From Deferribacterales bacterium (GTDB lineage Bacteria; Chrysiogenota; Deferribacteres; Deferribacterales; Geovibrionaceae), in the NCBI GenBank assembly GCA_050253075.1, contig JBFWJS010000002.1:256001-320000 (forward strand): DNA of 64,000 nucleotides, given 5' to 3'. Position numbers and translations under genes: made by a program. This document shows, piece by piece, positions 1 to 64,000 of this stretch (the stretch's first letter is position 1; the number at the start of each line of letters is the position of its first letter). A model generated the notes under the pieces. It searched no databases, was not told where the DNA came from, and saw only the letters and a program-made list of their open reading frames with translations.

Positions 1-1050
1 AGGCATAACAGGGATAGGCTCTTTTGTACAGTCAACACCGGCGAAAACGAGGGAAAGTTCGTGGATACCAGGAAGTTTCTCCATAATGTTTTCAGCACCG
101 ATGTGGTCGATCTTAAGAAGAACGTGATCTTTCTTAGGACCAACACCGCGTCCCTGAAGAACCTCAAGAGCCATAGAACGAGAAACGATATCTCTAGGCG
201 CGAGGTCTTTAATAGTCGGAGCGTATCTCTCCATGAATCTTTCACCGGAATCATTGAGAAGGATACCACCCTCACCACGAACACCTTCAGTGATAAGGTT
301 ACCGGCTCCGTAGATGCCTGTTGGATGGAACTGGAAGAACTCCGCATCAGACCAGCTGTAGCCTTTTCTCATAGCGAGAGCAAGACCGTCACCTGTGTTG
401 ATGTGTGCGTTGGAGTTCGTCTGGAAGATACGGCAGTTACCGCCTGTAGCAAAAACAACAGCTTTTGCGTTGAAGACGTGAAGCTCACCGTTCTGGATAT
501 CGTAGCAGAGAACACCGTTAACGTGACCGTTATTTGTCAGGAGTTCAAGTGCGTAGAACTCGCTGTAGAAATGTGTTCCCTGATCAACTGATTTTTCATA
601 AAGAGTCTGAAGCATAGCGTGACCTGTACGGTCAGCAGCGTAGCATGCTCTTTTTACGGCTCTTTTACCGAACTCTGCAGTGTGGCCACCGAAAGGACGC
701 TGAGCGATTTTACCTTCTGGTGTTCTGGAGAACGGAAGACCGATGTGCTCAAGAGCGATGATCATCTCCGGAGCGAGTCTTGTCATGTATTCCGCAGCAT
801 CCTGGTCGCAGAGATAATCTGAACCTTTAACTGTGTCAAACATGTGCCAGTGCCAGTGGTCTTCTTCCAGGTTACCAAGTGACGCAGAGATACCGCCCTG
901 AGCCGAAATGGTGTGTGATCTGGTAGGATAAACCTCAGACACAACCGCTGTTTTGCAGTGTTGGGATGCTACCTGAGCCGCATTAAGACCGGCACCGCCC
1001 GCACCTACAACAACAACGTCAAACTTATGATATTCAACTTTTACTGACAT
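1..1050 (-). CDS. sdhA: Succinate dehydrogenase/fumarate reductase flavoprotein subunit (3' part outside window; not in ORF track)
   Basis: Manual translation from ATG at 1050: MSVKVEYHKFDVVVVGAGGAGL...TRSHTISAQGGISA (FAD-binding and covalent FAD His motif); SD AAGGAG upstream; follows sdhC/sdhD. Confidence 0.93.
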   Translation of the reverse strand, partial: MSVKVEYHKFDVVVVGAGGAGLNAAQVASQHCKTAVVSEVYPTRSHTISAQGGISASLGNLEEDHWHWHMFDTVKGSDYLCDQDAAEYMTRLAPEMIIALEHIGLPFSRTPEGKIAQRPFGGHTAEFGKRAVKRACYAADRTGHAMLQTLYEKSVDQGTHFYSEFYALELLTNNGHVNGVLCYDIQNGELHVFNAKAVVFATGGNCRIFQTNSNAHINTGDGLALAMRKGYSWSDAEFFQFHPTGIYGAGNLITEGVRGEGGILLNDSGERFMERYAPTIKDLAPRDIVSRSMALEVLQGRGVGPKKDHVLLKIDHIGAENIMEKLPGIHELSLVFAGVDCTKEPIPVMP

Positions 1051-1063
1051 ACCTTAATACTCC

Positions 1064-1378
1064 TTACATTACCTTAACGGCAAGAATAACAAGTGTTATA
1101 GCGAGTACCCAGTAGATACCGTAGATAACACCTCTCCAGCCTGCGCTGGCGACGTAATCGTCTGTGATCATTTTAAAGCCGTTAAATGTGTGAAATACAC
1201 CAAAAGCTGCGATAGGGGCCAGGATGTACTGCATCATGCCGGACTCGCCGCCTTTGATCATGGAGAAAAAGTGTACGAACACAACGAGGATCAGGATAAG
1301 ACCTGACACTCTTTGCATAAGCCATGCTACTGTACCAGCATCGCTGGTTCCCATATATTTGTAGTTTTTCATATCCAC
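1064..1378 (-). CDS. sdhD: Succinate dehydrogenase hydrophobic membrane anchor
   Basis: WLMQRVSG motif, three TM helices, FHTFNGFKMITDDY; lies between sdhC and sdhA. Confidence 0.85.
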   Translation of the reverse strand: MDMKNYKYMGTSDAGTVAWLMQRVSGLILILVVFVHFFSMIKGGESGMMQYILAPIAAFGVFHTFNGFKMITDDYVASAGWRGVIYGIYWVLAITLVILAVKVM

Positions 1379-1385
1379 TTCCCCC

Positions 1386-1742
1386 TTACGCTGTGAAGAT
1401 CGGTATTATACCGATGATGGTTATTACTAGTGTGAGAAAAACTACGGCCATAAAGTATTTCTTGAAAGTTTCTCTCTCTGCTGCCTGGCCGAATTCCATA
1501 AGGGCAATTCTCACGCCGTTGAACGCGTGGAATGAGAAACTAGCGAGAAAAAGTGCTTTCACTACTGAAAGCGCAACAACACTCTGAAATGGAGCTACTG
1601 CACCGGATACACCGAGTATGTGAAGTATCAGATAAAGTCCGATAATCACTCCAGTGATACGATGGAGAAGCCATGCTACCATTCCGGGGTGTTTGCGGTA
1701 CCCAGTTTTCTTAGGGTAGGTTACAAGGTCTTTCCTTGGCAT
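1386..1742 (-). CDS. sdhC: Succinate dehydrogenase cytochrome b556 subunit
   Basis: WLLHRITG and FHAFNGVRI motifs; start moved to ATG 1742 behind SD CAGGAG. Confidence 0.87.
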   Translation of the reverse strand: MPRKDLVTYPKKTGYRKHPGMVAWLLHRITGVIIGLYLILHILGVSGAVAPFQSVVALSVVKALFLASFSFHAFNGVRIALMEFGQAAERETFKKYFMAVVFLTLVITIIGIIPIFTA

Positions 1743-1831
1743 CTTACACTCCTGAAAAAAGTTTTTAAGATACAAACACTGTTAAAATCTCAATTATTTT
1801 AACTATCATAATGAGTATAGCATGTCAACCA

Positions 1832-1845
1832 GATTGTATACAATA
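1832..1845. promoter_or_regulatory. Palindrome ATTGTATACAAT, candidate GntR/FadR-family operator upstream of sdhC
   Basis: Perfect 12-bp palindrome about 90 bp upstream of the sdhC start, resembling the GntR-family NNTGTATACANN core. Confidence 0.45.
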
Positions 1846-2342
1846 TACATGAAATAAATCATATTTTCCCAATAAAACAAACGATTCCAGAATGTCACAC
1901 GAAAATTCGAGTTTTTTAAACTCTGTTATAAAAATCGAAGGATAAATTTATTAAATAGGCTTTATCGGGTCTCATTATAACAACCGCCTTCTATGTATTA
2001 TATGCACGTATGTAACTAAAATATTAAGCCGTATTCATCTTTATTTCAAACATTTCAGGCGGGTTGGATATCACCTTTTGAATATGTTATTATCATATTA
2101 TTATATGCAGACGACGCATAAAAGCCGAAACAGCGGCGTGGATATCCGCATATAAATGCACAATACGAGAACAAAACAGGAAAGCAGTCACACACACAGG
2201 CGAGGCGGGCGCATGTGAAAACCGCCGAAATAGTTTATTTCACAATGGTTTTTTATGTCGCAAACACTAAGTATCCCTGTTGACAAAGTACCTGTGAAAC
2301 GTTTTAATTAGTTTACACTCATTGCATCACCGGGGAGCGAAA

Positions 2343-2897
2343 ATGGATTTTGACATCAGCAGGGAAAACCGCTGTCTACTTTTGAAAACCGCCCGTGCCA
2401 GCATAAAGGCAAAGCAGATCGGAGAAACATTCGAGCTGCCCGAAACCCGTGAGGGGCTGGACTTCATGAGCGGCTGCTTCGTGACCATACACCTGCGGGG
2501 GAGACTGCGTGGATGTATAGGCAATTTCCGTGATGACGTGAATATAATCGAAAACGTGGCTGACATGGCATGCCAGGCGGCATTCGCCGACCCCCGCTTC
2601 GGTCCCGTATCAATAGACGAGCTCTGCATGTGCGACATAGAGATATCAGTGCTCTCTCCCATGATAAAAGCAAAAGCAGAAGATATAACCGTCGGACGTG
2701 ACGGCATATACATAATAAAAGGCTTCAGCAGAGGCGTACTGCTCCCTCAGGTCGCCACCGAACACGACTGGGACGCCGAGACATTCCTCAGCCAGACCTG
2801 TGTAAAGGCAGGGCTCCAGCCCGAGGCGTGGAAAGACCCGGAGACAGAAATACTCCGCTTCGAAGCATTAGTATTCCAGGAGAATAACCTTATTTAA
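2343..2897 (+). CDS. AMMECR1-domain protein (AmmeMemoRadiSam system protein A)
   Basis: GCFVTI..LRGCIG, AAFADPRF, IEISVLSP, GVLLPQVA motifs; ATG 2343 after GGAG. Confidence 0.92.
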   Translation: MDFDISRENRCLLLKTARASIKAKQIGETFELPETREGLDFMSGCFVTIHLRGRLRGCIGNFRDDVNIIENVADMACQAAFADPRFGPVSIDELCMCDIEISVLSPMIKAKAEDITVGRDGIYIIKGFSRGVLLPQVATEHDWDAETFLSQTCVKAGLQPEAWKDPETEILRFEALVFQENNLI

Positions 2898-2912
2898 ATA
2901 AAGAGGTAATTT

Positions 2913-4598
2913 ATGAAAAAAACATACGTATGGAAAGTCGGCGGGCCTGCCGGTTTCGGTATCAGCTCAATAGGCCCGGTATTTGCGAATATCCTTAAGA
3001 AATGCGGGTATTACGTGCACGGATACCTTGAGTACCCGTCACTCATCAGAGGCGGATACAACAGTTATCAGATGGTCTTCTCCAGAGACCCTGTCTTTGC
3101 TCCGAAAGAGCGCATTGACCTTTACATCGCTCTGGCGGATGTCTGCTTTGAAAAGGAGAAGTTCGACGACGACACTGTCGTGATAGGTGATTTTGAAAAT
3201 CTGAAAAAAGCGGACGGCATAAAGGGTGAGAAGCTCGATGTGCCCCTTGCAAAACTCATAGAGGAGATCGACGGTAAAGATATCATGAAGAACACCGCCG
3301 CTCTCGGAGCATCCATCGCAGCCCTCGGACTGCCGAAGGATGTTATGGAAGAGGTCGTGCGTGCCAGCTATCCCGAAAAGATCGCCGGAGCAAACGTTCA
3401 GGCTGCCGTAGCGGGATACGATGCCTGCCACTGCAAGGTGACAGGGCTCGACTTCACACCTGCCGAGGAATGCACGAAACAGGCATTCATAAACGGTAAC
3501 GAGGCTGTCAGCATCGGTGCTATCAGCGCAGGGATGAACTTCTTCAGCACATACCCCATGACTCCTGCGAGCTCCATCCTCCATTTCCTCGCTAAGCAGG
3601 CGAGAGACTTCGGCATCGTAGTCAAACACGCCGAAGACGAGATATCAGGCATAAACATGGCTGTCGGTGCTGCCCACGCAGGCGCAAGATCCATGACAGG
3701 TACATCAGGCGGAGGTTTCGCACTGATGAACGAAGGCTTCGGACTCGCAGCCATCACAGAGACACCTATCGTCGTAGCCCTCTCCCAGAGACCGGGCCCT
3801 GCGACAGGGATGCCCACATGGACAGAGCAAGGCGACCTGCACTATGCGCTGAACGCTTCTCAGGGGGAATTCCTCCGTGCGGTACTCACACCGGGAGACG
3901 TGGAAGAAGCATATAAATTTACATTCGACGCTTTCAACATAGCAGAAAAGTATCAGATCCCCGTGATCGTACTCCTCGACAAGTTCCTTTCCGAATCCGT
4001 CTTCATGGGTAAGATGGACTCTGACTACGGCTCTATAGACAGAGGCCTGATGTTTGAAGGGAATAAAGAAGAGCCTTACGCTCACTATACCAGATATAAA
4101 GAGACCAAGAACGGCGTCTGCACACGCAGTATGATGGGTACAGAGGGCGGACTTTTCATCGCCAGCAGTAACGAACACGACGCATACGGGTTCGTATCCG
4201 ACGCTGCCGATAACAGGATAGTACAGACAGACCGCAGGTTTGCCAAAGAGCCATACGTTGCGGAAGAGATGCCTCAGCCTTACCTCATAGGTAAAGAGGA
4301 TGCGAAGCTGACATTCGTATGCTTCGGCTCGATGAAACAGTGCCTGCTGGAGGCTATGGACTTCGACGACAGATTCAACTTCGTCTATTTCCCGGCCGTA
4401 CACCCTATCAAATGGGACAAGGCCGCAGAGCTGCTTAAGGGCAGGAACCTTGTAGCTTTCGAAAACAACAAAACAGCCCAGCTAGCCGGACTGATATCTA
4501 AAATGACAGGAATCATGATAGAAGATAAATTCCTTAAATACGACGGAAGACCATTCTTCACCGAAGAGATCCTCGAATACGTCAAGGAGGTGCTTTAA
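2913..4598 (+). CDS. 2-oxoacid:ferredoxin oxidoreductase alpha subunit (KorA-like, fused gamma domain)
   Basis: GGPAGFGI, YPSLIRGG, YPMTPAS, EDEISG, QRPGPATGMPT motifs. Confidence 0.93.
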   Translation: MKKTYVWKVGGPAGFGISSIGPVFANILKKCGYYVHGYLEYPSLIRGGYNSYQMVFSRDPVFAPKERIDLYIALADVCFEKEKFDDDTVVIGDFENLKKADGIKGEKLDVPLAKLIEEIDGKDIMKNTAALGASIAALGLPKDVMEEVVRASYPEKIAGANVQAAVAGYDACHCKVTGLDFTPAEECTKQAFINGNEAVSIGAISAGMNFFSTYPMTPASSILHFLAKQARDFGIVVKHAEDEISGINMAVGAAHAGARSMTGTSGGGFALMNEGFGLAAITETPIVVALSQRPGPATGMPTWTEQGDLHYALNASQGEFLRAVLTPGDVEEAYKFTFDAFNIAEKYQIPVIVLLDKFLSESVFMGKMDSDYGSIDRGLMFEGNKEEPYAHYTRYKETKNGVCTRSMMGTEGGLFIASSNEHDAYGFVSDAADNRIVQTDRRFAKEPYVAEEMPQPYLIGKEDAKLTFVCFGSMKQCLLEAMDFDDRFNFVYFPAVHPIKWDKAAELLKGRNLVAFENNKTAQLAGLISKMTGIMIEDKFLKYDGRPFFTEEILEYVKEVL

Positions 4599-5419
4599 TG
4601 AAACCGTTAGACTATAACACCGGGAAAGTTCCCGTATGGTGCCCCGGATGCGGTAACTTCTCCATCTGGAACAGCATCAAAAAAGCCCTCGCAAGCGTTG
4701 ATCAGGAGCCGAACAAGCTAGCCCTTGTTTCAGGTATCGGATGCTCCGGTAAGATGGTGAACCACGTGCGCAGCTACGCTTTCCACGCTCTGCACGGAAG
4801 GACGCTCCCAGTTGCCACAGGCATAAAGCTCGCAAACCCTGAGATGACAGTTCTCGTGAACGGCGGTGACGGCGACGGATACGGCATGGGTGTGGGACAC
4901 CTCGTCCACGCTATCCGCAGAAACATCGACGTGACATACATCGTACACCATAACAAAGTATATGGACTCACCACGGGTCAGGCCGCTCCTACATCCCCAG
5001 AGGGGACAGTGAGCAAGTCTACACCGTTCGGCGTTGTGGATGCACAGATCAACCCGCTGATACTCGCCATGTCCCTCGGCGCAACATACGTAGCCAGAGG
5101 ATATTCGGGTGAATCTGATCAGCTCGCAGAGCTCATCGCAGGCGGGATAAAGCACAAAGGCTTCGCCATCATAGACGTGCTTCAGCCTTGTGTGACATTC
5201 GGCGGAAAGTATAAATATGACTATTACGACGAAAGAGTAGAAAAGCTGGAAGAGGTACCAAGCCCAGAAAAGGCAATTCAGCTCGCCACCGAGCCAGAGA
5301 AATTCTATCTCGGCGTATACAGCAAATACGACAGACCTGCATACAACGAACTGCACCCGGAGATTTCACCGGAGATCAAAAAGAAGGATGTTTCCTCACT
5401 GATAAAGCAGTATGTATAA
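4598..5419 (+). CDS. 2-oxoacid:ferredoxin oxidoreductase beta subunit (KorB-like)
   Basis: WCPGCGN, SGIGCSG, GDGDG TPP motif, YGLTTGQ, QPCVTF; start overlaps the alpha stop. Confidence 0.93.
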   Translation: MKPLDYNTGKVPVWCPGCGNFSIWNSIKKALASVDQEPNKLALVSGIGCSGKMVNHVRSYAFHALHGRTLPVATGIKLANPEMTVLVNGGDGDGYGMGVGHLVHAIRRNIDVTYIVHHNKVYGLTTGQAAPTSPEGTVSKSTPFGVVDAQINPLILAMSLGATYVARGYSGESDQLAELIAGGIKHKGFAIIDVLQPCVTFGGKYKYDYYDERVEKLEEVPSPEKAIQLATEPEKFYLGVYSKYDRPAYNELHPEISPEIKKKDVSSLIKQYV

Positions 5420-5442
5420 AATGATTAAGACCCTCAAGCGAG

Positions 5443-5673
5443 CAAGGGACTTAAAAGACGTGTTGAAATTTTGAAGTAAAATAAGAAAAACCCCAATTTT
5501 AATAATAAGATTGGGGTTTTTATATTTCAGGAAAATTTTTTCGTCATCCTGAGGCTTTAGCCGAAGGATCTAAACACATGGATTCTCTAATGGTATCAGA
5601 TTCTTCGCTCCGCTCAGAATGACGTAGCTTTGTTTGTTTTAGAGATTCTGCAAAAAATCTTTTAAGGGGCTAG
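5443..5673. mobile_element. MITE copy 1 (231 bp) with imperfect terminal inverted repeats and an internal CGTC-type REP pair
   Basis: Reverse-complement homolog of 14055-14285; ends ...TTAAAAGACGTGTTG / CAAAAAATCTTTTAA...; flanked by CTCAAGCGAG (5433-5442) and CTCAAACGAG (5674-5683). Confidence 0.75.
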
Positions 5674-5692
5674 CTCAAACGAGGGGCTTTTT

Positions 5693-6733
5693 TTATCTGA
5701 AGATTTTCTGTTTGACAGATATCAGCGTGATAGCCGTGAGGAACATGCCCGCCGTCAGCATGGCAAATAGCCCGAAGGACTCGTCTTCCCCTGCAAAGGC
5801 TTTGAAACCAAGCCCAGATTCGGAAAAGACCACATCCGTAAGCACCGCAAAAGCAAGTGTCACAGTCACTATGGATATCAGATATATGAACATACCCCTC
5901 TTACCCAGCATGGTTTTGATAACGTTGATCGCCACCATATTTGTGGCAGGTGCACCCGCAAGGAATACAAACGCAGCCCCCGGTGAAAATCCCGCAAGGA
6001 TAAGCGAAAGCGCAACGGGTATCGCAGAGATGGAACAAACATAAAGAGGTATCCCCACCGCAAATGCGATAAGGTATCCGCCCACAAGCCCGAAGCTGCC
6101 TGACGTGATATTCGTATCCACCAGAAGCGTGATGGCAGCCGCCAGTATAAGACCCGTGAGGAGCGGATAGGCGATATCGCCCAACAGCTCTACAAAGGCA
6201 TATCTGAATATATTCTTAACTCTTTCTACCAGATTTGGCTTTTTAACCTCTGCCTCGGCTTCCGAACCGCAGCAGCATCCTGAACAGCAGCTTGTCTCCT
6301 GCTTTATCTCCATATCCCCGTCAGATGTGAAGAGGTCTGTCAGCACCCCCGCAATGATCGCCGCAACCGAAGCGCTGACCACACGGAAAAGCGTGATAAC
6401 CCATCCGAAAACGCCGTAAGTGGCTATGATGGAGTCTGCACCCGTCATAGGTGTGGAGATGTAAAAGCTGACAACGGCACCCTTCCCCGCACCGCTCTTT
6501 CGCAGTGATGCCGCAAGGGGGATAACCCCGCAAGAGCATATAGGGAGGGGAAGCCCGATCAAGGCTGCCTTTACCGAAGAGCCCAAGCCCTTCCCTCCGA
6601 GGTTCTTTTTGATAAAATCATCAGAGATGAATTCCCTGATAAGTCCTGCCGTGATAAGTCCGAAGATGATATATCCGTGCATCAACACTGTCATTTCCCA
6701 CAGTGAAGCAAAGTATCTTGATATTAATTCCAT
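5693..6733 (-). CDS. DUF318/SO_0444-like permease (putative metal efflux)
   Basis: PICSCGVIP and PLYVCS motifs, multiple TM helices, Cys-rich loop SCCSGCCCG. Confidence 0.85.
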   Translation of the reverse strand: MELISRYFASLWEMTVLMHGYIIFGLITAGLIREFISDDFIKKNLGGKGLGSSVKAALIGLPLPICSCGVIPLAASLRKSGAGKGAVVSFYISTPMTGADSIIATYGVFGWVITLFRVVSASVAAIIAGVLTDLFTSDGDMEIKQETSCCSGCCCGSEAEAEVKKPNLVERVKNIFRYAFVELLGDIAYPLLTGLILAAAITLLVDTNITSGSFGLVGGYLIAFAVGIPLYVCSISAIPVALSLILAGFSPGAAFVFLAGAPATNMVAINVIKTMLGKRGMFIYLISIVTVTLAFAVLTDVVFSESGLGFKAFAGEDESFGLFAMLTAGMFLTAITLISVKQKIFR

Positions 6734-6911
6734 TAGTGATCCTTAAATGAATTTACGCTTTTATAAATAATCTTAAAAAATATGATGTCAATAAATATTT
6801 GTTACTTATGAACATTTGCGCAATATGCATTTATACATAAATTTGAATAATTACTTTTCGATAAAAATTACTATTTACAAGCCATGCATATTCCTTTAAA
6901 GTTTATCAAGC

Positions 6912-6927
6912 GATAATGATTATTATC
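6912..6927. promoter_or_regulatory. Fur/PerR-like box upstream of cytochrome c peroxidase
   Basis: GATAATGATTATTATC, close to the Fur consensus GATAATGATAATCATTATC, about 20 bp before the ATG. Confidence 0.65.
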
Positions 6928-6949
6928 TATAGTTCATTGGAGGTTTTAT

Positions 6950-8011
6950 ATGAACACAGCAACCAAATCCGTTAATCTCAGCAAACTCGTGCTGACAGCT
7001 CTCGTTATGGCTGTACTCACTGTTTCAGCCTATGCGAAGGACTCTGTAATGAAAGAAGCCCAAGGCATATTCCAGCCGATTCCTTTTTATCCGCCTGCAA
7101 TAGAGGGTAATGCCGCTACTGCAGAAAAGATCGAGCTCGGTAAAATGCTCTTCTTCGACCCGAGGCTTTCAAAAAGCGGCTTTATAAGCTGTAACTCCTG
7201 CCACAATGTTGGTATGGGCGGTATTGACTATCAGGAAACATCCACAGGTCACGGATGGAAACAAGGTCCGAGAAACGCTCCGACGGTTCTCAACTCCGTA
7301 TTCAACGTAGCCCAGTTCTGGGATGGACGTGCGAAAGACCTCGCTGAGCAGGCAAAAGGCCCGGTTCAGGCTGGTGTTGAAATGAACAATACTCCTGAGA
7401 ATGTTGTAAAAACACTCAAGAGCATGCCTGAATACATCGAACTCTTCAAAGTATCATTCCCCGGTGAAAAAGACCCTGTAACATTCGACAACATGGCTAA
7501 GGCTATCGAAGTTTTCGAAGCTACTCTTATTACACCGGATTCAAGATTTGATAAATACCTCAGAGGCGACGAAGGCGCTCTCTCCAAAGATGAGAAAGCA
7601 GGCCTTAAGATATTCATGGACAACGGATGCTCTGCTTGTCACGGCGGCGTCAACATGGGCGGTGACGATTACTATGCCATGGGCGTAGTGAACATGCCCG
7701 GTAAAGACATCATGGCGGGCGACAAAGGACGCTTCTCCGTTACTCATGCTAAAGACGACGAATTCATGTTCAAGTCTCCGTCTCTTAGAAACATCCAGAT
7801 CACACCTCCTTACTTCCACTCCGGTAAAGTGTGGGCTCTCGAGGAAGCTGTGGCTGTAATGAACGACTCACAGATCGGCGCAAACCTTTCTGCTGACGAT
7901 ATCGCGAAGATAACAAAGTTTCTTCTCACTACAACAGGCGTACAGCCGGTAGTTGCATACCCTATACTCCCTGCTCCTACAAACGACACACTTAAACCTG
8001 CGCTTGACTAA
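6950..8011 (+). CDS. ccp: Di-heme cytochrome c peroxidase
   Basis: Signal peptide; two CxxCH motifs (CNSCH, CSACH); LGKMLFFDPRLS, QFWDGRA, FKSPSLRNI. Confidence 0.93.
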   Translation: MNTATKSVNLSKLVLTALVMAVLTVSAYAKDSVMKEAQGIFQPIPFYPPAIEGNAATAEKIELGKMLFFDPRLSKSGFISCNSCHNVGMGGIDYQETSTGHGWKQGPRNAPTVLNSVFNVAQFWDGRAKDLAEQAKGPVQAGVEMNNTPENVVKTLKSMPEYIELFKVSFPGEKDPVTFDNMAKAIEVFEATLITPDSRFDKYLRGDEGALSKDEKAGLKIFMDNGCSACHGGVNMGGDDYYAMGVVNMPGKDIMAGDKGRFSVTHAKDDEFMFKSPSLRNIQITPPYFHSGKVWALEEAVAVMNDSQIGANLSADDIAKITKFLLTTTGVQPVVAYPILPAPTNDTLKPALD

Positions 8012-8040
8012 CCCCGGAATAAGGCAAACGTTGGTTATTT

Positions 8041-8072
8041 AAGGCGGTGCTGTATTGTACCGCCTTTTTTTT
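8041..8072 (+). terminator. Rho-independent terminator after ccp
   Basis: AAGGCGGT...ACCGCCTT stem followed by a T-run. Confidence 0.8.
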
Positions 8073-8190
8073 ACCCTTACATCTAATAATAATTAATCTT
8101 TATTAATAAAAATTATTGACAAGTATATCGGTAGATGATATATATCGCTATATAGAACATCTTGAATATTTAAAAAAAGGAGAAAATAAT

Positions 8191-8850
8191 ATGAACGAAT
8201 TTCAAATGCCTACACTGGGAGAAAAATTCCCTGAGATGGAAGTAAAGACAACACACGGAATGATGAAACTGCCTGATGCATATGCGGGCAAATGGTTTGT
8301 ACTCTTCAGCCACCCGGGCGACTTCACACCTGTATGTACTACAGAGTTCGTAGAGTTTCAGAACATGGCAGCAGAGTTCAAGGCCGTTAACTGTGAGCTG
8401 ATAGGCGCATCCGTTGACCAGGTATTCTCTCACATCAAATGGGTAGACTGGATAGAAGAAAAGCTCGGCGTAAAGATCGAGTTCCCTGTTATCGCTGACG
8501 AGCTCGGCCGTGTGGCTAGCAGGCTCGGCATGATACACAGCGGTAAAGGCACAAATACAGTGCGTGCCGTATTCATCGTAGACGACAAAGGCACAGTGCG
8601 CATAGTGCTCTACTACCCGCAGGAGATAGGCAGAAACATAGATGAAGTTCTCAGAGCCGTGAAAGCCCTGCAGAAATCCGATAAAGACGGCGTGGCAACA
8701 CCTGCCAACTGGCCGAATAACAAAGTGCTGGCAGACAGAGTTATCGTTCCGCCTGCACCGGATGAAAAGACTAAAGCAGCAAGACTCGCCTCAGCAGAAA
8801 AAGGCGAAATAGAGTGTTATGACTGGTGGTTTTGCCACAAGTCAAAGTAA
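8191..8850 (+). CDS. Peroxiredoxin (Prx6/TDXH type)
   Basis: [24 protein letters not shown]-terminal CYDWWFC; start moved to ATG 8191 after AGGAG. Confidence 0.93.
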
Positions 8851-8901
8851 CAACAACCTCCTGCCCTTTAAAAAGCCCCCGTGTCTGACGATGCGGGGGT
8901 T

Positions 8902-9960
8902 TTATTTTGCCGTATTTTCAAAGAGGGACTGATATTCCCCTTTCAGATTTTCCCAGTAGAAGCGAGACATGTCGCACTTTTCCTGCGGTCTGTTCAGGAT
9001 GAGCTCTGCACAGTGCTCCGCCTCTTCATATATATCGTCAGAGCAGGCATACAGATACTTTTTATCGAATATCTCCGTATAGGCGACCCTCTGCGGTAAA
9101 ACGGGAACACACCCTGCATCCGCAGCCTCTATGACAGACAGACCCTGAAAATCGTGCAGAGAGGTCGAGATTATCACATTGCTTGATGCGACAACATCCT
9201 CGTAGCCCTCCCTTGTGGGGGCGTAGCCCTCGTGGTCTATGTGGTCGGCGAATTCTTTCATTATCTCGCCATAGCTCTCGGGAGTGTTTCGAAATGTCTG
9301 TCCTGCCAGATTCAGCCTGAAATCAGCGCCACGCCTCTTAAGAGAACGCAGTACGGCGAGGAAACGTTCAGGAGCCTTATCATATTCCCACCTGTGGTTC
9401 CATAGGATGACAGGCTTACCGTCTGTGTCTACGCCCTTTTTCACAGGGTAAACGGGCACACTGATGACACGGCTCTTCGCCTTTATCATGTCTACGAGCC
9501 CTGCTGGCACATGGTCTGGCATTTTTTTCAGCAGAGCCGATGCGCCTTTTAAAAAGCTCTGCCTGTTGTATTCGGTATTAAAGACCACAGTGTCGGCGGC
9601 GAGAGCGTTGTATATGGATGTTATCTTTGTCTCCACCGTGCCGTATTCCGACCTGTTTTCGGGATAGTCAAACTGGTTCTCATGGAAATATACTATCAGC
9701 GGAGTGTGCGCCAGCTCAGGCACAAAGCCCCGCAGGGATGTTATATCCGTCAGAGATGTGGCAAATATGAGATCATAGCCCTTTGTCAGCTCTTCTCTGT
9801 TTTCAAAGGCAAAGCTGAGGCTGTTCCCCTTTGTCCGCCATGCAAAAAACCTCGGAGGCAGACCGAGCAGCGTGAAATCCGCATCGATATTGCTCATTAG
9901 CCCGCTATTAAGCTGTTTATGACTGACGGCATCATAGGCAGAAAGTATAAGGACTCTCAT
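8902..9960 (-). CDS. DUF3524 + GT-B glycosyltransferase (GTDC1 / tRNA-queuosine alpha-mannosyltransferase-like)
   Basis: LPPRFFAWR, VYFHENQFDYP, LWNHRWEYDKAP, HDFQGLSVIEA motifs typical of DUF3524/GTDC1. Confidence 0.8.
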   Translation of the reverse strand: MRVLILSAYDAVSHKQLNSGLMSNIDADFTLLGLPPRFFAWRTKGNSLSFAFENREELTKGYDLIFATSLTDITSLRGFVPELAHTPLIVYFHENQFDYPENRSEYGTVETKITSIYNALAADTVVFNTEYNRQSFLKGASALLKKMPDHVPAGLVDMIKAKSRVISVPVYPVKKGVDTDGKPVILWNHRWEYDKAPERFLAVLRSLKRRGADFRLNLAGQTFRNTPESYGEIMKEFADHIDHEGYAPTREGYEDVVASSNVIISTSLHDFQGLSVIEAADAGCVPVLPQRVAYTEIFDKKYLYACSDDIYEEAEHCAELILNRPQEKCDMSRFYWENLKGEYQSLFENTAK

Positions 9961-10003
9961 ATCAAACCTCCGAAACGGAGTATATCATTGATAAATTCAG
10001 AAA

Positions 10004-10120
10004 GAAATAGCCCTCTGGCCGGGGTAAAGACAGAGGGCTAATCAGGAAACAAGATAGAAAATTTACAAATGATGATCGGTCGCCGGTCGCAGACCGGATG
10101 TTGAGGATGACCGATATCTG
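10004..10120 (-). ncRNA. Candidate sRNA divergent from the STAND/BTAD regulator
   Basis: -10 TATATT (10127-10132, minus); nested hairpin ATCGGTC..CCGGTC-TGC-GACCGG..GACCGAT; terminator stem 10008-10017/10031-10040 followed by U-rich tail; no ORF. Confidence 0.45.
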
Positions 10121-10297
10121 CTTATTAATATAGTCAGCACATCTTAAAAATACCTTAAAAAAAGACCTGTAATTTATATACTTTTAGTGATATTTTATTA
10201 AAATAGTTCGTCTGCATATCTCACAAAAGAGATAAACTTTTTATAGATTTTATGAATTTTATTTGAAAAGAAAAAACGCAATAAGATATAATAATAT

Positions 10298-13200
10298 ATG
10301 AAACACTATACACAAACAAGCCAATACATTATTGAACGAAACAAGAAGATAGAGGAATTCGCACATATCAAGGAAGGCAAAAGCATCTTCCTCATCAGTG
10401 CCATGCCGGGGTCAGGAAAAACCACATTTGCACTGCAGGCAGCAGAGAGCCTGTATCAGACCACTATCTATTATGCCATAACTGACGCAGACAAAGACCC
10501 GATATATTTCTGCCGAAACTTTTATAAGGCAATCAGGGAAGCTCTGCCGAAATTTAAATGCGCAGAAATGGAAACTGAAGAACTGGACAAACTGCAGTAT
10601 GAAACATACCTGAAAGCCGTCATAAAAAACCTGAAAAAACATAACAGGAAAAACACGGCGATAATACTGGACAACGTACACCTGCTCCCCCCTATGGGTC
10701 TGGGATGTACCGCAGTCCGCACCACCATAGCCACAGCATCGGAAAAGCTGCATTTCTTCGTCTGTTCCACCAGAATGTGCCACGACAACGCTCTGGCCGT
10801 GAAGAGAGAAAAGGACATGCTCCGCATCGGCACAGATTTCTTTAAATTCAGAAAAGATGAATTCAGCAGACTCGCTCTGATAGCCATGCAGGACAGAACA
10901 GACTTTGCAGGGACAGAGGATATATACACACTATCAGACGGATGGGCAATGGGTATAGCCGCAGGCTTCAGTATTTTCAAAAGCATGGGAAGCATCGACA
11001 CGGATGCCCTGATAGAAAGCCTTGATACACATTTTACCGAATCGATTATCCCGTCGGAGGAACAGTTTATAACAGAGATGTTCCCCATATTATCCTATCT
11101 GGACGAGATACCGATAGACCTGCTGATCATATATGCCGAAAATACAAAGCTCGTTAACTACCTGATAATGCTGTACGACAACAATGTCTTCATCAGCAAG
11201 TCTGAGAAGAACACATACATAATACACCCGCTCTTCCGCATGTGGCTGGAAAAGAAAGCGAACAAATCCATCAAGAATGTCGAAAAAGAAATATTCCTGA
11301 GCATGGCGGCTAACCGCTCACTTGAGCACGGCGATGTCATAACTGCTCTGAAATATCTTATACAAGGGAAGCTGTATTCACAGCTGGAGCAGATGATAAA
11401 GACCCATCTGGACTTCTTCCCCTGCAGCAACAGCGATATAGAGATAAACGGACTGCTGTCTCAGATACCTGAGAACATCATAAAGAAAACCCTATGGACA
11501 TCCATGGCATACGGCATCACATCCATGAACCTGAACCCCGAGCACGCCTATGCCATATTTAAATTCACCTACGATATATTCACAAAAACAGACGACAAGG
11601 TCGGCAGACTGCTGGCAGCATCGGGGCTTATAAACTTTCACTTTTTCCTGAAGTCAAACATACCTCTGGGGATGGAATACCACAACATCTCAAAGGCTCT
11701 GCTGGCAGAGCTGGAAGACAGCCTCTCCGATGTGAAGATAGGCGCAGTCGCCATATCCATAGCATACGGCGGCATGCTCAATGCTCCGCTGAACGAAAGC
11801 AAGATGTTCCTCGAAAAGGGTCAGAATGCCGTGGATAAACTGCATCTGCCGAAGCTCAAACACAGACTGCACTTCACATACGGGCTATTTTACGAGCTGA
11901 CATCAAACATGGCGATGTATAAAAAGCATACAAATCTGCTGATAGACATAGCGAAAGCCCCAGTGGGAAACGGACTGGTCTACACTGCTATGCTGATGAA
12001 GATGCACAGGTATTTCTCTATGAACGGCGACAGCAGCGCGGAGACACTGATATCCTCGTACGTACGCACGAATTGCCGCAACATGCTCTCAGCCAGCCAC
12101 GTTTACAGCTCGCTCATAGAGCTGTACGACTCTGACATGGCCCTATACACCGGCGAGACAGCTAAGCTGCACGAATATATGAGCAAGCTGGATTTCACCA
12201 ACCCCGAATACCTGCCTGCGTTCCTTTCGTCCAATGTTACAGCCTATAAAGCACTGTTGAAGGCTCTGGACTCTGACGAGGGTGCATTGAAGCTGACCGA
12301 CGAAGCATATGACGTAGCATCAGCAAGCGGCATGACAGACTATCACCTATGCAGATATATACTCTATAAAGGCGCATGTTACACTCTGCTCGGCATGCAC
12401 AGCGAAGCGAATAAAACCCTGCTCAAAACTTTGGAAACAGCACAGAACGAAGGTAACGATGCAATAGCAACATCAGCAGCCGCATACCTTTCATATCTGC
12501 ACAGCGCCATAGGAGACATGGCGACAGCAGAAGAATATGCCGTGACAGCCATGAAGTACCTCATAAAGAACCGACACGTGAAATTCCTGTGGGGCACACC
12601 CTACATAGTGCAGAACATGCTGCGTATGGCGCACAATGAAGTAACGGTAAAAGAAGAAGTGGAGCAGTTCGCCTATGAACACTGCGATCTTTGCTTCAGC
12701 TCCGAGGGGGAGATGATCCCCGTCATGACAGTGAAGACCTTCGGCGATATAGAGCTCCGCATAGGCGAAGCCGTGATGAAGTCCGACCAGCTAGCAGGTA
12801 ACTTCAGGCTGATGGTAGCCATACTGCTCTCCACAGCAAACAACACCATCCATCAGGAGAAGATACAGTCATACATATGGCCGACCAGCAACAAAGACCA
12901 CGCCAGAAAGAGCTTTGACAACCTGCTCTCACGTTTCAGGAAACTGCTGTCAGACACCTTCTACGGCATAAATCCGAAAGAATACATAAGCATCAGCAAC
13001 GGCATACTTAGACTTACAAATGTAAAAAGCAGTGCGGATGTCTTCATAACCGAGTGCGAAAACGGCGCAGCCGCTATGAAAAACCACGACTTCACCGAAG
13101 CCATAAGGTGCACGGCAAAGATCAAAGACCTGTTCGTAGACAAATTCTTCCCGCACATTATCGGCATAGAGAGCATAGACTCTAAGAGGGAAACCGCAGA

Positions 13201-13471
13201 CAGAGCAGCCATAAAGATGATGCACATGATACAGGATATGAATAAGCTCTTCCCCGACATCATACAGATGGATACATACATAGCCAAATGGCTGGATATA
13301 TTCCTCCATGAGACGGATATGGTGAAGATAGCCTATAAATTTTATTCCGATAAAGGGGATAAGGTGAAATGCAGGAATATCATAAAGAAATTCACCGCAC
13401 TGCTTGAAACGGAAGAATTCACTCAGGAGGAGATAGACGAGCTGATATTTTCTATCAAAGCTGCCGTCTAG
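10298..13471 (+). CDS. Large MalT-like (STAND ATPase, TPR) transcriptional regulator with C-terminal winged-helix/BTAD region
   Basis: N-terminal P-loop AMPGSGKTT, IILDNVH, DGWAMG, IHPLFR; C-terminal VKTFGDIELR...IWP...FDNLLSRFRKLL typical of SARP/BTAD. Confidence 0.75.
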   Translation: MKHYTQTSQYIIERNKKIEEFAHIKEGKSIFLISAMPGSGKTTFALQAAESLYQTTIYYAITDADKDPIYFCRNFYKAIREALPKFKCAEMETEELDKLQYETYLKAVIKNLKKHNRKNTAIILDNVHLLPPMGLGCTAVRTTIATASEKLHFFVCSTRMCHDNALAVKREKDMLRIGTDFFKFRKDEFSRLALIAMQDRTDFAGTEDIYTLSDGWAMGIAAGFSIFKSMGSIDTDALIESLDTHFTESIIPSEEQFITEMFPILSYLDEIPIDLLIIYAENTKLVNYLIMLYDNNVFISKSEKNTYIIHPLFRMWLEKKANKSIKNVEKEIFLSMAANRSLEHGDVITALKYLIQGKLYSQLEQMIKTHLDFFPCSNSDIEINGLLSQIPENIIKKTLWTSMAYGITSMNLNPEHAYAIFKFTYDIFTKTDDKVGRLLAASGLINFHFFLKSNIPLGMEYHNISKALLAELEDSLSDVKIGAVAISIAYGGMLNAPLNESKMFLEKGQNAVDKLHLPKLKHRLHFTYGLFYELTSNMAMYKKHTNLLIDIAKAPVGNGLVYTAMLMKMHRYFSMNGDSSAETLISSYVRTNCRNMLSASHVYSSLIELYDSDMALYTGETAKLHEYMSKLDFTNPEYLPAFLSSNVTAYKALLKALDSDEGALKLTDEAYDVASASGMTDYHLCRYILYKGACYTLLGMHSEANKTLLKTLETAQNEGNDAIATSAAAYLSYLHSAIGDMATAEEYAVTAMKYLIKNRHVKFLWGTPYIVQNMLRMAHNEVTVKEEVEQFAYEHCDLCFSSEGEMIPVMTVKTFGDIELRIGEAVMKSDQLAGNFRLMVAILLSTANNTIHQEKIQSYIWPTSNKDHARKSFDNLLSRFRKLLSDTFYGINPKEYISISNGILRLTNVKSSADVFITECENGAAAMKNHDFTEAIRCTAKIKDLFVDKFFPHIIGIESIDSKRETADRAAIKMMHMIQDMNKLFPDIIQMDTYIAKWLDIFLHETDMVKIAYKFYSDKGDKVKCRNIIKKFTALLETEEFTQEEIDELIFSIKAAV

Positions 13472-13953
13472 GCTTCCAGTATCTTTTTAAGAAGGCACGA
13501 AGAGGCGATCCTGCCGTGCTCTTTCAGCACAGCGTCTATGTCCTGATTGCCCTCTGAGCGTTCCTTACGGATGCGTCTTTCTATATTTTCCTTCACAAGG
13601 GTCTGCACATCCTCTGCCGATCTTTTGGAAATATTGCTGAGTATGAGCTCTGCCACGCTTTTATCATCGATATACCAGACGGCATAGGCGATGTCCTCGA
13701 TCTTTACATTGCGCAGGATACCCTGCAGGCTCGGACGGTATTTAACCACGGCATCCTTCAAAGAAGACTGCAGAGCCTCTCTGCTCATCACGTCGTCTTC
13801 TTTCAACGCAGAGTCTATGAGAGCGTTCAGGAATTTCAGCTCGGATGAAGAGAAGCTGATGCGGATGCGTTTATCCACGGTCAGAATGAATTCTTCGCCG
13901 TTTTCCGCCTTTTCCACATTTATGTTCGTGTTGTCATCAAGCTTTACCTGCAT
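13468..13953 (-). CDS. Stand-alone FliG C-terminal-domain-like protein
   Basis: LQGILRNVKIEDIAYA...ELILSNISKRSAEDV resembles FliG-C (IQ.iLR.V...lA.AL...i..NMS.RAA). Confidence 0.6.
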   Translation of the reverse strand: MQVKLDDNTNINVEKAENGEEFILTVDKRIRISFSSSELKFLNALIDSALKEDDVMSREALQSSLKDAVVKYRPSLQGILRNVKIEDIAYAVWYIDDKSVAELILSNISKRSAEDVQTLVKENIERRIRKERSEGNQDIDAVLKEHGRIASSCLLKKILEA

Positions 13954-14054
13954 GGCTCTCTCCTTGTGCTTTAACTATTATAGATTTATTTAGCGGGTGT
14001 TGCACAGTAGAATTTTTATGGAGAAAAGAAAAAAGCGGAGCCGAAGCCTAAGCC

Positions 14055-14285
14055 TAAGCTGTTTAAAAGATTTGTTGCAGAATCTCTAAAACAAACACAG
14101 CCACGTCATTCTGAGCTGAGCGAAGAATCTGATACCATTAGAGAACCCACGTGTTCAGATCCTTCGGCTAAAGCCTCAGGATGACGAAAAATTTTTCTGA
14201 AACAAAAAAATCCCCGATGTTACTATAAACAAGGGGGATTTTATTATTGTGGGGCAAAATTTCAACACATCTTTTAAATGACTTA
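14055..14285. mobile_element. MITE copy 2 (231 bp), opposite orientation to copy 1
   Basis: TIRs TAAGCTGTTTAAAAGATTTGTTG / (rc) TAAGTCATTTAAAAGATGTGTTG; flanked by GAGCCGAAGCC / GAGCCAAAGCC inside a split terminator AAAGCGG...CCGCTTT. Confidence 0.78.
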
Positions 14286-14328
14286 GAGCCAAAGCCCCGC
14301 TTTGCAAGTGTTTAAATTTATGAGACGA

Positions 14329-15357
14329 TCACTTGGCAGCGGCTCTCGCCTCTGCGAGCCATCCGTCCCATGTTGCTTTATTATTTGCTATCCACTCGTC
14401 GGCATGCTTTGCGATGTCTTTCGCAGACTTCTCGCCTTCGTTCATGCGTGTGTTCTGAGCATTGATATCCAAGAGAGGAATTTTGAAGTCTTTCAGGAAT
14501 TTAGCGGCGGCAGGGTTCTTTTCGAGAAACTTCTTATTAGCCACTGTCATGATATCCGCAACGACAAATCCGAGCTTCACCGGATCAGTCACTGCTCCTG
14601 TCACACCGGAAACTTCCATCCTCTCCACTGCAGATTTCTGTGCATCCGTAGGATTTGTCTCTGGTACGTTTATCCATACGACATCTTTCCCCGGCTGCAT
14701 TTTAAATATAGTCCAGTTCGGTGACCATGTATAAAAGAATACAGGCTCGCCGTTCTTAAATTTTGCCAGACCTTCCGCCATGCTGGCAGAATAAGAGGCT
14801 TTGATAGGATTAATGTATTTGTCCAGTCCGTAAACGTCGAAGTGGTGAGTGATAACTTTTTCACATCCCCATCCCGGAGGACAAGCGATCAGGTCTGCTT
14901 TGCCGTCGCCGTTTGTGTCGAATGCTTTCATGACTTCAGGTCTTTTGAAGTCTTCGAGAGATTTGATGTTATACTCTTCTGCGTATTTCTTGCTTACGAG
15001 GTAGCCTTGCAGACCGCCCGCTTTAACCACGTAGCCGAGCTTTTCGGCTTTTTTATCAAAGTTTTTCGGAAGCTGTGCGTCATGCATAGGGAACCATCCG
15101 TTAACCCAGTAGTCAACATCGCCGAGGGCGACAGACTGATAAAAGAGCGGCACGGCGAGGTCTTTCACCTTTTTCACTTTATATCCGAGCTCTTCGAGCC
15201 CTTTTCTAGCCAGCTCCTCGGTAAAGAAGCCTGTGTCCCATGTCGCTCTGGCAGGCTGAAGTGTTACACCCTTGCCCGGCTTCATGTTGTCGGCAAATGC
15301 CGTAAATGTCATAGCGGCAGCTATAGCCACCGTCATCACAAAGATTTTCAATTTCAT
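14329..15357 (-). CDS. proX: Glycine betaine/proline ABC transporter substrate-binding protein
   Basis: Signal peptide; FDTNGDGKADL, CPPGWGC, YTWSPNW. Confidence 0.93.
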   Translation of the reverse strand: MKLKIFVMTVAIAAAMTFTAFADNMKPGKGVTLQPARATWDTGFFTEELARKGLEELGYKVKKVKDLAVPLFYQSVALGDVDYWVNGWFPMHDAQLPKNFDKKAEKLGYVVKAGGLQGYLVSKKYAEEYNIKSLEDFKRPEVMKAFDTNGDGKADLIACPPGWGCEKVITHHFDVYGLDKYINPIKASYSASMAEGLAKFKNGEPVFFYTWSPNWTIFKMQPGKDVVWINVPETNPTDAQKSAVERMEVSGVTGAVTDPVKLGFVVADIMTVANKKFLEKNPAAAKFLKDFKIPLLDINAQNTRMNEGEKSAKDIAKHADEWIANNKATWDGWLAEARAAAK

Positions 15358-15382
15358 ATCATTCCTCCGTTTATGTCTAAAA

Positions 15383-16222
15383 TTATTTTGTTCCCATACC
15401 CTGTGTGATTCTGTCGAGCACCATAGCCATCAGCACGATGGCCAGACCGCCTATGGTCGCCAGACCGATATCAAGGGTATTCAGCCCCTGAAACACAGGT
15501 GTACCGAGACCGCCCGCACCGATAAGCGCAGCGATGACCACCATCGAAAGAGACATCATTATTGTCTGATTAAGCCCCGCCATTATGGAAGGCATGGCAA
15601 GAGGTATCTGAACCTTTCTCAGCACCTGCGAAGGTGTAGCACCGAAAGAAACGGCAGCTTCCACCAGCTCAGGGTGAACCTGTCTTATGCCGAGCCCCGT
15701 CAGCCTGATGATAGGAGGCATTGCGAAAACTATCGTCGCCAGCACACCCGATACCGTTCCGATGCTGAAGAGCATCACCACAGGCACAAGGTAAACGAAC
15801 GCGGGGGTGGTCTGCATGGCGTCTAGAAAGGGTCTGATAAACGACTCAAACCTGTCGCTCCGCCCAGACCATATGCCGAGGGGTATCCCCACCACGGCAC
15901 AAAAGAAAACCGAGCAGATCACCATAGCCAGCGTGACCATGGCATCCTCCCACAGACCGAGCATGCCTATCAGCATCATGGTGAAAACAGTGAAAAGAGT
16001 TACCCTCTTCCCTGCGTATCTGAATGCCAGAAAGGCTAGTATTATTATGAGGAGCAGCGGATGCATGGATGTCAGTGCCCATGTGATGGCGTCTAGAGAC
16101 TTCTCCACAGGGAACTTTATAAGCTGAAAGACATCACGGTAGTTCTCCACGAGGAAGTCGACACCGTCCTGTATCCATCTGTCCATCGGTATTATTCTGT
16201 CTTCGAAATCAAAAAAGCTCAT
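15383..16222 (-). CDS. proW: Glycine betaine/proline ABC transporter permease
   Basis: LDAMQTTPAFVYLVP, EAA loop, AGLNQTIMMSLSMVV. Confidence 0.95.
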   Translation of the reverse strand: MSFFDFEDRIIPMDRWIQDGVDFLVENYRDVFQLIKFPVEKSLDAITWALTSMHPLLLIIILAFLAFRYAGKRVTLFTVFTMMLIGMLGLWEDAMVTLAMVICSVFFCAVVGIPLGIWSGRSDRFESFIRPFLDAMQTTPAFVYLVPVVMLFSIGTVSGVLATIVFAMPPIIRLTGLGIRQVHPELVEAAVSFGATPSQVLRKVQIPLAMPSIMAGLNQTIMMSLSMVVIAALIGAGGLGTPVFQGLNTLDIGLATIGGLAIVLMAMVLDRITQGMGTK

Positions 16223-17427
16223 TATGCACCCTCCCCGCTTCTATGGAGCGTTTTGAGGAAGGTGTTCTTAGAGATCACTCCCATATATTCCCCGTTTTCG
16301 TTTAAAACGGGTGCGGGCCACGGCTTTGCCGCCACCACCGGCAGTATATCCTGAAGGGAGTCCGTCGCCTGTACGGCTGTCACATCCGCCAGAAATGCAT
16401 TCGATATATTCTTATCTTCAGCATCCACCAGCTCCTGCAGCCCCTCCACGGAAACAACGCCTTCAAACTTATTATCTTTATCCACGACATACCCATAGTC
16501 TCTGTCCTGAGTGGTAAGCCTTTGCAGGGATGATCTGGGGCCGTCACCGGGGTGCTTGATTATCGTCACCTGAGTCTTTCTGGCTATGTCGCCCGCCGAA
16601 AGGATGTTTGTAGGATCTACCCCTCTGAAAAATGCTCTGACATAGTCGTCTGCGGGGTTTTGAAGAATCTCTTCTGGTGTGCCCACCTGTACGACACGTC
16701 CGCCTTCCATGATGGCTATCCTGTCGCCTATGCGCATGGCTTCGTCAAGGTCGTGGGATATGAATACGATGGTTCGCTTTGCCTTTGACTGCAGCTTTAT
16801 CAGCTCGTCCTGCATCTCGCTCCGTATCAGCGGGTCGAGGGCACTGAAAGCCTCGTCCATCAGCATAACACCCGGATTCACTGCGAGAGCTCTGGCGAGC
16901 CCCACACGCTGTTTCATCCCTCCTGAGAGTTCGTCAGGCATGCTTTCTGCCCATGCGTCCAGCCCTACCTGCTCCAGTGCCTTTCTGGCTCTGTCCTCTC
17001 TCTCTGCTTTATCCACGCCCGACAGCTCCAGACCGAATGCGGTGTTTTCCACCACCGACATATGCGGCATAAGAGCGAAAGACTGAAAAACCATAGATAG
17101 ATCACGTCTGCGTATGTTCAGCAGCTGTTCCTTCCCCATGGATGCGACGTCCTCTCCGTCTACGTATACATGTCCGAACGTTGGCTCGATAAGCCTGTTC
17201 AGCATACGCACCAGAGTGGATTTCCCCGATCCGGAAAGCCCCATGACGACAAATATCTCACCCTCGTAAACAGTGAAACTAGCGTCCTGAACACCGACGG
17301 TCATCCCCGTCTTTTCCAGTATCTCCTCTTTCGTAAGTCCTTTGCCGAGCAGCTCTTTTGCCTTTTCAGGCTTTGGGCCGAAAATCTTATACAGATTCTC
17401 GACCCGTATCTTCTCTTTTGCGCTCAT
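16222..17427 (-). CDS. proV: Glycine betaine/proline ABC transporter ATP-binding protein with CBS domains
   Basis: [29 protein letters not shown]. Confidence 0.95.
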
Positions 17428-17651
17428 TATTGTCCTCTGAAATATTAATACATTAAAATAGTATCTATATATATTTTATATATGAATCATTTTAGAGAAA
17501 GATGGATGATATGTCAACCTGTCGGAATTTATTGCCGGTATTGGGTTTCGAATTATTTCGTTAAAAAAATTAAATAATTTTCTTGAACGGACAGTAGTTG
17601 TATTATAAGCTATCTGAAATTTGTACAACACAATTATACAAAGGGGATATG

Positions 17652-19073
17652 ATGAAGGAATACAGAATCTTAACAGGCGGCATGGGGGCCGGAGTATCAA
17701 ATTGGGAGCTTGCCAAAGCAGTAGGAAAATGCGGACAGATAGGCGTTATATCCGGCACTGCTATGGATGTCATCCTCGCAAGAAGACTCCAGGAGGGCGA
17801 CAAAGACGGCAATATGCGCCGTGCGCTCGCTGAATTCCCTCTCAAAAATGTAGCTGAAAGAATAATCAGTGAATACTTCATCGAAGGCGGTAAGGAGGCA
17901 GACGCTTCTTACAAGCCTGTTCCGATGTATACTATCGAGCCCGAGCAGGAGCTTTTCGAGCTTACTGTTGCGGCAAACTTTGTGGAGACATTCCTTGCAA
18001 AGGAAGGCCACGACAACCCTATCGGCATGAACCTTATGGAAAAAGTTACACTGCCTAACCTCGCCTCTATATACGGCGGGATGCTGGCAGGCATAGACTA
18101 TATAGTTATGGGCGCAGGTATCCCTAGAGAGATCCCCGGCGTCATCGAAGCATTTTCAAAAGGCGAAGACGCATCAATCCGCATAAATGTGGAAGGTGCA
18201 GACAAAGACGAAGAATACCGCATGCATTTCAGCCCGAAAGCCATCATGGGTGATAAACTCACTGAGCTCGCAAGGCCGAAGTTCTATGCTATCGTATCTT
18301 CGAACATCCTCGCCACTACACTCGTTAAAAAGACAAAACCCGCTGTTGACGGGCTCGTTATCGAGCACAACTCAGCAGGCGGACACAACGCTCCCCCACG
18401 CGGAGGCATTGTCCTCGACGAAGGCGGCGAGCCGATATACTCTGAAAAAGACGAAGTAGACATGGAAAAGATCCGCTCTCTGAACGTGCCTTTCTGGCTC
18501 GCAGGTTCATGGGGCGAGGCTTGTAAGCTCAAAGAGGCCATCGCAGAAGGCGCTCAGGGCATACAGATAGGCACACTCTTTGCCATGTGTAAGGAATCAG
18601 GCTTCCTCGAAAATATCAAGAAGTCCATTCTAGATATGATGCCTGACGTTTTCACCGATCCGAAAGCATCACCGACAGGTTTCCCTTTTAAAGTTGTAAA
18701 ACTCGAGGGGACTCTCGCTATGCTCGAAACATATCTCAAACGCCCGAGGATATGCAACCTCGGCTACCTCCGCTCTGTTTATAAAAAGGCAGACGGATCA
18801 CTCGGATACCGCTGTGCAGCCGAGCCTATCAAGGCTTTCATCAAAAAAGGCGGTAAAGAGGAAGATGCCGAAGGCAGAAAGTGTCTTTGCAACGCATTGG
18901 TTGCAAATATCGGACTGCCCGAAGTCTATAAAAACGGATATGTAGAGCAGACTCTCATCACTGCAGGAGACACTCTTAAGAAAGTTCGTGAATTCATAAA
19001 AGAAGGAACTGAGCTGACAGTAGCAGATGTCATTGAAGCACTGATGATGGACATCAGCCCTTCAAAAGCGTAA
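17652..19073 (+). CDS. Nitronate monooxygenase / 2-nitropropane dioxygenase-like flavoprotein
   Basis: GGMGAGVS, MGAGIP, AGGHNAPPRG, GIQIGTLF, C-terminal KCLCNAL; start moved behind AAGGGG. Confidence 0.82.
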   Translation: MKEYRILTGGMGAGVSNWELAKAVGKCGQIGVISGTAMDVILARRLQEGDKDGNMRRALAEFPLKNVAERIISEYFIEGGKEADASYKPVPMYTIEPEQELFELTVAANFVETFLAKEGHDNPIGMNLMEKVTLPNLASIYGGMLAGIDYIVMGAGIPREIPGVIEAFSKGEDASIRINVEGADKDEEYRMHFSPKAIMGDKLTELARPKFYAIVSSNILATTLVKKTKPAVDGLVIEHNSAGGHNAPPRGGIVLDEGGEPIYSEKDEVDMEKIRSLNVPFWLAGSWGEACKLKEAIAEGAQGIQIGTLFAMCKESGFLENIKKSILDMMPDVFTDPKASPTGFPFKVVKLEGTLAMLETYLKRPRICNLGYLRSVYKKADGSLGYRCAAEPIKAFIKKGGKEEDAEGRKCLCNALVANIGLPEVYKNGYVEQTLITAGDTLKKVREFIKEGTELTVADVIEALMMDISPSKA

Positions 19074-19077
19074 AAGA

Positions 19078-19524
19078 CTAAATATACTTTCGAAAACCGA
19101 CATAGTCTGTTTCTGTCCAGCCGTGCTTTTTATAAAAGGCGATGGCAGATTCATTCTGTTGATACACCATGAGCTGCAGCCTTGATACACCCTCGGATTT
19201 CGCATATTTTTCGATATGATCGAGCAGCAGACTGCCTATGCCCATGCCGGAGTATGCTTCATCCACCACGACATCCTCCACTACTCCCGCATACCCGCCC
19301 TGTACGGTGGATATGAAGAGGTGCAGGCTGCACATGCCGACGACATTACCTTCGAGCTCTGCCACAAAGACATCCGCAATATTGCTTTCCAGAACCAGAG
19401 AAAAGCCCTTTTTCTGAGCCTCCTGCTTATTAGGAAAGTCACTCTCAAGGCTGAGGAGATAGTCCATCAGCTTCAGCAGTGATTCCATGTCTTTCTTTTC
19501 AGCTTTGCGAATAATAATGTCCAT
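19078..19524 (-). CDS. GNAT family N-acetyltransferase
   Basis: VVVDEAYSGMGIGSLLL acetyl-CoA motif; NESAIAFYKKHGW. Confidence 0.9.
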   Translation of the reverse strand: MDIIIRKAEKKDMESLLKLMDYLLSLESDFPNKQEAQKKGFSLVLESNIADVFVAELEGNVVGMCSLHLFISTVQGGYAGVVEDVVVDEAYSGMGIGSLLLDHIEKYAKSEGVSRLQLMVYQQNESAIAFYKKHGWTETDYVGFRKYI

Positions 19525-19593
19525 ATGGCAGCTCCGACTTTTATCAGAAACTATAATACCTTATGGTGCATTTATTTCAACAGGTAATAATTT

Positions 19594-20271
19594 TTAAACT
19601 TCTATCTTATAACCCACGCCGTAAATGGTGTGTACCACATTGTCTGAAACATGCTCTGCGAGTTTCTTACGCAGGTTTTTTATATGGCTGTCCACGGTGC
19701 GTTCGTAGCCTTCGAATTCGTATCCGTGAACGCTGGATATCAGGTCAGACCTGGAAAAAACAACGCCCGGATGCTTTGCCATTGTGAGCAGCAGCATGAA
19801 CTCGCTTCTGGTCAGCACGATATCCTTGCCGTCGCCTGAAACTTTGAAAAGCTCAGGATAAATGGTCAGCCTGCCTATGCTTATGGTCTGTACCGGGCTT
19901 TCGGGGCTTGTCCTGCGGAGTACTGCTTTCAGCCTTGCCACCACTTCTCTCGGGCTGAAAGGCTTACAGATATAGTCGTCTGCGCCAAGCTCCAGTCCGA
20001 TGAGCCTGTCTATCTCCTCCACCTTTGCCGTGAGCATTATCACAGGCAGGGCGGATTTCTTACGTATCCCTTTGCATATCTCCAGACCGTCTACCTCAGG
20101 GAGCATGACGTCGAGAATGACCGCATCGGGTGATATCCTTTCCACGGTCTCCAGTGCTCCTTTTCCGCTGCCGTGCACATGGGCTTCAAAACCTGCCTGT
20201 GCTAGGTAGTCTTTAAGAAGCAGAGCTATTTGCTCTTCGTCTTCTATTATGAGTATTCTTTTATTCATCAT
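19594..20271 (-). CDS. OmpR-family response regulator (BaeR-like)
   Basis: ILIIEDE, LDVMLP, GADDYICKPF, RTVDSHIKNLRKKL. Confidence 0.93.
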   Translation of the reverse strand: MMNKRILIIEDEEQIALLLKDYLAQAGFEAHVHGSGKGALETVERISPDAVILDVMLPEVDGLEICKGIRKKSALPVIMLTAKVEEIDRLIGLELGADDYICKPFSPREVVARLKAVLRRTSPESPVQTISIGRLTIYPELFKVSGDGKDIVLTRSEFMLLLTMAKHPGVVFSRSDLISSVHGYEFEGYERTVDSHIKNLRKKLAEHVSDNVVHTIYGVGYKIEV

Positions 20272-21676
20272 TTGTCTCCAACGGCAGTCTGATATCAAGC
20301 CTCAGTCCGCCTTTTTCTCCTTTATGTGCCGAGATAGAGCCGTTATGCCCTTCTATAATAAACTTACATATCGAAAGCCCGAGACCGCTGCCGCCCGTGG
20401 TGGTACTGCGTGAGGAATCTATCCTGTACAGCCTGTCAAAGAGGAAAGGCAGGTGCTTATCTTCCACGCCCGGCCCTGTGTCCTCAAAGGAAAGCAGGAG
20501 TTGTCCCGCTTCCTTTTTACAAGTAACAAACATAACACCGGGACTCTTGGCATATTTGATGGCGTTTTCAAGTATGTTGATAAACACCTGATTTAAACGC
20601 ATCAGATCGCCTGCTATTTTTAAATTCTGCAGTGAACACTCGCAGCTTATCCTGAAATTATACTCAGCCATACGCACTTCATAAAAATCCAGCAGGCTGT
20701 AAAGCTCGCCCAGTATGTCTACGCTGAGCATCTGCATGTGCATTGCGCCCGATTCCGCCATGGTGATGTCGTGCAGCTCGTTGACGAGCCTCTTCATACG
20801 CATGGTGTTTTTATAAACAGACTCGATGGTATCCGCATCGGGCTTCCGCACGCCGTCCTGTATGGCCTCTATACTGCCGAGGATTACAGAGAGAGGTGTG
20901 CGCAGCTCGTGGGATATATCTGATATCCATCTGGACTGCTTCTGCTCGTATTCTTTCAGGGTATTTATCATTTTCTGGAAATTACATGTGAGCTCAGCTA
21001 TCTCATCGCTGGTGGTTATCTCCAGTTCAACGTCGAAGTCCCGCTCTGTGATACGTTTTGTGGCATCGCCCAGCTTTTTCAGCGGAGCCAGCATGTTCCT
21101 AGTAAGGAGCCACGCAGTAATAGTCACCATAGCGAGCACTATCAGAGATGTCATTATCAGCAGAGACACCTGACTTTCCAGAAATTTTTCTGCGAAGGGG
21201 TTCGGAGGCAGCTTATCAAACTTAAGAGCGCCAAAGTGCGCCACTGTCTTTCCCTCTGCTTCCACAGGAAATATGTGCATATCCTCGGGGCTGTATTCAC
21301 CACCCGCCAGATAATTCATATCTTTATCATACAGGGCAAATATTTCGTGCTGTTTAGGGAATCTGGGGATATCCTCTAACATATCAGGAGGCCCGGGAGG
21401 TGTGCCGAAGTCCTTAGTGCTGGACATCATAAAAGCTATGTGCAGTGGTTCCTGCCTGTTTATGAGTTTATCGAGACCGCCGTTCTTTTCATAATATTTT
21501 CCGATATTCTGCGCCATGACAGAAAACTCTTTTATCTTTGTCTTTTCAAGGTAGCTGCGAAAGTTCTTTTTCCCGAAATATCCGACAGAGACACCGGCTA
21601 TTATATGGCTCAAAAAGACTGACAGAAAGACGATACCGAAAAATTTATAAAAGAGCTTAATTCTCAATTTCTTCAC
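20261..21676 (-). CDS. Sensor histidine kinase (BaeS-like, HAMP)
   Basis: Two TM helices, HAMP, ISHELRTPL, DTGPG, GGSGLGLSI. Confidence 0.93.
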   Translation of the reverse strand: MKKLRIKLFYKFFGIVFLSVFLSHIIAGVSVGYFGKKNFRSYLEKTKIKEFSVMAQNIGKYYEKNGGLDKLINRQEPLHIAFMMSSTKDFGTPPGPPDMLEDIPRFPKQHEIFALYDKDMNYLAGGEYSPEDMHIFPVEAEGKTVAHFGALKFDKLPPNPFAEKFLESQVSLLIMTSLIVLAMVTITAWLLTRNMLAPLKKLGDATKRITERDFDVELEITTSDEIAELTCNFQKMINTLKEYEQKQSRWISDISHELRTPLSVILGSIEAIQDGVRKPDADTIESVYKNTMRMKRLVNELHDITMAESGAMHMQMLSVDILGELYSLLDFYEVRMAEYNFRISCECSLQNLKIAGDLMRLNQVFINILENAIKYAKSPGVMFVTCKKEAGQLLLSFEDTGPGVEDKHLPFLFDRLYRIDSSRSTTTGGSGLGLSICKFIIEGHNGSISAHKGEKGGLRLDIRLPLETNDE

Positions 21677-21784
21677 CTGAATTAAATTTAGTTAAACGAT
21701 CTCCACAATTCAACATCAAGATAATTTATGTCGCACTTAACATATTCCCTTCACATTTTATACACAATTGGGTTATATTATTAT

Positions 21785-21875
21785 AGCGATATGAAAGTGG
21801 TAACCCACGATATTTCATAATCTCCTAATTAATTTCTACACACCACTAAAAAGCCGGACTTTTGTCCGGCTTTTT
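21785..21875 (+). ncRNA. Candidate sRNA (about 90 nt) divergent from the BaeS/BaeR-like pair
   Basis: -10 TATATT 21774-21779 preceded by an 11-bp-period direct repeat (TCACATT/ACACAAT); 5' hairpin; ATCTCCT anti-SD-like tract; terminator 21848-21875. Confidence 0.5.
21848..21875. terminator. Bidirectional Rho-independent terminator
   Basis: AAAAAGCCGGAC-TTTT-GTCCGGCTTTTT perfect inverted repeat. Confidence 0.9.
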
Positions 21876-21904
21876 ACATTATGCCTACATTAGATATTCC
21901 CAGT

Positions 21905-22546
21905 CTAAGCTTCGATACTCAGAGAGGTATAATCCTCGCTCTTTGTCAGAGACTGGTTAAAGCTGTATAGATACTCCGACAAGGACTGCGTAGATGTTGT
22001 ACTGTCTTCGTCGTCGTCATCACTGCTTCCCATAGAGAAGATCTCATCCTGCAGAGATTCCAGAATGGCCAGATACGAGTTTGTAGAGGATTCGCTGCTC
22101 TCTTCGAGCTGTGCGAGGTACTCTTCGAAAGAATCTGTCTCGTCATCCTCATCCGTGGATTCTGCTCCTGAAGGTGGTGGCGGCGGAGGTCCTCCTGCGC
22201 CTTTCATACCCATTCCTTCGGCTCCTGCCATGTCTTCCAGCTCAGACATGTCTGGACGGTTAGCCTCTAAAAAGCTCTTTAGCTCTTCGCTGCTGTATGA
22301 GCCGTCGCCGTCTGCGTCGAAATCTGCGTACTGCTCACTCACGTTTATACTGTGCCCTGTTGTAGCCTCCAGCTCCGATACTAGAGAGGAGAGCTCGGAT
22401 TCATCTACCGAACCGTCGCCGCTTGTGTCGATAGCACTGAAGATATCCTCTGCCGAGGATTTCTGAACCTTAGTGGTGTTCGTCGTGCTGTTGGTAGACA
22501 CATAGCTCTGATAAGAGTAGCTGTCTGATCCATTGATATACATCAT
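21905..22546 (-). CDS. Acidic, Ser-rich EF-hand calcium-binding protein
   Basis: EF-hands DTSGDGSVDESE and DADGDGSYSSEE; GGPPPPPP linker; SD GGAGG. Confidence 0.8.
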   Translation of the reverse strand: MMYINGSDSYSYQSYVSTNSTTNTTKVQKSSAEDIFSAIDTSGDGSVDESELSSLVSELEATTGHSINVSEQYADFDADGDGSYSSEELKSFLEANRPDMSELEDMAGAEGMGMKGAGGPPPPPPSGAESTDEDDETDSFEEYLAQLEESSESSTNSYLAILESLQDEIFSMGSSDDDDEDSTTSTQSLSEYLYSFNQSLTKSEDYTSLSIEA

Positions 22547-22670
22547 TACCTCCGTATAAGGTCAAACTACGGATTTATACGCACTCACGGCATAACTCAC
22601 CCATAGCGGCACATGTATACCTTAACCCATCAATATGAAATGATTATGGACAAAAAAAGCAGAAAATGTG

Positions 22671-23099
22671 TTAGATGACGTTTATCTCGGCGGGGAGGAA
22701 ACATTTCGGCACGGATTCCATCCTGAAAAGGTGCGTGATGCACTTGCAGTCGCTGGAGCCGAAGCCCTTCATGGGGATCTCTGCGCCCATTTCTATAAAT
22801 GTCTGTGCGATGCGGTGCTCGGCCTCTGCGGACTCTGTGGTATACCACAGGCGGACAGCCTTCATTTGTCTGCGGATATAGTCTATGTGCCATCGGCATT
22901 TCTTTGCTGTTTTCAGATGGCGTGACAGCCTGCTTTTAAGCCCGCCCCCTCCGAAAGCACTGCCGACATATGCGTATATCCCCTCCTGCACGGACATTGT
23001 GCCGAGACTGCCGACCTTTATATCCATCCTTTTATCACAGTGGAGGAAAACCACATAAACACCCTTATCCGAAGGGATCCTATCTTTTATCTTCTTCAT
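22671..23099 (-). CDS. GIY-YIG nuclease family protein (DUF123 / Uri superfamily)
   Basis: KGVY, GIYAYVGSA, RLSRH, WHIDY, GFGSSDCKCITHLF. Confidence 0.88.
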   Translation of the reverse strand: MKKIKDRIPSDKGVYVVFLHCDKRMDIKVGSLGTMSVQEGIYAYVGSAFGGGGLKSRLSRHLKTAKKCRWHIDYIRRQMKAVRLWYTTESAEAEHRIAQTFIEMGAEIPMKGFGSSDCKCITHLFRMESVPKCFLPAEINVI

Positions 23100-23136
23100 C
23101 GTCAGATTTTATCAGCTAATCTGGTATAATGGTACT

Positions 23137-24558
23137 ATGAAAATACTCATTACAGGCGCAACGGGATACATCGGGCGCAGACTTACAAACGAACTGATAA
23201 AAGACGGGGCAGACATCCGCATACTGGTGCGAAACAAGGCAAAGCTGGAACGCACAATGCAGGAAGCGTGCGAGGTGACAGAGGGCTCGACATTCGACCC
23301 GGAAGCCCTTGCAAAAGCTCTGGAAGGGATACATACGGCGTATTACCTCATACATTCCATGGGCAAGTCTGGCGACTTTGAAGATATGGACAGGCAGAGC
23401 GCAGAGCTCTTCCGTGATGCGTGCATAGATGCAGGGGTTAAAAAGATAATATACCTCGGCGGGCTCGGACACTCAGACTCTGCCAGCAAACACCTGCGCA
23501 GCAGGATGGAGACGGGCGACATATTATCCGCAAAGCCTGATAAGGTGCAGACAGTCATGTTCCGTGCGGGGGTAATCATAGGCTCCGGCTCTGTCAGCTT
23601 TGAGATAATCCGAAATATCTGCCAGAAGCTCCCCGCCATGATAACGCCGAAATGGGTGGACACAAAGACCGAGCCAATCGGCATAGACGACGTGATCAGC
23701 TATCTGAAAAAGGCAGGAATGCGCACATTTCAGCCCGACGAGGGGAAGGTTGTCATAGACATCGGCGCAGAGGTCATGAGCTTTAAAGAGATGCTGGAAG
23801 GCGCATCGAAGGTGATGCACCTGAAGCGTAAGGTTATAAAGGTGCCGGTGCTTTCCCCTAAGATGTCCTCATACTGGCTGATAATCTTCACTCCTGTGAA
23901 CTTCGGCGTAGCGAGGGCTCTCGTCGAGGGGCTCTCCAGCGAAACAGTAAAGCTGAACGGCAATGCCGAAAAATACTTCCCCGATATAAAGCCAGCAGGC
24001 TATGAGAAAGCATTCAGCAAAGCGATAGAAGACATACACAACAGACAGGTGGTCTCAAGCTGGTGCGACAGCAGCGGCGGAAAGGCTTGCGATGTGCCAT
24101 TCGTACACGACATCAGCCACGCCGTATATAAAGACAGATATGTAGACGAAATAGGCGGACACGACCCAAAGAAGGTATTCCGAAACGTACTTGCCCTCGG
24201 CGGACACAACGGATGGGGCGCATATAATTTCCTCTGGCAGATGCGGGGCATCCTGGACAAGCTGGCGGGCGGATACGGCACAGGTAGAGGGCGCAGAGAC
24301 GACTTTGACCTGCGGATAGGAGATTCGCTCGACTGGTGGAAGGTTGTGGATATTGTTCCGGATAAACGGCTTCTACTCTCGGCACAGATGAAGCTACCCG
24401 CCGATGCATGGCTGGAGTTTCAGGTTGTCGACGGATATCTGATACAGACTCTTTTTTTATACCCAAAGGGGATTCTGGGCAGGCTTTACTGGTACACAAT
24501 GCTCCCCTTTCACAAGCTGATATTTAAGCGCATGGCAAAGGAACTGATAGAAGGCTGA
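23137..24558 (+). CDS. NAD(P)-binding SDR/epimerase with C-terminal DUF2867 (YbjT-like)
   Basis: ITGATGYIG, YYLIHSM, HLRSR, GDSLDWWKV, AQMKLPADAWL. Confidence 0.88.
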   Translation: MKILITGATGYIGRRLTNELIKDGADIRILVRNKAKLERTMQEACEVTEGSTFDPEALAKALEGIHTAYYLIHSMGKSGDFEDMDRQSAELFRDACIDAGVKKIIYLGGLGHSDSASKHLRSRMETGDILSAKPDKVQTVMFRAGVIIGSGSVSFEIIRNICQKLPAMITPKWVDTKTEPIGIDDVISYLKKAGMRTFQPDEGKVVIDIGAEVMSFKEMLEGASKVMHLKRKVIKVPVLSPKMSSYWLIIFTPVNFGVARALVEGLSSETVKLNGNAEKYFPDIKPAGYEKAFSKAIEDIHNRQVVSSWCDSSGGKACDVPFVHDISHAVYKDRYVDEIGGHDPKKVFRNVLALGGHNGWGAYNFLWQMRGILDKLAGGYGTGRGRRDDFDLRIGDSLDWWKVVDIVPDKRLLLSAQMKLPADAWLEFQVVDGYLIQTLFLYPKGILGRLYWYTMLPFHKLIFKRMAKELIEG

Positions 24559-24580
24559 GCTGAATGTAAATACTTTTACA

Positions 24581-24614
24581 GAGATTGCCGCGTCGCTGCG
24601 CTCCTCGCAATGAC
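24581..24614. repeat. Single CGTC-type REP-like palindrome
   Basis: GAGATTGCCGCGTCGCTGCGCTCCTCGCAATGAC; same AGATT...AATGAC architecture as the MITE core. Confidence 0.6.
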
Positions 24615-24705
24615 ATCCACACTATACTGAAAGTTCAAGCGGAGTGGGAGTGAAGCCGTAACTTGTAAGGCTGAACGACCGAATTAAAAATGCAGGGACG
24701 CATTT

Positions 24706-25104
24706 TTAATCAGCTAATGGATCCTCCCCGTCCTGCCATGAAGCGAGGTAACGCTCGTGCAGGTGAAAATCCTCACCCTTATGCTCTGTGAAAGTAACAT
24801 AGACATTCTGGTGCGGGATGCCCCACACGTCGAAGATGATACCCATAAAGCCGAGTGCTAGGGAACGCCTCTGGATGAGCTCCCGCCCTTCACGTATGTC
24901 GGCATTCACAAGGGCTACACCCTGCTTATTATCCTCTACCCTGCCTATGAAAAGGTTATATGTGTCGTGCTCTCTGATGGATATGCTGATATGGTCTGTG
25001 CCCGTGCCCATAACCTCGCTGAAGAGCGCTTTGATCTTTTCGCTGAAGAAAATCTTGTCTTCGTCCTGAAGCGGACGGTTTATGTCAAACTGAAGATGCG
25101 GCAT
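24706..25104 (-). CDS. Tautomerase superfamily protein
   Basis: Pro-1 after Met (MPHLQF); double beta-alpha-beta length; SD GGAGG. Confidence 0.75.
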   Translation of the reverse strand: MPHLQFDINRPLQDEDKIFFSEKIKALFSEVMGTGTDHISISIREHDTYNLFIGRVEDNKQGVALVNADIREGRELIQRRSLALGFMGIIFDVWGIPHQNVYVTFTEHKGEDFHLHERYLASWQDGEDPLAD

Positions 25105-25232
25105 TTACCACCTCCGAAGGCTTATACACTTAGTATAGCCTCCGGAGATGATTTTTCACGTTTATTTTAGAAAGTGACCATCGGGAACGCCCGAGTCAGG
25201 CACACCGAATGCGGTCACGGCGTAGAGTCTTG

Positions 25233-27071
25233 TTATGCTTTGCCGGAGAGTTTTTTCGCTCTGGCTGTGTGTCTTTCCTGCTGACCGAGGATCTTCTTAC
25301 GAAGGCGGATGTTCTTCGGAGTAACTTCCACCAGCTCGTCATCAGCGATGAAGTGTATCGCCTTTTCCAGTGTCATAGGTGTCACAGGAGTAAGTGTGAG
25401 CGCATCATCTTTACCGGATGCACGAACGTTCGTAAGTTTCTTTTCTTTACAAGGGTTTGCGTTAAGGTCGTTATCTTTGTTGTACGCACCGATGATCATA
25501 CCTTCGTAAACGACGTCGCCCGCTTTGATGAAAAGCTCGCCTCTAGGCTCGAGGTGGAAGAGACCGTATGTAACGCCCTTTCCTGCTCTGTCGGAAACGA
25601 TAGAACCTGTGAATCTGGAAGGTATATCGCCTCTGTGCGGTTCGTATCCCTGAAGGAGTGAGTTCATGATACCTGTACCCTTAGTGTCGGAGAGGAATTC
25701 GTCTCTGTATCCGATAAGTCCGCGGGAAGGGATGGAGAACTCAAGTCTCGCACGTCCTGTTCCGTTGTTTATAAGGTTTGTCATACGTCCTTTTCTGATG
25801 GAGAGCTTCTCAGTGATAACACCGACGAAAGCCTCGTCACAGTCGATGAAGAGGTGTTCGATAGGCTCGCAAACCTGTCCGTCTACCTCTTTGAAGATAA
25901 CCTCGGGACGTCCGACGCAAACTTCGAATCCTTCACGGCGCATTGTTTCAAGGATGATGGCCATCTGGAATTCACCACGGCCCTTCACGATGAAGCAGTC
26001 ACGCTCTTTATCTTCCTCAACTTTGATAGCAACGTTCTGAAGTGTCTCTTTTACCAGTCTGTCCTTTATACGGTTAGACTGTACGAGTTTCCCTTCCTGA
26101 CCGGAAAGAGGTCCGTTGTTTGGAAGGAACTGCATAGCAACTGTGGGCTCGTCCACTGTGATTCTAGGGAGAGCTTTCGGAGCATCTTTTGTACAGATTG
26201 TGTCTCCGATGAGGATGTCTTCGATACCGGAAAGGACAATGATCTCGCCCGGGTCGGCAACAGCGACTTCCTTTGTGCCCAGTCCGTCATATATCTGTAG
26301 TTTTGTAACGCGGAGGGTCTGCTTTATGTCGTCAGGTCCCATACGTACAAGTGTTTCGTTTGATTTAGCTGATCCGTTGATAACCTTGCCCACTGCGAGT
26401 CTGCCGAGGTATTCGGAATATCCGAGGTCGCTCACGAGCATCTGGAAAGGCTCTTCCTCTTTATATGTAGGAGCAGGGATCTGCTCAACGATAGCGTTGA
26501 AGAGCGGCTGAAGGTCTTTGCCTTCGTCCTCGAGCTCTTTCTTACATATACCCTGCTTACCGATAGCGTAGAATACAGGGAATTCTATCTGCTCGTCATC
26601 GGCGCCGAGGTCGATGAAGAGGTCGTATATTTCATTAAGCACTTCATTTATACGGGCGTCTGGTCTGTCGATCTTGTTGATAACAACGATGATCTTAAGC
26701 CCTGCTTCGAAAGCCTTACCCAGAACGAATCTTGTCTGAGGGAGCGGTCCTTCGGACGCATCCACGAGGAGTATTGCGCCGTCCACCATAGAGAGCGCAC
26801 GCTCAACCTCACCGCCGAAGTCGGCGTGTCCCGGTGTGTCCAGGATGTTGATCTTTATATCGCCCCATTTAACTGCGCAGTTCTTCGCAGAGATGGTGAT
26901 GCCTCGCTCACGCTCGAGGTCCATGCTGTCCATCAGCCTGTCCTCAACTTCCTGCTCCTCTCTGAACATACCGCTCTGTTTGAAGAGGGCGTCTACGAGG
27001 GTGGTCTTACCGTGGTCAACGTGTGCGATGATTGCTATATTTCTCAGTTTCTCGTTCTGTACTTTTCCCAT
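25233..27071 (-). CDS. typA: Translational GTPase TypA/BipA
   Basis: RNIAIIAHVDHGKTTLVD, ERGITI, DTPGHADFGGEVER, KKLTNVRASG, LVEVTPKNIRLRK. Confidence 0.97.
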   Translation of the reverse strand: MGKVQNEKLRNIAIIAHVDHGKTTLVDALFKQSGMFREEQEVEDRLMDSMDLERERGITISAKNCAVKWGDIKINILDTPGHADFGGEVERALSMVDGAILLVDASEGPLPQTRFVLGKAFEAGLKIIVVINKIDRPDARINEVLNEIYDLFIDLGADDEQIEFPVFYAIGKQGICKKELEDEGKDLQPLFNAIVEQIPAPTYKEEEPFQMLVSDLGYSEYLGRLAVGKVINGSAKSNETLVRMGPDDIKQTLRVTKLQIYDGLGTKEVAVADPGEIIVLSGIEDILIGDTICTKDAPKALPRITVDEPTVAMQFLPNNGPLSGQEGKLVQSNRIKDRLVKETLQNVAIKVEEDKERDCFIVKGRGEFQMAIILETMRREGFEVCVGRPEVIFKEVDGQVCEPIEHLFIDCDEAFVGVITEKLSIRKGRMTNLINNGTGRARLEFSIPSRGLIGYRDEFLSDTKGTGIMNSLLQGYEPHRGDIPSRFTGSIVSDRAGKGVTYGLFHLEPRGELFIKAGDVVYEGMIIGAYNKDNDLNANPCKEKKLTNVRASGKDDALTLTPVTPMTLEKAIHFIADDELVEVTPKNIRLRKKILGQQERHTARAKKLSGKA

Positions 27072-27163
27072 GATGTATTAAAGGCTCCTTATATTCAAAA
27101 GCCAGACAGTATTCACTACTTTTGACAATAAGGGAAGAGGTATTTTAAATATTTTAATAAAAA

Positions 27164-28972
27164 TTATACTTTTTTGAGGCTAATTCGGAAAGATGTCTCA
27201 CCTTCATAGCATGTTACGGTCAATTTCCCGCCCATGTGGCGTTCCAGAACAGTTTTAGCCATGTAGAGTCCGAGTCCGACCCCCTGCCCTTCATCCTTAG
27301 TGGAAAAGAACGGGTTGAATATCATGTCCATGTCTTCATTTCTGATGCCGGAGCCGTTGTCTGTGATATCTAAGGTGAGCTCGGAGTCGTGCTCGGTGAG
27401 GCGTATCTTTATCTCTCCGCCGCCCTTTTCGCCGTATTTTTCTTCCACAGCGTCCATAGCGTTGAAGATGATGTTCATAAGCGACTGCTTGAACTCATTC
27501 ACAGGCCCGTGGACACAAAGCCCCTCGCACCCGCATTTGTCTATCTCGTCAAACTTTTTATATCCGAATTTATAATCGGTGCAGTCAGCGGAAAAGAGCA
27601 TCTTCACGCCGTTTGCCTTCAGCGAAGAATCCAGAAGGGAGACTATATCACACACCACCTCTGCCACACGGATATCCTTCGAGTCTTCCGACGGTTTATA
27701 GAAAGCCTTGTAGGAGTCGATGGAATCCGAAAGGTTTTTAAGTAGTATCAGGCTGGTCTTCTCAAATTGCTTTATGTATTCCTCGTCCAGCTCCCCCGAA
27801 CGGTATGCATCCATGACATCCTGTATGTAGAGCCCGACGGCATTAATAGGCTGACGCCAGTGATGCGCCAGAGCAGACAGCATCTGCCCCATGTCTGCCA
27901 CCTTCTTCTGCTGATTGATGATGATGTCTTTCTCTCTGTTGTTTTCAACTTCCTGCTTTATGCGGTCTTCGAGCCCGATGTTTGTCATCACCAGCTCATT
28001 CAGGATGACCTTATGCTCTATCTCCAGCTCTTCGATGGATTTGACAAAGCCTTTGCGTATCACATACATAACGACAAATATGCCGCACACGCCGATAATT
28101 GCCATATATATAATGTGACCAAAGAACCATGAGTGCAGACTGCTCCGCTCGGCGAAAAAGACATAGTCGCCTATCTTTTCCCCTTTATAGTTCTTGAGTG
28201 CAAATTCTTTTATGATCTCAAAGTCTTTCCCCTCGAGGCGGACATAGCTTATCCCCTTTTCGGCACGAAACTGCTTTACGAAGATATCCAGAGGCATCCC
28301 CGTATTGTTGTAATATTCGGTAATACCGCCCACGGTGGGGAGCACTGCGGGGTTATAGGCTGCGTGCTCTTTATCAACCAGCACGAGGGTCTTGATACCG
28401 GCGATGCTCTCGATGCGCTTGGCGAAAAAGCTGATGTGCACACCTGTCTCAATGAATCCCGCAAAGCCGTTTTTAAACAGCACAGGCTGGACATGACGCA
28501 GGAAGAGACCCTTTCGCCCCATCTCTATCCCCTGTACGGATCTGTTCTCTCTCATGGCGGTAGCTATCATCCCTCTGTCGGCTATGGAGTCCCCGTATCT
28601 TTCGGGAGCCTGCGCACGGTATATGACATCGCCTTCTTTTGTGATGAAGTTCAGTACCATACCCGAACGGGAAAATACCATATCAATATATGAGTAATAC
28701 CTTTTAGAAATCTTACCGAGGGCTTCCCTGTCTTGCTTAACAAAGGCTTCTGCGAGCTCTTTATCACTGAGGAGGAAGCCGGTGCTGGAACGCAGCAGCA
28801 TAAGTATACGCATAGGGAAGTTTTCGTAATAATTCTCTACTATGCTGACCTGCTCTTTGTGCAGCAGCTCAGTATTTCGGTTAAACTGATACCATTGCTC
28901 TGCTATGTAATAGGTGAAAGCAACAAGAGTAATGGCCATTGTGATGTATAGAGTTTTTGATTTTATGCTCAT
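27164..28972 (-). CDS. Sensor histidine kinase with periplasmic Cache-like domain (no adjacent regulator)
   Basis: Two TM helices, LAHHWRQP H-box, DNGSGI, GVGLGLY. Confidence 0.9.
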   Translation of the reverse strand: MSIKSKTLYITMAITLVAFTYYIAEQWYQFNRNTELLHKEQVSIVENYYENFPMRILMLLRSSTGFLLSDKELAEAFVKQDREALGKISKRYYSYIDMVFSRSGMVLNFITKEGDVIYRAQAPERYGDSIADRGMIATAMRENRSVQGIEMGRKGLFLRHVQPVLFKNGFAGFIETGVHISFFAKRIESIAGIKTLVLVDKEHAAYNPAVLPTVGGITEYYNNTGMPLDIFVKQFRAEKGISYVRLEGKDFEIIKEFALKNYKGEKIGDYVFFAERSSLHSWFFGHIIYMAIIGVCGIFVVMYVIRKGFVKSIEELEIEHKVILNELVMTNIGLEDRIKQEVENNREKDIIINQQKKVADMGQMLSALAHHWRQPINAVGLYIQDVMDAYRSGELDEEYIKQFEKTSLILLKNLSDSIDSYKAFYKPSEDSKDIRVAEVVCDIVSLLDSSLKANGVKMLFSADCTDYKFGYKKFDEIDKCGCEGLCVHGPVNEFKQSLMNIIFNAMDAVEEKYGEKGGGEIKIRLTEHDSELTLDITDNGSGIRNEDMDMIFNPFFSTKDEGQGVGLGLYMAKTVLERHMGGKLTVTCYEGETSFRISLKKV

Positions 28973-29114
28973 TCTACAGCCTTGTATCTAATCTTATGAA
29001 TCTTAACACACATTTATATCTATACGCATATGAAATGATCATATGATATTATTTTAATTGTATGCCCTATAAACTGGTATATAATCTCACTGTACTCCGA
29101 TAATTCACAATAAG

Positions 29115-30275
29115 GTGATGACCATGAAAACAGCCGTCTCTTTTGCTATAGTCGTGTTGCTTGTTTTATCACTCTCTTTTGTCTCTGCAAACATGTGGGG
29201 GGGCAAGCCCGAGAAGCTCCCTGATGACCTGAAGCTGAACATAACATCCGAAATGACCGTGGGAGAATTCATCAGCGCAAACGGCATGGAAAAGCCATTC
29301 GCCAAGAACCTGCTCGGGCTGACATCACCGACAGACCTTGAAAGGAAACTCACAGACTTCGGCTCGCCCGAAGATATCCAAATGAAATATAAACAGTCCG
29401 CATCGCTGAAAGCAGAGAGCGAATCAAAAAACTGGGTTAAGATACCGCTGAAATTTGCCCTTTGGTTAGTCTTCCTCATCACGGCATTCATACTGCTGAA
29501 AAAAAGAAAGATAAAAGCATCAAACAGAAAATGGATATATGCAGCATCATTCGCCGTATTCGGCATCATACTCGGCTCCGACCCCAGCCCGATGGGCACG
29601 GTGAAGGACGCCGTCTACCTCTATGGGAAGGCTGGCGTGATATTCCCGCCGAGGATGGTCGCCCTTAGTGTTTTCCTGCTGACAGTGCTCTTTGCGAATA
29701 AATTCATATGCTCATGGGGATGCCAGCTCGGCACTCTGCAGGACTTTATATTCAGACTCGGACGTAATAAGAAAGACACGGGCGAAGGCGCAGTGGCACA
29801 GTATAAAGTGCCATTCGTCACCACAAACGCCATCAGACTGCTGGTATTCGGAGCTATGTTTTATTCGGCTTTTGTATATGCCGCCGACATCTTCGCAGGG
29901 TATGACCCGTTCAAGATATTCAGCCCGAAGGCCGTCACCCTATCAGGCGGAATATTCATCGCCTTTATACTCGTCCTCTCACTCTTCACATACAGACCGT
30001 GGTGCAGCATGTTCTGCCCGTTCGGTTTTGTGGGGTGGATAGTTGAAAAGCTGAGTACATTCAGGATAAAAGTAAAATACGATACATGCATAGCCTGCGG
30101 TAAATGCGCAGACTCGTGCCCGTCGACAGTGATGGAAGCAATACTGAAACAGGACAAGCTGACCATACCGGACTGCTTCTCATGCGGTACATGCATAGAG
30201 GTATGCCCGACAAAGTCCGTGGAGTTCGCCCCCGGAAAGAGGGACAGAGTTCCCGAAAAGAAATTTGAAAGATAA
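29115..30275 (+). CDS. Membrane 4Fe-4S-binding protein (NapH/YccM-like polyferredoxin)
   Basis: CSWGCQ and CSMFCP motifs, TM helices, two CxxCxxCxxxCP clusters; start could be 29118 or 29124. Confidence 0.85.
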   Translation: MMTMKTAVSFAIVVLLVLSLSFVSANMWGGKPEKLPDDLKLNITSEMTVGEFISANGMEKPFAKNLLGLTSPTDLERKLTDFGSPEDIQMKYKQSASLKAESESKNWVKIPLKFALWLVFLITAFILLKKRKIKASNRKWIYAASFAVFGIILGSDPSPMGTVKDAVYLYGKAGVIFPPRMVALSVFLLTVLFANKFICSWGCQLGTLQDFIFRLGRNKKDTGEGAVAQYKVPFVTTNAIRLLVFGAMFYSAFVYAADIFAGYDPFKIFSPKAVTLSGGIFIAFILVLSLFTYRPWCSMFCPFGFVGWIVEKLSTFRIKVKYDTCIACGKCADSCPSTVMEAILKQDKLTIPDCFSCGTCIEVCPTKSVEFAPGKRDRVPEKKFER

Positions 30276-30287
30276 CAATTATATAAA

Positions 30288-30334
30288 GTCATTCTGAGCA
30301 TACCTACCAGATTCTTCGTTTCGCTCAGAATGAC
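30288..30334. repeat. CGTC-type REP-like palindrome between convergent genes
   Basis: GTCATTCTGAGC...AGATTCTTCGTTTCGCTCAGAATGAC matches the MITE core. Confidence 0.75.
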
Positions 30335-30351
30335 CGTTACCCATTTTCGTT

Positions 30352-31296
30352 TTATGCTATACCGAGGACGATCTTGCCTCTGGTGTGCCCCGACTCTATG
30401 TCTTTATGAGCCTGCACAGCCTGATCCATCGAATATATAGCCGAGATGAACACACGGATGAACCCGCCGTCCACCAGATCTGCCAGCTTATTCAGCCCTT
30501 CCTTCGACAGCCCGACCTTCACTCCTTTCACATTCAGCCCCTTTGCCTCGCCCGCTTTTATCACACGCTCGGCTGTCACTGTGGGCACTGTGACCATCAT
30601 CCCCTCGGGCTTTAAAACCTCCAGAGACTTCTCACCGACTTCAAAGCCCATGTTATCGAGGATAAAGTCGAAAGGCTCAGACTCCGCGAAATCTCTGACC
30701 TTATAATCTATCACCTCGTCTGCGCCGAGTTCCTCTAGGAAAGACCTGTTGTGCGACGATGCGGTACAAACCACATACGCCCCCTTCATCTTCGCAAACT
30801 GGACAGCCAGATGCCCCACACCGCCCGCAGCGGCATGTATCAGAACCCTGTCGCCCTCTTTCACATTCCCCACGTCAAACATCGCCTGCCATGCCGTCTG
30901 CCCCGCAACAGGCAGCCCCGATGCATAGAGCAGCTCGATATTCTCCGGTGCTTTCGCCACTATGGATTCCTTCGCTACGGTGTATTCGGCATAGGCGCCG
31001 CATTTATTCAGAAACTCCAGCCTTGCGAAGACTCTGTCGCCCGCCTGAAACTCTGTCACGGCGGAGCCGACCTCCTCCACGATGCCCGCAGCATCCAGAC
31101 CGGGTATCCACGGCATATGATCCTTCACTGCTTCCGCCACAAAGCCCATACCTTTGCGTGTCTTCCCGTCCACGGGGTTTACCCCTGCTCCGTATACTTT
31201 TATAAGAACCTCGTCTGCTCCGACGGCAGGTTTATCTATCTCGCTAACTTTTAAAACATCAGCCTCGCCGAAATTGTCCACAATCACTGCTTTCAT
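30352..31296 (-). CDS. NADP-dependent oxidoreductase (MDR / quinone reductase family)
   Basis: AGVNPVD, PGLDAAG, LIHAAAGGVG, GHTRGKIVL; start moved to MKAVIV behind GGAGG. Confidence 0.9.
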   Translation of the reverse strand: MKAVIVDNFGEADVLKVSEIDKPAVGADEVLIKVYGAGVNPVDGKTRKGMGFVAEAVKDHMPWIPGLDAAGIVEEVGSAVTEFQAGDRVFARLEFLNKCGAYAEYTVAKESIVAKAPENIELLYASGLPVAGQTAWQAMFDVGNVKEGDRVLIHAAAGGVGHLAVQFAKMKGAYVVCTASSHNRSFLEELGADEVIDYKVRDFAESEPFDFILDNMGFEVGEKSLEVLKPEGMMVTVPTVTAERVIKAGEAKGLNVKGVKVGLSKEGLNKLADLVDGGFIRVFISAIYSMDQAVQAHKDIESGHTRGKIVLGIA

Positions 31297-31392
31297 CAGA
31301 TCCTCCGGTTTATCGTGCCGTTGCACAACTATATATTTTGCGATAATATCAATGTAATACATACAATCTGAGGTAACAAGGGAGGTTTTTTA

Positions 31393-31740
31393 ATGTTTGT
31401 CGACAGCCTTAAATTCATAAAAAGAACACCTATGGACATGCCCGGCGCAGTGAACGTGATGAAGCAGGTGGCAGTGGGTAAAGAAGAAGGTTGGGAAGAC
31501 CATGTGATGCGTGTCTTCACCATCACCGAAATGGGCAACACTCCAAAGCACGCCCACGACTGGCCCCACATAAACTACATTATCAAAGGCGAAGGCATAC
31601 TCTTCATGGACGGGAAGGAAAACCCTGTCTCTGAGGGGGATGTCGCATTCGTACCTTCAAATGTGGAGCACCAGTTCAAAAGCACCACAGAGGGCGAATT
31701 CACATTTATCTGCATTGTTCCAAACAGGGGCGAGTATTAA
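31393..31740 (+). CDS. Cupin domain protein
   Basis: TPKHAHDWPH..YIIKGEG, GDVAFVPSNVEH. Confidence 0.9.
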   Translation: MFVDSLKFIKRTPMDMPGAVNVMKQVAVGKEEGWEDHVMRVFTITEMGNTPKHAHDWPHINYIIKGEGILFMDGKENPVSEGDVAFVPSNVEHQFKSTTEGEFTFICIVPNRGEY

Positions 31741-31803
31741 ACCTTGTCAAATATTGCTGAACAGATATAATCAGCTAACATTATTTATACAATGGAGGTC
31801 TTA

Positions 31804-32901
31804 ATGGACTCAAATAAGGGGATGAAAAGAAGAGATTTCCTCAAAAAAGCCGGAGTTACGGCTGCCGCTGCCACTGCAGCATTCGCAGCACCCAATGTAC
31901 ATGCTAAACCAAAAAGCTATAAATGGAAAATGGTGACAACATGGGCACCGCACTTCCCTGTTCTGGGCGAAGGCGCAGACCTTGTCGCCAAGTGGATCAC
32001 AGAGATGTCCGACGGACGTCTTAAAGTGACTGTATACGGCGGTGGAGAGCTCGTTCCTGCTATGCAGGCTTTCGACGCTGTCAGCCAGGGCATGGTGGAG
32101 ATGGGGCACGCTTCATCTTACTACTGGGCGGGTAAATCACCTGCGACACAGTTCTTCTCGGCTGTTCCATACGGAATGAATGCTCAGCAGCTCAACTCTT
32201 GGATATATCAGGGCGGCGGACAGGAGCTCTGGGACGAACTTTATGCTCAGTTCAACCTGAAGCCTTTCCTCTCCGGTAACACCGGATTCCAGATGGGCGG
32301 TTGGTTCAATAAAGAGATCAACTCCATAGCGGATATCAAAGGACTCAAAATGAGGATCCCCGGACTCGGCGGTAAAGTTATCGCTAAGGCTGGCGGTGCT
32401 GTAGTCCTTTCACCCGGCGGAGAGATATATACAAACCTCGAAAGAGGCGTTATAGATGCTACAGAATGGGTGGGACCATACCACGACTATATGATGGGAT
32501 TCTATAAAGTGGCTAAGTTCTACTACTATCCCGGCTGGCACGAGTGCGGTTCTTCCACTGAGGTCTTCGTGAACAAATCCAAATACGAAGAACTGCCGGA
32601 AGACCTTAAGCAGATAGTACAGGCGGCATGCGCCAGAGCAAACGTATGGATGCTCACTAAGTTCGAGTCTCAGAACAACATCTATCTGAAAAAGCTCGTA
32701 AACGAACACCACGTTCAGCTTAAAAAATTCCCTGCTGACGTTCTCGCAAAGTTCAAAGTACTCAGCGAAGAAGTTATTCAGGAAGTTACAGAAAAGGATG
32801 CGATGAGCAAAAAGGTTTACGAATCTTACAGCGCATTCAAAAAGGACATCAGCGAGTGGGCGAAGCTCTCCGAGGCTATGTTCTACGAAATGAACAAATA
32901 A
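31804..32901 (+). CDS. dctP: TRAP transporter substrate-binding protein (TakP-like), Tat signal
   Basis: KRRDFLK Tat motif, QMGGWF, KMRIPGLG, IDATEWVGP, YYPGWHE. Confidence 0.9.
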   Translation: MDSNKGMKRRDFLKKAGVTAAAATAAFAAPNVHAKPKSYKWKMVTTWAPHFPVLGEGADLVAKWITEMSDGRLKVTVYGGGELVPAMQAFDAVSQGMVEMGHASSYYWAGKSPATQFFSAVPYGMNAQQLNSWIYQGGGQELWDELYAQFNLKPFLSGNTGFQMGGWFNKEINSIADIKGLKMRIPGLGGKVIAKAGGAVVLSPGGEIYTNLERGVIDATEWVGPYHDYMMGFYKVAKFYYYPGWHECGSSTEVFVNKSKYEELPEDLKQIVQAACARANVWMLTKFESQNNIYLKKLVNEHHVQLKKFPADVLAKFKVLSEEVIQEVTEKDAMSKKVYESYSAFKKDISEWAKLSEAMFYEMNK

Positions 32902-32924
32902 GCATACAACGCTATAAATGACAG

Positions 32925-33172
32925 TTACCTAAAACAGTCATTCTGAGGAGCCACTGGCGACATAAGAATCTCATAACCTTCAGCAAGCAATGACATATCG
33001 TCACTGTGACTGTAAATTAATGCTGACCAGGGGTTTGAGATCCCCACGCCTGCCGAAGCAGGCTCAGGATGACAAGAAAATATTTTCCGGAAACAAAAAT
33101 CCCCGGTGTTACTATAAACATCGGGGATTTTATTATTGTAGATCAAACTTTCAACACACCTCCGGAACGCTT
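32925..33172. mobile_element. Degenerate MITE copy 3 with a different REP core
   Basis: Shares CTAAAACA..GTCATTCTGAG and GCTCAGGATGAC...AAATCCCC..TGTTACTATAAACA..GGGGATTTTATTATTGT...TTTCAACAC with copy 2; ends eroded, so boundaries approximate. Confidence 0.65.
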
Positions 33173-33220
33173 TGCCCAAAAGAGTGCCTTTTTTTATGTC
33201 ATAAATTACTTATCTTTTTA

Positions 33221-34543
33221 TCAGTTCTTAGCCAGTGCCTCAGGCAGCCATGTGACTATCTCAGGATACATAACAACAACAGCAAGCCCGATGAGCTGGA
33301 TGATGATGAAAGGTATGATACCCCTGTATATATGTCCCGTTGTCACATTCGACGGTGCGACCCCTTTCAGGAAGAACAGCGCAAAGCCGAACGGCGGAGT
33401 GAGGAAAGAAGTCTGCAGGTTCATAGCTATCAGAACACCTATCCACAGCAGGTTTATACCCATGTGTTCGAATATCGGCGCAACCACGGGAACGATGATG
33501 AACGTGATCTCAATGAAGTCTATGAAGAAGCCCGCAATGAATATGACGAGCATCACCACGGCGATAAATGCATAAGGCGAAAGGTCAGAGCCAATAATCA
33601 TATCCCTGAGGTAAACGTCTCCGTCGAGCCCTCTGAATACCAGTCCGAATGCTGTAGCACCCACAAGGATAATGAAAACCATAGATGTCAGGGCTGTTGT
33701 CTCTTTCATAACGGCCTTCAGAGTGGCATATTTCAGCTTACCCTGAACGGCTGTGAGGAAAGTAGCACCAAAAGCACCTACAGCAGCGGCTTCAGTTGGC
33801 GATGCAACACCTTTGAATATAGAGCCGAGAACGCAGAGTATCAGCGCAAACGGCGGTAAAAATGCTTTCATTATACGTGCGAGCATTGCCCAGCCTTTGA
33901 AATCTGCGAGTTCTTCAGCAGGCATAGCAGGGGCAGACTTCGGACGTGTGAAAGCCACTATCATAATCCATACAAAATAAAGCCCGACGAGCATGAATCC
34001 CGGCAGTACAGCCCCCATGAACATATCACCGATGGACACATTCAGGATGCTGCCCAGAAGGACAAGTACGATGGACGGCGGGATGATCTGTCCGAGAGTA
34101 CCCGCAGAGCAGATGGTACCGGTGGCGACCTCAGGGCTGTACCCACGCTTCAGCATGGTAGGCAGACTGAGCAGACCCATAGTGACCACTGTGGCACCGA
34201 CTATCCCCGTAGAGGCAGCGAGCAGTGCACCCACCACAATAACAGATATAGCCAGACCGCCCCTTACCCTGCCGAAAAGCAGCGCCATAGTCTCGAGCAG
34301 TTCTTCGGCCAGACCGGATTTCTCCAGCATGACACCCATATATACAAAGAGGGGAACGGCTATCATAACATAGTTGGTCATGACGCCCCATATCCTCAGA
34401 GGAAGCAGATTAAAGAAATCGAGCCCGAATGTGAAGTATCCGAACACAAGCGAAACACCGCCGAGGGTGAACGCAACAGGGAAACCAAACATAAGCAGTA
34501 TGAAAAGAGAAAGGAAGAGTAATATAGGGAGCATCTCAGCCAT
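33221..34543 (-). CDS. dctM: TRAP transporter large permease
   Basis: [40 protein letters not shown]; start moved to MAEML. Confidence 0.93.
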
Positions 34544-35072
34544 TGGCTTCCTCCTTATCACCTGCGAGGGTCAGCACAGACCTTGCAGCCAGAGCCAGCC
34601 CCTGAAGAAAAAGCAGGGCAAAACCGATGCCTATGAAGGACTTCAGGATCCATCTGTTTGTCAGACCGCCCGGGTCAGGGGAAACCTCATGAAAGACATA
34701 AGCATTTTTCGCAAAAGGGATGCTCGTCTTCACCACCAGCAGGCAGAAAGGGAGCAGGAAAAGCAGTGTGCCCGCCAGATTCACGATAGCCTTGGTCTTT
34801 GGGCTGAATCTGGTGTAAAGCACGTCCACACGGACATGATTATCCAGCTTCAGGGTGTAAGCAGCGCCCAGAAGGAATATTACGGCAAAAAGATGCCACT
34901 CAAACTCCTGCACGGCAACAGAGCTGTCACGCAGGACATATCTTGTAAAAACATCGTAACAAACGATAAGCACCAGAGCCGTAGTCAGCCACGATGTGAT
35001 ATAGCCTATTTTGCCGTTCACATTGTTGGCAAAATTCTCTATAAATCTCAAAAACTTCAAAACATGCTCCAA
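34536..35072 (-). CDS. dctQ: TRAP transporter small permease
   Basis: [15 protein letters not shown], four TM helices; true start may be TTG at 35060. Confidence 0.9.
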
Positions 35073-35345
35073 AATTTATTAATTATATTAAATAACTTTT
35101 ACAAATATAAAACATAGACGTCTTTTTTACGCCTTAATCAATTATATTTCAAGAAAAATCGGATAGATTAAGATTGCTGATAAAAAATCAGATAAACCAT
35201 CCAAAACAAGGCTCATAATATATATGTATGAAACATCTTTACATGCATATTACATGTCTAGATTATTATTACATGTCAATAACTTACGCTTGACCGCATC
35301 ATAAAAAAATGCAATCTCTCTTTATACGAGCCATAAGGTGAAAAC

Positions 35346-36533
35346 ATGAAAGAGAGATACGCAGAGCTGAACAGCAGCGAATTCGGAAGAATGTATTCGT
35401 TCATACCGTTCCTGAATGAAGAGTCGGCAGAAGCATTCGAAGCGGAAAGGAGCGAGCTCCTCTCCAAACTGAGCGGACATGTAAAATGGACGCACAGAAA
35501 TACGAAAGCAGATGCGTCATCTCTGTCTAACGGATGCAGACTCTGCGGAGAAGGGCTTTGGTCGTGCCTTTTCATAAACGGACGATGCAACTGTGACTGT
35601 TTCTACTGCCCTGCTTCTCAGGACGAACAGTGCAAACCAACAACCAACGCCGTCACCTTCGACAGCCCCGATGAATACGTCGCCTATCTGAGAGAGTTCG
35701 GATACAGGGGCGCAAGCATCAGCGGGGGCGAACCTCTCCTGACACCTGAGCTGACCGTCAGCTACATATCCGCTGTAAAGCAGGCCTTCGGCGATGAAAT
35801 GTATGTGTGGATGTATACCAACGGCACACTGGTCACACCGCAGATAATAGAAAAGCTGAAAAACGCAGGGCTGAACGAGATACGTTTCGACATCGGCGCA
35901 ACAGACTATGACCTCTCAAAGCTGAAGCTAGCCGTGGGGCACATCCCCGTTGTCACAGTCGAAGTACCCGCCGTACCCGAAGAATACGACAGAATGAAAG
36001 ACACAGCGAAAGAGCTGGCAGACCTCGGGGTGAAGCACCTGAACCTGCACCAGCTCCGCCTCACCCCATACAACTTTGAAAAACTGATAGAGAGAGACTA
36101 TCACTACATCAGCAACGAATCCGTGCTTGTCGCCGAATCTGAGCTCACTGCTTTGAAGCTGATGCTCTATACAAAAGAGAACGGCATAGACCTCCCCGTC
36201 AATTACTGCTCATTTGCCTATAAGAATAGATATCAGGGCTATGCATCACGGAAACGCTGCATAGAGCACATGATAAAAGACGAAGAGGTAATGACCGAAA
36301 ACGGATATATCAGAAACCTGACAGTCGATGACTCAGGGGAAAAGACCGTGAAATACTTCTCCGCCAGACAGCTTAACTCTGTCAGCTACAGAAACCCTTT
36401 CAAAAATATCACTCTCACCGAAGGGAAAAAGATAGTTATAGAAAGATTTCAGGTCAGCCCGGATATGCCCGAAGGTTCGGAAGAAAGCCACAGGTTCGAA
36501 AAATTTGAAGAGGGTCTCCTCCGTTACCGTTGA
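35346..36533 (+). CDS. Radical SAM protein of unknown function
   Basis: CxxxCxxC (CNCDCFYC), SISGGEPLL, YTNG, LNEIRFD. Confidence 0.88.
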   Translation: MKERYAELNSSEFGRMYSFIPFLNEESAEAFEAERSELLSKLSGHVKWTHRNTKADASSLSNGCRLCGEGLWSCLFINGRCNCDCFYCPASQDEQCKPTTNAVTFDSPDEYVAYLREFGYRGASISGGEPLLTPELTVSYISAVKQAFGDEMYVWMYTNGTLVTPQIIEKLKNAGLNEIRFDIGATDYDLSKLKLAVGHIPVVTVEVPAVPEEYDRMKDTAKELADLGVKHLNLHQLRLTPYNFEKLIERDYHYISNESVLVAESELTALKLMLYTKENGIDLPVNYCSFAYKNRYQGYASRKRCIEHMIKDEEVMTENGYIRNLTVDDSGEKTVKYFSARQLNSVSYRNPFKNITLTEGKKIVIERFQVSPDMPEGSEESHRFEKFEEGLLRYR

Positions 36534-36558
36534 CATACCTCGCATCTGCCAATATAAT
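36530..36558 (+). promoter_or_regulatory. Consensus sigma70 promoter
   Basis: TTGACA (36530-36535)-17 bp-TATAAT (36553-36558); ATG 36564 follows after 5 nt with no SD. Confidence 0.8.
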
Positions 36559-36563
36559 ATCAC

Positions 36564-37835
36564 ATGAATAATATAACGGTATTATATTACCTTTTATCAG
36601 GACCTATATACTATCAAGTAGTACATAACAGAAAAAGACTGCATGTGCTAAAAAGAGAAGTCCTGAAAGAAATAGAATACTTTTTTGAAAAACGCTACGT
36701 CCACAGAGAAGAATGGCATAAGAGATATTTCAGACTGCTCAGCGCCGTCTTCTGTGTGAATCTGATAGCCAGACGCATCGAAAGAAGGATGTACCCTTCC
36801 CTATGCGCAAACGGAGACACTTACTCCCGCTTTGCCATGGCGACCATGCTCGCACTGAAAGAATATAACAATAACAGACAGAAATTCTATTTCAACCCAG
36901 ACATGTTCATGTCCGTTACAGACCTCATACTGGAGCTGAACAAACGGGTCAACAGCTACTGCGATCACAAAGGCTGCTGCTACTCCTCAGAGCATATGAT
37001 ACATGCAAACACCCCAATGGGCATCGAGCTGGAATTCTCAAACAGGGGAAAGACTGCGGGGAGACTGTTCGAATCGGCAAAGAACGACGCAATGCTCAAT
37101 TTTTCCAAATATCATTATTACCACCTTACGAAATTCATGTGGCGTTTCGGTGCATATGTAGATGCTGAGATGCCCTTTAAGCAGTTCATACGCAAAGGCG
37201 GATTTCTGGAATATACATTTACCCGCCCGGACATCACCTTCACCCCTTCACAGCCTTTGTCCACAAGCCCCGCTCTTTCTGCAAGGCTCATCGAAGAAGC
37301 TATAAAATTCACTCCTATAAAGCCCCACAGCCTCCATGTGACATTCCAGACTGAAAGCAAATGTAAAAAACTGCCAAAACCGACTTTTGAGGATATCCAG
37401 CACATATTTCTATGCACTGGCCATTTCAAAGAAGGTGTCGAAACACGCATACTGGAAAAAAACATGAAAAACTGGGCACTGATGCGGGACAGGCGCAACG
37501 ACAAAGGCTGGGTCTCCACCGTTGAATTCACACATATGCGTGCCTGCCGTGAATTCGCCCGACGCAAAACATATGAGCCGTCTATCCTGACACTCTTAGC
37601 CTGTAAAAACATCTTTAGTTTTTATGATATTGACCTATATTCTAATAAACTGCTGAAATGGGCAGAGAAACCGACACTGCCAAAGGAGGGCACAGAGGAC
37701 TTTTTCTCCCGTCTGGAGCGGGGGCTTGAAGTTGAAATCTCTCTCCCCGTATGGTATAGAAAAGAAGCAATGAAGCGCATCCGACAGCTTTACGAATACA
37801 ACGTCGGACAAATAAACGGAGAAGGTTTTGGCTAG
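36564..37835 (+). CDS. Hypothetical protein, putative amidoligase (COOH-NH2 ligase, glutamine synthetase/GCS-like fold)
   Basis: PMGIELEF, FLEYTF, SLHVTF, TVEFTH motifs in the order expected for Amidoligase_2; overlaps the downstream GGCT. Confidence 0.5.
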   Translation: MNNITVLYYLLSGPIYYQVVHNRKRLHVLKREVLKEIEYFFEKRYVHREEWHKRYFRLLSAVFCVNLIARRIERRMYPSLCANGDTYSRFAMATMLALKEYNNNRQKFYFNPDMFMSVTDLILELNKRVNSYCDHKGCCYSSEHMIHANTPMGIELEFSNRGKTAGRLFESAKNDAMLNFSKYHYYHLTKFMWRFGAYVDAEMPFKQFIRKGGFLEYTFTRPDITFTPSQPLSTSPALSARLIEEAIKFTPIKPHSLHVTFQTESKCKKLPKPTFEDIQHIFLCTGHFKEGVETRILEKNMKNWALMRDRRNDKGWVSTVEFTHMRACREFARRKTYEPSILTLLACKNIFSFYDIDLYSNKLLKWAEKPTLPKEGTEDFFSRLERGLEVEISLPVWYRKEAMKRIRQLYEYNVGQINGEGFG

Positions 37836-38328
37836 AAGCTACACTGTTTTCACTTACGGCTCTCTGATGCAGGGTTTTTACGGTCACAGCGAATTCATGC
37901 AGAATGCAGAATACCTCGGAGAGGCCAGCCTCTGCGGAGACCTTCGTTTCTTCTGTTCCGATTATCCCATACTAATACACAATGAAACCAACAGCCTCGT
38001 AAAAGGCGAGCTCTACCGAGTGGATACCCAGACCATGAAAGAGCTACGAAAATATGAAGGACTGAAAGACCCCTTCACATGCTACACGGAAAAAGTAGTA
38101 AAAGTGCATACGGAAAAAGGCGATAAAGTCGCCAGAGCCTTTGTTGTGGCTCCCATACTGGAATTCCCCATACTTTTCACATCCAGACATATACCTGAAA
38201 GAGACTGGAGAGTCTTTGTATCCAAAGGCAAACGATTACCCATACCGAAACCCCTCGCACTCCTCTTTGGCGCATGTATATTAAGCGCTGCCGTATATGA
38301 ATTAATGCACGGTATAGGACTTATCTAG
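37828..38328 (+). CDS. Gamma-glutamylcyclotransferase (AIG2-like) with C-terminal hydrophobic helix
   Basis: VFTYGSLM, VKGELYRV, LRKYEG. Confidence 0.88.
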   Translation: MARSYTVFTYGSLMQGFYGHSEFMQNAEYLGEASLCGDLRFFCSDYPILIHNETNSLVKGELYRVDTQTMKELRKYEGLKDPFTCYTEKVVKVHTEKGDKVARAFVVAPILEFPILFTSRHIPERDWRVFVSKGKRLPIPKPLALLFGACILSAAVYELMHGIGLI

Positions 38329-39650
38329 GATTTTGTCATCTCCTCCGCCTCCGGCATGAGAACAGCCAGAAACGCACCTGCAAGGCTCACAACACCGAGA
38401 ACAGCCAAGGCATACGGCGATCCATACTTATCCGCCACTATTCCCAGAAAGCTGGTTCCGAGAGCCAGCACACCTATCAGACTGTTGCTGAAAGCCGTAA
38501 ATGTCGGACGCTCTGCCTTTGGAGCGGCATCGACGATGTATGTCTTTCTGCCGAGGCGCACGCCTGATTCCGCCAGACCTATCATCAGAAATGACAGACC
38601 TATCAGCCCGAAGGACAGCGTATGGTTTGAAACCACAAGGGCAAAAAGAGCGACACCGGATGCAGCAGCACTGATAACACCGCTGTATATAAGCACTGTA
38701 CGGCTTGTCTTATCCGCCAGCTTTCCCCAGAAGGGGCTGCTGATGAGCTGTGATATACCTATGGCAGTGATAAACATCCCCACTGCCCCCGCCGTACTCT
38801 CTATCTTCTGATTTGCAAACAGCACAAAATAAGGCACTGCAACCTCCACAGCGAGAAGGAGTGCACGCACATATAAATGCAGTCTGAATCCTTTGAACCT
38901 TTTAAAATTCAGAAAGCCCGCACCCGCCTCTTCGATGGCGTTCCTGCCCCCTTCGGTCGCACCTGCATCCTCTTTTATCGCTCCAAAGAACATGGCAGAC
39001 GCAAACCAGAGAAAAGCTCCGCAGGCGACCATATAATACACGGCATGGTTTCCGACATCCACATGGGGCTTGCCTATGATGAGCCCTGCCGCTATGGTCA
39101 GTATCCCGCCCACAAGAGCCCTTGCAGATAAAAGTCCGCCTCGGCGTCCTTTATCTATCGTTTTGCCCAGCACATCCTGAAATGCGACGGATGCCGTACC
39201 GCTGGCGGTGCTGAAAACAGCCAAAAGTAAAAGTATAACAAGAGCACCAAAAACAGGAGATAAAAATAAACCCGCAGGTATCATAGCAAAAAGACACAGT
39301 GCCTGAAGCACCCCTGCGGACGTCCACACGTGCTTCCTGACGGCAAGTCTGCGTATGTATCCCGCCGCAAATAACTGCGGTATTAAAGAGAACGCCTGTT
39401 TCATCGGCATAACAAGCCCCATAGACCACGCCGGAGCGCCGATTATGGTGAGCAGCCACGGAATGACAATATTAGGCCCCGAGACCTGCTCAGCGAGCTT
39501 TGAGCATGACCCGTTGAACAGATTCATACGGTAATTATGTTCGGAATGTTTACAAGCAATTTCGGGTATATCCCTGCATGCTCTCTCTGTATTATCTTCG
39601 CCTGTCAGTATACTTAGCATCTTCAGACTGAGTGTCATTTTGATCTCCAT
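38325..39650 (-). CDS. MFS transporter
   Basis: About 12 TM helices; FQDVLGKTI, SPFWGKLADK, GVRLGRKTY. Confidence 0.85.
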   Translation of the reverse strand: MEIKMTLSLKMLSILTGEDNTERACRDIPEIACKHSEHNYRMNLFNGSCSKLAEQVSGPNIVIPWLLTIIGAPAWSMGLVMPMKQAFSLIPQLFAAGYIRRLAVRKHVWTSAGVLQALCLFAMIPAGLFLSPVFGALVILLLLAVFSTASGTASVAFQDVLGKTIDKGRRGGLLSARALVGGILTIAAGLIIGKPHVDVGNHAVYYMVACGAFLWFASAMFFGAIKEDAGATEGGRNAIEEAGAGFLNFKRFKGFRLHLYVRALLLAVEVAVPYFVLFANQKIESTAGAVGMFITAIGISQLISSPFWGKLADKTSRTVLIYSGVISAAASGVALFALVVSNHTLSFGLIGLSFLMIGLAESGVRLGRKTYIVDAAPKAERPTFTAFSNSLIGVLALGTSFLGIVADKYGSPYALAVLGVVSLAGAFLAVLMPEAEEMTKS

Positions 39651-39956
39651 CTAACTTTCTAAAAACCATTTTAGCATAATTAATAATTAAATTAAAACCA
39701 GTAACTCTTACTCCCGTGCATGACGCATCAATTTCCCTATACACATGTACACAATAGAACAATTGCCGATTTACGCCATTTTCAAACACTATTTCCATTT
39801 CACAATGGCTTAAATTAAATAGTTCTTGCTTTAATCCGGTTAATATGTTTATATAATATTCGTGACATCTATTTAAACAGTCACTCCCACCATTATTTGC
39901 ATACGACACGATACATTTTAACTTTTGAAAATTACTAACATTAGAAGAGGTTTAAT

Positions 39957-41060
39957 ATGTCTGAGAACTCTCTGTTTGCAGCAGGGCTCAACAGGCGTGA
40001 TTTTCTGCGTTTAAGCGCAGGACTTACCGCTATGATGGGACTGCCGTATGCAATGCACACTAAGGTAGCCGAGGCTGCCACCGCCGATGACAGACCGCCT
40101 GTTATCTGGCTTCACTTTCAGGAATGTACCGGTTGTTCAGAATCGCTCATCCGCTCCGGTCACCCGGACCCTGCGGCACTTATCCTTGATCTTATATCAC
40201 TGGATTATCATGAGACACTCATGGCCGGCTCCGGACATCAGGCGGAACACTCACTAAAAGAAAGCATGAAAAACAACTGGGGCAACTATATACTTGTTGT
40301 CGAAGGCGCCGTACCACTCGGCGATGACGGAATCTACTGCAAAGTTGCAGGAAAGAAAGCTGTCGATTCACTTAAAGAAGCATCCGAAGGAGCCGCAGCG
40401 GTTATATGTATCGGAACCTGCTCAGCGTTCGGCGGTGTACAGGCTGCAGATCCAAACCCAACAAATGCAGTTTCCGCTTCCAGCCTTGTGAAAGACAGAC
40501 CTGTTATCAACGTGCCCGGATGTCCTCCTAGCCCGTACAATCTGCTTTCCACTATACTTTACTACCTTACATTTAAAAAACTGCCTAAGCTCGATGCCCT
40601 CGGCAGACCTGAATTTGCTTACGGACGCAGAATCCACGAGCACTGCGAACGCAGACCTCACTTCGATGCAGGCCGCTTCGCAGAAGAATTCGGCGACAAA
40701 GGCCACTCTGAAGGCTACTGTCTTTATAAACTCGGCTGCAAAGGCCCTGTAACATTCGCTAACTGTTCCGTACAGAGATTCAACGATGTGGGCGTATGGC
40801 CCGTATCTATGGGTCACCCGTGTATCGGCTGTACAGAGCCGGATGTTATGTTCCATACATCTATATACGACAAGGTTCAGATACACGAAGTCACACCACC
40901 TGACTTCTATCCTAATGCAAAACCTTCCAAACGCGGCAAGGGAGCTGACCCTCTCACCACAGGCGTCGTCGGCGTTGTAGCCGGTGCTGCTATCGGTGCG
41001 AGCGCCATGATGGCGAAAAAGCTGCCTAAGGGGGTCGAAGATGAAGAAGACGAGGCGTGA
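39957..41060 (+). CDS. hybO: [NiFe] hydrogenase-2-type small subunit
   Basis: Tat NRRDFLR, WLHFQECTGCSES, NVPGCPP, CLYKLGCKGP, HPCIGCTEP, C-terminal TM. Confidence 0.93.
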   Translation: MSENSLFAAGLNRRDFLRLSAGLTAMMGLPYAMHTKVAEAATADDRPPVIWLHFQECTGCSESLIRSGHPDPAALILDLISLDYHETLMAGSGHQAEHSLKESMKNNWGNYILVVEGAVPLGDDGIYCKVAGKKAVDSLKEASEGAAAVICIGTCSAFGGVQAADPNPTNAVSASSLVKDRPVINVPGCPPSPYNLLSTILYYLTFKKLPKLDALGRPEFAYGRRIHEHCERRPHFDAGRFAEEFGDKGHSEGYCLYKLGCKGPVTFANCSVQRFNDVGVWPVSMGHPCIGCTEPDVMFHTSIYDKVQIHEVTPPDFYPNAKPSKRGKGADPLTTGVVGVVAGAAIGASAMMAKKLPKGVEDEEDEA

Positions 41061-41985
41061 TTTTATAAAATCCGCCGCAGCCGGAGGCGCTCTTCTTCTC
41101 TCCCCAATGGGAGCTCATGCAGACGAAACCGACCTTAAGGCGGATGACGAAGCAGTAGGCATGCTTTATGACTCTACGCTCTGCGTAGGCTGCAAGGCGT
41201 GTGTGACCAGATGTAAGCAGGTAAACGACATGGAGGCTGTCTCATCTCCTAATGATAATGACAGACTCTGGGACTCTCCTGATGATCTGGACTACAGAAC
41301 AAGAAACATCATCAAACTTTTCAAAGACGACGAATACTTCTCATACGTGAAGCATCAGTGCATGCACTGTATCAAGCCTTCATGTGTTTCTGCCTGCCCT
41401 GTCAGCGCAATGCAGAAAGAAGAGAAACGCGGTATCGTCTTCTATGACAAAGATAAGTGTATCGGATGCCGTTACTGTCAGGTAGCGTGCCCGTTCAACA
41501 TACCTAAATTTGAGTGGCCGAAACCTTTCCCTAAGATAGTGAAATGCGACCTTTGCAAATACACTAACCTTAAGGTGAAGAACGAACCTGCATGCTGTGA
41601 AACATGCCCTACAAGTGCTGTTATCTACGGTAAGCGTAAAGACCTGCTCAAAGAAGCAAAGATGCGCATGGCCGCCCATCCTGAGAAATATCAGCAGGAG
41701 ATATACGGCGAGCATGAGGTAGGGGGTACAAATGTTATCTACCTCGCAGGCACATCTTTCGAAAACCTCGGCTTCCCTATGCTGGAGAAAGAATCCGCCG
41801 CTGTTATGTCTGAGCACATTCAGCACACTATCTACAAGGGCTTCATAGCTCCTGTGGCTCTTTACGGATTCCTCGCTATGGTCGCTCTGAAAAACAGAAA
41901 GACAGCGCATCAGGTAGAACAGGAACACGAGATAGACCATGAGATAGAAGAAGAACTGAAGAAAAAAGATGAGGGGGATAAGTAA
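41041..41985 (+). CDS. hybA: Hydrogenase-2 Fe-S subunit
   Basis: Tat TRRDFIK, YDSTLCVGCKAC, four 4Fe-4S motifs, C-terminal TM. Confidence 0.92.
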   Translation: MKKTRRDFIKSAAAGGALLLSPMGAHADETDLKADDEAVGMLYDSTLCVGCKACVTRCKQVNDMEAVSSPNDNDRLWDSPDDLDYRTRNIIKLFKDDEYFSYVKHQCMHCIKPSCVSACPVSAMQKEEKRGIVFYDKDKCIGCRYCQVACPFNIPKFEWPKPFPKIVKCDLCKYTNLKVKNEPACCETCPTSAVIYGKRKDLLKEAKMRMAAHPEKYQQEIYGEHEVGGTNVIYLAGTSFENLGFPMLEKESAAVMSEHIQHTIYKGFIAPVALYGFLAMVALKNRKTAHQVEQEHEIDHEIEEELKKKDEGDK

Positions 41986-43184
41986 TGGCCGGTCATCACG
42001 ATGAATATCATATCCACAGGGCAAAAATCCTGACCCCTGCATTCTATGTGCTCCTCTTTTTCACCGCTTTAGGATTTGTCCTTGTCGGTGTACGTTTTGT
42101 AAAAGGTATCGGAGCAGTTTCAAACATGTCTGACGGATACCCATGGGGTATCTGGATCGCCTACGACGTTGCTACCAGTACGGCTCTTGCCTGTGGTGGT
42201 TACGCCATGGCTATCATCATATACATTATGAACCGCATGACATACCACCCGCTGATACGTTCTGCGCTGGTTACAAGTATGTTCGGTTACATGCTCGCCG
42301 GTCTCTCCGTTATGGTGGATATCGGACGCTACTGGAACGCTTACAGTTTCCTCCTGCCTACACGCTGGCAGCCGAACTCTGTAATGTTCGAAGTTGCCGT
42401 GTGTATCATGGCATACAACGTAGTTCTCATGCTGGAAGTTCTCCCTGCTATTCTTGAGAGATTCATCCACGCTGAAACTACAAGGTTCCCCGCTGTTAAG
42501 CGTTTCGCTATGAAAATATATCCGAAGCTGGACAAAGTGCTCATCTTCATCGTGGTACTCGGTATCACCCTGCCGACAATGCACCAGTCCTCACTCGGCT
42601 CTATGCTTATCATCGCAAAGTCAAAGGTGAATCCTATCTGGCACACAGAGTTTCTCCCTCTGCTCTTTGTGATAAACGCGCTTTATATCGGTTACTCCGT
42701 AGTTGTGTTTGAGTCATTCGCATCATCTATGGCATTTAACAGACCGTTCGAAAAAGAAACACAGAGACTTTCAAGGGTTATCCCTTACGTCACTGCAGTA
42801 TGGCTGACACTCCGCTTCTGGGACCTCTATAACAGAGGCCAGCTCGGCGCAGCTTTCGCAGGCGACTATAACTCTATGATGTTCGTGAGTGAGATCGTCC
42901 TCATCACAGGCGGCTCATTCATACTGATGTGGAAGCAGTACAGGTCATCCCCCAGGATGGTCTTCATATCTGCGATGTTCCTCCTTGTGGGGGGCGGCTG
43001 GTATCGTTTCAACGTTTACCTGCTCGGCTTCAACCCGCACGGAAACTGGAGCTACTTTCCGTCTCTGCCGGAATTTTTCATTACTGTCGGTCTCATAGCA
43101 TTTGAGATACTGGGATACATGGTTCTTGTGAAGCTGTTCCCTATTATGCCTAAAGTGCACACAAATAAAGCACAGGCACACTAA
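41985..43184 (+). CDS. hybB: Hydrogenase-2 integral membrane subunit (NrfD family)
   Basis: GYPWGIWIAYDV, ACGGYA, SVMFEVA, LPTMHQSSLG. Confidence 0.92.
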   Translation: MAGHHDEYHIHRAKILTPAFYVLLFFTALGFVLVGVRFVKGIGAVSNMSDGYPWGIWIAYDVATSTALACGGYAMAIIIYIMNRMTYHPLIRSALVTSMFGYMLAGLSVMVDIGRYWNAYSFLLPTRWQPNSVMFEVAVCIMAYNVVLMLEVLPAILERFIHAETTRFPAVKRFAMKIYPKLDKVLIFIVVLGITLPTMHQSSLGSMLIIAKSKVNPIWHTEFLPLLFVINALYIGYSVVVFESFASSMAFNRPFEKETQRLSRVIPYVTAVWLTLRFWDLYNRGQLGAAFAGDYNSMMFVSEIVLITGGSFILMWKQYRSSPRMVFISAMFLLVGGGWYRFNVYLLGFNPHGNWSYFPSLPEFFITVGLIAFEILGYMVLVKLFPIMPKVHTNKAQAH

Positions 43185-43205
43185 ATATTCAGGAGATAAT
43201 TAACA

Positions 43206-44888
43206 ATGGGTAAGAGAATTACTATAGATCCAATTACCAGAATTGAAGGTCACCTCCGCATCGATTTCGAAGTCGACGGCGGTCAGGTTTCAAAAGCATG
43301 GTCCTCTGCACAGATGTGGAGAGGTATCGAAAAGATACTTATCGGTCGCGACCCTAGAGACGCTTGGGTTTTCGCACAGAGATTCTGCGGCGTATGTACA
43401 ACAGTCCACGCTATCAGCTCCATCCGTTCACTCGAGAACGCTTTCAACGTGGAAGTGCCTCTGAACGCTCAGCTCGTGCGTAACATCGTCATCGCTCAGC
43501 ACTCCGTACAGGACCACATAGTGCACTTCTACCACCTCTCGGCTCTTGACTGGGTAGACATCGTAAGCGCACTTTCCGCTGACCCTAAAAAGACAGCACA
43601 GCTCGCTCAGTCTCTTTCCGACTGGCCTGGCAACAGTGTGACAGAATTCAAAGCTGTTAAAGAGAAGCTCACAGCCTTCGTACAGACAGGCAGACTCGGC
43701 ATATTCGGCTCCGGATACTGGGGGCACCCTGCGATGAAGCTCAGCCCGGAAGTAAACCTCATGGCTGCTGCACACTACCTTAAAGCTCTCGACTATCAGA
43801 AAAAAGCAGCTCAGGCTGTTGCTATACTCGGCGGTAAAAACCCACACATACAGAACCTCTGCATGGGCGGTGTTGCCACTGCTATAAACATGGACAACGA
43901 AGCTACACTCAACATGGAGCGCGTTGCACTCATGAAGTCACTTATGACAGAGACAAGAGACTTCGTAGAAAAAGTTCTCTACAACGACGTTATCGCCATC
44001 GCCAGCATGTACCCTGAGTGGTTCAAGTACGGTAAAGGCGTAGATAACTACCTCGCTGTACCTGAATTCCCTCTTGACTCTAAAATGACAAAATTCGATA
44101 TGCGCGGCGGTATCATCCTCGACGGCGATCTTAAAAAGTTTACTCTGCTGAAAGACCACAATGATGCTTCACTCATCAACGGCATCACAGAGTCTACAAA
44201 GCACGCATGGTACAAGGATGACGAACCGAAGAAACCTTGGGACGGCGAAACAGAGCCTTACTACACAGACTTTGACCCGAACGGCAAATACTCATGGTGT
44301 AAAGCTCCTCGTCTCGACGGTAAAGCTATACAGGTCGGACCTGTTGCCCAGATCCTCGCATCATACGTTGCAGGGGACACACATGTTAAGACTCTCGTAG
44401 ACAGCGCATGTAAAAAACTCGGCATCAAAGTAACAGACCTTCAGTCTACAATGGGACGCCACGTAACACGTGCTATGCGCTCCGTTATTATGGCTAACAA
44501 ATCCCTTACATACCTCGACATGCTTATGGAGAACCTTGCTAAGGGAGATACAATCTACGCTAACCATACAGAAATGCCTAAAGGCGAGTATCAGGGCGTA
44601 GGCTTCCACGAAGCTCCTAGAGGAACACTTTCCCACTGGATGCGTGTGGAAAACGGCAAGCTCACAAACTATCAGGCAGTCGTACCTTCAACATGGAATG
44701 CAGGCCCTAGAGACGAAGCAGGCATCGCAGGCCCATACGAGGCAAGCATCATGGGCAACCCTGTGGCAGACCCTGAAAAACCTCTCGAGGTTATCAGAAC
44801 CGTACACTCGTTCGACCCATGTATCGCATGTGCTGTTCACTCCATCGACCCTGACGGTAAAGAGCTCACAAGCGTTAAGGTAAGATAA
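43206..44888 (+). CDS. hybC: [NiFe] hydrogenase-2-type large subunit
   Basis: DPITRIEGH, QRFCGVC (L1), SFDPCIACAVH (L2) plus cleavable tail. Confidence 0.95.
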   Translation: MGKRITIDPITRIEGHLRIDFEVDGGQVSKAWSSAQMWRGIEKILIGRDPRDAWVFAQRFCGVCTTVHAISSIRSLENAFNVEVPLNAQLVRNIVIAQHSVQDHIVHFYHLSALDWVDIVSALSADPKKTAQLAQSLSDWPGNSVTEFKAVKEKLTAFVQTGRLGIFGSGYWGHPAMKLSPEVNLMAAAHYLKALDYQKKAAQAVAILGGKNPHIQNLCMGGVATAINMDNEATLNMERVALMKSLMTETRDFVEKVLYNDVIAIASMYPEWFKYGKGVDNYLAVPEFPLDSKMTKFDMRGGIILDGDLKKFTLLKDHNDASLINGITESTKHAWYKDDEPKKPWDGETEPYYTDFDPNGKYSWCKAPRLDGKAIQVGPVAQILASYVAGDTHVKTLVDSACKKLGIKVTDLQSTMGRHVTRAMRSVIMANKSLTYLDMLMENLAKGDTIYANHTEMPKGEYQGVGFHEAPRGTLSHWMRVENGKLTNYQAVVPSTWNAGPRDEAGIAGPYEASIMGNPVADPEKPLEVIRTVHSFDPCIACAVHSIDPDGKELTSVKVR

Positions 44889-44890
44889 AA

Positions 44891-45382
44891 ATGCGTACTG
44901 TAGTATTTGGCGCAGGTAACCTCCTCCTTTCAGACGAAGGGCTGGGGGTTCACCTCGTGCGCAGAATGAATGAAAAATATATGCCGTCGTCGGACGTAGA
45001 ATTCTACGACGGCGGCACTATGGGTATTCTCGCCACACATAAGCTGGAAGAGACTGACCATGTCATCATCGTAGACTCCCTGGAGGCCTCAGGCACTCCG
45101 GGCGAGCTGCGTGTGTATGAAAAGAATGACATCATGCTGGACAAGATCCCTGCGAAGATGTCTCCGCATCAGATAGGCCTTCAGGAAGTCCTGACCCTCA
45201 GCGAGCTCCGTGGCAAAGCGCCTGAGACCATCACATTTTACGGTGTGATACCTGCCAGCCTCGACAGCTCAGTAGAGCTCAGCAAAGAGGTAGCAGTAAA
45301 GCTGGACGAGATAGAAGCCCTGATAATAAATGAACTGAGTGAGATGGGAATCGAGCTGAAGCAGTTCGCTGCTGCAGTTTAG
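44891..45382 (+). CDS. hybD: Hydrogenase maturation protease
   Basis: GAGNLLLSDEGLG, DGGTMG, SPHQIGL. Confidence 0.92.
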   Translation: MRTVVFGAGNLLLSDEGLGVHLVRRMNEKYMPSSDVEFYDGGTMGILATHKLEETDHVIIVDSLEASGTPGELRVYEKNDIMLDKIPAKMSPHQIGLQEVLTLSELRGKAPETITFYGVIPASLDSSVELSKEVAVKLDEIEALIINELSEMGIELKQFAAAV

Positions 45383-45398
45383 GCGATAATAGCACAAT

Positions 45399-45430
45399 AA
45401 AAAACGGCAGGGGATCTCCGCTGCCGTTTT
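45399..45430. terminator. Bidirectional terminator between hybD and the sigma54 transcript
   Basis: AAAACGGCAG...CTGCCGTTTT. Confidence 0.85.
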
Positions 45431-45680
45431 CCAGCAAACAAAACGAGAGGTAAGGGCTTGTTTGCTAAACATTTATTCAAATGTGTAATGGCCTAAAAAA
45501 AGCTCTGGAGATATAAGAGGATCTCCAGAGCAAAAAGCGGCGAAACCGCATATGCATCTTGGTTATGATTTCTTATCAACTCGGTAGTCTGATTAAAAGA
45601 GCGGAGGACTTCTCCTCCGCTCAATCAGGTATGTGGCTAAATACTTGCCTATAGTACTTAAACTTAATTCCGAGGAGTTA
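45399..45680 (-). ncRNA. Candidate sigma54-dependent multi-hairpin non-coding RNA
   Basis: Lies directly downstream of a consensus -24/-12 promoter; five stem-loops; no SD-supported ORF. Confidence 0.6.
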
Positions 45681-45691
45681 CTTTATATAAA

Positions 45692-45706
45692 GCAACGGAC
45701 GTGCCA
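45692..45706 (-). promoter_or_regulatory. sigma54 (-24/-12) promoter
   Basis: Minus strand TGGCACGTCCGTTGC = TGGCAC-N5-TTGC consensus. Confidence 0.85.
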
Positions 45707-45782
45707 AAAACGGCAAAGTTATGTAAAGCACTATAGGCTAAGTATTATTCCGAATGAGATAATTAGTTCACAGACGAAAACA

Positions 45783-45868
45783 TGACGAATATCCGCCATG
45801 GCATTTTTAACCAATTCTTATTTTCTGCATAATTACTAGATATTTAACACGATGGCGAATTTTCGCCG
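45783..45868. promoter_or_regulatory. Two palindromic candidate enhancer (UAS) sites
   Basis: TGACGAATATCCGCCA (45783-45798) and TGGCGAATTTTCGCCG (45853-45868); third copy at 47291-47306. Confidence 0.6.
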
Positions 45869-45873
45869 TAGGA

Positions 45874-47247
45874 TTATTCTTCGATGAGGCCGTATTTCTC
45901 CAGTTTATAGCGGAGAGTACCTCTCGGAGTATTTAAAAGACGTGACGTGCCGGACACATTCCCTTCGGTGATGTCCAAGGCTTTCATAAGTATCTGTTTC
46001 TCTATTTCCTGCAGTGTCTTATCCAGATCCAGCCCATCTTCGGGGATGTCTATATCACTGCATTTTTTCACTGATCGTCCCTCGGGCTGAAGCTCCACGG
46101 GGAGCATTTCAGGCGTTATGACCTCTGTATTATTCATAATGCATATCCGCTCCACCATATTTTTCAGTTCGCGAATATTTCCCGGCCAGGGGTACTGGCG
46201 AAAAACAGCCAGTGCATCTTTCGAAAAACTTTTAATATTTTTCTTAAAATCTTTATTAAACTTTTTAATGAACATCTCAAGAAGCGGAGCAATGTCCTCT
46301 GCCCTCGCCCTGAGAGGCGGGAGCTCTATGGGGAAAACGTTCAGCCTGTAATAGAGGTCTTCCCTGAAGGTCTTCTCCTCTATAGCTTCTTTCAGGTCTT
46401 TGTTTGTGGCTGCGATGATGCGGACATTTATATCTATGTTCCTTGTACCGCCGAGCCTGCGTATCTTCCTCTCTTCGAGCACACGCAGCAGCTTCACCTG
46501 CAGGTTAAGATCCATCTCGCCCAGCTCGTCGAGGAACACTGTCCCCCCTGCGGCCTCTTCCAGCAGACCTATCTTCCTCACCTTTGCATCGGTGAATGCG
46601 CCCTTTTCATGTCCGAAGAGCTCTGATTCCAGCAGGTTATACGGGAGCGATCCGCAGTTTATATCTACGAAAGGCTTATCCTTTCTGGGTGACAGCATGT
46701 GTATGGCTCTGGCAGCGACTTCCTTACCGGTTCCGCTTTCGCCTGTTATCATGACGGTGGCGTTCTCGTGCTTTGCCACCTCTTCTATCTGTTTGAAAAC
46801 GTTCACCATAGCAACGCTGGAGCCCACTATCTCAGGCAGGTCGGCTATGCCTCCCCTTCTGATGGATTTCAGCTCACGCTTCAGGCTCTGTGTTTCCAGC
46901 GCCAGCCTGACGATGAGGTGTATGGCGTCCGCCTTGAAAGGCTTCTTGATATAGTCGTATGCGCCCATTTTAAGAGCCTCTACGGCGGTCTCTACCGTGC
47001 CGTAGCCTGTTATGATGATGACGAGTATATCAGGGTCTGCTTCTTTGATCTCACGCAGGATATCAAGCCCGCTCTCCTCGCCCAGATTCATATCCAAAAG
47101 GATAAGGTCGGGGTCGTCATTAGCGAGGCGTTCGATGGTCTCCGCTCTGTTCACGGCGGATATCACCTCATAGCCTTTTGATGTGAGGGTGCGTTCTATT
47201 GTCTCTCTGATAAATTGTTCGTCGTCTACGACTAATATTCTTTCCAT
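45874..47247 (-). CDS. sigma54-dependent response regulator (NtrC/AtoC family)
   Basis: REC domain, GESGTGKE, ESELFGHEKGAFTDA, FREDLYYRLNV, Fis-type HTH. Confidence 0.95.
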   Translation of the reverse strand: MERILVVDDEQFIRETIERTLTSKGYEVISAVNRAETIERLANDDPDLILLDMNLGEESGLDILREIKEADPDILVIIITGYGTVETAVEALKMGAYDYIKKPFKADAIHLIVRLALETQSLKRELKSIRRGGIADLPEIVGSSVAMVNVFKQIEEVAKHENATVMITGESGTGKEVAARAIHMLSPRKDKPFVDINCGSLPYNLLESELFGHEKGAFTDAKVRKIGLLEEAAGGTVFLDELGEMDLNLQVKLLRVLEERKIRRLGGTRNIDINVRIIAATNKDLKEAIEEKTFREDLYYRLNVFPIELPPLRARAEDIAPLLEMFIKKFNKDFKKNIKSFSKDALAVFRQYPWPGNIRELKNMVERICIMNNTEVITPEMLPVELQPEGRSVKKCSDIDIPEDGLDLDKTLQEIEKQILMKALDITEGNVSGTSRLLNTPRGTLRYKLEKYGLIEE

Positions 47248-47290
47248 GGGATATGATTATATGACAAACGAAATAATTAGCAATGGGAAA

Positions 47291-47306
47291 CGGCGAAAAT
47301 CCGCCA
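47291..47306. promoter_or_regulatory. Third copy of the palindromic motif, upstream of the response regulator
   Basis: CGGCGAAAATCCGCCA. Confidence 0.55.
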
Positions 47307-47307
47307 C

Positions 47308-49731
47308 TTATTTTAGAGAAAATGTGATAATGAATTCGGTCCCGTTCCCTTTGGTGCTGTTTACGTCTATGACACCCTTGTGATCGGTGATTATATTGTG
47401 AGTAATGGCGAGCCCGAGCCCCGTCCCTTCGCCCTTAGTGGTATAGAAAGGCTCGAATATCAGCTTTATCTTTTCCTCGTCCATACCGACGCCCGTATCT
47501 TTTATATGCACTTTTATTCCTGAGATGGATTTATACGCCTTTATGCTGAGCGTACCGCCATCGGGCATTGCTTCTGCGCCGTTTTTGATGAGGTTCAGCA
47601 GAGCCTGCTTCAGCTTTGCACTCTCCATAGGAAATGGCGGGATGTTCTCTGATATATCTATTTCAAATTTTATATTCTTCTTCTCATACTGTTTCTTCAC
47701 CATGAAGACAATGTCGTCTATAACGGGGGCGATGTCCCCGTCCTTGAGCTCTATACTGGATGCACGGGCAAAGCTGAGCAGCTCTGTTATCAATGCTTCC
47801 AGTCGCTCTATCTCATTAAGCGACCTGCGTATGAGGTCCTGCTCCTCGGGCTTTCCTATCAGCATGTCGTGCAGATCGTCCAGCAGAATGCTGACGCCTG
47901 TCAGCGGGTTTCTAATCTCGTGTGCGAGCCCCGCAGAGAGCCTTCCCAGAGATGCCAGCCTCTCCATACGCTCAAGATGGGCACGCATGCTCATACGCTC
48001 CGTAACATCTTCTATGGTCAGTATCTTACCCTGATAGCTGCCTATGGACAGCGGCAGGACGGCCACACGGAAAATCTTCTTTCTTCCTGCGATGGTCACT
48101 TCGAGGTAATCGTCGAACCTCTGCACGCTGTACTGTTCTATCCCCGAACGCACGTATGTACGTATCTGAGGCAGATTCTCCGCCATTTCGTCAAAATCGA
48201 CCTCTTCTTCAAAGAAATGCACGCCAAAGATGCTTCTGGCGGAAGCGTTCATGAATGTGACCATATTTTCATGGTTTATGGTGATGACACCCGTGTCGAT
48301 ATTTTCAAATACCGTGGTCTTGAATACCTGCTCCCAGAGTAGTTCGTGGCGGTTACGCTCCAGCTCCTCCAGAGAATCCTGAAGATGCTGCCTCTGTTCG
48401 TTCAGGCTGAGAGCCATAGTGTTGAACGATTTCGCCAATACGCCTATCTCGTCGTTGCTCTTAACGTCTGCATATATGTCCAGCTTGCCCGATGCCATCT
48501 CCTTCGTGCTGGCGAGGAGTATGTTAATAGGCTTTACCAGACCTCTCGATATCTTGAAACTAACGTAAAGAACTATCATAAGGACTATTACGACATATAC
48601 CCATGACCTGAATATATAGCTCTTAAACTCGAAGCGGATAGTGTCCGACGTGACCCTTGCTGCCTTGTGGAACATATTTACCTCGGCGCCGATAGCCACC
48701 CCGCCGAATATCCTGTGTCTCTTATACTCTCCGTGTGCGAAAGGGATCGGCGCATAAGCCATGATCCTGGGAACACCGCCCACGTTTGTGACGCTGATAA
48801 CACCGCTTTTGCCAACACGCACGGCACTCGCCGCAGTTGGATAGTTTTTATGTATGAATCCTGAGAAAAGGAGATTGAAAGGACGTGTCCCCTCCTCCTG
48901 CTCCAGTGATGTAAATGGCTCCATAAGATTCCCGTCTTTGTCGTATCCTCTGATGTCTTCCTTCTTCGGGTGGGCTATCATCCAGCCGTCGTCATCAAAA
49001 AGGAATGCATAACTCCCGCTCATATACGGCGTCTTCACGGCAAGCTCCCCTGTGGGGTATATATGCTTTATCAGCTCGTCTATGTGTCTCTGGTCGAGGG
49101 AAAGTATGATAAGACCTATCTGCTTGTCTTCGTCAAAGACCTTTTTGACAAATCTGAATTCTCCCTCATAGTCCTGAGCGGAATTCTTGTCCCTGTACCA
49201 GCCAGACAAGCGGGATACGTATATGTCGTTATCTCTCATAGCCATAGCTTTGGCATAATAATCTTCTGTAAGATACGTGGTGTTTTCAGGCTTTGAGATA
49301 TCTCTCAGCATCTCTGGACGTCCGTGACGGATGCGTATCTTTTCATGCCCTGATGTATCCGCAAAGGCTATCTCGGCATAGAGGGGGACTTCCTTTTTAT
49401 ACTCCACCCCTTTCAGCTCGTCCCACAGGACACCCCTGCGTGTATCGTAAAATTTTATATAGTTAGTGTATGAAGGCGTAACAAGGGCGAGGCTGTCCGC
49501 ATCGCTCTTTATATCGCTGAGGAACATGGATATCTTATCCGCCGATGAATTCGCCACCTGTGCCAGCATATATTCTGTCTGTCCGTCGAGGGCATCGGAC
49601 GCCTTCTGACGCAGATATGTGTCGGAAAGTTTAAGCCCCGCAGATAGATATAGGAAATGGATAATGAGCGGAATAACCGCCAGACCGATGAACGCAAAAA
49701 ATATCTTTGAATAAATGGACATCTTTTTCAT
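47308..49731 (-). CDS. Sensor histidine kinase (large periplasmic Cache-like domain, HAMP, PAS)
   Basis: Two TM helices, HAMP DEIGVLAKSFN, AGLAHEIRNPL, GTGLGLAI. Confidence 0.93.
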   Translation of the reverse strand: MKKMSIYSKIFFAFIGLAVIPLIIHFLYLSAGLKLSDTYLRQKASDALDGQTEYMLAQVANSSADKISMFLSDIKSDADSLALVTPSYTNYIKFYDTRRGVLWDELKGVEYKKEVPLYAEIAFADTSGHEKIRIRHGRPEMLRDISKPENTTYLTEDYYAKAMAMRDNDIYVSRLSGWYRDKNSAQDYEGEFRFVKKVFDEDKQIGLIILSLDQRHIDELIKHIYPTGELAVKTPYMSGSYAFLFDDDGWMIAHPKKEDIRGYDKDGNLMEPFTSLEQEEGTRPFNLLFSGFIHKNYPTAASAVRVGKSGVISVTNVGGVPRIMAYAPIPFAHGEYKRHRIFGGVAIGAEVNMFHKAARVTSDTIRFEFKSYIFRSWVYVVIVLMIVLYVSFKISRGLVKPINILLASTKEMASGKLDIYADVKSNDEIGVLAKSFNTMALSLNEQRQHLQDSLEELERNRHELLWEQVFKTTVFENIDTGVITINHENMVTFMNASARSIFGVHFFEEEVDFDEMAENLPQIRTYVRSGIEQYSVQRFDDYLEVTIAGRKKIFRVAVLPLSIGSYQGKILTIEDVTERMSMRAHLERMERLASLGRLSAGLAHEIRNPLTGVSILLDDLHDMLIGKPEEQDLIRRSLNEIERLEALITELLSFARASSIELKDGDIAPVIDDIVFMVKKQYEKKNIKFEIDISENIPPFPMESAKLKQALLNLIKNGAEAMPDGGTLSIKAYKSISGIKVHIKDTGVGMDEEKIKLIFEPFYTTKGEGTGLGLAITHNIITDHKGVIDVNSTKGNGTEFIITFSLK

Positions 49732-49851
49732 TTATAGTATTTTGCAACTATCAGAGGAAAAAATAAAGGGATAAATGCTGAAATAAAATACGCCGCAGGC
49801 GTATGACCTGCGGCGTGACAAAAATAAGAAGCTTTCGCTTCGGGGGTTATA

Positions 49852-50727
49852 TTATTTCACTACGAGCTTAAGAGCTACAGGAACGTAGGCCTCGACCTTT
49901 TTACCGTCGAGAACAGCTTTCGCAGTATCTACACCCATAGAGCCGATGAAAGCAGGCTGCTGTGCAACAGTTGCAGCAAGCTCGCCGTCTTTAACAGCTT
50001 TTACAGCGTCGTCTGTGGCGTCAAAGCCGACAACGAGTATCTTTCTCTGTGTTCCCTGAATAGCTTTCAGTGCGCCGAGAGCCATTTCGTCGTTATGAGC
50101 GAAAACAGCATCGATAGCAGGCTGAGCCTGAAGGATGTTTTCCATAACGTTCAGACCTTTTGTTCTGTCGAAGTCTGCTGCCTGCCTAGCTACAACTTTC
50201 ACTGCTGATCCTTCGATAGCAGAGTTAAAGCCCTTGCCTCTGTCTCTGGCTGCGGATGTTCCGGGGATACCTTCCAGCTCGACAACATTGCCTTTCTTAC
50301 CCAGCTTTTCCATGATGAACTCGCCTGCCATTTTACCGCCTGCGATGTTGTCGGATGCGATGTGAGAAACTACGTCGCCTCTGTTTGCGCCTCTGTCGAG
50401 TGTGATAACAGGCACTTTAGCTCTGTTTGCCATCTTGATGGCGTTGCCGACTGCATCTGAATCTGTCGGGTTGATGAGGATAGCCGCTACACCTCTGGAG
50501 AGGAGGTCTTCAACGTTTGCTATCTCTTTTGCAGGGTCGTTCTGAGAATCAAGGACGACCAGATCTATTCCAAGCTCTCCTGCTTTGCTCACTGCTCCGT
50601 CTTTCAGAGTGACAAAGAAGGGGTTGTTCAGTGTGGATACCACGAGGCCGACAGTCTTTCCTGCGGCGAGTACGGGCATAGCAGCAAATGCGACCAGCGC
50701 CAGTACTGTTACTAAAATCTTTTTCAT
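49852..50727 (-). CDS. rbsB: Ribose ABC transporter substrate-binding protein
   Basis: [39 protein letters not shown]; start moved to MKKIL. Confidence 0.93.
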
Positions 50728-50755
50728 AGCTGACTCCTTATACAAATGTGATTAC

Positions 50756-51694
50756 TCACTTCTTTCTATCCATAAGGACGGCGATGAGTATCACCGCTCC
50801 TTTTGCGATCATCTGATAATATGAAGATACGTTCATGAGATTCAGGGCGTTGTTCAGTATGCCTATGATAAGCGCACCGGTGAATGTGCCGAATATAGTG
50901 CCCAGACCGCCTGCGAGGCTTGTGCCCCCGAGCACAACGGCAGCAATGGCGTCCAGCTCATACCCTGCGCCCGCCGTGGGCTGTGCGGATGAGAGCCTTG
51001 ACGTGAGTATTATCCCCGCTATGGCTGCGGTCAGACCGCTGATGGCATAGACGGCTATCTTCACCCTGCTGACACGCACACCTGAGAGTCTGGATGCCTC
51101 TTCGTTACCGCCTATGGCATACACATATCTGCCGAATCTGGTGTGCTTCAGCACATAATACGACACAGCAAACACCGCTATCATCAGCACCACAGGCACA
51201 GGTATGCCGAAAATGTATCCTGTGCCGAACCATGCATATATATCTGCCGCCTCTTCGTATCCTGTGGATATCGGCTTCCCGTCGGTGAAGACGAGTGTCG
51301 CACCACGAAGGAGCGTCATCCCCACAAGGGTTGCTATGAAAGGCTGCACCTTGCCTTTTGTAATGGCGACACCGGCGAGCATACCTAGTATCGTACCCAG
51401 TGAAAGGGTTGTAAAGAGCGACACGGCAACGCCGTAGTCATGGGCTATCATAAAAGCAGACACGGCACCACATATGGCGAGTATCGACCCGACAGAGAGG
51501 TCTATCCCGCCAGTGAGAATAACAAATGTCATACCCGCAGCGATAACGGCGTTTATGGACGTCTGCCTGAGCACATTCATAATGTTGTTAACTGTCAGGA
51601 ATCTGGGGCTGATCAGGGATACAATAACCGCCAGAATTATCAGCCCTAGCAATGGTCTGAATTTTATAAGCATTTCTTTAGCTGTCATTTTCAT
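50756..51694 (-). CDS. rbsC: Ribose ABC transporter permease
   Basis: GGIDLSVGS, QPFIATL, YELDAIAAVVLGG. Confidence 0.93.
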   Translation of the reverse strand: MKMTAKEMLIKFRPLLGLIILAVIVSLISPRFLTVNNIMNVLRQTSINAVIAAGMTFVILTGGIDLSVGSILAICGAVSAFMIAHDYGVAVSLFTTLSLGTILGMLAGVAITKGKVQPFIATLVGMTLLRGATLVFTDGKPISTGYEEAADIYAWFGTGYIFGIPVPVVLMIAVFAVSYYVLKHTRFGRYVYAIGGNEEASRLSGVRVSRVKIAVYAISGLTAAIAGIILTSRLSSAQPTAGAGYELDAIAAVVLGGTSLAGGLGTIFGTFTGALIIGILNNALNLMNVSSYYQMIAKGAVILIAVLMDRKK

Positions 51695-51704
51695 CCGAAC
51701 ACCC

Positions 51705-53216
51705 CTAGCCTGCTCTTTTCGTCAGGTTTTTCATAGCGAAAGCCATTATGCTCTCCTGTGTGGCTTCCTCTTTTGAGAGTTCGCCTGCGACCTCTCCCGA
51801 GCTTATCACCAGTATCCTGTCGCTCATACCAATCACTTCGGGCATTTCGGAGGATATCAGTATTATGGCGAGCCCTTTCTCTTTCAGCTCGTTTATCAGC
51901 TCGTATATCTCTTTCTTCGCACCGACATCCACACCTCTGGTCGGCTCGTCCAGTATGAGCACCTTCGGCTCTGTGACCAGCCCTTTGCCTATGGCGACCT
52001 TCTGCTGATTTCCTCCGCTGAGGTTCACTACCTTCTGCATAGGTCCAGTGGTCTTTATGGACATTTTTTCGATATACATCTTCGAGGCTTCTTCCTCTTC
52101 GCCTGTGGAAATAAATCGGAATATATTCTGAAAGGCTTTCAAAGCGGGGAGAGTTATATTTTCCTTAATGCTCATGCCAAGTATCAGCCCGAGCTGTTTT
52201 CTGTCTTCGGAAACGTAGGATATGCCGTTTTCTATGGCGGATGAAGGGTGATTTATGCGGAGCTCCTTTCCGTCGATGACTATGCGTCCTTTGGAGAGAG
52301 CCATATATCCATAGACAGATTTTGCTATCTCGCTTCTGCCTGAGCCCATCAGCCCTGCGATGCCGAGTATCTCGCCCTTACGAACGGAGAATGTTACGTC
52401 TTTTATCGCCTGATTGGTCAGCCCCTCTACCTCAAACACGACATCGCCGTGCGTCGCTGTCGATATGGGGAAACGCTCGTCGAGAGCACGCCCCACCATA
52501 AGCTGTATGATCTTCTCCTCGGTAAGCTCGCTCACGGGCTTCATATCCACAAATGTGCCGTCACGCAGAACAGTTGCCCTGTCGCAAATATCGAATACTT
52601 CGGAAAGTTTATGAGAAATATAGACGAGTCCTTTCCCCTGACTTTTAAGCTCACGGATCACCTTATACAGGTTCTCCGTTTCCACATCTGTCAGCGAGTC
52701 TGTGGGCTCGTCCATGATGATTATCTTTGCGTTCATGGAGATGGCTTTGGCTATCTCGACTATCTGCGCCTTTCCGACACTGAGTGAAGACACCTTTGTC
52801 AGCGGAGACATCTCCGATTCTCCCAGCATGGCGAGGTATTCGGCTGCCCTTGCATTCATCTCTTTATACTTTATCCTGCCGTATACTGTCACAGGCTCAC
52901 GCCCGATGAATATATTCTCCGCAACGGTCAGCTCCGGCACAAGGTTCAGCTCCTGATGGATTATCGCTATCCCCTTTTTCTGTGCGTCTTTAGGGTCTCT
53001 GAGGTTCAGCGGTTCGCCTTCTAAGAATATCTCTCCGCCGTCTTTGGTATATACACCGCTGAGGATCTTCATCAGGGTGGATTTACCCGCCCCGTTCTCG
53101 CCCAGCAGAGCCATAATCTCCCCCGCATAGATATTGAACGAGACATCACCGAGAGCCTTTACACCGGGGAATCCCTTCACAATGTTCTTCATCTCCAGCA
53201 TTGGCTTGGCACTCAT
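51705..53216 (-). CDS. rbsA: Ribose ABC transporter ATP-binding protein
   Basis: GENGAGKST, LSGGNQQKV, DEPTRGVDVGAK; start moved to ATG 53216. Confidence 0.93.
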   Translation of the reverse strand: MSAKPMLEMKNIVKGFPGVKALGDVSFNIYAGEIMALLGENGAGKSTLMKILSGVYTKDGGEIFLEGEPLNLRDPKDAQKKGIAIIHQELNLVPELTVAENIFIGREPVTVYGRIKYKEMNARAAEYLAMLGESEMSPLTKVSSLSVGKAQIVEIAKAISMNAKIIIMDEPTDSLTDVETENLYKVIRELKSQGKGLVYISHKLSEVFDICDRATVLRDGTFVDMKPVSELTEEKIIQLMVGRALDERFPISTATHGDVVFEVEGLTNQAIKDVTFSVRKGEILGIAGLMGSGRSEIAKSVYGYMALSKGRIVIDGKELRINHPSSAIENGISYVSEDRKQLGLILGMSIKENITLPALKAFQNIFRFISTGEEEEASKMYIEKMSIKTTGPMQKVVNLSGGNQQKVAIGKGLVTEPKVLILDEPTRGVDVGAKKEIYELINELKEKGLAIILISSEMPEVIGMSDRILVISSGEVAGELSKEEATQESIMAFAMKNLTKRAG

Positions 53217-53611
53217 CAGAACACCACTCCCGAATGCAGTATAACATTCGCATAAGGCGTGCATTCGCCTGTTCTTATCACAGCTTTGGCTTTCTTTGTG
53301 AGTTCTTTGAAATCCTCGTGGGACACATAGTGGTCTTCAGCCCCTTTGAGCTGTTTCTTGACGGCTTTTTCTATTGATGGATTATTAAAGTTTATCTCGT
53401 TTGCCAGAGTGTACTTCTCCACCTGAAGCTCCGAGACGACATTTTCCAAAACAGAGAGAAAGTCAGGCAGACCTTTACAAACGGCAAGATCAATTCGCTC
53501 CACACCGTCAGGTATGGGCAGTCCCGCATCGGCTATTACTATCATGTCCGTATGCCCCATCTCAGCGATAACAGCAGAGATACGGCTGTTTAAAAGTTTG
53601 CCTTTTTTCAT
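53216..53611 (-). CDS. rbsD: D-ribose pyranase
   Basis: [28 protein letters not shown]. Confidence 0.95.
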
Positions 53612-53659
53612 AGTCGACCCTCTCTATATATAAGAATACCAAAGTACACAAACATGGCA

Positions 53660-53696
53660 ACTAAAACTTTTAGCAAATTTTACTAAAAATTTTAGT
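53660..53696. promoter_or_regulatory. Tandem palindromes, candidate LacI-family operators
   Basis: CTAAAACTTTTAG (53661-53673) and ACTAAAAATTTTAGT (53682-53696) between divergent rbsD and the LacI gene. Confidence 0.6.
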
Positions 53697-53800
53697 TCAT
53701 CTCACAAAAACATGTTATAATGTGTAATAGAAGATATCCCGATGTTTATCTATTTAATGCTAAGTGCTAAACAAATATAGACAAAACCAAGCAGAAGACT

Positions 53801-54850
53801 ATGAGCAAAAACATAACAGTAACAGAGATAGCAAAATTAGCAGAAGTTTCACCCTCCACGGTCTCCCTCGTTTTAAACGGTAAGCAGGGGGTGGGGAGTG
53901 AAGTACGTGAAAAGGTTCTGAAAATAGCCCGTGAGCACAACTATAAAGGGATGACAAGCGGCGGACTCAGCAGAAAGAACAAGACCATCTTATTTGTAAA
54001 CATAGTAAAACACGGACAGATACTTAATAAAAACCATAAGGCGTTCGTCGCCGACTATATAAACGGCGCAGTGACCGAAGCAGAGGAGAACGGCTATGCA
54101 CTAGAGGTGACAGCCTTCGACAGCTTCGACCCTGTGACGCTCACAGAGCACATAAACGCATCATACGCATCAGGCGCACTGATACTGGGCACAGAGCTGG
54201 AGGAAGCAGACATACTGCACCTCGCCACAGTCAAGATACCCGTCGTTTTTATAGACGTGCTCTCCCCTCATCTCCCCTTCGACTTTGTAGACATGAACAA
54301 CGACTCGTCTGTCTTCAACATCATGTCATATATAAAAGAGATGGGACATACATCCACAGGAATAGTGACAGGCTCTCATATCACGAGCAATTTCGCCCAC
54401 AGGATGCGCAGCTACGAGCGGTCTCTCGAACTGCTCGGAATAGATTACGACAAAAATTTCGTCTTCACCGTTAATTCGAAATATGAAAAAGCATATGAAG
54501 ACATGAGCACAATACTGGATAAAAAGCCGAAGATGCCAACAGTGCTCTTCTGCGTAAACGACATAATAGCCCTCGGCTGTATGAAAGCACTGAAAGAACA
54601 CGGATACCGCATACCCGAGGATATATCAATAGCCGGCTTTGACAACCTTGCCATGAGCTCTATGGCAGAACCGCCGTTAAGCACTGTAAAAGTATCCAAG
54701 AGAAGGATAAGCATAGCCGCTGTCGATCTTCTGCTTAAGCGGATGAACAGCGGAGAACGCACCCCATATGAAAAAATAATGATAGGCGGTGAAGTGATGA
54801 AAAGAGAGAGCATAAGGGACATGAAAGCCCCTCAGAAGGAGGAATCATGA
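53801..54850 (+). CDS. LacI-family transcriptional regulator (RbsR-like role)
   Basis: TVTEIAKLAEVSPSTVSLVLN HTH; IPEDISIAGFDN. Confidence 0.92.
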   Translation: MSKNITVTEIAKLAEVSPSTVSLVLNGKQGVGSEVREKVLKIAREHNYKGMTSGGLSRKNKTILFVNIVKHGQILNKNHKAFVADYINGAVTEAEENGYALEVTAFDSFDPVTLTEHINASYASGALILGTELEEADILHLATVKIPVVFIDVLSPHLPFDFVDMNNDSSVFNIMSYIKEMGHTSTGIVTGSHITSNFAHRMRSYERSLELLGIDYDKNFVFTVNSKYEKAYEDMSTILDKKPKMPTVLFCVNDIIALGCMKALKEHGYRIPEDISIAGFDNLAMSSMAEPPLSTVKVSKRRISIAAVDLLLKRMNSGERTPYEKIMIGGEVMKRESIRDMKAPQKEES

Positions 54851-55755
54851 GCAGATTCTGCATAGCAGGAAGCATAAATATGGATCTGGTGACAAAGGTT
54901 TCACGCTTCCCGAAACCGGGCGAAACAATATCAGGGCTGGCATTTAACACCTTCACCGGCGGTAAAGGGGCTAATCAGGCGGTGGCTCTGGCAAAACTTG
55001 GTGCCGAAACATCCATGGTAGGCAGAACAGGAAGCGACATTTATGCCTCTCAGTATATGTCATATTTCAAAACGCTGAACATAGACACGGCAGGGATAGA
55101 GGCTGTGGATACATCCACAGGGATAGCAGCCATCAGCGTAGACGGTAAAGGCGAAAACTGCATCATATACGTCGAAGGCGCAAACGGCACTGTAGACCCA
55201 GCATACATCCGCTCGAAAGCTGAAATAATAGCAAAGGCAGACTATCTGCTCCTTCAGCTTGAGATACCTATGGATGCAGTATGTGAAGCGGCTAAGACAG
55301 CATCGGAAAACGGCAGGACGGTAATACTCGACCCTGCGCCGGCAAAGGCAGTGCCGAACGAACTGCTTAAACACACCACGATAATAACCCCGAACGAGAC
55401 CGAAGCAGAGATATTAACAGGGATAAAACCGAGCAGTGACGCCGACATCGAAAAGATAGGCAAAGCACTTGCAAATAAAGGCGTTTCCACCGTTATCATC
55501 AAAGCTGGAAGCCGTGGAGCATACATATATCAAAGCGGAAAAATAACCCATGTAGAAGGCTTTAAAGTAGACACGGCAGACACCACCGCAGCGGGCGATA
55601 CCTTCAACGCAGGGCTGGCATATGCCCTCGGCACAGGAAAGAAGATCAAGGATGCAGTCCTTTTTGCAAATGCGGCGGCAGCCATCTCCACCACAAGGGT
55701 CGGAGCACAGAGCGGAATGCCTTCACTAGGCGATGTGAAAGCCCTCCTCGGATGA
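54847..55755 (+). CDS. rbsK: Ribokinase
   Basis: GSINMDL, GGKGANQA, TPNETE, DTTAAGDTF. Confidence 0.95.
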   Translation: MSRFCIAGSINMDLVTKVSRFPKPGETISGLAFNTFTGGKGANQAVALAKLGAETSMVGRTGSDIYASQYMSYFKTLNIDTAGIEAVDTSTGIAAISVDGKGENCIIYVEGANGTVDPAYIRSKAEIIAKADYLLLQLEIPMDAVCEAAKTASENGRTVILDPAPAKAVPNELLKHTTIITPNETEAEILTGIKPSSDADIEKIGKALANKGVSTVIIKAGSRGAYIYQSGKITHVEGFKVDTADTTAAGDTFNAGLAYALGTGKKIKDAVLFANAAAAISTTRVGAQSGMPSLGDVKALLG

Positions 55756-56033
55756 TATGAAAACAGCTTCAACATATCGCTGAATAATAAATCACAGATA
55801 AATAACAATTGCATGTTCAAAGGCTTACACTCGTAAATCAATATAGAAGCGAATCATAATATCATTAGTAAAGAGGAGAATACTCAATTATTTTTCAACC
55901 TACAAAAAAGGTAAAATGTTGCCATTCTCCTTATTATCAATTCTTTAGCGTATTATCGGAAAATATAATAGCGTTGTAATTATTTGATAAAAAACATAGA
56001 TATAGCATTTTAGCAAAACATCAAATATCTTTT

Positions 56034-57062
56034 GTGCAAGAAATAGTTATGGTAGAAAAACTTACACTTTCAAAAGACATTCAGAATGCCAGGGAGCTGA
56101 TCGAGTCTCACGGTCTGACATATGATGAGAAGTTCGACACCCTTGCCGGTATATTCGAAGGTGAAAACCTCATCGCTACCGGTGCGCGCAAAAACGATAT
56201 ACTCAAAATGTTCGTAGTGACACAGAGCTTCTCAGGAGCGGATAACCTCGGTGAAATGTGTACATTCCTGCTGAATGACGCCGTCGCATCAGGCTTCAGC
56301 AATGTATTCTTATTTACTAAAACCGAATACGCACAGAGCTTTACCCAACTTAATTTCAAAACTCTGGCAACAGGCACAAAAGCTGTGCTGATGGAGTTCG
56401 GCAACGGCTTCTCTAAATACATCGAAAGCATCAAGCCTCTGGTACACACCGAAAATAACGGTGCAATAGTGATGAACTGCAACCCATTCACCAACGGTCA
56501 CAGATACCTCGTTGAACAGGCAGCATCAAAGGTAGAGACACTCATACTATTCGTAGTGAAAGAGGAACGCTCGCTCTTCACATTTGAAAGCAGGCTGGAG
56601 CTGGTGAAACAAGGGACGGCACACATAGATAACGTGGTGGTCACAGACACATCCAGCTATGCCGTTAGTGATGCGACATTTCCTTCATATTTCATCAAAA
56701 ACACGGATGAAAAAATTCAGGCACAGATAGAGCTCGACCTGAACATCTTTGCAAAAAAGATAGCACCTGAGCTGAACATCAGGAAACGATTCGTAGGCAC
56801 TGAGCCTTTCTGCGACACCACAGGCAGATACAACGACATGATGAAGGATATACTCCCCTTAAACGGAATAGAGTTAGTAGAGATCCCCCGTGTAAAGCAT
56901 AAGGGTGAAGAGGTCAGCGCATCAAAAGTGCGCAGGGCTCTGGCCGAGGAAAACTATGAGATAATAAGGGAGTGTGTGCCTGAGTCCACATACAGCTATC
57001 TGTGCTCAAAAGAATTTCAGGATAAAATTAAAGATATAAATATCAATGAAAGGAGACATTAA
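56034..57062 (+). CDS. citC: [Citrate (pro-3S)-lyase] ligase
   Basis: GAIVMNCNPFTNGH, ATFPSYF, RFVGTEP, VSASKVR; start may be ATG 56049. Confidence 0.93.
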   Translation: MQEIVMVEKLTLSKDIQNARELIESHGLTYDEKFDTLAGIFEGENLIATGARKNDILKMFVVTQSFSGADNLGEMCTFLLNDAVASGFSNVFLFTKTEYAQSFTQLNFKTLATGTKAVLMEFGNGFSKYIESIKPLVHTENNGAIVMNCNPFTNGHRYLVEQAASKVETLILFVVKEERSLFTFESRLELVKQGTAHIDNVVVTDTSSYAVSDATFPSYFIKNTDEKIQAQIELDLNIFAKKIAPELNIRKRFVGTEPFCDTTGRYNDMMKDILPLNGIELVEIPRVKHKGEEVSASKVRRALAEENYEIIRECVPESTYSYLCSKEFQDKIKDININERRH

Positions 57063-57325
57063 TGAACATCATTAAAAACGCTCAGGCAGGCACTATGCAG
57101 TCCAGCGACCTTATGGTTTTCGTAGAGCCGTCGGACAGCCTGATCATAGAGATAGAGTCTTCTGTTTTAAAGCAGTTCGGACATCTCATCCGTGAAAAGA
57201 CCGAACAGGTGCTCGCTAAGAACGAAGTAAAAAAAGGACTTATAAAGATAATAGACAGAGGTGCTCTGGACTATGCCATAGAGGCAAGGATAGAGACCGC
57301 AATACAGAGAAGCTGCGGAGAATAA
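57062..57325 (+). CDS. citD: Citrate lyase acyl carrier protein (gamma subunit)
   Basis: AGTMQSSD prosthetic-group Ser motif, KQFG, DRGALD. Confidence 0.92.
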   Translation: MNIIKNAQAGTMQSSDLMVFVEPSDSLIIEIESSVLKQFGHLIREKTEQVLAKNEVKKGLIKIIDRGALDYAIEARIETAIQRSCGE

Positions 57326-57327
57326 CA

Positions 57328-57807
57328 ATGCACAAGGAACTTTGGTATAAAGAATACGACCCGGCCAGACGCTTCATAGTGAAGATAACTCCGGGGAGCA
57401 ACATCGTCAGAAAGCTGAAGAAATTCGCCAAAACTGAAAATGTAAAGAACGCCGTAATACTCTCCGCCGTGGGCTCAGTAAAAAATGTAACCTTCCGAGG
57501 CGTAAAAACCGGGGCGAAGCTGCCCATAACAGAGCCGAGGATAATGATACACAATGTCGAAGGTCCGCTTGAGCTCTTAGGGCTGGAGGGGAATATTTTC
57601 CCCGATGAGAGCGGCGAACCGGATGCACACCTGCACATAATGATGGCGAAGTCTTCAGGCGAGGTGATAGGCGGGCACATGTATGACTGCGACGTCTTTG
57701 CATCGTGTGAGATACTCCTGCAAGAGCTCATCGTCACCGGTGTGGAGAGACACATCTCCGCCACAGGCGGCACATCCACAATATTTATCGAAGGTGAAGA
57801 GATATGA
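57328..57807 (+). CDS. PPC/DUF296 domain protein
   Basis: SAVGSV, ELLGLEGN, HLHI, VIGGH motifs. Confidence 0.85.
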   Translation: MHKELWYKEYDPARRFIVKITPGSNIVRKLKKFAKTENVKNAVILSAVGSVKNVTFRGVKTGAKLPITEPRIMIHNVEGPLELLGLEGNIFPDESGEPDAHLHIMMAKSSGEVIGGHMYDCDVFASCEILLQELIVTGVERHISATGGTSTIFIEGEEI

Positions 57808-58718
57808 GCAAGCTGCGCAGATCCATCCTTTACGTCCCCGGAAACATGCCGTCCATGCTGCAGAACATTCCCGTCTTCAAATCTGACGGTATATTCATAG
57901 ACCTCGAAGACGCAGTCCCCCTTTCGGAAAAGGACGCAGCCAGAAAGATAGTAAGAAAGTTCCTCGAAAACTATAAAAACCGCACAAGCGAAACATTCGT
58001 CCGCATCAACGGACTGGAGACAAAGTGGGGCTATGACGACCTGCGTGAAATACTCCCCGCAAAGCCCGACGGAGTGCGCCTGCCGAAAGCAGACACGCCC
58101 GAGATAGTCGAACGCCTCGACACATTCCTCACAGAGATGGAGGAGGAGCTAGGCTTCGAGATAGGACATTTTAAGATAATTCCATCCATAGAAAACGCAC
58201 TCGGCGTCATAAACTGCATCAAAACTGCACGTACGACAAAGCGTGTGATAGCCCTCGCATTCGGTGCAGAGGACTATACGGCGAGCCTTGAGGTTCAGCG
58301 TACGAAATCAGGCGAGGAGCTCTTCCACGCAAGGACAAGGGTCATCTGGGCAGCAAAAGCTGCGGGCATACAGGCGATAGACACCGTCTTCACCGATGTT
58401 GCCGATATGGACAGCTTCCGCCGTGAATGTGAGCTTATCAAGACACTCGGCTTTACAGGCAAATCCCTCGTAAACCCTCGCCAGATAGACGTTCTGCATG
58501 AAGTTTTCGCTCCGAAACGTGAGGAGATAGAATACGCCAACGACGTCATGGAAGCCATCATAGAAGCACGTAAGATGGGAACAGGCGTTATATCCCTGCG
58601 AGGAAAGATGATCGACGCACCTGTTGTAAAGCGTGCGTACACAGTTTTGAAAACAGCATACGCACAAGGGCTCATAGAGATCGAGCCTGATGAGGAGGTA
58701 ATCTATGGTGCGCAATAG
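57804..58718 (+). CDS. citE: Citrate lyase beta subunit (citryl-ACP lyase)
   Basis: RRSILYVPGN, DLEDAV, VRING, FGAEDY, GKSLVNPRQ, GKMIDAP. Confidence 0.92.
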   Translation: MSKLRRSILYVPGNMPSMLQNIPVFKSDGIFIDLEDAVPLSEKDAARKIVRKFLENYKNRTSETFVRINGLETKWGYDDLREILPAKPDGVRLPKADTPEIVERLDTFLTEMEEELGFEIGHFKIIPSIENALGVINCIKTARTTKRVIALAFGAEDYTASLEVQRTKSGEELFHARTRVIWAAKAAGIQAIDTVFTDVADMDSFRRECELIKTLGFTGKSLVNPRQIDVLHEVFAPKREEIEYANDVMEAIIEARKMGTGVISLRGKMIDAPVVKRAYTVLKTAYAQGLIEIEPDEEVIYGAQ

Positions 58719-60243
58719 CCTCGGCAGACTGCTCCCCGAAGAATACAACGGCAGAAAGGTGATCCCGTACAGCGACCCTTTCAGTGTGAAGCCAAGCGGT
58801 GAAACAGCCACCAGAGAGCTCCGCAGAGTGAACAGCACAGATAATAAGCTGCTCGGCTCCATCAGAGAAGCAATAGACGCCGTAGGGCTGAAAGACGGCA
58901 TGACGATAGCCACTCACCACCACCTGAGAAACGGCGATGCCGTGCTCGGCGCCGTGGTAAAGGCGATAGATGAAAAAGGACTTAAAAATATAAAGATAGC
59001 ATCCAGCTCGGTCCACCCCGTACACGCAGAGATCATCCCATACATCGAAAAGGGTGTAATAACAGCATTTGAGTGCGGTGTGAACGGACCGATAGGCGAA
59101 AAAGCATCCAGAGGCGAACTTAACTGTCCGATAATCGTGCGCAGTCACGGCGGACGTGCCAGAAGCCTCATGGAAGGAAGCGTTGTGGTAGACGCCGCCT
59201 TCATAGCTGCCCCTGCATGTGACGAATACGGCAATATGCTCGGATACAGCGGACAGTCCGCATGCGGTTCTCTCGGATACGCAAAGGTGGACGCATCCTA
59301 TGCGAAAAAGGTCGTAGCCGTCACAGACAACCTCGTCCCATTCCCTGCCGCACCTTATTCCATCCCTCAGTCTGAGGTGGACTACGTGGTAAAGGTAGAC
59401 TCGCTGGGCGACCCTTCGAAGATAGTATCCACCACCACAAGGATAACAACAGACCCCGTGGGGCTCCAGATAGCTAAATACGCGGCCAGCGTGATCGAAT
59501 CCTCAGGTCTGCTCAAAAACGGCTTCTCCTTCCAGACAGGCTCAGGGGGGATATCTCTCGCCGTTGCAGATAATGTGAAGAAGATGATGCTGGAGAAAGA
59601 GATAAAAGGGAGCTTCGGATGCGGAGGCATCACAGGATACTTCGTAGACATGCTCGAACAAGGGCTTTTCCAGACGCTCTTCGACGTGCAGTGTTTCGAC
59701 CTGAAAGCCGTGGAATCCATAGGCAGAAACAGAAACCACGTGGAAATAAGCGCAGACCTCTATGCCAATCCTTTCAACTGCGGAGCGATAGTGAACAAGC
59801 TCGACACCGTTATCCTCGGTGCAACAGAGATAGACACCAGCTTCAACGTGAATGTGAATACAGAGTCCAACGGACTGCTCCTGCACAACACAGGCGGACA
59901 CTCTGACACTGCCGCAGGTGCGAAACTCTCCATAATAGTCGCTCCGTCCATCAGAGGCAGGCTGCCCATCATCCGTGAGGAGCTGACAACCATAACCACC
60001 CCCGGTGAGACTGTTGACGTGGTCGTCACTGAGCTGGGCATAGCAGTAAACCCGAAAAACGAAGACCTGAAAAGGGAACTGATAAAGAACAAGCTCCCCG
60101 TGAAAGATATAAACCAGCTCCATGAAGAGATCATCGCCATTACAGGAAAGCCGAGACCCCTCGAATTCACCGATGAGATCATAGCTCTGATAGAGTACAG
60201 GGACGGAACGATAATAGATGCCGTTAGAAAAATTAAAGCGTGA
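58705..60243 (+). CDS. citF: Citrate lyase alpha subunit (citrate:acetyl-ACP transferase)
   Basis: GLKDGMTI.THHHLRNGD, RSHGGR, FQTGSGG, GGHSDTA, EYRDGTIID. Confidence 0.94.
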   Translation: MVRNSLGRLLPEEYNGRKVIPYSDPFSVKPSGETATRELRRVNSTDNKLLGSIREAIDAVGLKDGMTIATHHHLRNGDAVLGAVVKAIDEKGLKNIKIASSSVHPVHAEIIPYIEKGVITAFECGVNGPIGEKASRGELNCPIIVRSHGGRARSLMEGSVVVDAAFIAAPACDEYGNMLGYSGQSACGSLGYAKVDASYAKKVVAVTDNLVPFPAAPYSIPQSEVDYVVKVDSLGDPSKIVSTTTRITTDPVGLQIAKYAASVIESSGLLKNGFSFQTGSGGISLAVADNVKKMMLEKEIKGSFGCGGITGYFVDMLEQGLFQTLFDVQCFDLKAVESIGRNRNHVEISADLYANPFNCGAIVNKLDTVILGATEIDTSFNVNVNTESNGLLLHNTGGHSDTAAGAKLSIIVAPSIRGRLPIIREELTTITTPGETVDVVVTELGIAVNPKNEDLKRELIKNKLPVKDINQLHEEIIAITGKPRPLEFTDEIIALIEYRDGTIIDAVRKIKA

Positions 60244-60709
60244 GATACTGCAAAGCAGAGATGACCGACAGCAGGAGATAGACAGACTGGTACAGGGTGG
60301 TAAACCCCTTGTGTCCCTCTCCGCAAATATCCCGGGTGATGATAAAAAGCCCGCAGGATTCAACGATATCTTTGCGCATGTCTGTGGTTTGGTCAAGGAG
60401 AGCGCAGAGCTCGTATATACCTGCGACGATGCTCTCGGGCCGTTCGCCCTCTTCCTGTCTGAGACGCCTCAGACTGAGCTGAAGCGTGCCATGGTAACCA
60501 TAGAAAATGCCCATGCATGGGGCAGACTGATAGACATCGATGTTTATGACGATGCAGGACTGCCAATAAGCAGAGCCTCGCTCGGCTTTGAAGAAAGAGG
60601 ATGCCTGATATGCTCCGACACGGCGAAAAGCTGTATCAAAGCAGGCAGACACAGTATGAAAGACCTGATGAGGGCTGCAAATGATATTATCGACAGATAC
60701 CACTGCTGA
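60218..60709 (+). CDS. citX: Apo-citrate lyase phosphoribosyl-dephospho-CoA transferase
   Basis: NIPG, GRLIDIDV, ISR, CLIC...C. Confidence 0.88.
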   Translation: MPLEKLKREILQSRDDRQQEIDRLVQGGKPLVSLSANIPGDDKKPAGFNDIFAHVCGLVKESAELVYTCDDALGPFALFLSETPQTELKRAMVTIENAHAWGRLIDIDVYDDAGLPISRASLGFEERGCLICSDTAKSCIKAGRHSMKDLMRAANDIIDRYHC

Positions 60710-61475
60710 TATTAATAAGCTGACTAATAAACTAACAGAGGGGTCAAGGGTAGAGCTATATCTCACACCGAAGCCCGGACTGGTGGACATGCTGAATAAC
60801 GGCTCCCACACAGACCTTGATCTGCTGAAGATGACAAAATCCATACACATCATTGAAAGATATATGAACCGCATAGCCGACAGCCTCACAGACGGACAGC
60901 CTCTGGCTGATCAGGTGCGTCTGGGCAGAGAAGCCGAGGCAGAGATGTATGACAAACTCGGCACGAACACACATAGGGGATACATATTCCTCTCCGGTCT
61001 GATAGCCTCCGCCGCTTATCACAGCCCGAAAGACATCAGAGGGATGATAAAACTGCTGTCACTCGAACTTTTCGCAGATGTGCGGGACACAAACAGCAAC
61101 GGACAGAAAGTGCGTGAAAAGCACAACGAAGGCGGTATAGCCGAAGAGTGCCTGAAAGGTCTGCCGTCTATATTTGAAAATTCGCTCCCTGCATTTCGTA
61201 AAGCCTATGAAAAGACAGGCTGTTTCCGCACCGCATCTTTCTTTGCACTGGCTAATCTGATGCAGAATGTGACAGACACCACAGCCATACACAGATGCGG
61301 TCTCGAAGGGCTGGACATCATTAAAAAAGACGGTAAAATTCTGGAAGAGCTCATAAGGTCGGGACTGCCGTTCGATGACTTCCTTAAAAAGCGCAATGAG
61401 CAATACGTAAAGCTGAATCTGACGATGGGCGGTATAGCCGACATGCTCGGCATCACGGTAGCACTAGCCCTCTAA
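60681..61475 (+). CDS. citG: Triphosphoribosyl-dephospho-CoA synthase
   Basis: TPKPGLVD..NNGSHTD, NTHRG, DTTAIHR, GGIADML. Confidence 0.9.
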   Translation: MILSTDTTADINKLTNKLTEGSRVELYLTPKPGLVDMLNNGSHTDLDLLKMTKSIHIIERYMNRIADSLTDGQPLADQVRLGREAEAEMYDKLGTNTHRGYIFLSGLIASAAYHSPKDIRGMIKLLSLELFADVRDTNSNGQKVREKHNEGGIAEECLKGLPSIFENSLPAFRKAYEKTGCFRTASFFALANLMQNVTDTTAIHRCGLEGLDIIKKDGKILEELIRSGLPFDDFLKKRNEQYVKLNLTMGGIADMLGITVALAL

Positions 61476-61495
61476 TGAATACTGTCTACGAATCA

Positions 61496-61687
61496 CTAGT
61501 GCTTGTGCGCACCGCAACATGAACCGTCAGTATCGCAACCGTCCTTCTTATCCTTGCTGTCGCTGCAGCACCCGCCGCTGCTATGCTCAGACCCGCAGCC
61601 GCAACCTTTCCCTTTTACGATGTAATAGGCGAGGTATAAAACAGCCGTGAGAACTATCCCAAATACAATCAATGTTTCGTAAGACAT
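61496..61687 (-). CDS. FeoB-associated Cys-rich membrane protein-like small protein
   Basis: One N-terminal TM followed by GCGCGS..GCCS..GC..SCC; SD GGAGG; start moved to ATG 61687. Confidence 0.7.
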   Translation of the reverse strand: MSYETLIVFGIVLTAVLYLAYYIVKGKGCGCGSEHSSGGCCSDSKDKKDGCDTDGSCCGAHKH

Positions 61688-61708
61688 AACAGCCTCCAAT
61701 TCCTAAAT

Positions 61709-61731
61709 AATGAAACTGATTATCAATATCA
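61709..61731. promoter_or_regulatory. Fur-like box upstream of the Cys-rich membrane protein
   Basis: Minus strand GATATTGATAATCAGTTTCATTA. Confidence 0.55.
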
Positions 61732-61899
61732 TCCATAAGAATATATGTCAATGAAAATCGTATGAAAAACGCTGACAATCGTACATAGCCCTTGATAAAA
61801 TATCCTTCGGGGTATTATGTAATGTATCTGCCTGAAACACTGTGGAATTATTTGCATTTTCACGGTAAAATATTATGAAATCAAAGAAAAGGCTAAAAA

Positions 61900-63129
61900 A
61901 TGAAAGCAAAAGAAAGAAAGAAGCTGTGCATCGCCATGGTCGGACTGCCCGCACGGGGTAAATCCACCCATGCGAAGAAGATAATAGAGAACCTGTCGAA
62001 GGAAAATCTGAACGTTGACGTTTTCAACAACGGAGACCTTCGCCGTAAATATATCAAAGAAAACACTGCATCGTACGAATTCTATAACCCAGACAATGCA
62101 AACGCCGCAAAGATACGGGAAGAACTCGCCATGATAAACATCTATGATGCAAAAGAATTTCTGGACACCACAGGAGACATAGCCATCATAGACGCAGCAA
62201 ACGTCACTCGCACACGCAGGCAAAAGATCATAGACGAAATGGACGGATACAACATACTCTTCATCGAGTGCATCAACGAGGAGGAGGACTTCCTCAAGAT
62301 ATGCATAGATACCAAAACCGAACTGCTCGAATTCAGCCATCTGCCGAAAGAAGAGGCACACCAGAACTTCCTCAAACGCATTGAATATTACAAGCTGAGA
62401 TATGATGAGCTCACCGACGAGCCAAACTACATCGTCATAGACTCGCTGAATAATAAAGTGCTCCGAGAGCGTGATCAGGGGATCCCTTACTATCACCTAA
62501 TCAGAGACATTCTCGTATCGGACTGGATACACAACCTATATCTCATCCGCCACGGTCAGACATACTTCAACCTTGAAAACCGCATAGGAGGAGACTCCGA
62601 GCTGACCGAAAGGGGCATCAGGCAGGGCTTAGACCTCGCAAAGCATTTCAAAGACACAGACATACACTATGTATTCAGCAGTACAAAAAAGCGCACTCTG
62701 GCAATAGCGGACGAGATAAAGAAAGTAAAACCGACTGTGGAGATCATCCCTTTTGAAGAATTTGACGAGATAGACACCGGGGACTGCGACTCCATCACAT
62801 ATGACGAGCTCAGGCTGAACTATCCCGACCTGTACGAGACCAGATCAAAGGACAAATACAACTTTACCTATCCAAACGGAGAGAGCTACCGCACCCTGCG
62901 CAGACGTGTGCAGATAGGTCTGAAAAAGGCGCTCTTCCTCAGCGGAGGCGCAGAAAACATTATCATCATCGGTCACAGAGCCGTAAACCGCATAATACTC
63001 TCCCTCTTCGAGTTTAGAAACGTGGATGATGTGCCGTACATCTACATCCCTCAGGACAGGTATTTCCAGATAACGGCGACCAGATATAAGAAACTTATAG
63101 AAATGAAGAAATTCACCGAATTCGATTAA
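61900..63129 (+). CDS. Bifunctional 6-phosphofructo-2-kinase / fructose-2,6-bisphosphatase-like protein
   Basis: MVGLPARGKS, FNNGDLRR, IDAANVTRTRR, FLKRIEYY in the kinase half; LIRHGQT, RIGGDS.L, YPNGESY, IGHRAV in the histidine phosphatase half. Confidence 0.88.
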   Translation: MKAKERKKLCIAMVGLPARGKSTHAKKIIENLSKENLNVDVFNNGDLRRKYIKENTASYEFYNPDNANAAKIREELAMINIYDAKEFLDTTGDIAIIDAANVTRTRRQKIIDEMDGYNILFIECINEEEDFLKICIDTKTELLEFSHLPKEEAHQNFLKRIEYYKLRYDELTDEPNYIVIDSLNNKVLRERDQGIPYYHLIRDILVSDWIHNLYLIRHGQTYFNLENRIGGDSELTERGIRQGLDLAKHFKDTDIHYVFSSTKKRTLAIADEIKKVKPTVEIIPFEEFDEIDTGDCDSITYDELRLNYPDLYETRSKDKYNFTYPNGESYRTLRRRVQIGLKKALFLSGGAENIIIIGHRAVNRIILSLFEFRNVDDVPYIYIPQDRYFQITATRYKKLIEMKKFTEFD

Positions 63130-63168
63130 AAAAAGGGCGGAGTATCAACCCCGCCCATTATAGCTTTA

Positions 63169-64000
63169 TCAGAATGTCATGCCCGCCTGAACCAGCAGTC
63201 TGCTGTTATACTCGGGCTCGCTTTCCACCTTAGCCCCGCCCACTGCATAAGCGAAATAAGACTTCATAAAAAATGTTTTATAATAGGCGTAAAATCCAGC
63301 CCCCACATCTGAGAGACTTCTCCCGCCTTCGTCGGAGAAATCATCCTGAGGTTTCACATATGCAGTATCGCCGAAAACACTGACCATAGTGACCAGCTTA
63401 TTCACATCAGGCAGTCTGTAAAAGAGCTCTGCATTCAGGATATATCCGTTCTCTGCGCTCTGCTCACTGCTTGGGAAAACTCTCACACCGTAAGCTCCGC
63501 CTATTGAGAGGTCTTCGCTTCCGTCGAGGTTTTTATCATTCAGTACTTGCTGAGCCTGAAAAGACGTAGAAAGACTCCATTGACGGTTGAAGTCAACTTT
63601 CTGCTTTGCTGATGCAGCCAGAATGTGGTAAGTCCCCTGAGTATCAGCACCGATAGCGTCTAAATCTTCGGCTTCGGAATTATCAAAGCTGAGAGTGCCA
63701 ATAGTATATGAACCTTTTGCCTCGGATGTTGTTCTGAATCCAAACATAGAATAAGTTTTCTTATAGCTGATGCCGGCTTTTGCAGAAAGAGTGTCTTTTT
63801 CATCAACACTGTCAAAAAGTTCTATTTCATCCTTCATCTGTCTGGATGTAAATGCGAGGGTCGCATATGCGCTCTCGAACTTTGAGAGGAGCAGCGGATA
63901 GCTGAACTCCATTTCGATAGTGTCGGAATCACCCTTTGCATCGAGGGAATCATACTCTTCTTCCAGCGAATATGCCGTCTTTGAATATGATATCTCTCCT
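63169..64000 (-). CDS. ShlB/FhaC/HecB (TpsB) family outer-membrane transporter, 5' part outside window
   Basis: Frame open to the window end; KNLDGSEDLSIGGAYGVRVF (VRG-like motif); beta-strands; C-terminal Phe. Confidence 0.82.
   Translation of the reverse strand, partial: GEISYSKTAYSLEEEYDSLDAKGDSDTIEMEFSYPLLLSKFESAYATLAFTSRQMKDEIELFDSVDEKDTLSAKAGISYKKTYSMFGFRTTSEAKGSYTIGTLSFDNSEAEDLDAIGADTQGTYHILAASAKQKVDFNRQWSLSTSFQAQQVLNDKNLDGSEDLSIGGAYGVRVFPSSEQSAENGYILNAELFYRLPDVNKLVTMVSVFGDTAYVKPQDDFSDEGGRSLSDVGAGFYAYYKTFFMKSYFAYAVGGAKVESEPEYNSRLLVQAGMTF

What the first reader, a model, noticed from the sequence alone, without database searches (positions are those of the whole stretch)
45399..49731. 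Two-component system whose sigma54 output appears to be an ORF-less, multi-hairpin RNA converging on the hydrogenase operon
Seen: a perfect TGGCAC-N5-TTGC promoter (45692-45706, minus) lies about 170 bp downstream of the NtrC-type regulator. It fires into about 280 bp with no SD-supported ORF (only a 26-codon ATG frame) and meets hybD head-on. The predicted RNA (start about 45680) has five stems: 45599-45608/45613-45622 (extendable to 45589-45628, then U4), 45537-45549 (U5), 45502-45512/45521-45531 (loop CCUCUUAU, U7), 45433-45441/45458-45466 (loop GCCCUUACCUCUCGUU), and the terminal bidirectional terminator. The 5' end AACUCCUCGG could also pair with CCGAGUU (45578-45584). The staggered U-tailed hairpins would give nested RNAs of about 85, 150, 185 and 280 nt. 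Known: sigma54/bEBP-driven sRNAs exist (LuxO-Qrr, GlrR-GlmY), and CU-rich loops commonly pair with SD sequences. Inference: this is an undescribed sensor -> bEBP -> sRNA circuit, possibly controlling energy metabolism. The loops are complementary to AAGAGG in the hybO leader and AGAGGTAA in the 2-oxoacid oxidoreductase leader, but these matches are short.
Basis: partly seen in the sequence, partly recalled or inferred. Interest (0 to 1): 0.82.

Follow-up and report, generated by a model that had tools for sequence, protein, structure and literature searches.

The report
Small RNA replaces transporter as output
A bacterial sensor-regulator pair that switches on a transporter gene in most relatives appears here to switch on a conserved, undescribed small RNA instead; the layout has precedents, and neither its transcription nor its target is shown.

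Summary
The conserved unit is the first 186 nt (45680-45495, minus). Homologues of 190-201 nt sit behind the same enhancer pair and sigma54 promoter beside the orthologous regulator in 7 of 7 genomes of a sister genus; in 5 of them the whole cassette is inverted. All share a 9-nt motif, a small hairpin and a terminator; no reading frame is conserved and no Rfam family matches. A model built without the window finds it as the only hit in its genome (E 7e-8). The other 7 family genomes with this regulator have a DASS anion transporter gene in that slot and no RNA. In this genome the RNA promoter is the only sigma54 site with the enhancer pair. Best reading: an Hfq-type base-pairing sRNA that replaced a transporter as the output of a dCache sensor/bEBP pair. 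No target survived comparative controls; the proposed hybO and 2-oxoacid oxidoreductase targets rank below the top 1,000 of 2,615 genes. No RNA data were available. The layout is known (cbrB-crcZ, DVU0679); the RNA family and the swap were not found in print.

The parts
47308..49731 (-). Sensor histidine kinase, 807 aa: dCache_1, HAMP, PAS, HisKA, HATPase; ligand unknown
   Evidence: Pfam; predicted sensor domain pLDDT 85.5 matches dCache structures at 9-18% identity only
47291..47306 (.). Enhancer-like palindrome just upstream of the regulator start (likely autoregulation, inferred)
   Evidence: PWM score 19.8; a site scoring >=19.8 is at this place in 11 of 15 family orthologues
45874..47247 (-). 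NtrC-type response regulator / sigma54 activator, 457 aa (REC, AAA+ with GAFTDA loop, HTH_8)
   Evidence: HTH helix conserved across orthologues
45853..45868 (.). Distal enhancer (UAS1), palindrome of the TGGC-N8-GCCA type
   Evidence: PWM 20.0; same motif before the promoter in RNA-linked and transporter-linked relatives
45783..45798 (.). Proximal enhancer (UAS2)
   Evidence: PWM 19.0
45692..45706 (-). sigma54 -24/-12 promoter; predicted +1 at about 45680
   Evidence: +1 inferred from standard spacing, not measured
45495..45680 (-). Predicted 186-nt non-coding RNA (conserved core)
   Evidence: homologues in 7 genomes; leave-out model hit E 7.3e-8; no Rfam match
45626..45636 (-). 11-nt motif CCACAUACCUG shared with the G013/G008 type only
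45589..45628 (-). Central stem-internal loop-stem (P2) with a GCGG/CCGC core
45560..45577 (-). A-rich linker before the conserved motif (candidate Hfq distal/rim site or cleavage site, inferred)
   Evidence: A fraction 0.43-0.67 in the 30 nt before the motif versus 0.26-0.30 overall in all 8 RNAs
45551..45559 (-). Invariant 9-mer AGAUGCAUA, candidate seed
   Evidence: only 9-mer common to all 8 RNAs; mostly unpaired in the window RNA, partly paired in the five inverted-type RNAs
45537..45549 (-). Small hairpin P3; four G-C pairs invariant in 8 of 8
45495..45531 (-). Intrinsic terminator T1 (11-bp stem, U7); 3' end of the conserved core
   Evidence: 4 of 9 modelled pairs show changes on both sides
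45433..45466 (-). Accessory 3' module: stem with CU-rich, anti-SD-like loop; motif 45461-45448 shared with G013 and G008 only
   Evidence: local alignment score 25 versus shuffled mean 15.7, 0 of 500 shuffles
45399..45430 (.). Second terminator T2, usable on both strands; also the likely hyb operon terminator
44891..45382 (+). hybD-type maturation protease, last gene of the converging hybOABCD operon (neighbour, not part of the unit)
   Evidence: separated from the RNA by four genes in 5 of 8 RNA-bearing genomes

Best explanation
The stretch 45680-45495 (minus) is a stand-alone 186-nt small RNA gene and the only sigma54 output of the upstream two-component pair. Inferred chain: the dCache kinase senses a small periplasmic molecule (probably an anion of the kind carried by DASS symporters, from the partner gene in relatives), phosphorylates the regulator, which binds the two palindromes 160 and 90 nt upstream and activates sigma54 polymerase; the transcript ends at T1, with possible read-through to T2. 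The RNA most likely acts in trans by Hfq-assisted base-pairing through its conserved 3' domain (A-rich linker, invariant 9-mer, small hairpin, terminator, U tail), perhaps after cleavage in the linker. Historically the promoter drove a DASS transporter; in one branch of the regulator family the RNA took the slot, and the transporter was lost or moved to a promoter without these elements. Shown: anatomy, conservation, enhancer-promoter coupling, mutually exclusive slot occupancy. Inferred: transcription (about 0.85), activation by this regulator, Hfq dependence and pairing mechanism (about 0.55), ligand. Target not identified.
For: 14 of 15 other family genomes hold the regulator at 63-75% identity; 7 have the RNA and 7 a DASS gene (PF00939) behind the same enhancer and promoter. 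Core similarity between the three RNA types scores 56, 62 and 88 against shuffle maxima of 28, 26 and 31 at 55-65% identity. Leave-out model: single hit in G000, E 7.3e-8; best E 0.70-0.99 or none in the 8 other non-training family genomes. Structure: 96% of cells paired, 6 pairs changed on both sides, 0 of 500 shuffles. Cassette inverted intact in 5 genomes. Enhancer-pair score 39.1 versus 13.3 for the next of 72 sigma54-like sites; a strict enhancer+promoter pattern hits once, at the RNA, in 5 of 7 sister-genus genomes. RNA-linked regulators form one group, 100/100. DASS not found in G000; its 6 copies in the sister genus have no enhancer or sigma54 site in 500 nt upstream. hfq in 5 of 5 genomes tested. 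One conserved single-copy motif rather than repeated motifs.
Against: No transcript evidence. No convincing target: best seed energies about -12 kcal/mol; no perfect 9-mer site shared by G000, G013 and G010 (40, 11 and 7 sites); TAXI, regulator-feedback, DASS and nuo candidates failed controls. The 9-mer is AU-rich, contains a palindrome and is predicted partly paired in 5 of 8 RNAs. The 8 sequences are only three independent types; the alignment was fitted to the structure, and 'further pair types' was not above shuffles (430 of 500). The enhancer matrix came from sites picked with a pattern I wrote after seeing these loci, so its score is partly circular. Hfq, CsrA and RapZ are also present in RNA-less relatives. 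In Desulfuromonadales the same slot can shrink to promoter plus old DASS terminator, so ORF-less slots can be relics.
Confidence: 0.55

Rival explanations
1. The RNA is real but works as a protein decoy (CrcZ-, CsrB- or GlmY-like): the 9-mer plus the two GCGG/CCGC hairpins form a protein-binding surface that titrates an RNA-binding protein such as Hfq, the two-domain Hfq-like protein, RapZ or CsrA.
For: No base-pairing target found; P3 and the P2 core are invariant in sequence, not only in pairing; genome encodes Hfq, a second protein with two Hfq domains, CsrA and RapZ; crcZ has the same gene order (PMC8871633, passages).
Against: 0-2 AANAANAA and 2-4 GGA per RNA; no Rfam match to CrcZ, Csr/Rsm or Glm families; the candidate proteins do not track with the RNA.
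Confidence: 0.2
2. Non-functional relic: the transporter gene was deleted and promoter, leader and terminators were left behind.
For: In Desulfuromonadales the DASS terminator persists behind the bare promoter (L069, L071, L072) or directly behind the regulator with no promoter (L272); sister-genus kinases lack the sensor domain (216-304 aa).
Against: The core shows no similarity to DASS genes or their UTRs above shuffles; invariant motif at 55-65% overall identity; enhancers and promoter kept in 8 of 8; cassette survived an inversion intact.
Confidence: 0.1
3. One reading: a 280-nt multi-hairpin RNA whose CU-rich loops block Shine-Dalgarno sites of energy-metabolism genes (hyb, 2-oxoacid oxidoreductase; or nuo).
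For: The second CU-rich motif plus terminator is conserved in G000, G013 and G008; with the window loop, nuoH, nuoL, nuoD and nuoE rank 2, 3, 5 and 7 of the 150 best-duplex genes rescored with accessibility (gene names from my recognition of the sequences); anti-SD-like terminator loops are also conserved in the Desulfuromonadales units.
Against: Absent from 5 of 8 homologues; hybO and the 2-oxoacid gene rank 1093-1845 of 2,615; the four nuo sites pair as well in RNA-less G001, G002, G003 (-76 to -84 versus -80) and poorly with the own motif in G013/G008 (-55); T1 is a strong terminator (-19.1 kcal/mol, U7).
Confidence: 0.1
4. The unit encodes a small peptide starting at the ATG inside the invariant motif, or acts as antisense RNA to hybD.
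For: An ATG lies in the motif in all 8 RNAs; the RNA faces hybD in 3 of 8.
Against: The frame gives 14 codons in two genomes and runs through the terminator in six, with unrelated residues after codon 4 and no SD; a 1-nt loop indel shifts the window frame. The RNA ends more than 110 nt before the hybD stop and is unlinked from hybD in 5 of 8.
Confidence: 0.05

Closest known systems
CbrA-CbrB-crcZ of Pseudomonadaceae (PMC8871633, passages read)
   Same: Kinase, bEBP regulator and a separate sigma54-dependent regulatory RNA directly downstream.
   Different: CrcZ titrates Hfq/Crc; CbrB has a large regulon. This RNA has 0-2 AANAANAA motifs (motif recalled; count), no Rfam match, and appears to be the only sigma54 output.
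Desulfovibrio vulgaris DVU0679 and DVU0653 (PMC3333781, PMC4641369, passages read)
   Same: Two-component bEBP whose listed target is one ncRNA just downstream of the regulator gene; function unknown. Closest in layout.
   Different: Different phylum; sequence relation of regulator, binding site and RNA to this system was not tested (sequences not in hand); no transporter-to-RNA swap in the passages read.
LuxO-Qrr (PMC10162802, passages read)
   Same: Phosphorylated bEBP, two enhancer sites, sigma54 promoter, sRNA acting post-transcriptionally.
   Different: No Rfam match to Qrr; single copy; no pairing to the own regulator leader; input is a dCache kinase rather than a quorum phosphorelay.
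GlrK/GlrR-GlmY (abstract starts of PMC4152352 and PMC7073468 seen; rest recalled)
   Same: sigma54/bEBP-driven RNA of similar length (about 184 nt, recalled); RapZ homologue present.
   Different: No Rfam match; no second similar RNA (GlmZ-like) found in the genome.
DctB/DctD-type control of a dicarboxylate transporter (recalled)
   Same: dCache kinase plus bEBP activating an adjacent transporter from sigma54 is the state in 7 family genomes and 3 more distant loci.
   Different: Transporter is DASS family; ligand not shown; in the window the output is an RNA.

Membership tests
sigma54/bEBP-activated small RNA (general kind) | -24/-12 promoter directly before the RNA | tested here: met
   perfect consensus in 8 of 8 at 147-161 nt before the motif
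sigma54/bEBP-activated small RNA (general kind) | Enhancer sites for a cognate bEBP about 75-200 nt upstream | tested here: met
   palindrome pair in 8 of 8; assignment to this regulator is by co-occurrence, binding not shown
sigma54/bEBP-activated small RNA (general kind) | No conserved reading frame; own terminator | tested here: met
sigma54/bEBP-activated small RNA (general kind) | Transcript exists and depends on RpoN and the bEBP | not testable with these tools
   no RNA run listed
Hfq-dependent base-pairing sRNA | Hairpin(s) plus 3' U tail; hfq in genome | tested here: met
   P3, T1, U5-7 tail; hfq. The segment before the double hairpin is A-rich, not U-rich as in the module named in a reference title seen
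Hfq-dependent base-pairing sRNA | Conserved accessible seed | tested here: inconclusive
   invariant 9-mer but predicted accessibility varies
Hfq-dependent base-pairing sRNA | Conserved complementary site in a target mRNA | tested here: inconclusive
   none found; only G000 was scanned in full, G013 and G010 only for perfect 9-mers
CrcZ/CrcY | Rfam match; several AANAANAA motifs | tested here: not met
   0-2 motifs
CsrB/RsmY/RsmZ | Rfam match; many GGA motifs in loops | tested here: not met
   2-4 GGA
Qrr; GlmY/GlmZ; 6S | Rfam match | tested here: not met
Riboswitch / attenuator leader | Same-strand gene downstream | tested here: not met
   a converging gene follows in 8 of 8; next same-strand gene 6.7 kb away in G000
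Dispersed repeat (REP-like) | Multiple copies in the genome | tested here: not met
   single copy by blastn and two models
Dv_sRNA2 (DVU0679 target) | Sequence or regulator orthology | not tested
   sequences not available from the calls made

The most novel reading that the evidence does not exclude
A natural record of a signalling pathway being rewired from protein output to RNA output: a transporter-inducing two-component system kept its enhancer and sigma54 promoter, lost the transporter and gained an sRNA as sole effector, and did so at least twice (the 186-nt family in Deferribacterales; a shorter RNA carved from the transporter's own 3' end, with an anti-SD terminator loop, in Desulfuromonadales). 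The RNA may work with the lineage's unusual two-domain Hfq-like protein and would be the first sRNA circuit of this phylum found in the literature searches run here.
Probability: 0.25. Interest if true: 0.75.

Novelty: new member of a known kind. Interest (0 to 1): 0.5.

Why it matters
It supplies a well-delimited sRNA family, with promoter, enhancer and cognate regulator, in a phylum for which the searches run here returned no sRNA study. Because close relatives use the identical enhancer and promoter for a transporter gene, it is a clean case for asking how new sRNA genes arise by taking over an existing regulated promoter, and what a pathway gains from an RNA output. The kind of circuit is already known, the family is narrow (8 of 63 genomes of the order) and no target is known, which limits present impact.

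Tried and rejected
Expression: no RNA holder listed; no evidence either way; no reads were laid. blastn of the intergenic DNA found 0 of 40 relatives; homologues came only through the regulator. Metagenome scan for the motif plus hairpin: 11 hits, none with a sigma54 site or enhancer upstream, judged chance. Order-wide model search: 2 weak extra hits (E 0.043, 0.047), 26 bits, not inspected for promoters; a weak hit at a DASS 3' end was terminator only. The first pair count included 5 weak non-homologous rows and was replaced (8 rows). Origin of the core or the 3' module from DASS sequence: not above shuffles. Targets rejected: hybO and 2-oxoacid gene; nuo; TAXI receptor, site not in 7 of 7 sister-genus homologues, which are only 33-42% identical; own regulator; DASS mRNA, inconsistent sites and gene not found in G000 or G010. 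Target scans used my own gene calls (2,615 genes) and rescored only the best 60-260 duplexes per query; one search timed out and was rerun with a shorter query. The second CU-rich motif matched 29 places in 22 of 63 genomes (control 14); only 3 have a terminator. Ligand: no close solved relative. Three look-ups of earlier findings returned nothing.

Full report
Observation. The minus strand carries a perfect sigma54 promoter at 45706-45692, 167 nt after the stop of a 457-aa NtrC-type regulator, itself preceded by an 807-aa dCache-HAMP-PAS kinase; hybOABCD converges from the other side. The stems, loops and U tails are as described. Of 19 intergenic sigma54-like sites in the genome, 17 have a gene start within 154 nt; this is one of two that do not. 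The 186-nt core folds at z -5.5, matched by 1 of 60 sampled intergenic stretches. There is no Rfam match and no second copy. Small frames exist but none in the core is conserved.

Relatives. Direct DNA search found nothing in 40 relatives, so I followed the regulator. 14 of 15 other genomes of the family hold an orthologue at 63-75% identity; named records with the same arrangement are titled Seleniivibrio or Deferribacteraceae, which places the lineage in Deferribacterales. Behind the regulator, all carry the same palindromic enhancer(s) and a sigma54 promoter. In 7 genomes (G001, G003, G004, G005, G007, G009, G011) the promoter drives a DASS anion symporter, as it does in three distant loci (L065, L073, L077). 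In the 7 genomes of genus g4 it drives a 190-201-nt ORF-less unit homologous to the window's: in G013 and G008 in the window's arrangement, in the other five with enhancer pair, promoter, RNA and terminator inverted together and four genes between it and hyb.

The RNA family. The 8 sequences fall into three types at 55-65% identity; local scores are 56, 62 and 88 against shuffle maxima of 26-31. Shared anatomy: variable 5' part, central stem-loop-stem, A-rich linker, invariant AGAUGCAUA, a hairpin with four invariant G-C pairs, terminator and U tail. On the model-fitted alignment 96% of cells pair and 6 of 27 pairs change on both sides, 4 of them in the terminator (0 of 500 shuffles; one of five measures was not above shuffles); with three independent types this is supportive, not proof. 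A model from all 8 found only these 8 strongly among 63 genomes of the order, plus two weak hits. A model from the 7 relatives alone found the window RNA as the only hit in G000 (E 7.3e-8) and nothing better than E 0.70 in the other 8 family genomes. RNA and transporter thus exclude each other in the slot (8 versus 7), and G002, whose best regulator match is 41%, has neither.

The circuit. A matrix from enhancer sites of 14 relatives scores the RNA promoter 39.1 and the next of 72 sigma54-like sites 13.3 (the seed pattern was written after seeing the loci). A strict enhancer-plus-promoter pattern hits once per genome, at the RNA, in 5 of 7 g4 genomes; the other two have a 74-nt spacing outside the pattern. 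DASS is not found in G000 or G010, and its six g4 copies lie elsewhere without enhancer or sigma54 site. RNA-linked regulators form one group (100/100) inside a larger group whose other branches include DASS-linked members from two phyla (inner branches are open and no clade test was run), so transporter-first is the parsimonious reading. The window's regulator is closer to g4 (73-75%) than to its own genus (64-66%), while NuoH shows the reverse (84-85% versus up to 91%), which points to transfer or differential loss (inference). The g4 kinases lack the sensor domain, so the input differs there. The ligand is unknown.

The 3' extension. The segment between T1 and T2 holds a CU-rich motif shared with G013 and G008 (0 of 500 shuffles) and followed by a terminator only in these three genomes. 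It may be a read-through domain or a second small RNA, but it is not part of the common core.

Mechanism. One conserved single-copy motif next to a double hairpin and U tail, in a genome with hfq, fits a base-pairing sRNA better than a decoy, since CrcZ- and CsrB-type repeats are lacking. Against it, no target emerged. Seed energies were weak, no perfect site was shared by G000, G013 and G010, and each candidate failed a control: hybO and the 2-oxoacid gene rank 1093-1845 of 2,615; four nuo genes ranked in the top seven for the CU-rich loop but pair equally in RNA-less genomes and worse with the G013/G008 motif; TAXI, DASS and regulator leaders were not conserved or not above background. I put a functional regulated RNA at about 0.85 and the Hfq pairing mechanism at about 0.55.

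A parallel and a caution. In Desulfuromonadales, L069, L071 and L072 have enhancer, sigma54 site and an 83-122-nt ORF-less unit whose terminator, with a CCCUCCU loop, is homologous to the DASS 3' end of L077; G064 keeps DASS elsewhere without the promoter. Of 6 matches to this terminator in 233 genomes, 3 follow DASS, 2 follow the bare promoter and 1 follows the regulator with no promoter. This is either a second, 3'-UTR-derived RNA output or decay. The window's core is not detectably related to it.

Known systems. crcZ lies downstream of cbrAB with a sigma-N promoter (PMC8871633, passages). D. vulgaris DVU0679 and DVU0653 each target an ncRNA just downstream (PMC3333781, passages and one supplement search; PMC4641369, passages). 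LuxO-Qrr1 uses two enhancer sites (PMC10162802, passages). Two Hfq-like proteins in Deferribacteraceae were noted before (PMC7074383, passages). Searches (listings and abstract starts) returned no description of this RNA or of a transporter-to-RNA swap; the library lacks most subscription papers. GlmY details and DctB/DctD are recalled.

Verdict. Interest 0.5.

Noticed in passing
L069:5550-5632, L071:2186-2307, L072:5552-5664; L077 DASS 3' end; L272-L277: Desulfuromonadales orthologues have enhancer + sigma54 site + 83-122-nt ORF-less unit ending in the former DASS terminator with a conserved CCCUCCU (anti-SD-like) loop; candidate 3'-UTR-derived sRNA or relic.
   Followed up: partly
G000 C1:404545-405060: A 171-aa protein with two Hfq domains in tandem, besides canonical hfq (C8:51316-51540); present in 5 of 5 family genomes tested.
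   Followed up: partly
L155:9578-10228, L156:10765-11679: Cognate kinases in genus g4 are reduced to HisKA-HATPase (216 aa) or carry only a short N-terminal part (303-304 aa, directly after an MCP gene); the dCache sensor is missing.
   Followed up: partly
window 47291-47306 and 46196-46211: Further strong enhancer-like palindromes before and inside the regulator gene; the upstream one is in 11 of 15 orthologues and absent in genus g3.
   Followed up: partly
G000 C1:222254 upstream (nuoA leader; L226-L242): A 25-nt stretch with a small hairpin next to the SD is nearly invariant in 16 of 16 family genomes; candidate cis-regulatory element of complex I.
   Followed up: no
G000 C2:188090 (minus): Second intergenic sigma54-like site with no same-strand gene called within 7.8 kb and a terminator-like hairpin about 250 nt downstream; the surrounding 3-kb gap may hold uncalled genes.
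   Followed up: partly
L154:6637-10690 (G007; also G005, G009, G011): Genus g3 carries two tandem DASS genes, each with a sigma54-like site; an enhancer-like palindrome lies between them.
   Followed up: no
L066, L069, L076, L078-L082, L092: In many distant loci the regulator is followed within 0-2.3 kb by a hypF-like gene (label from my recognition of the sequence), so linkage to hydrogenase genes recurs outside this family.
   Followed up: no
L003-L009, between RNA and neighbouring gene: Imperfect palindromic repeat elements sit next to the RNA terminator in genus g4.
   Followed up: no
window 56034-61475: Citrate lyase ligase and following genes next to a ribose ABC transporter/ribokinase cluster (49852-55755); citrate is a possible but untested link to the DASS-type input.
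   Followed up: no
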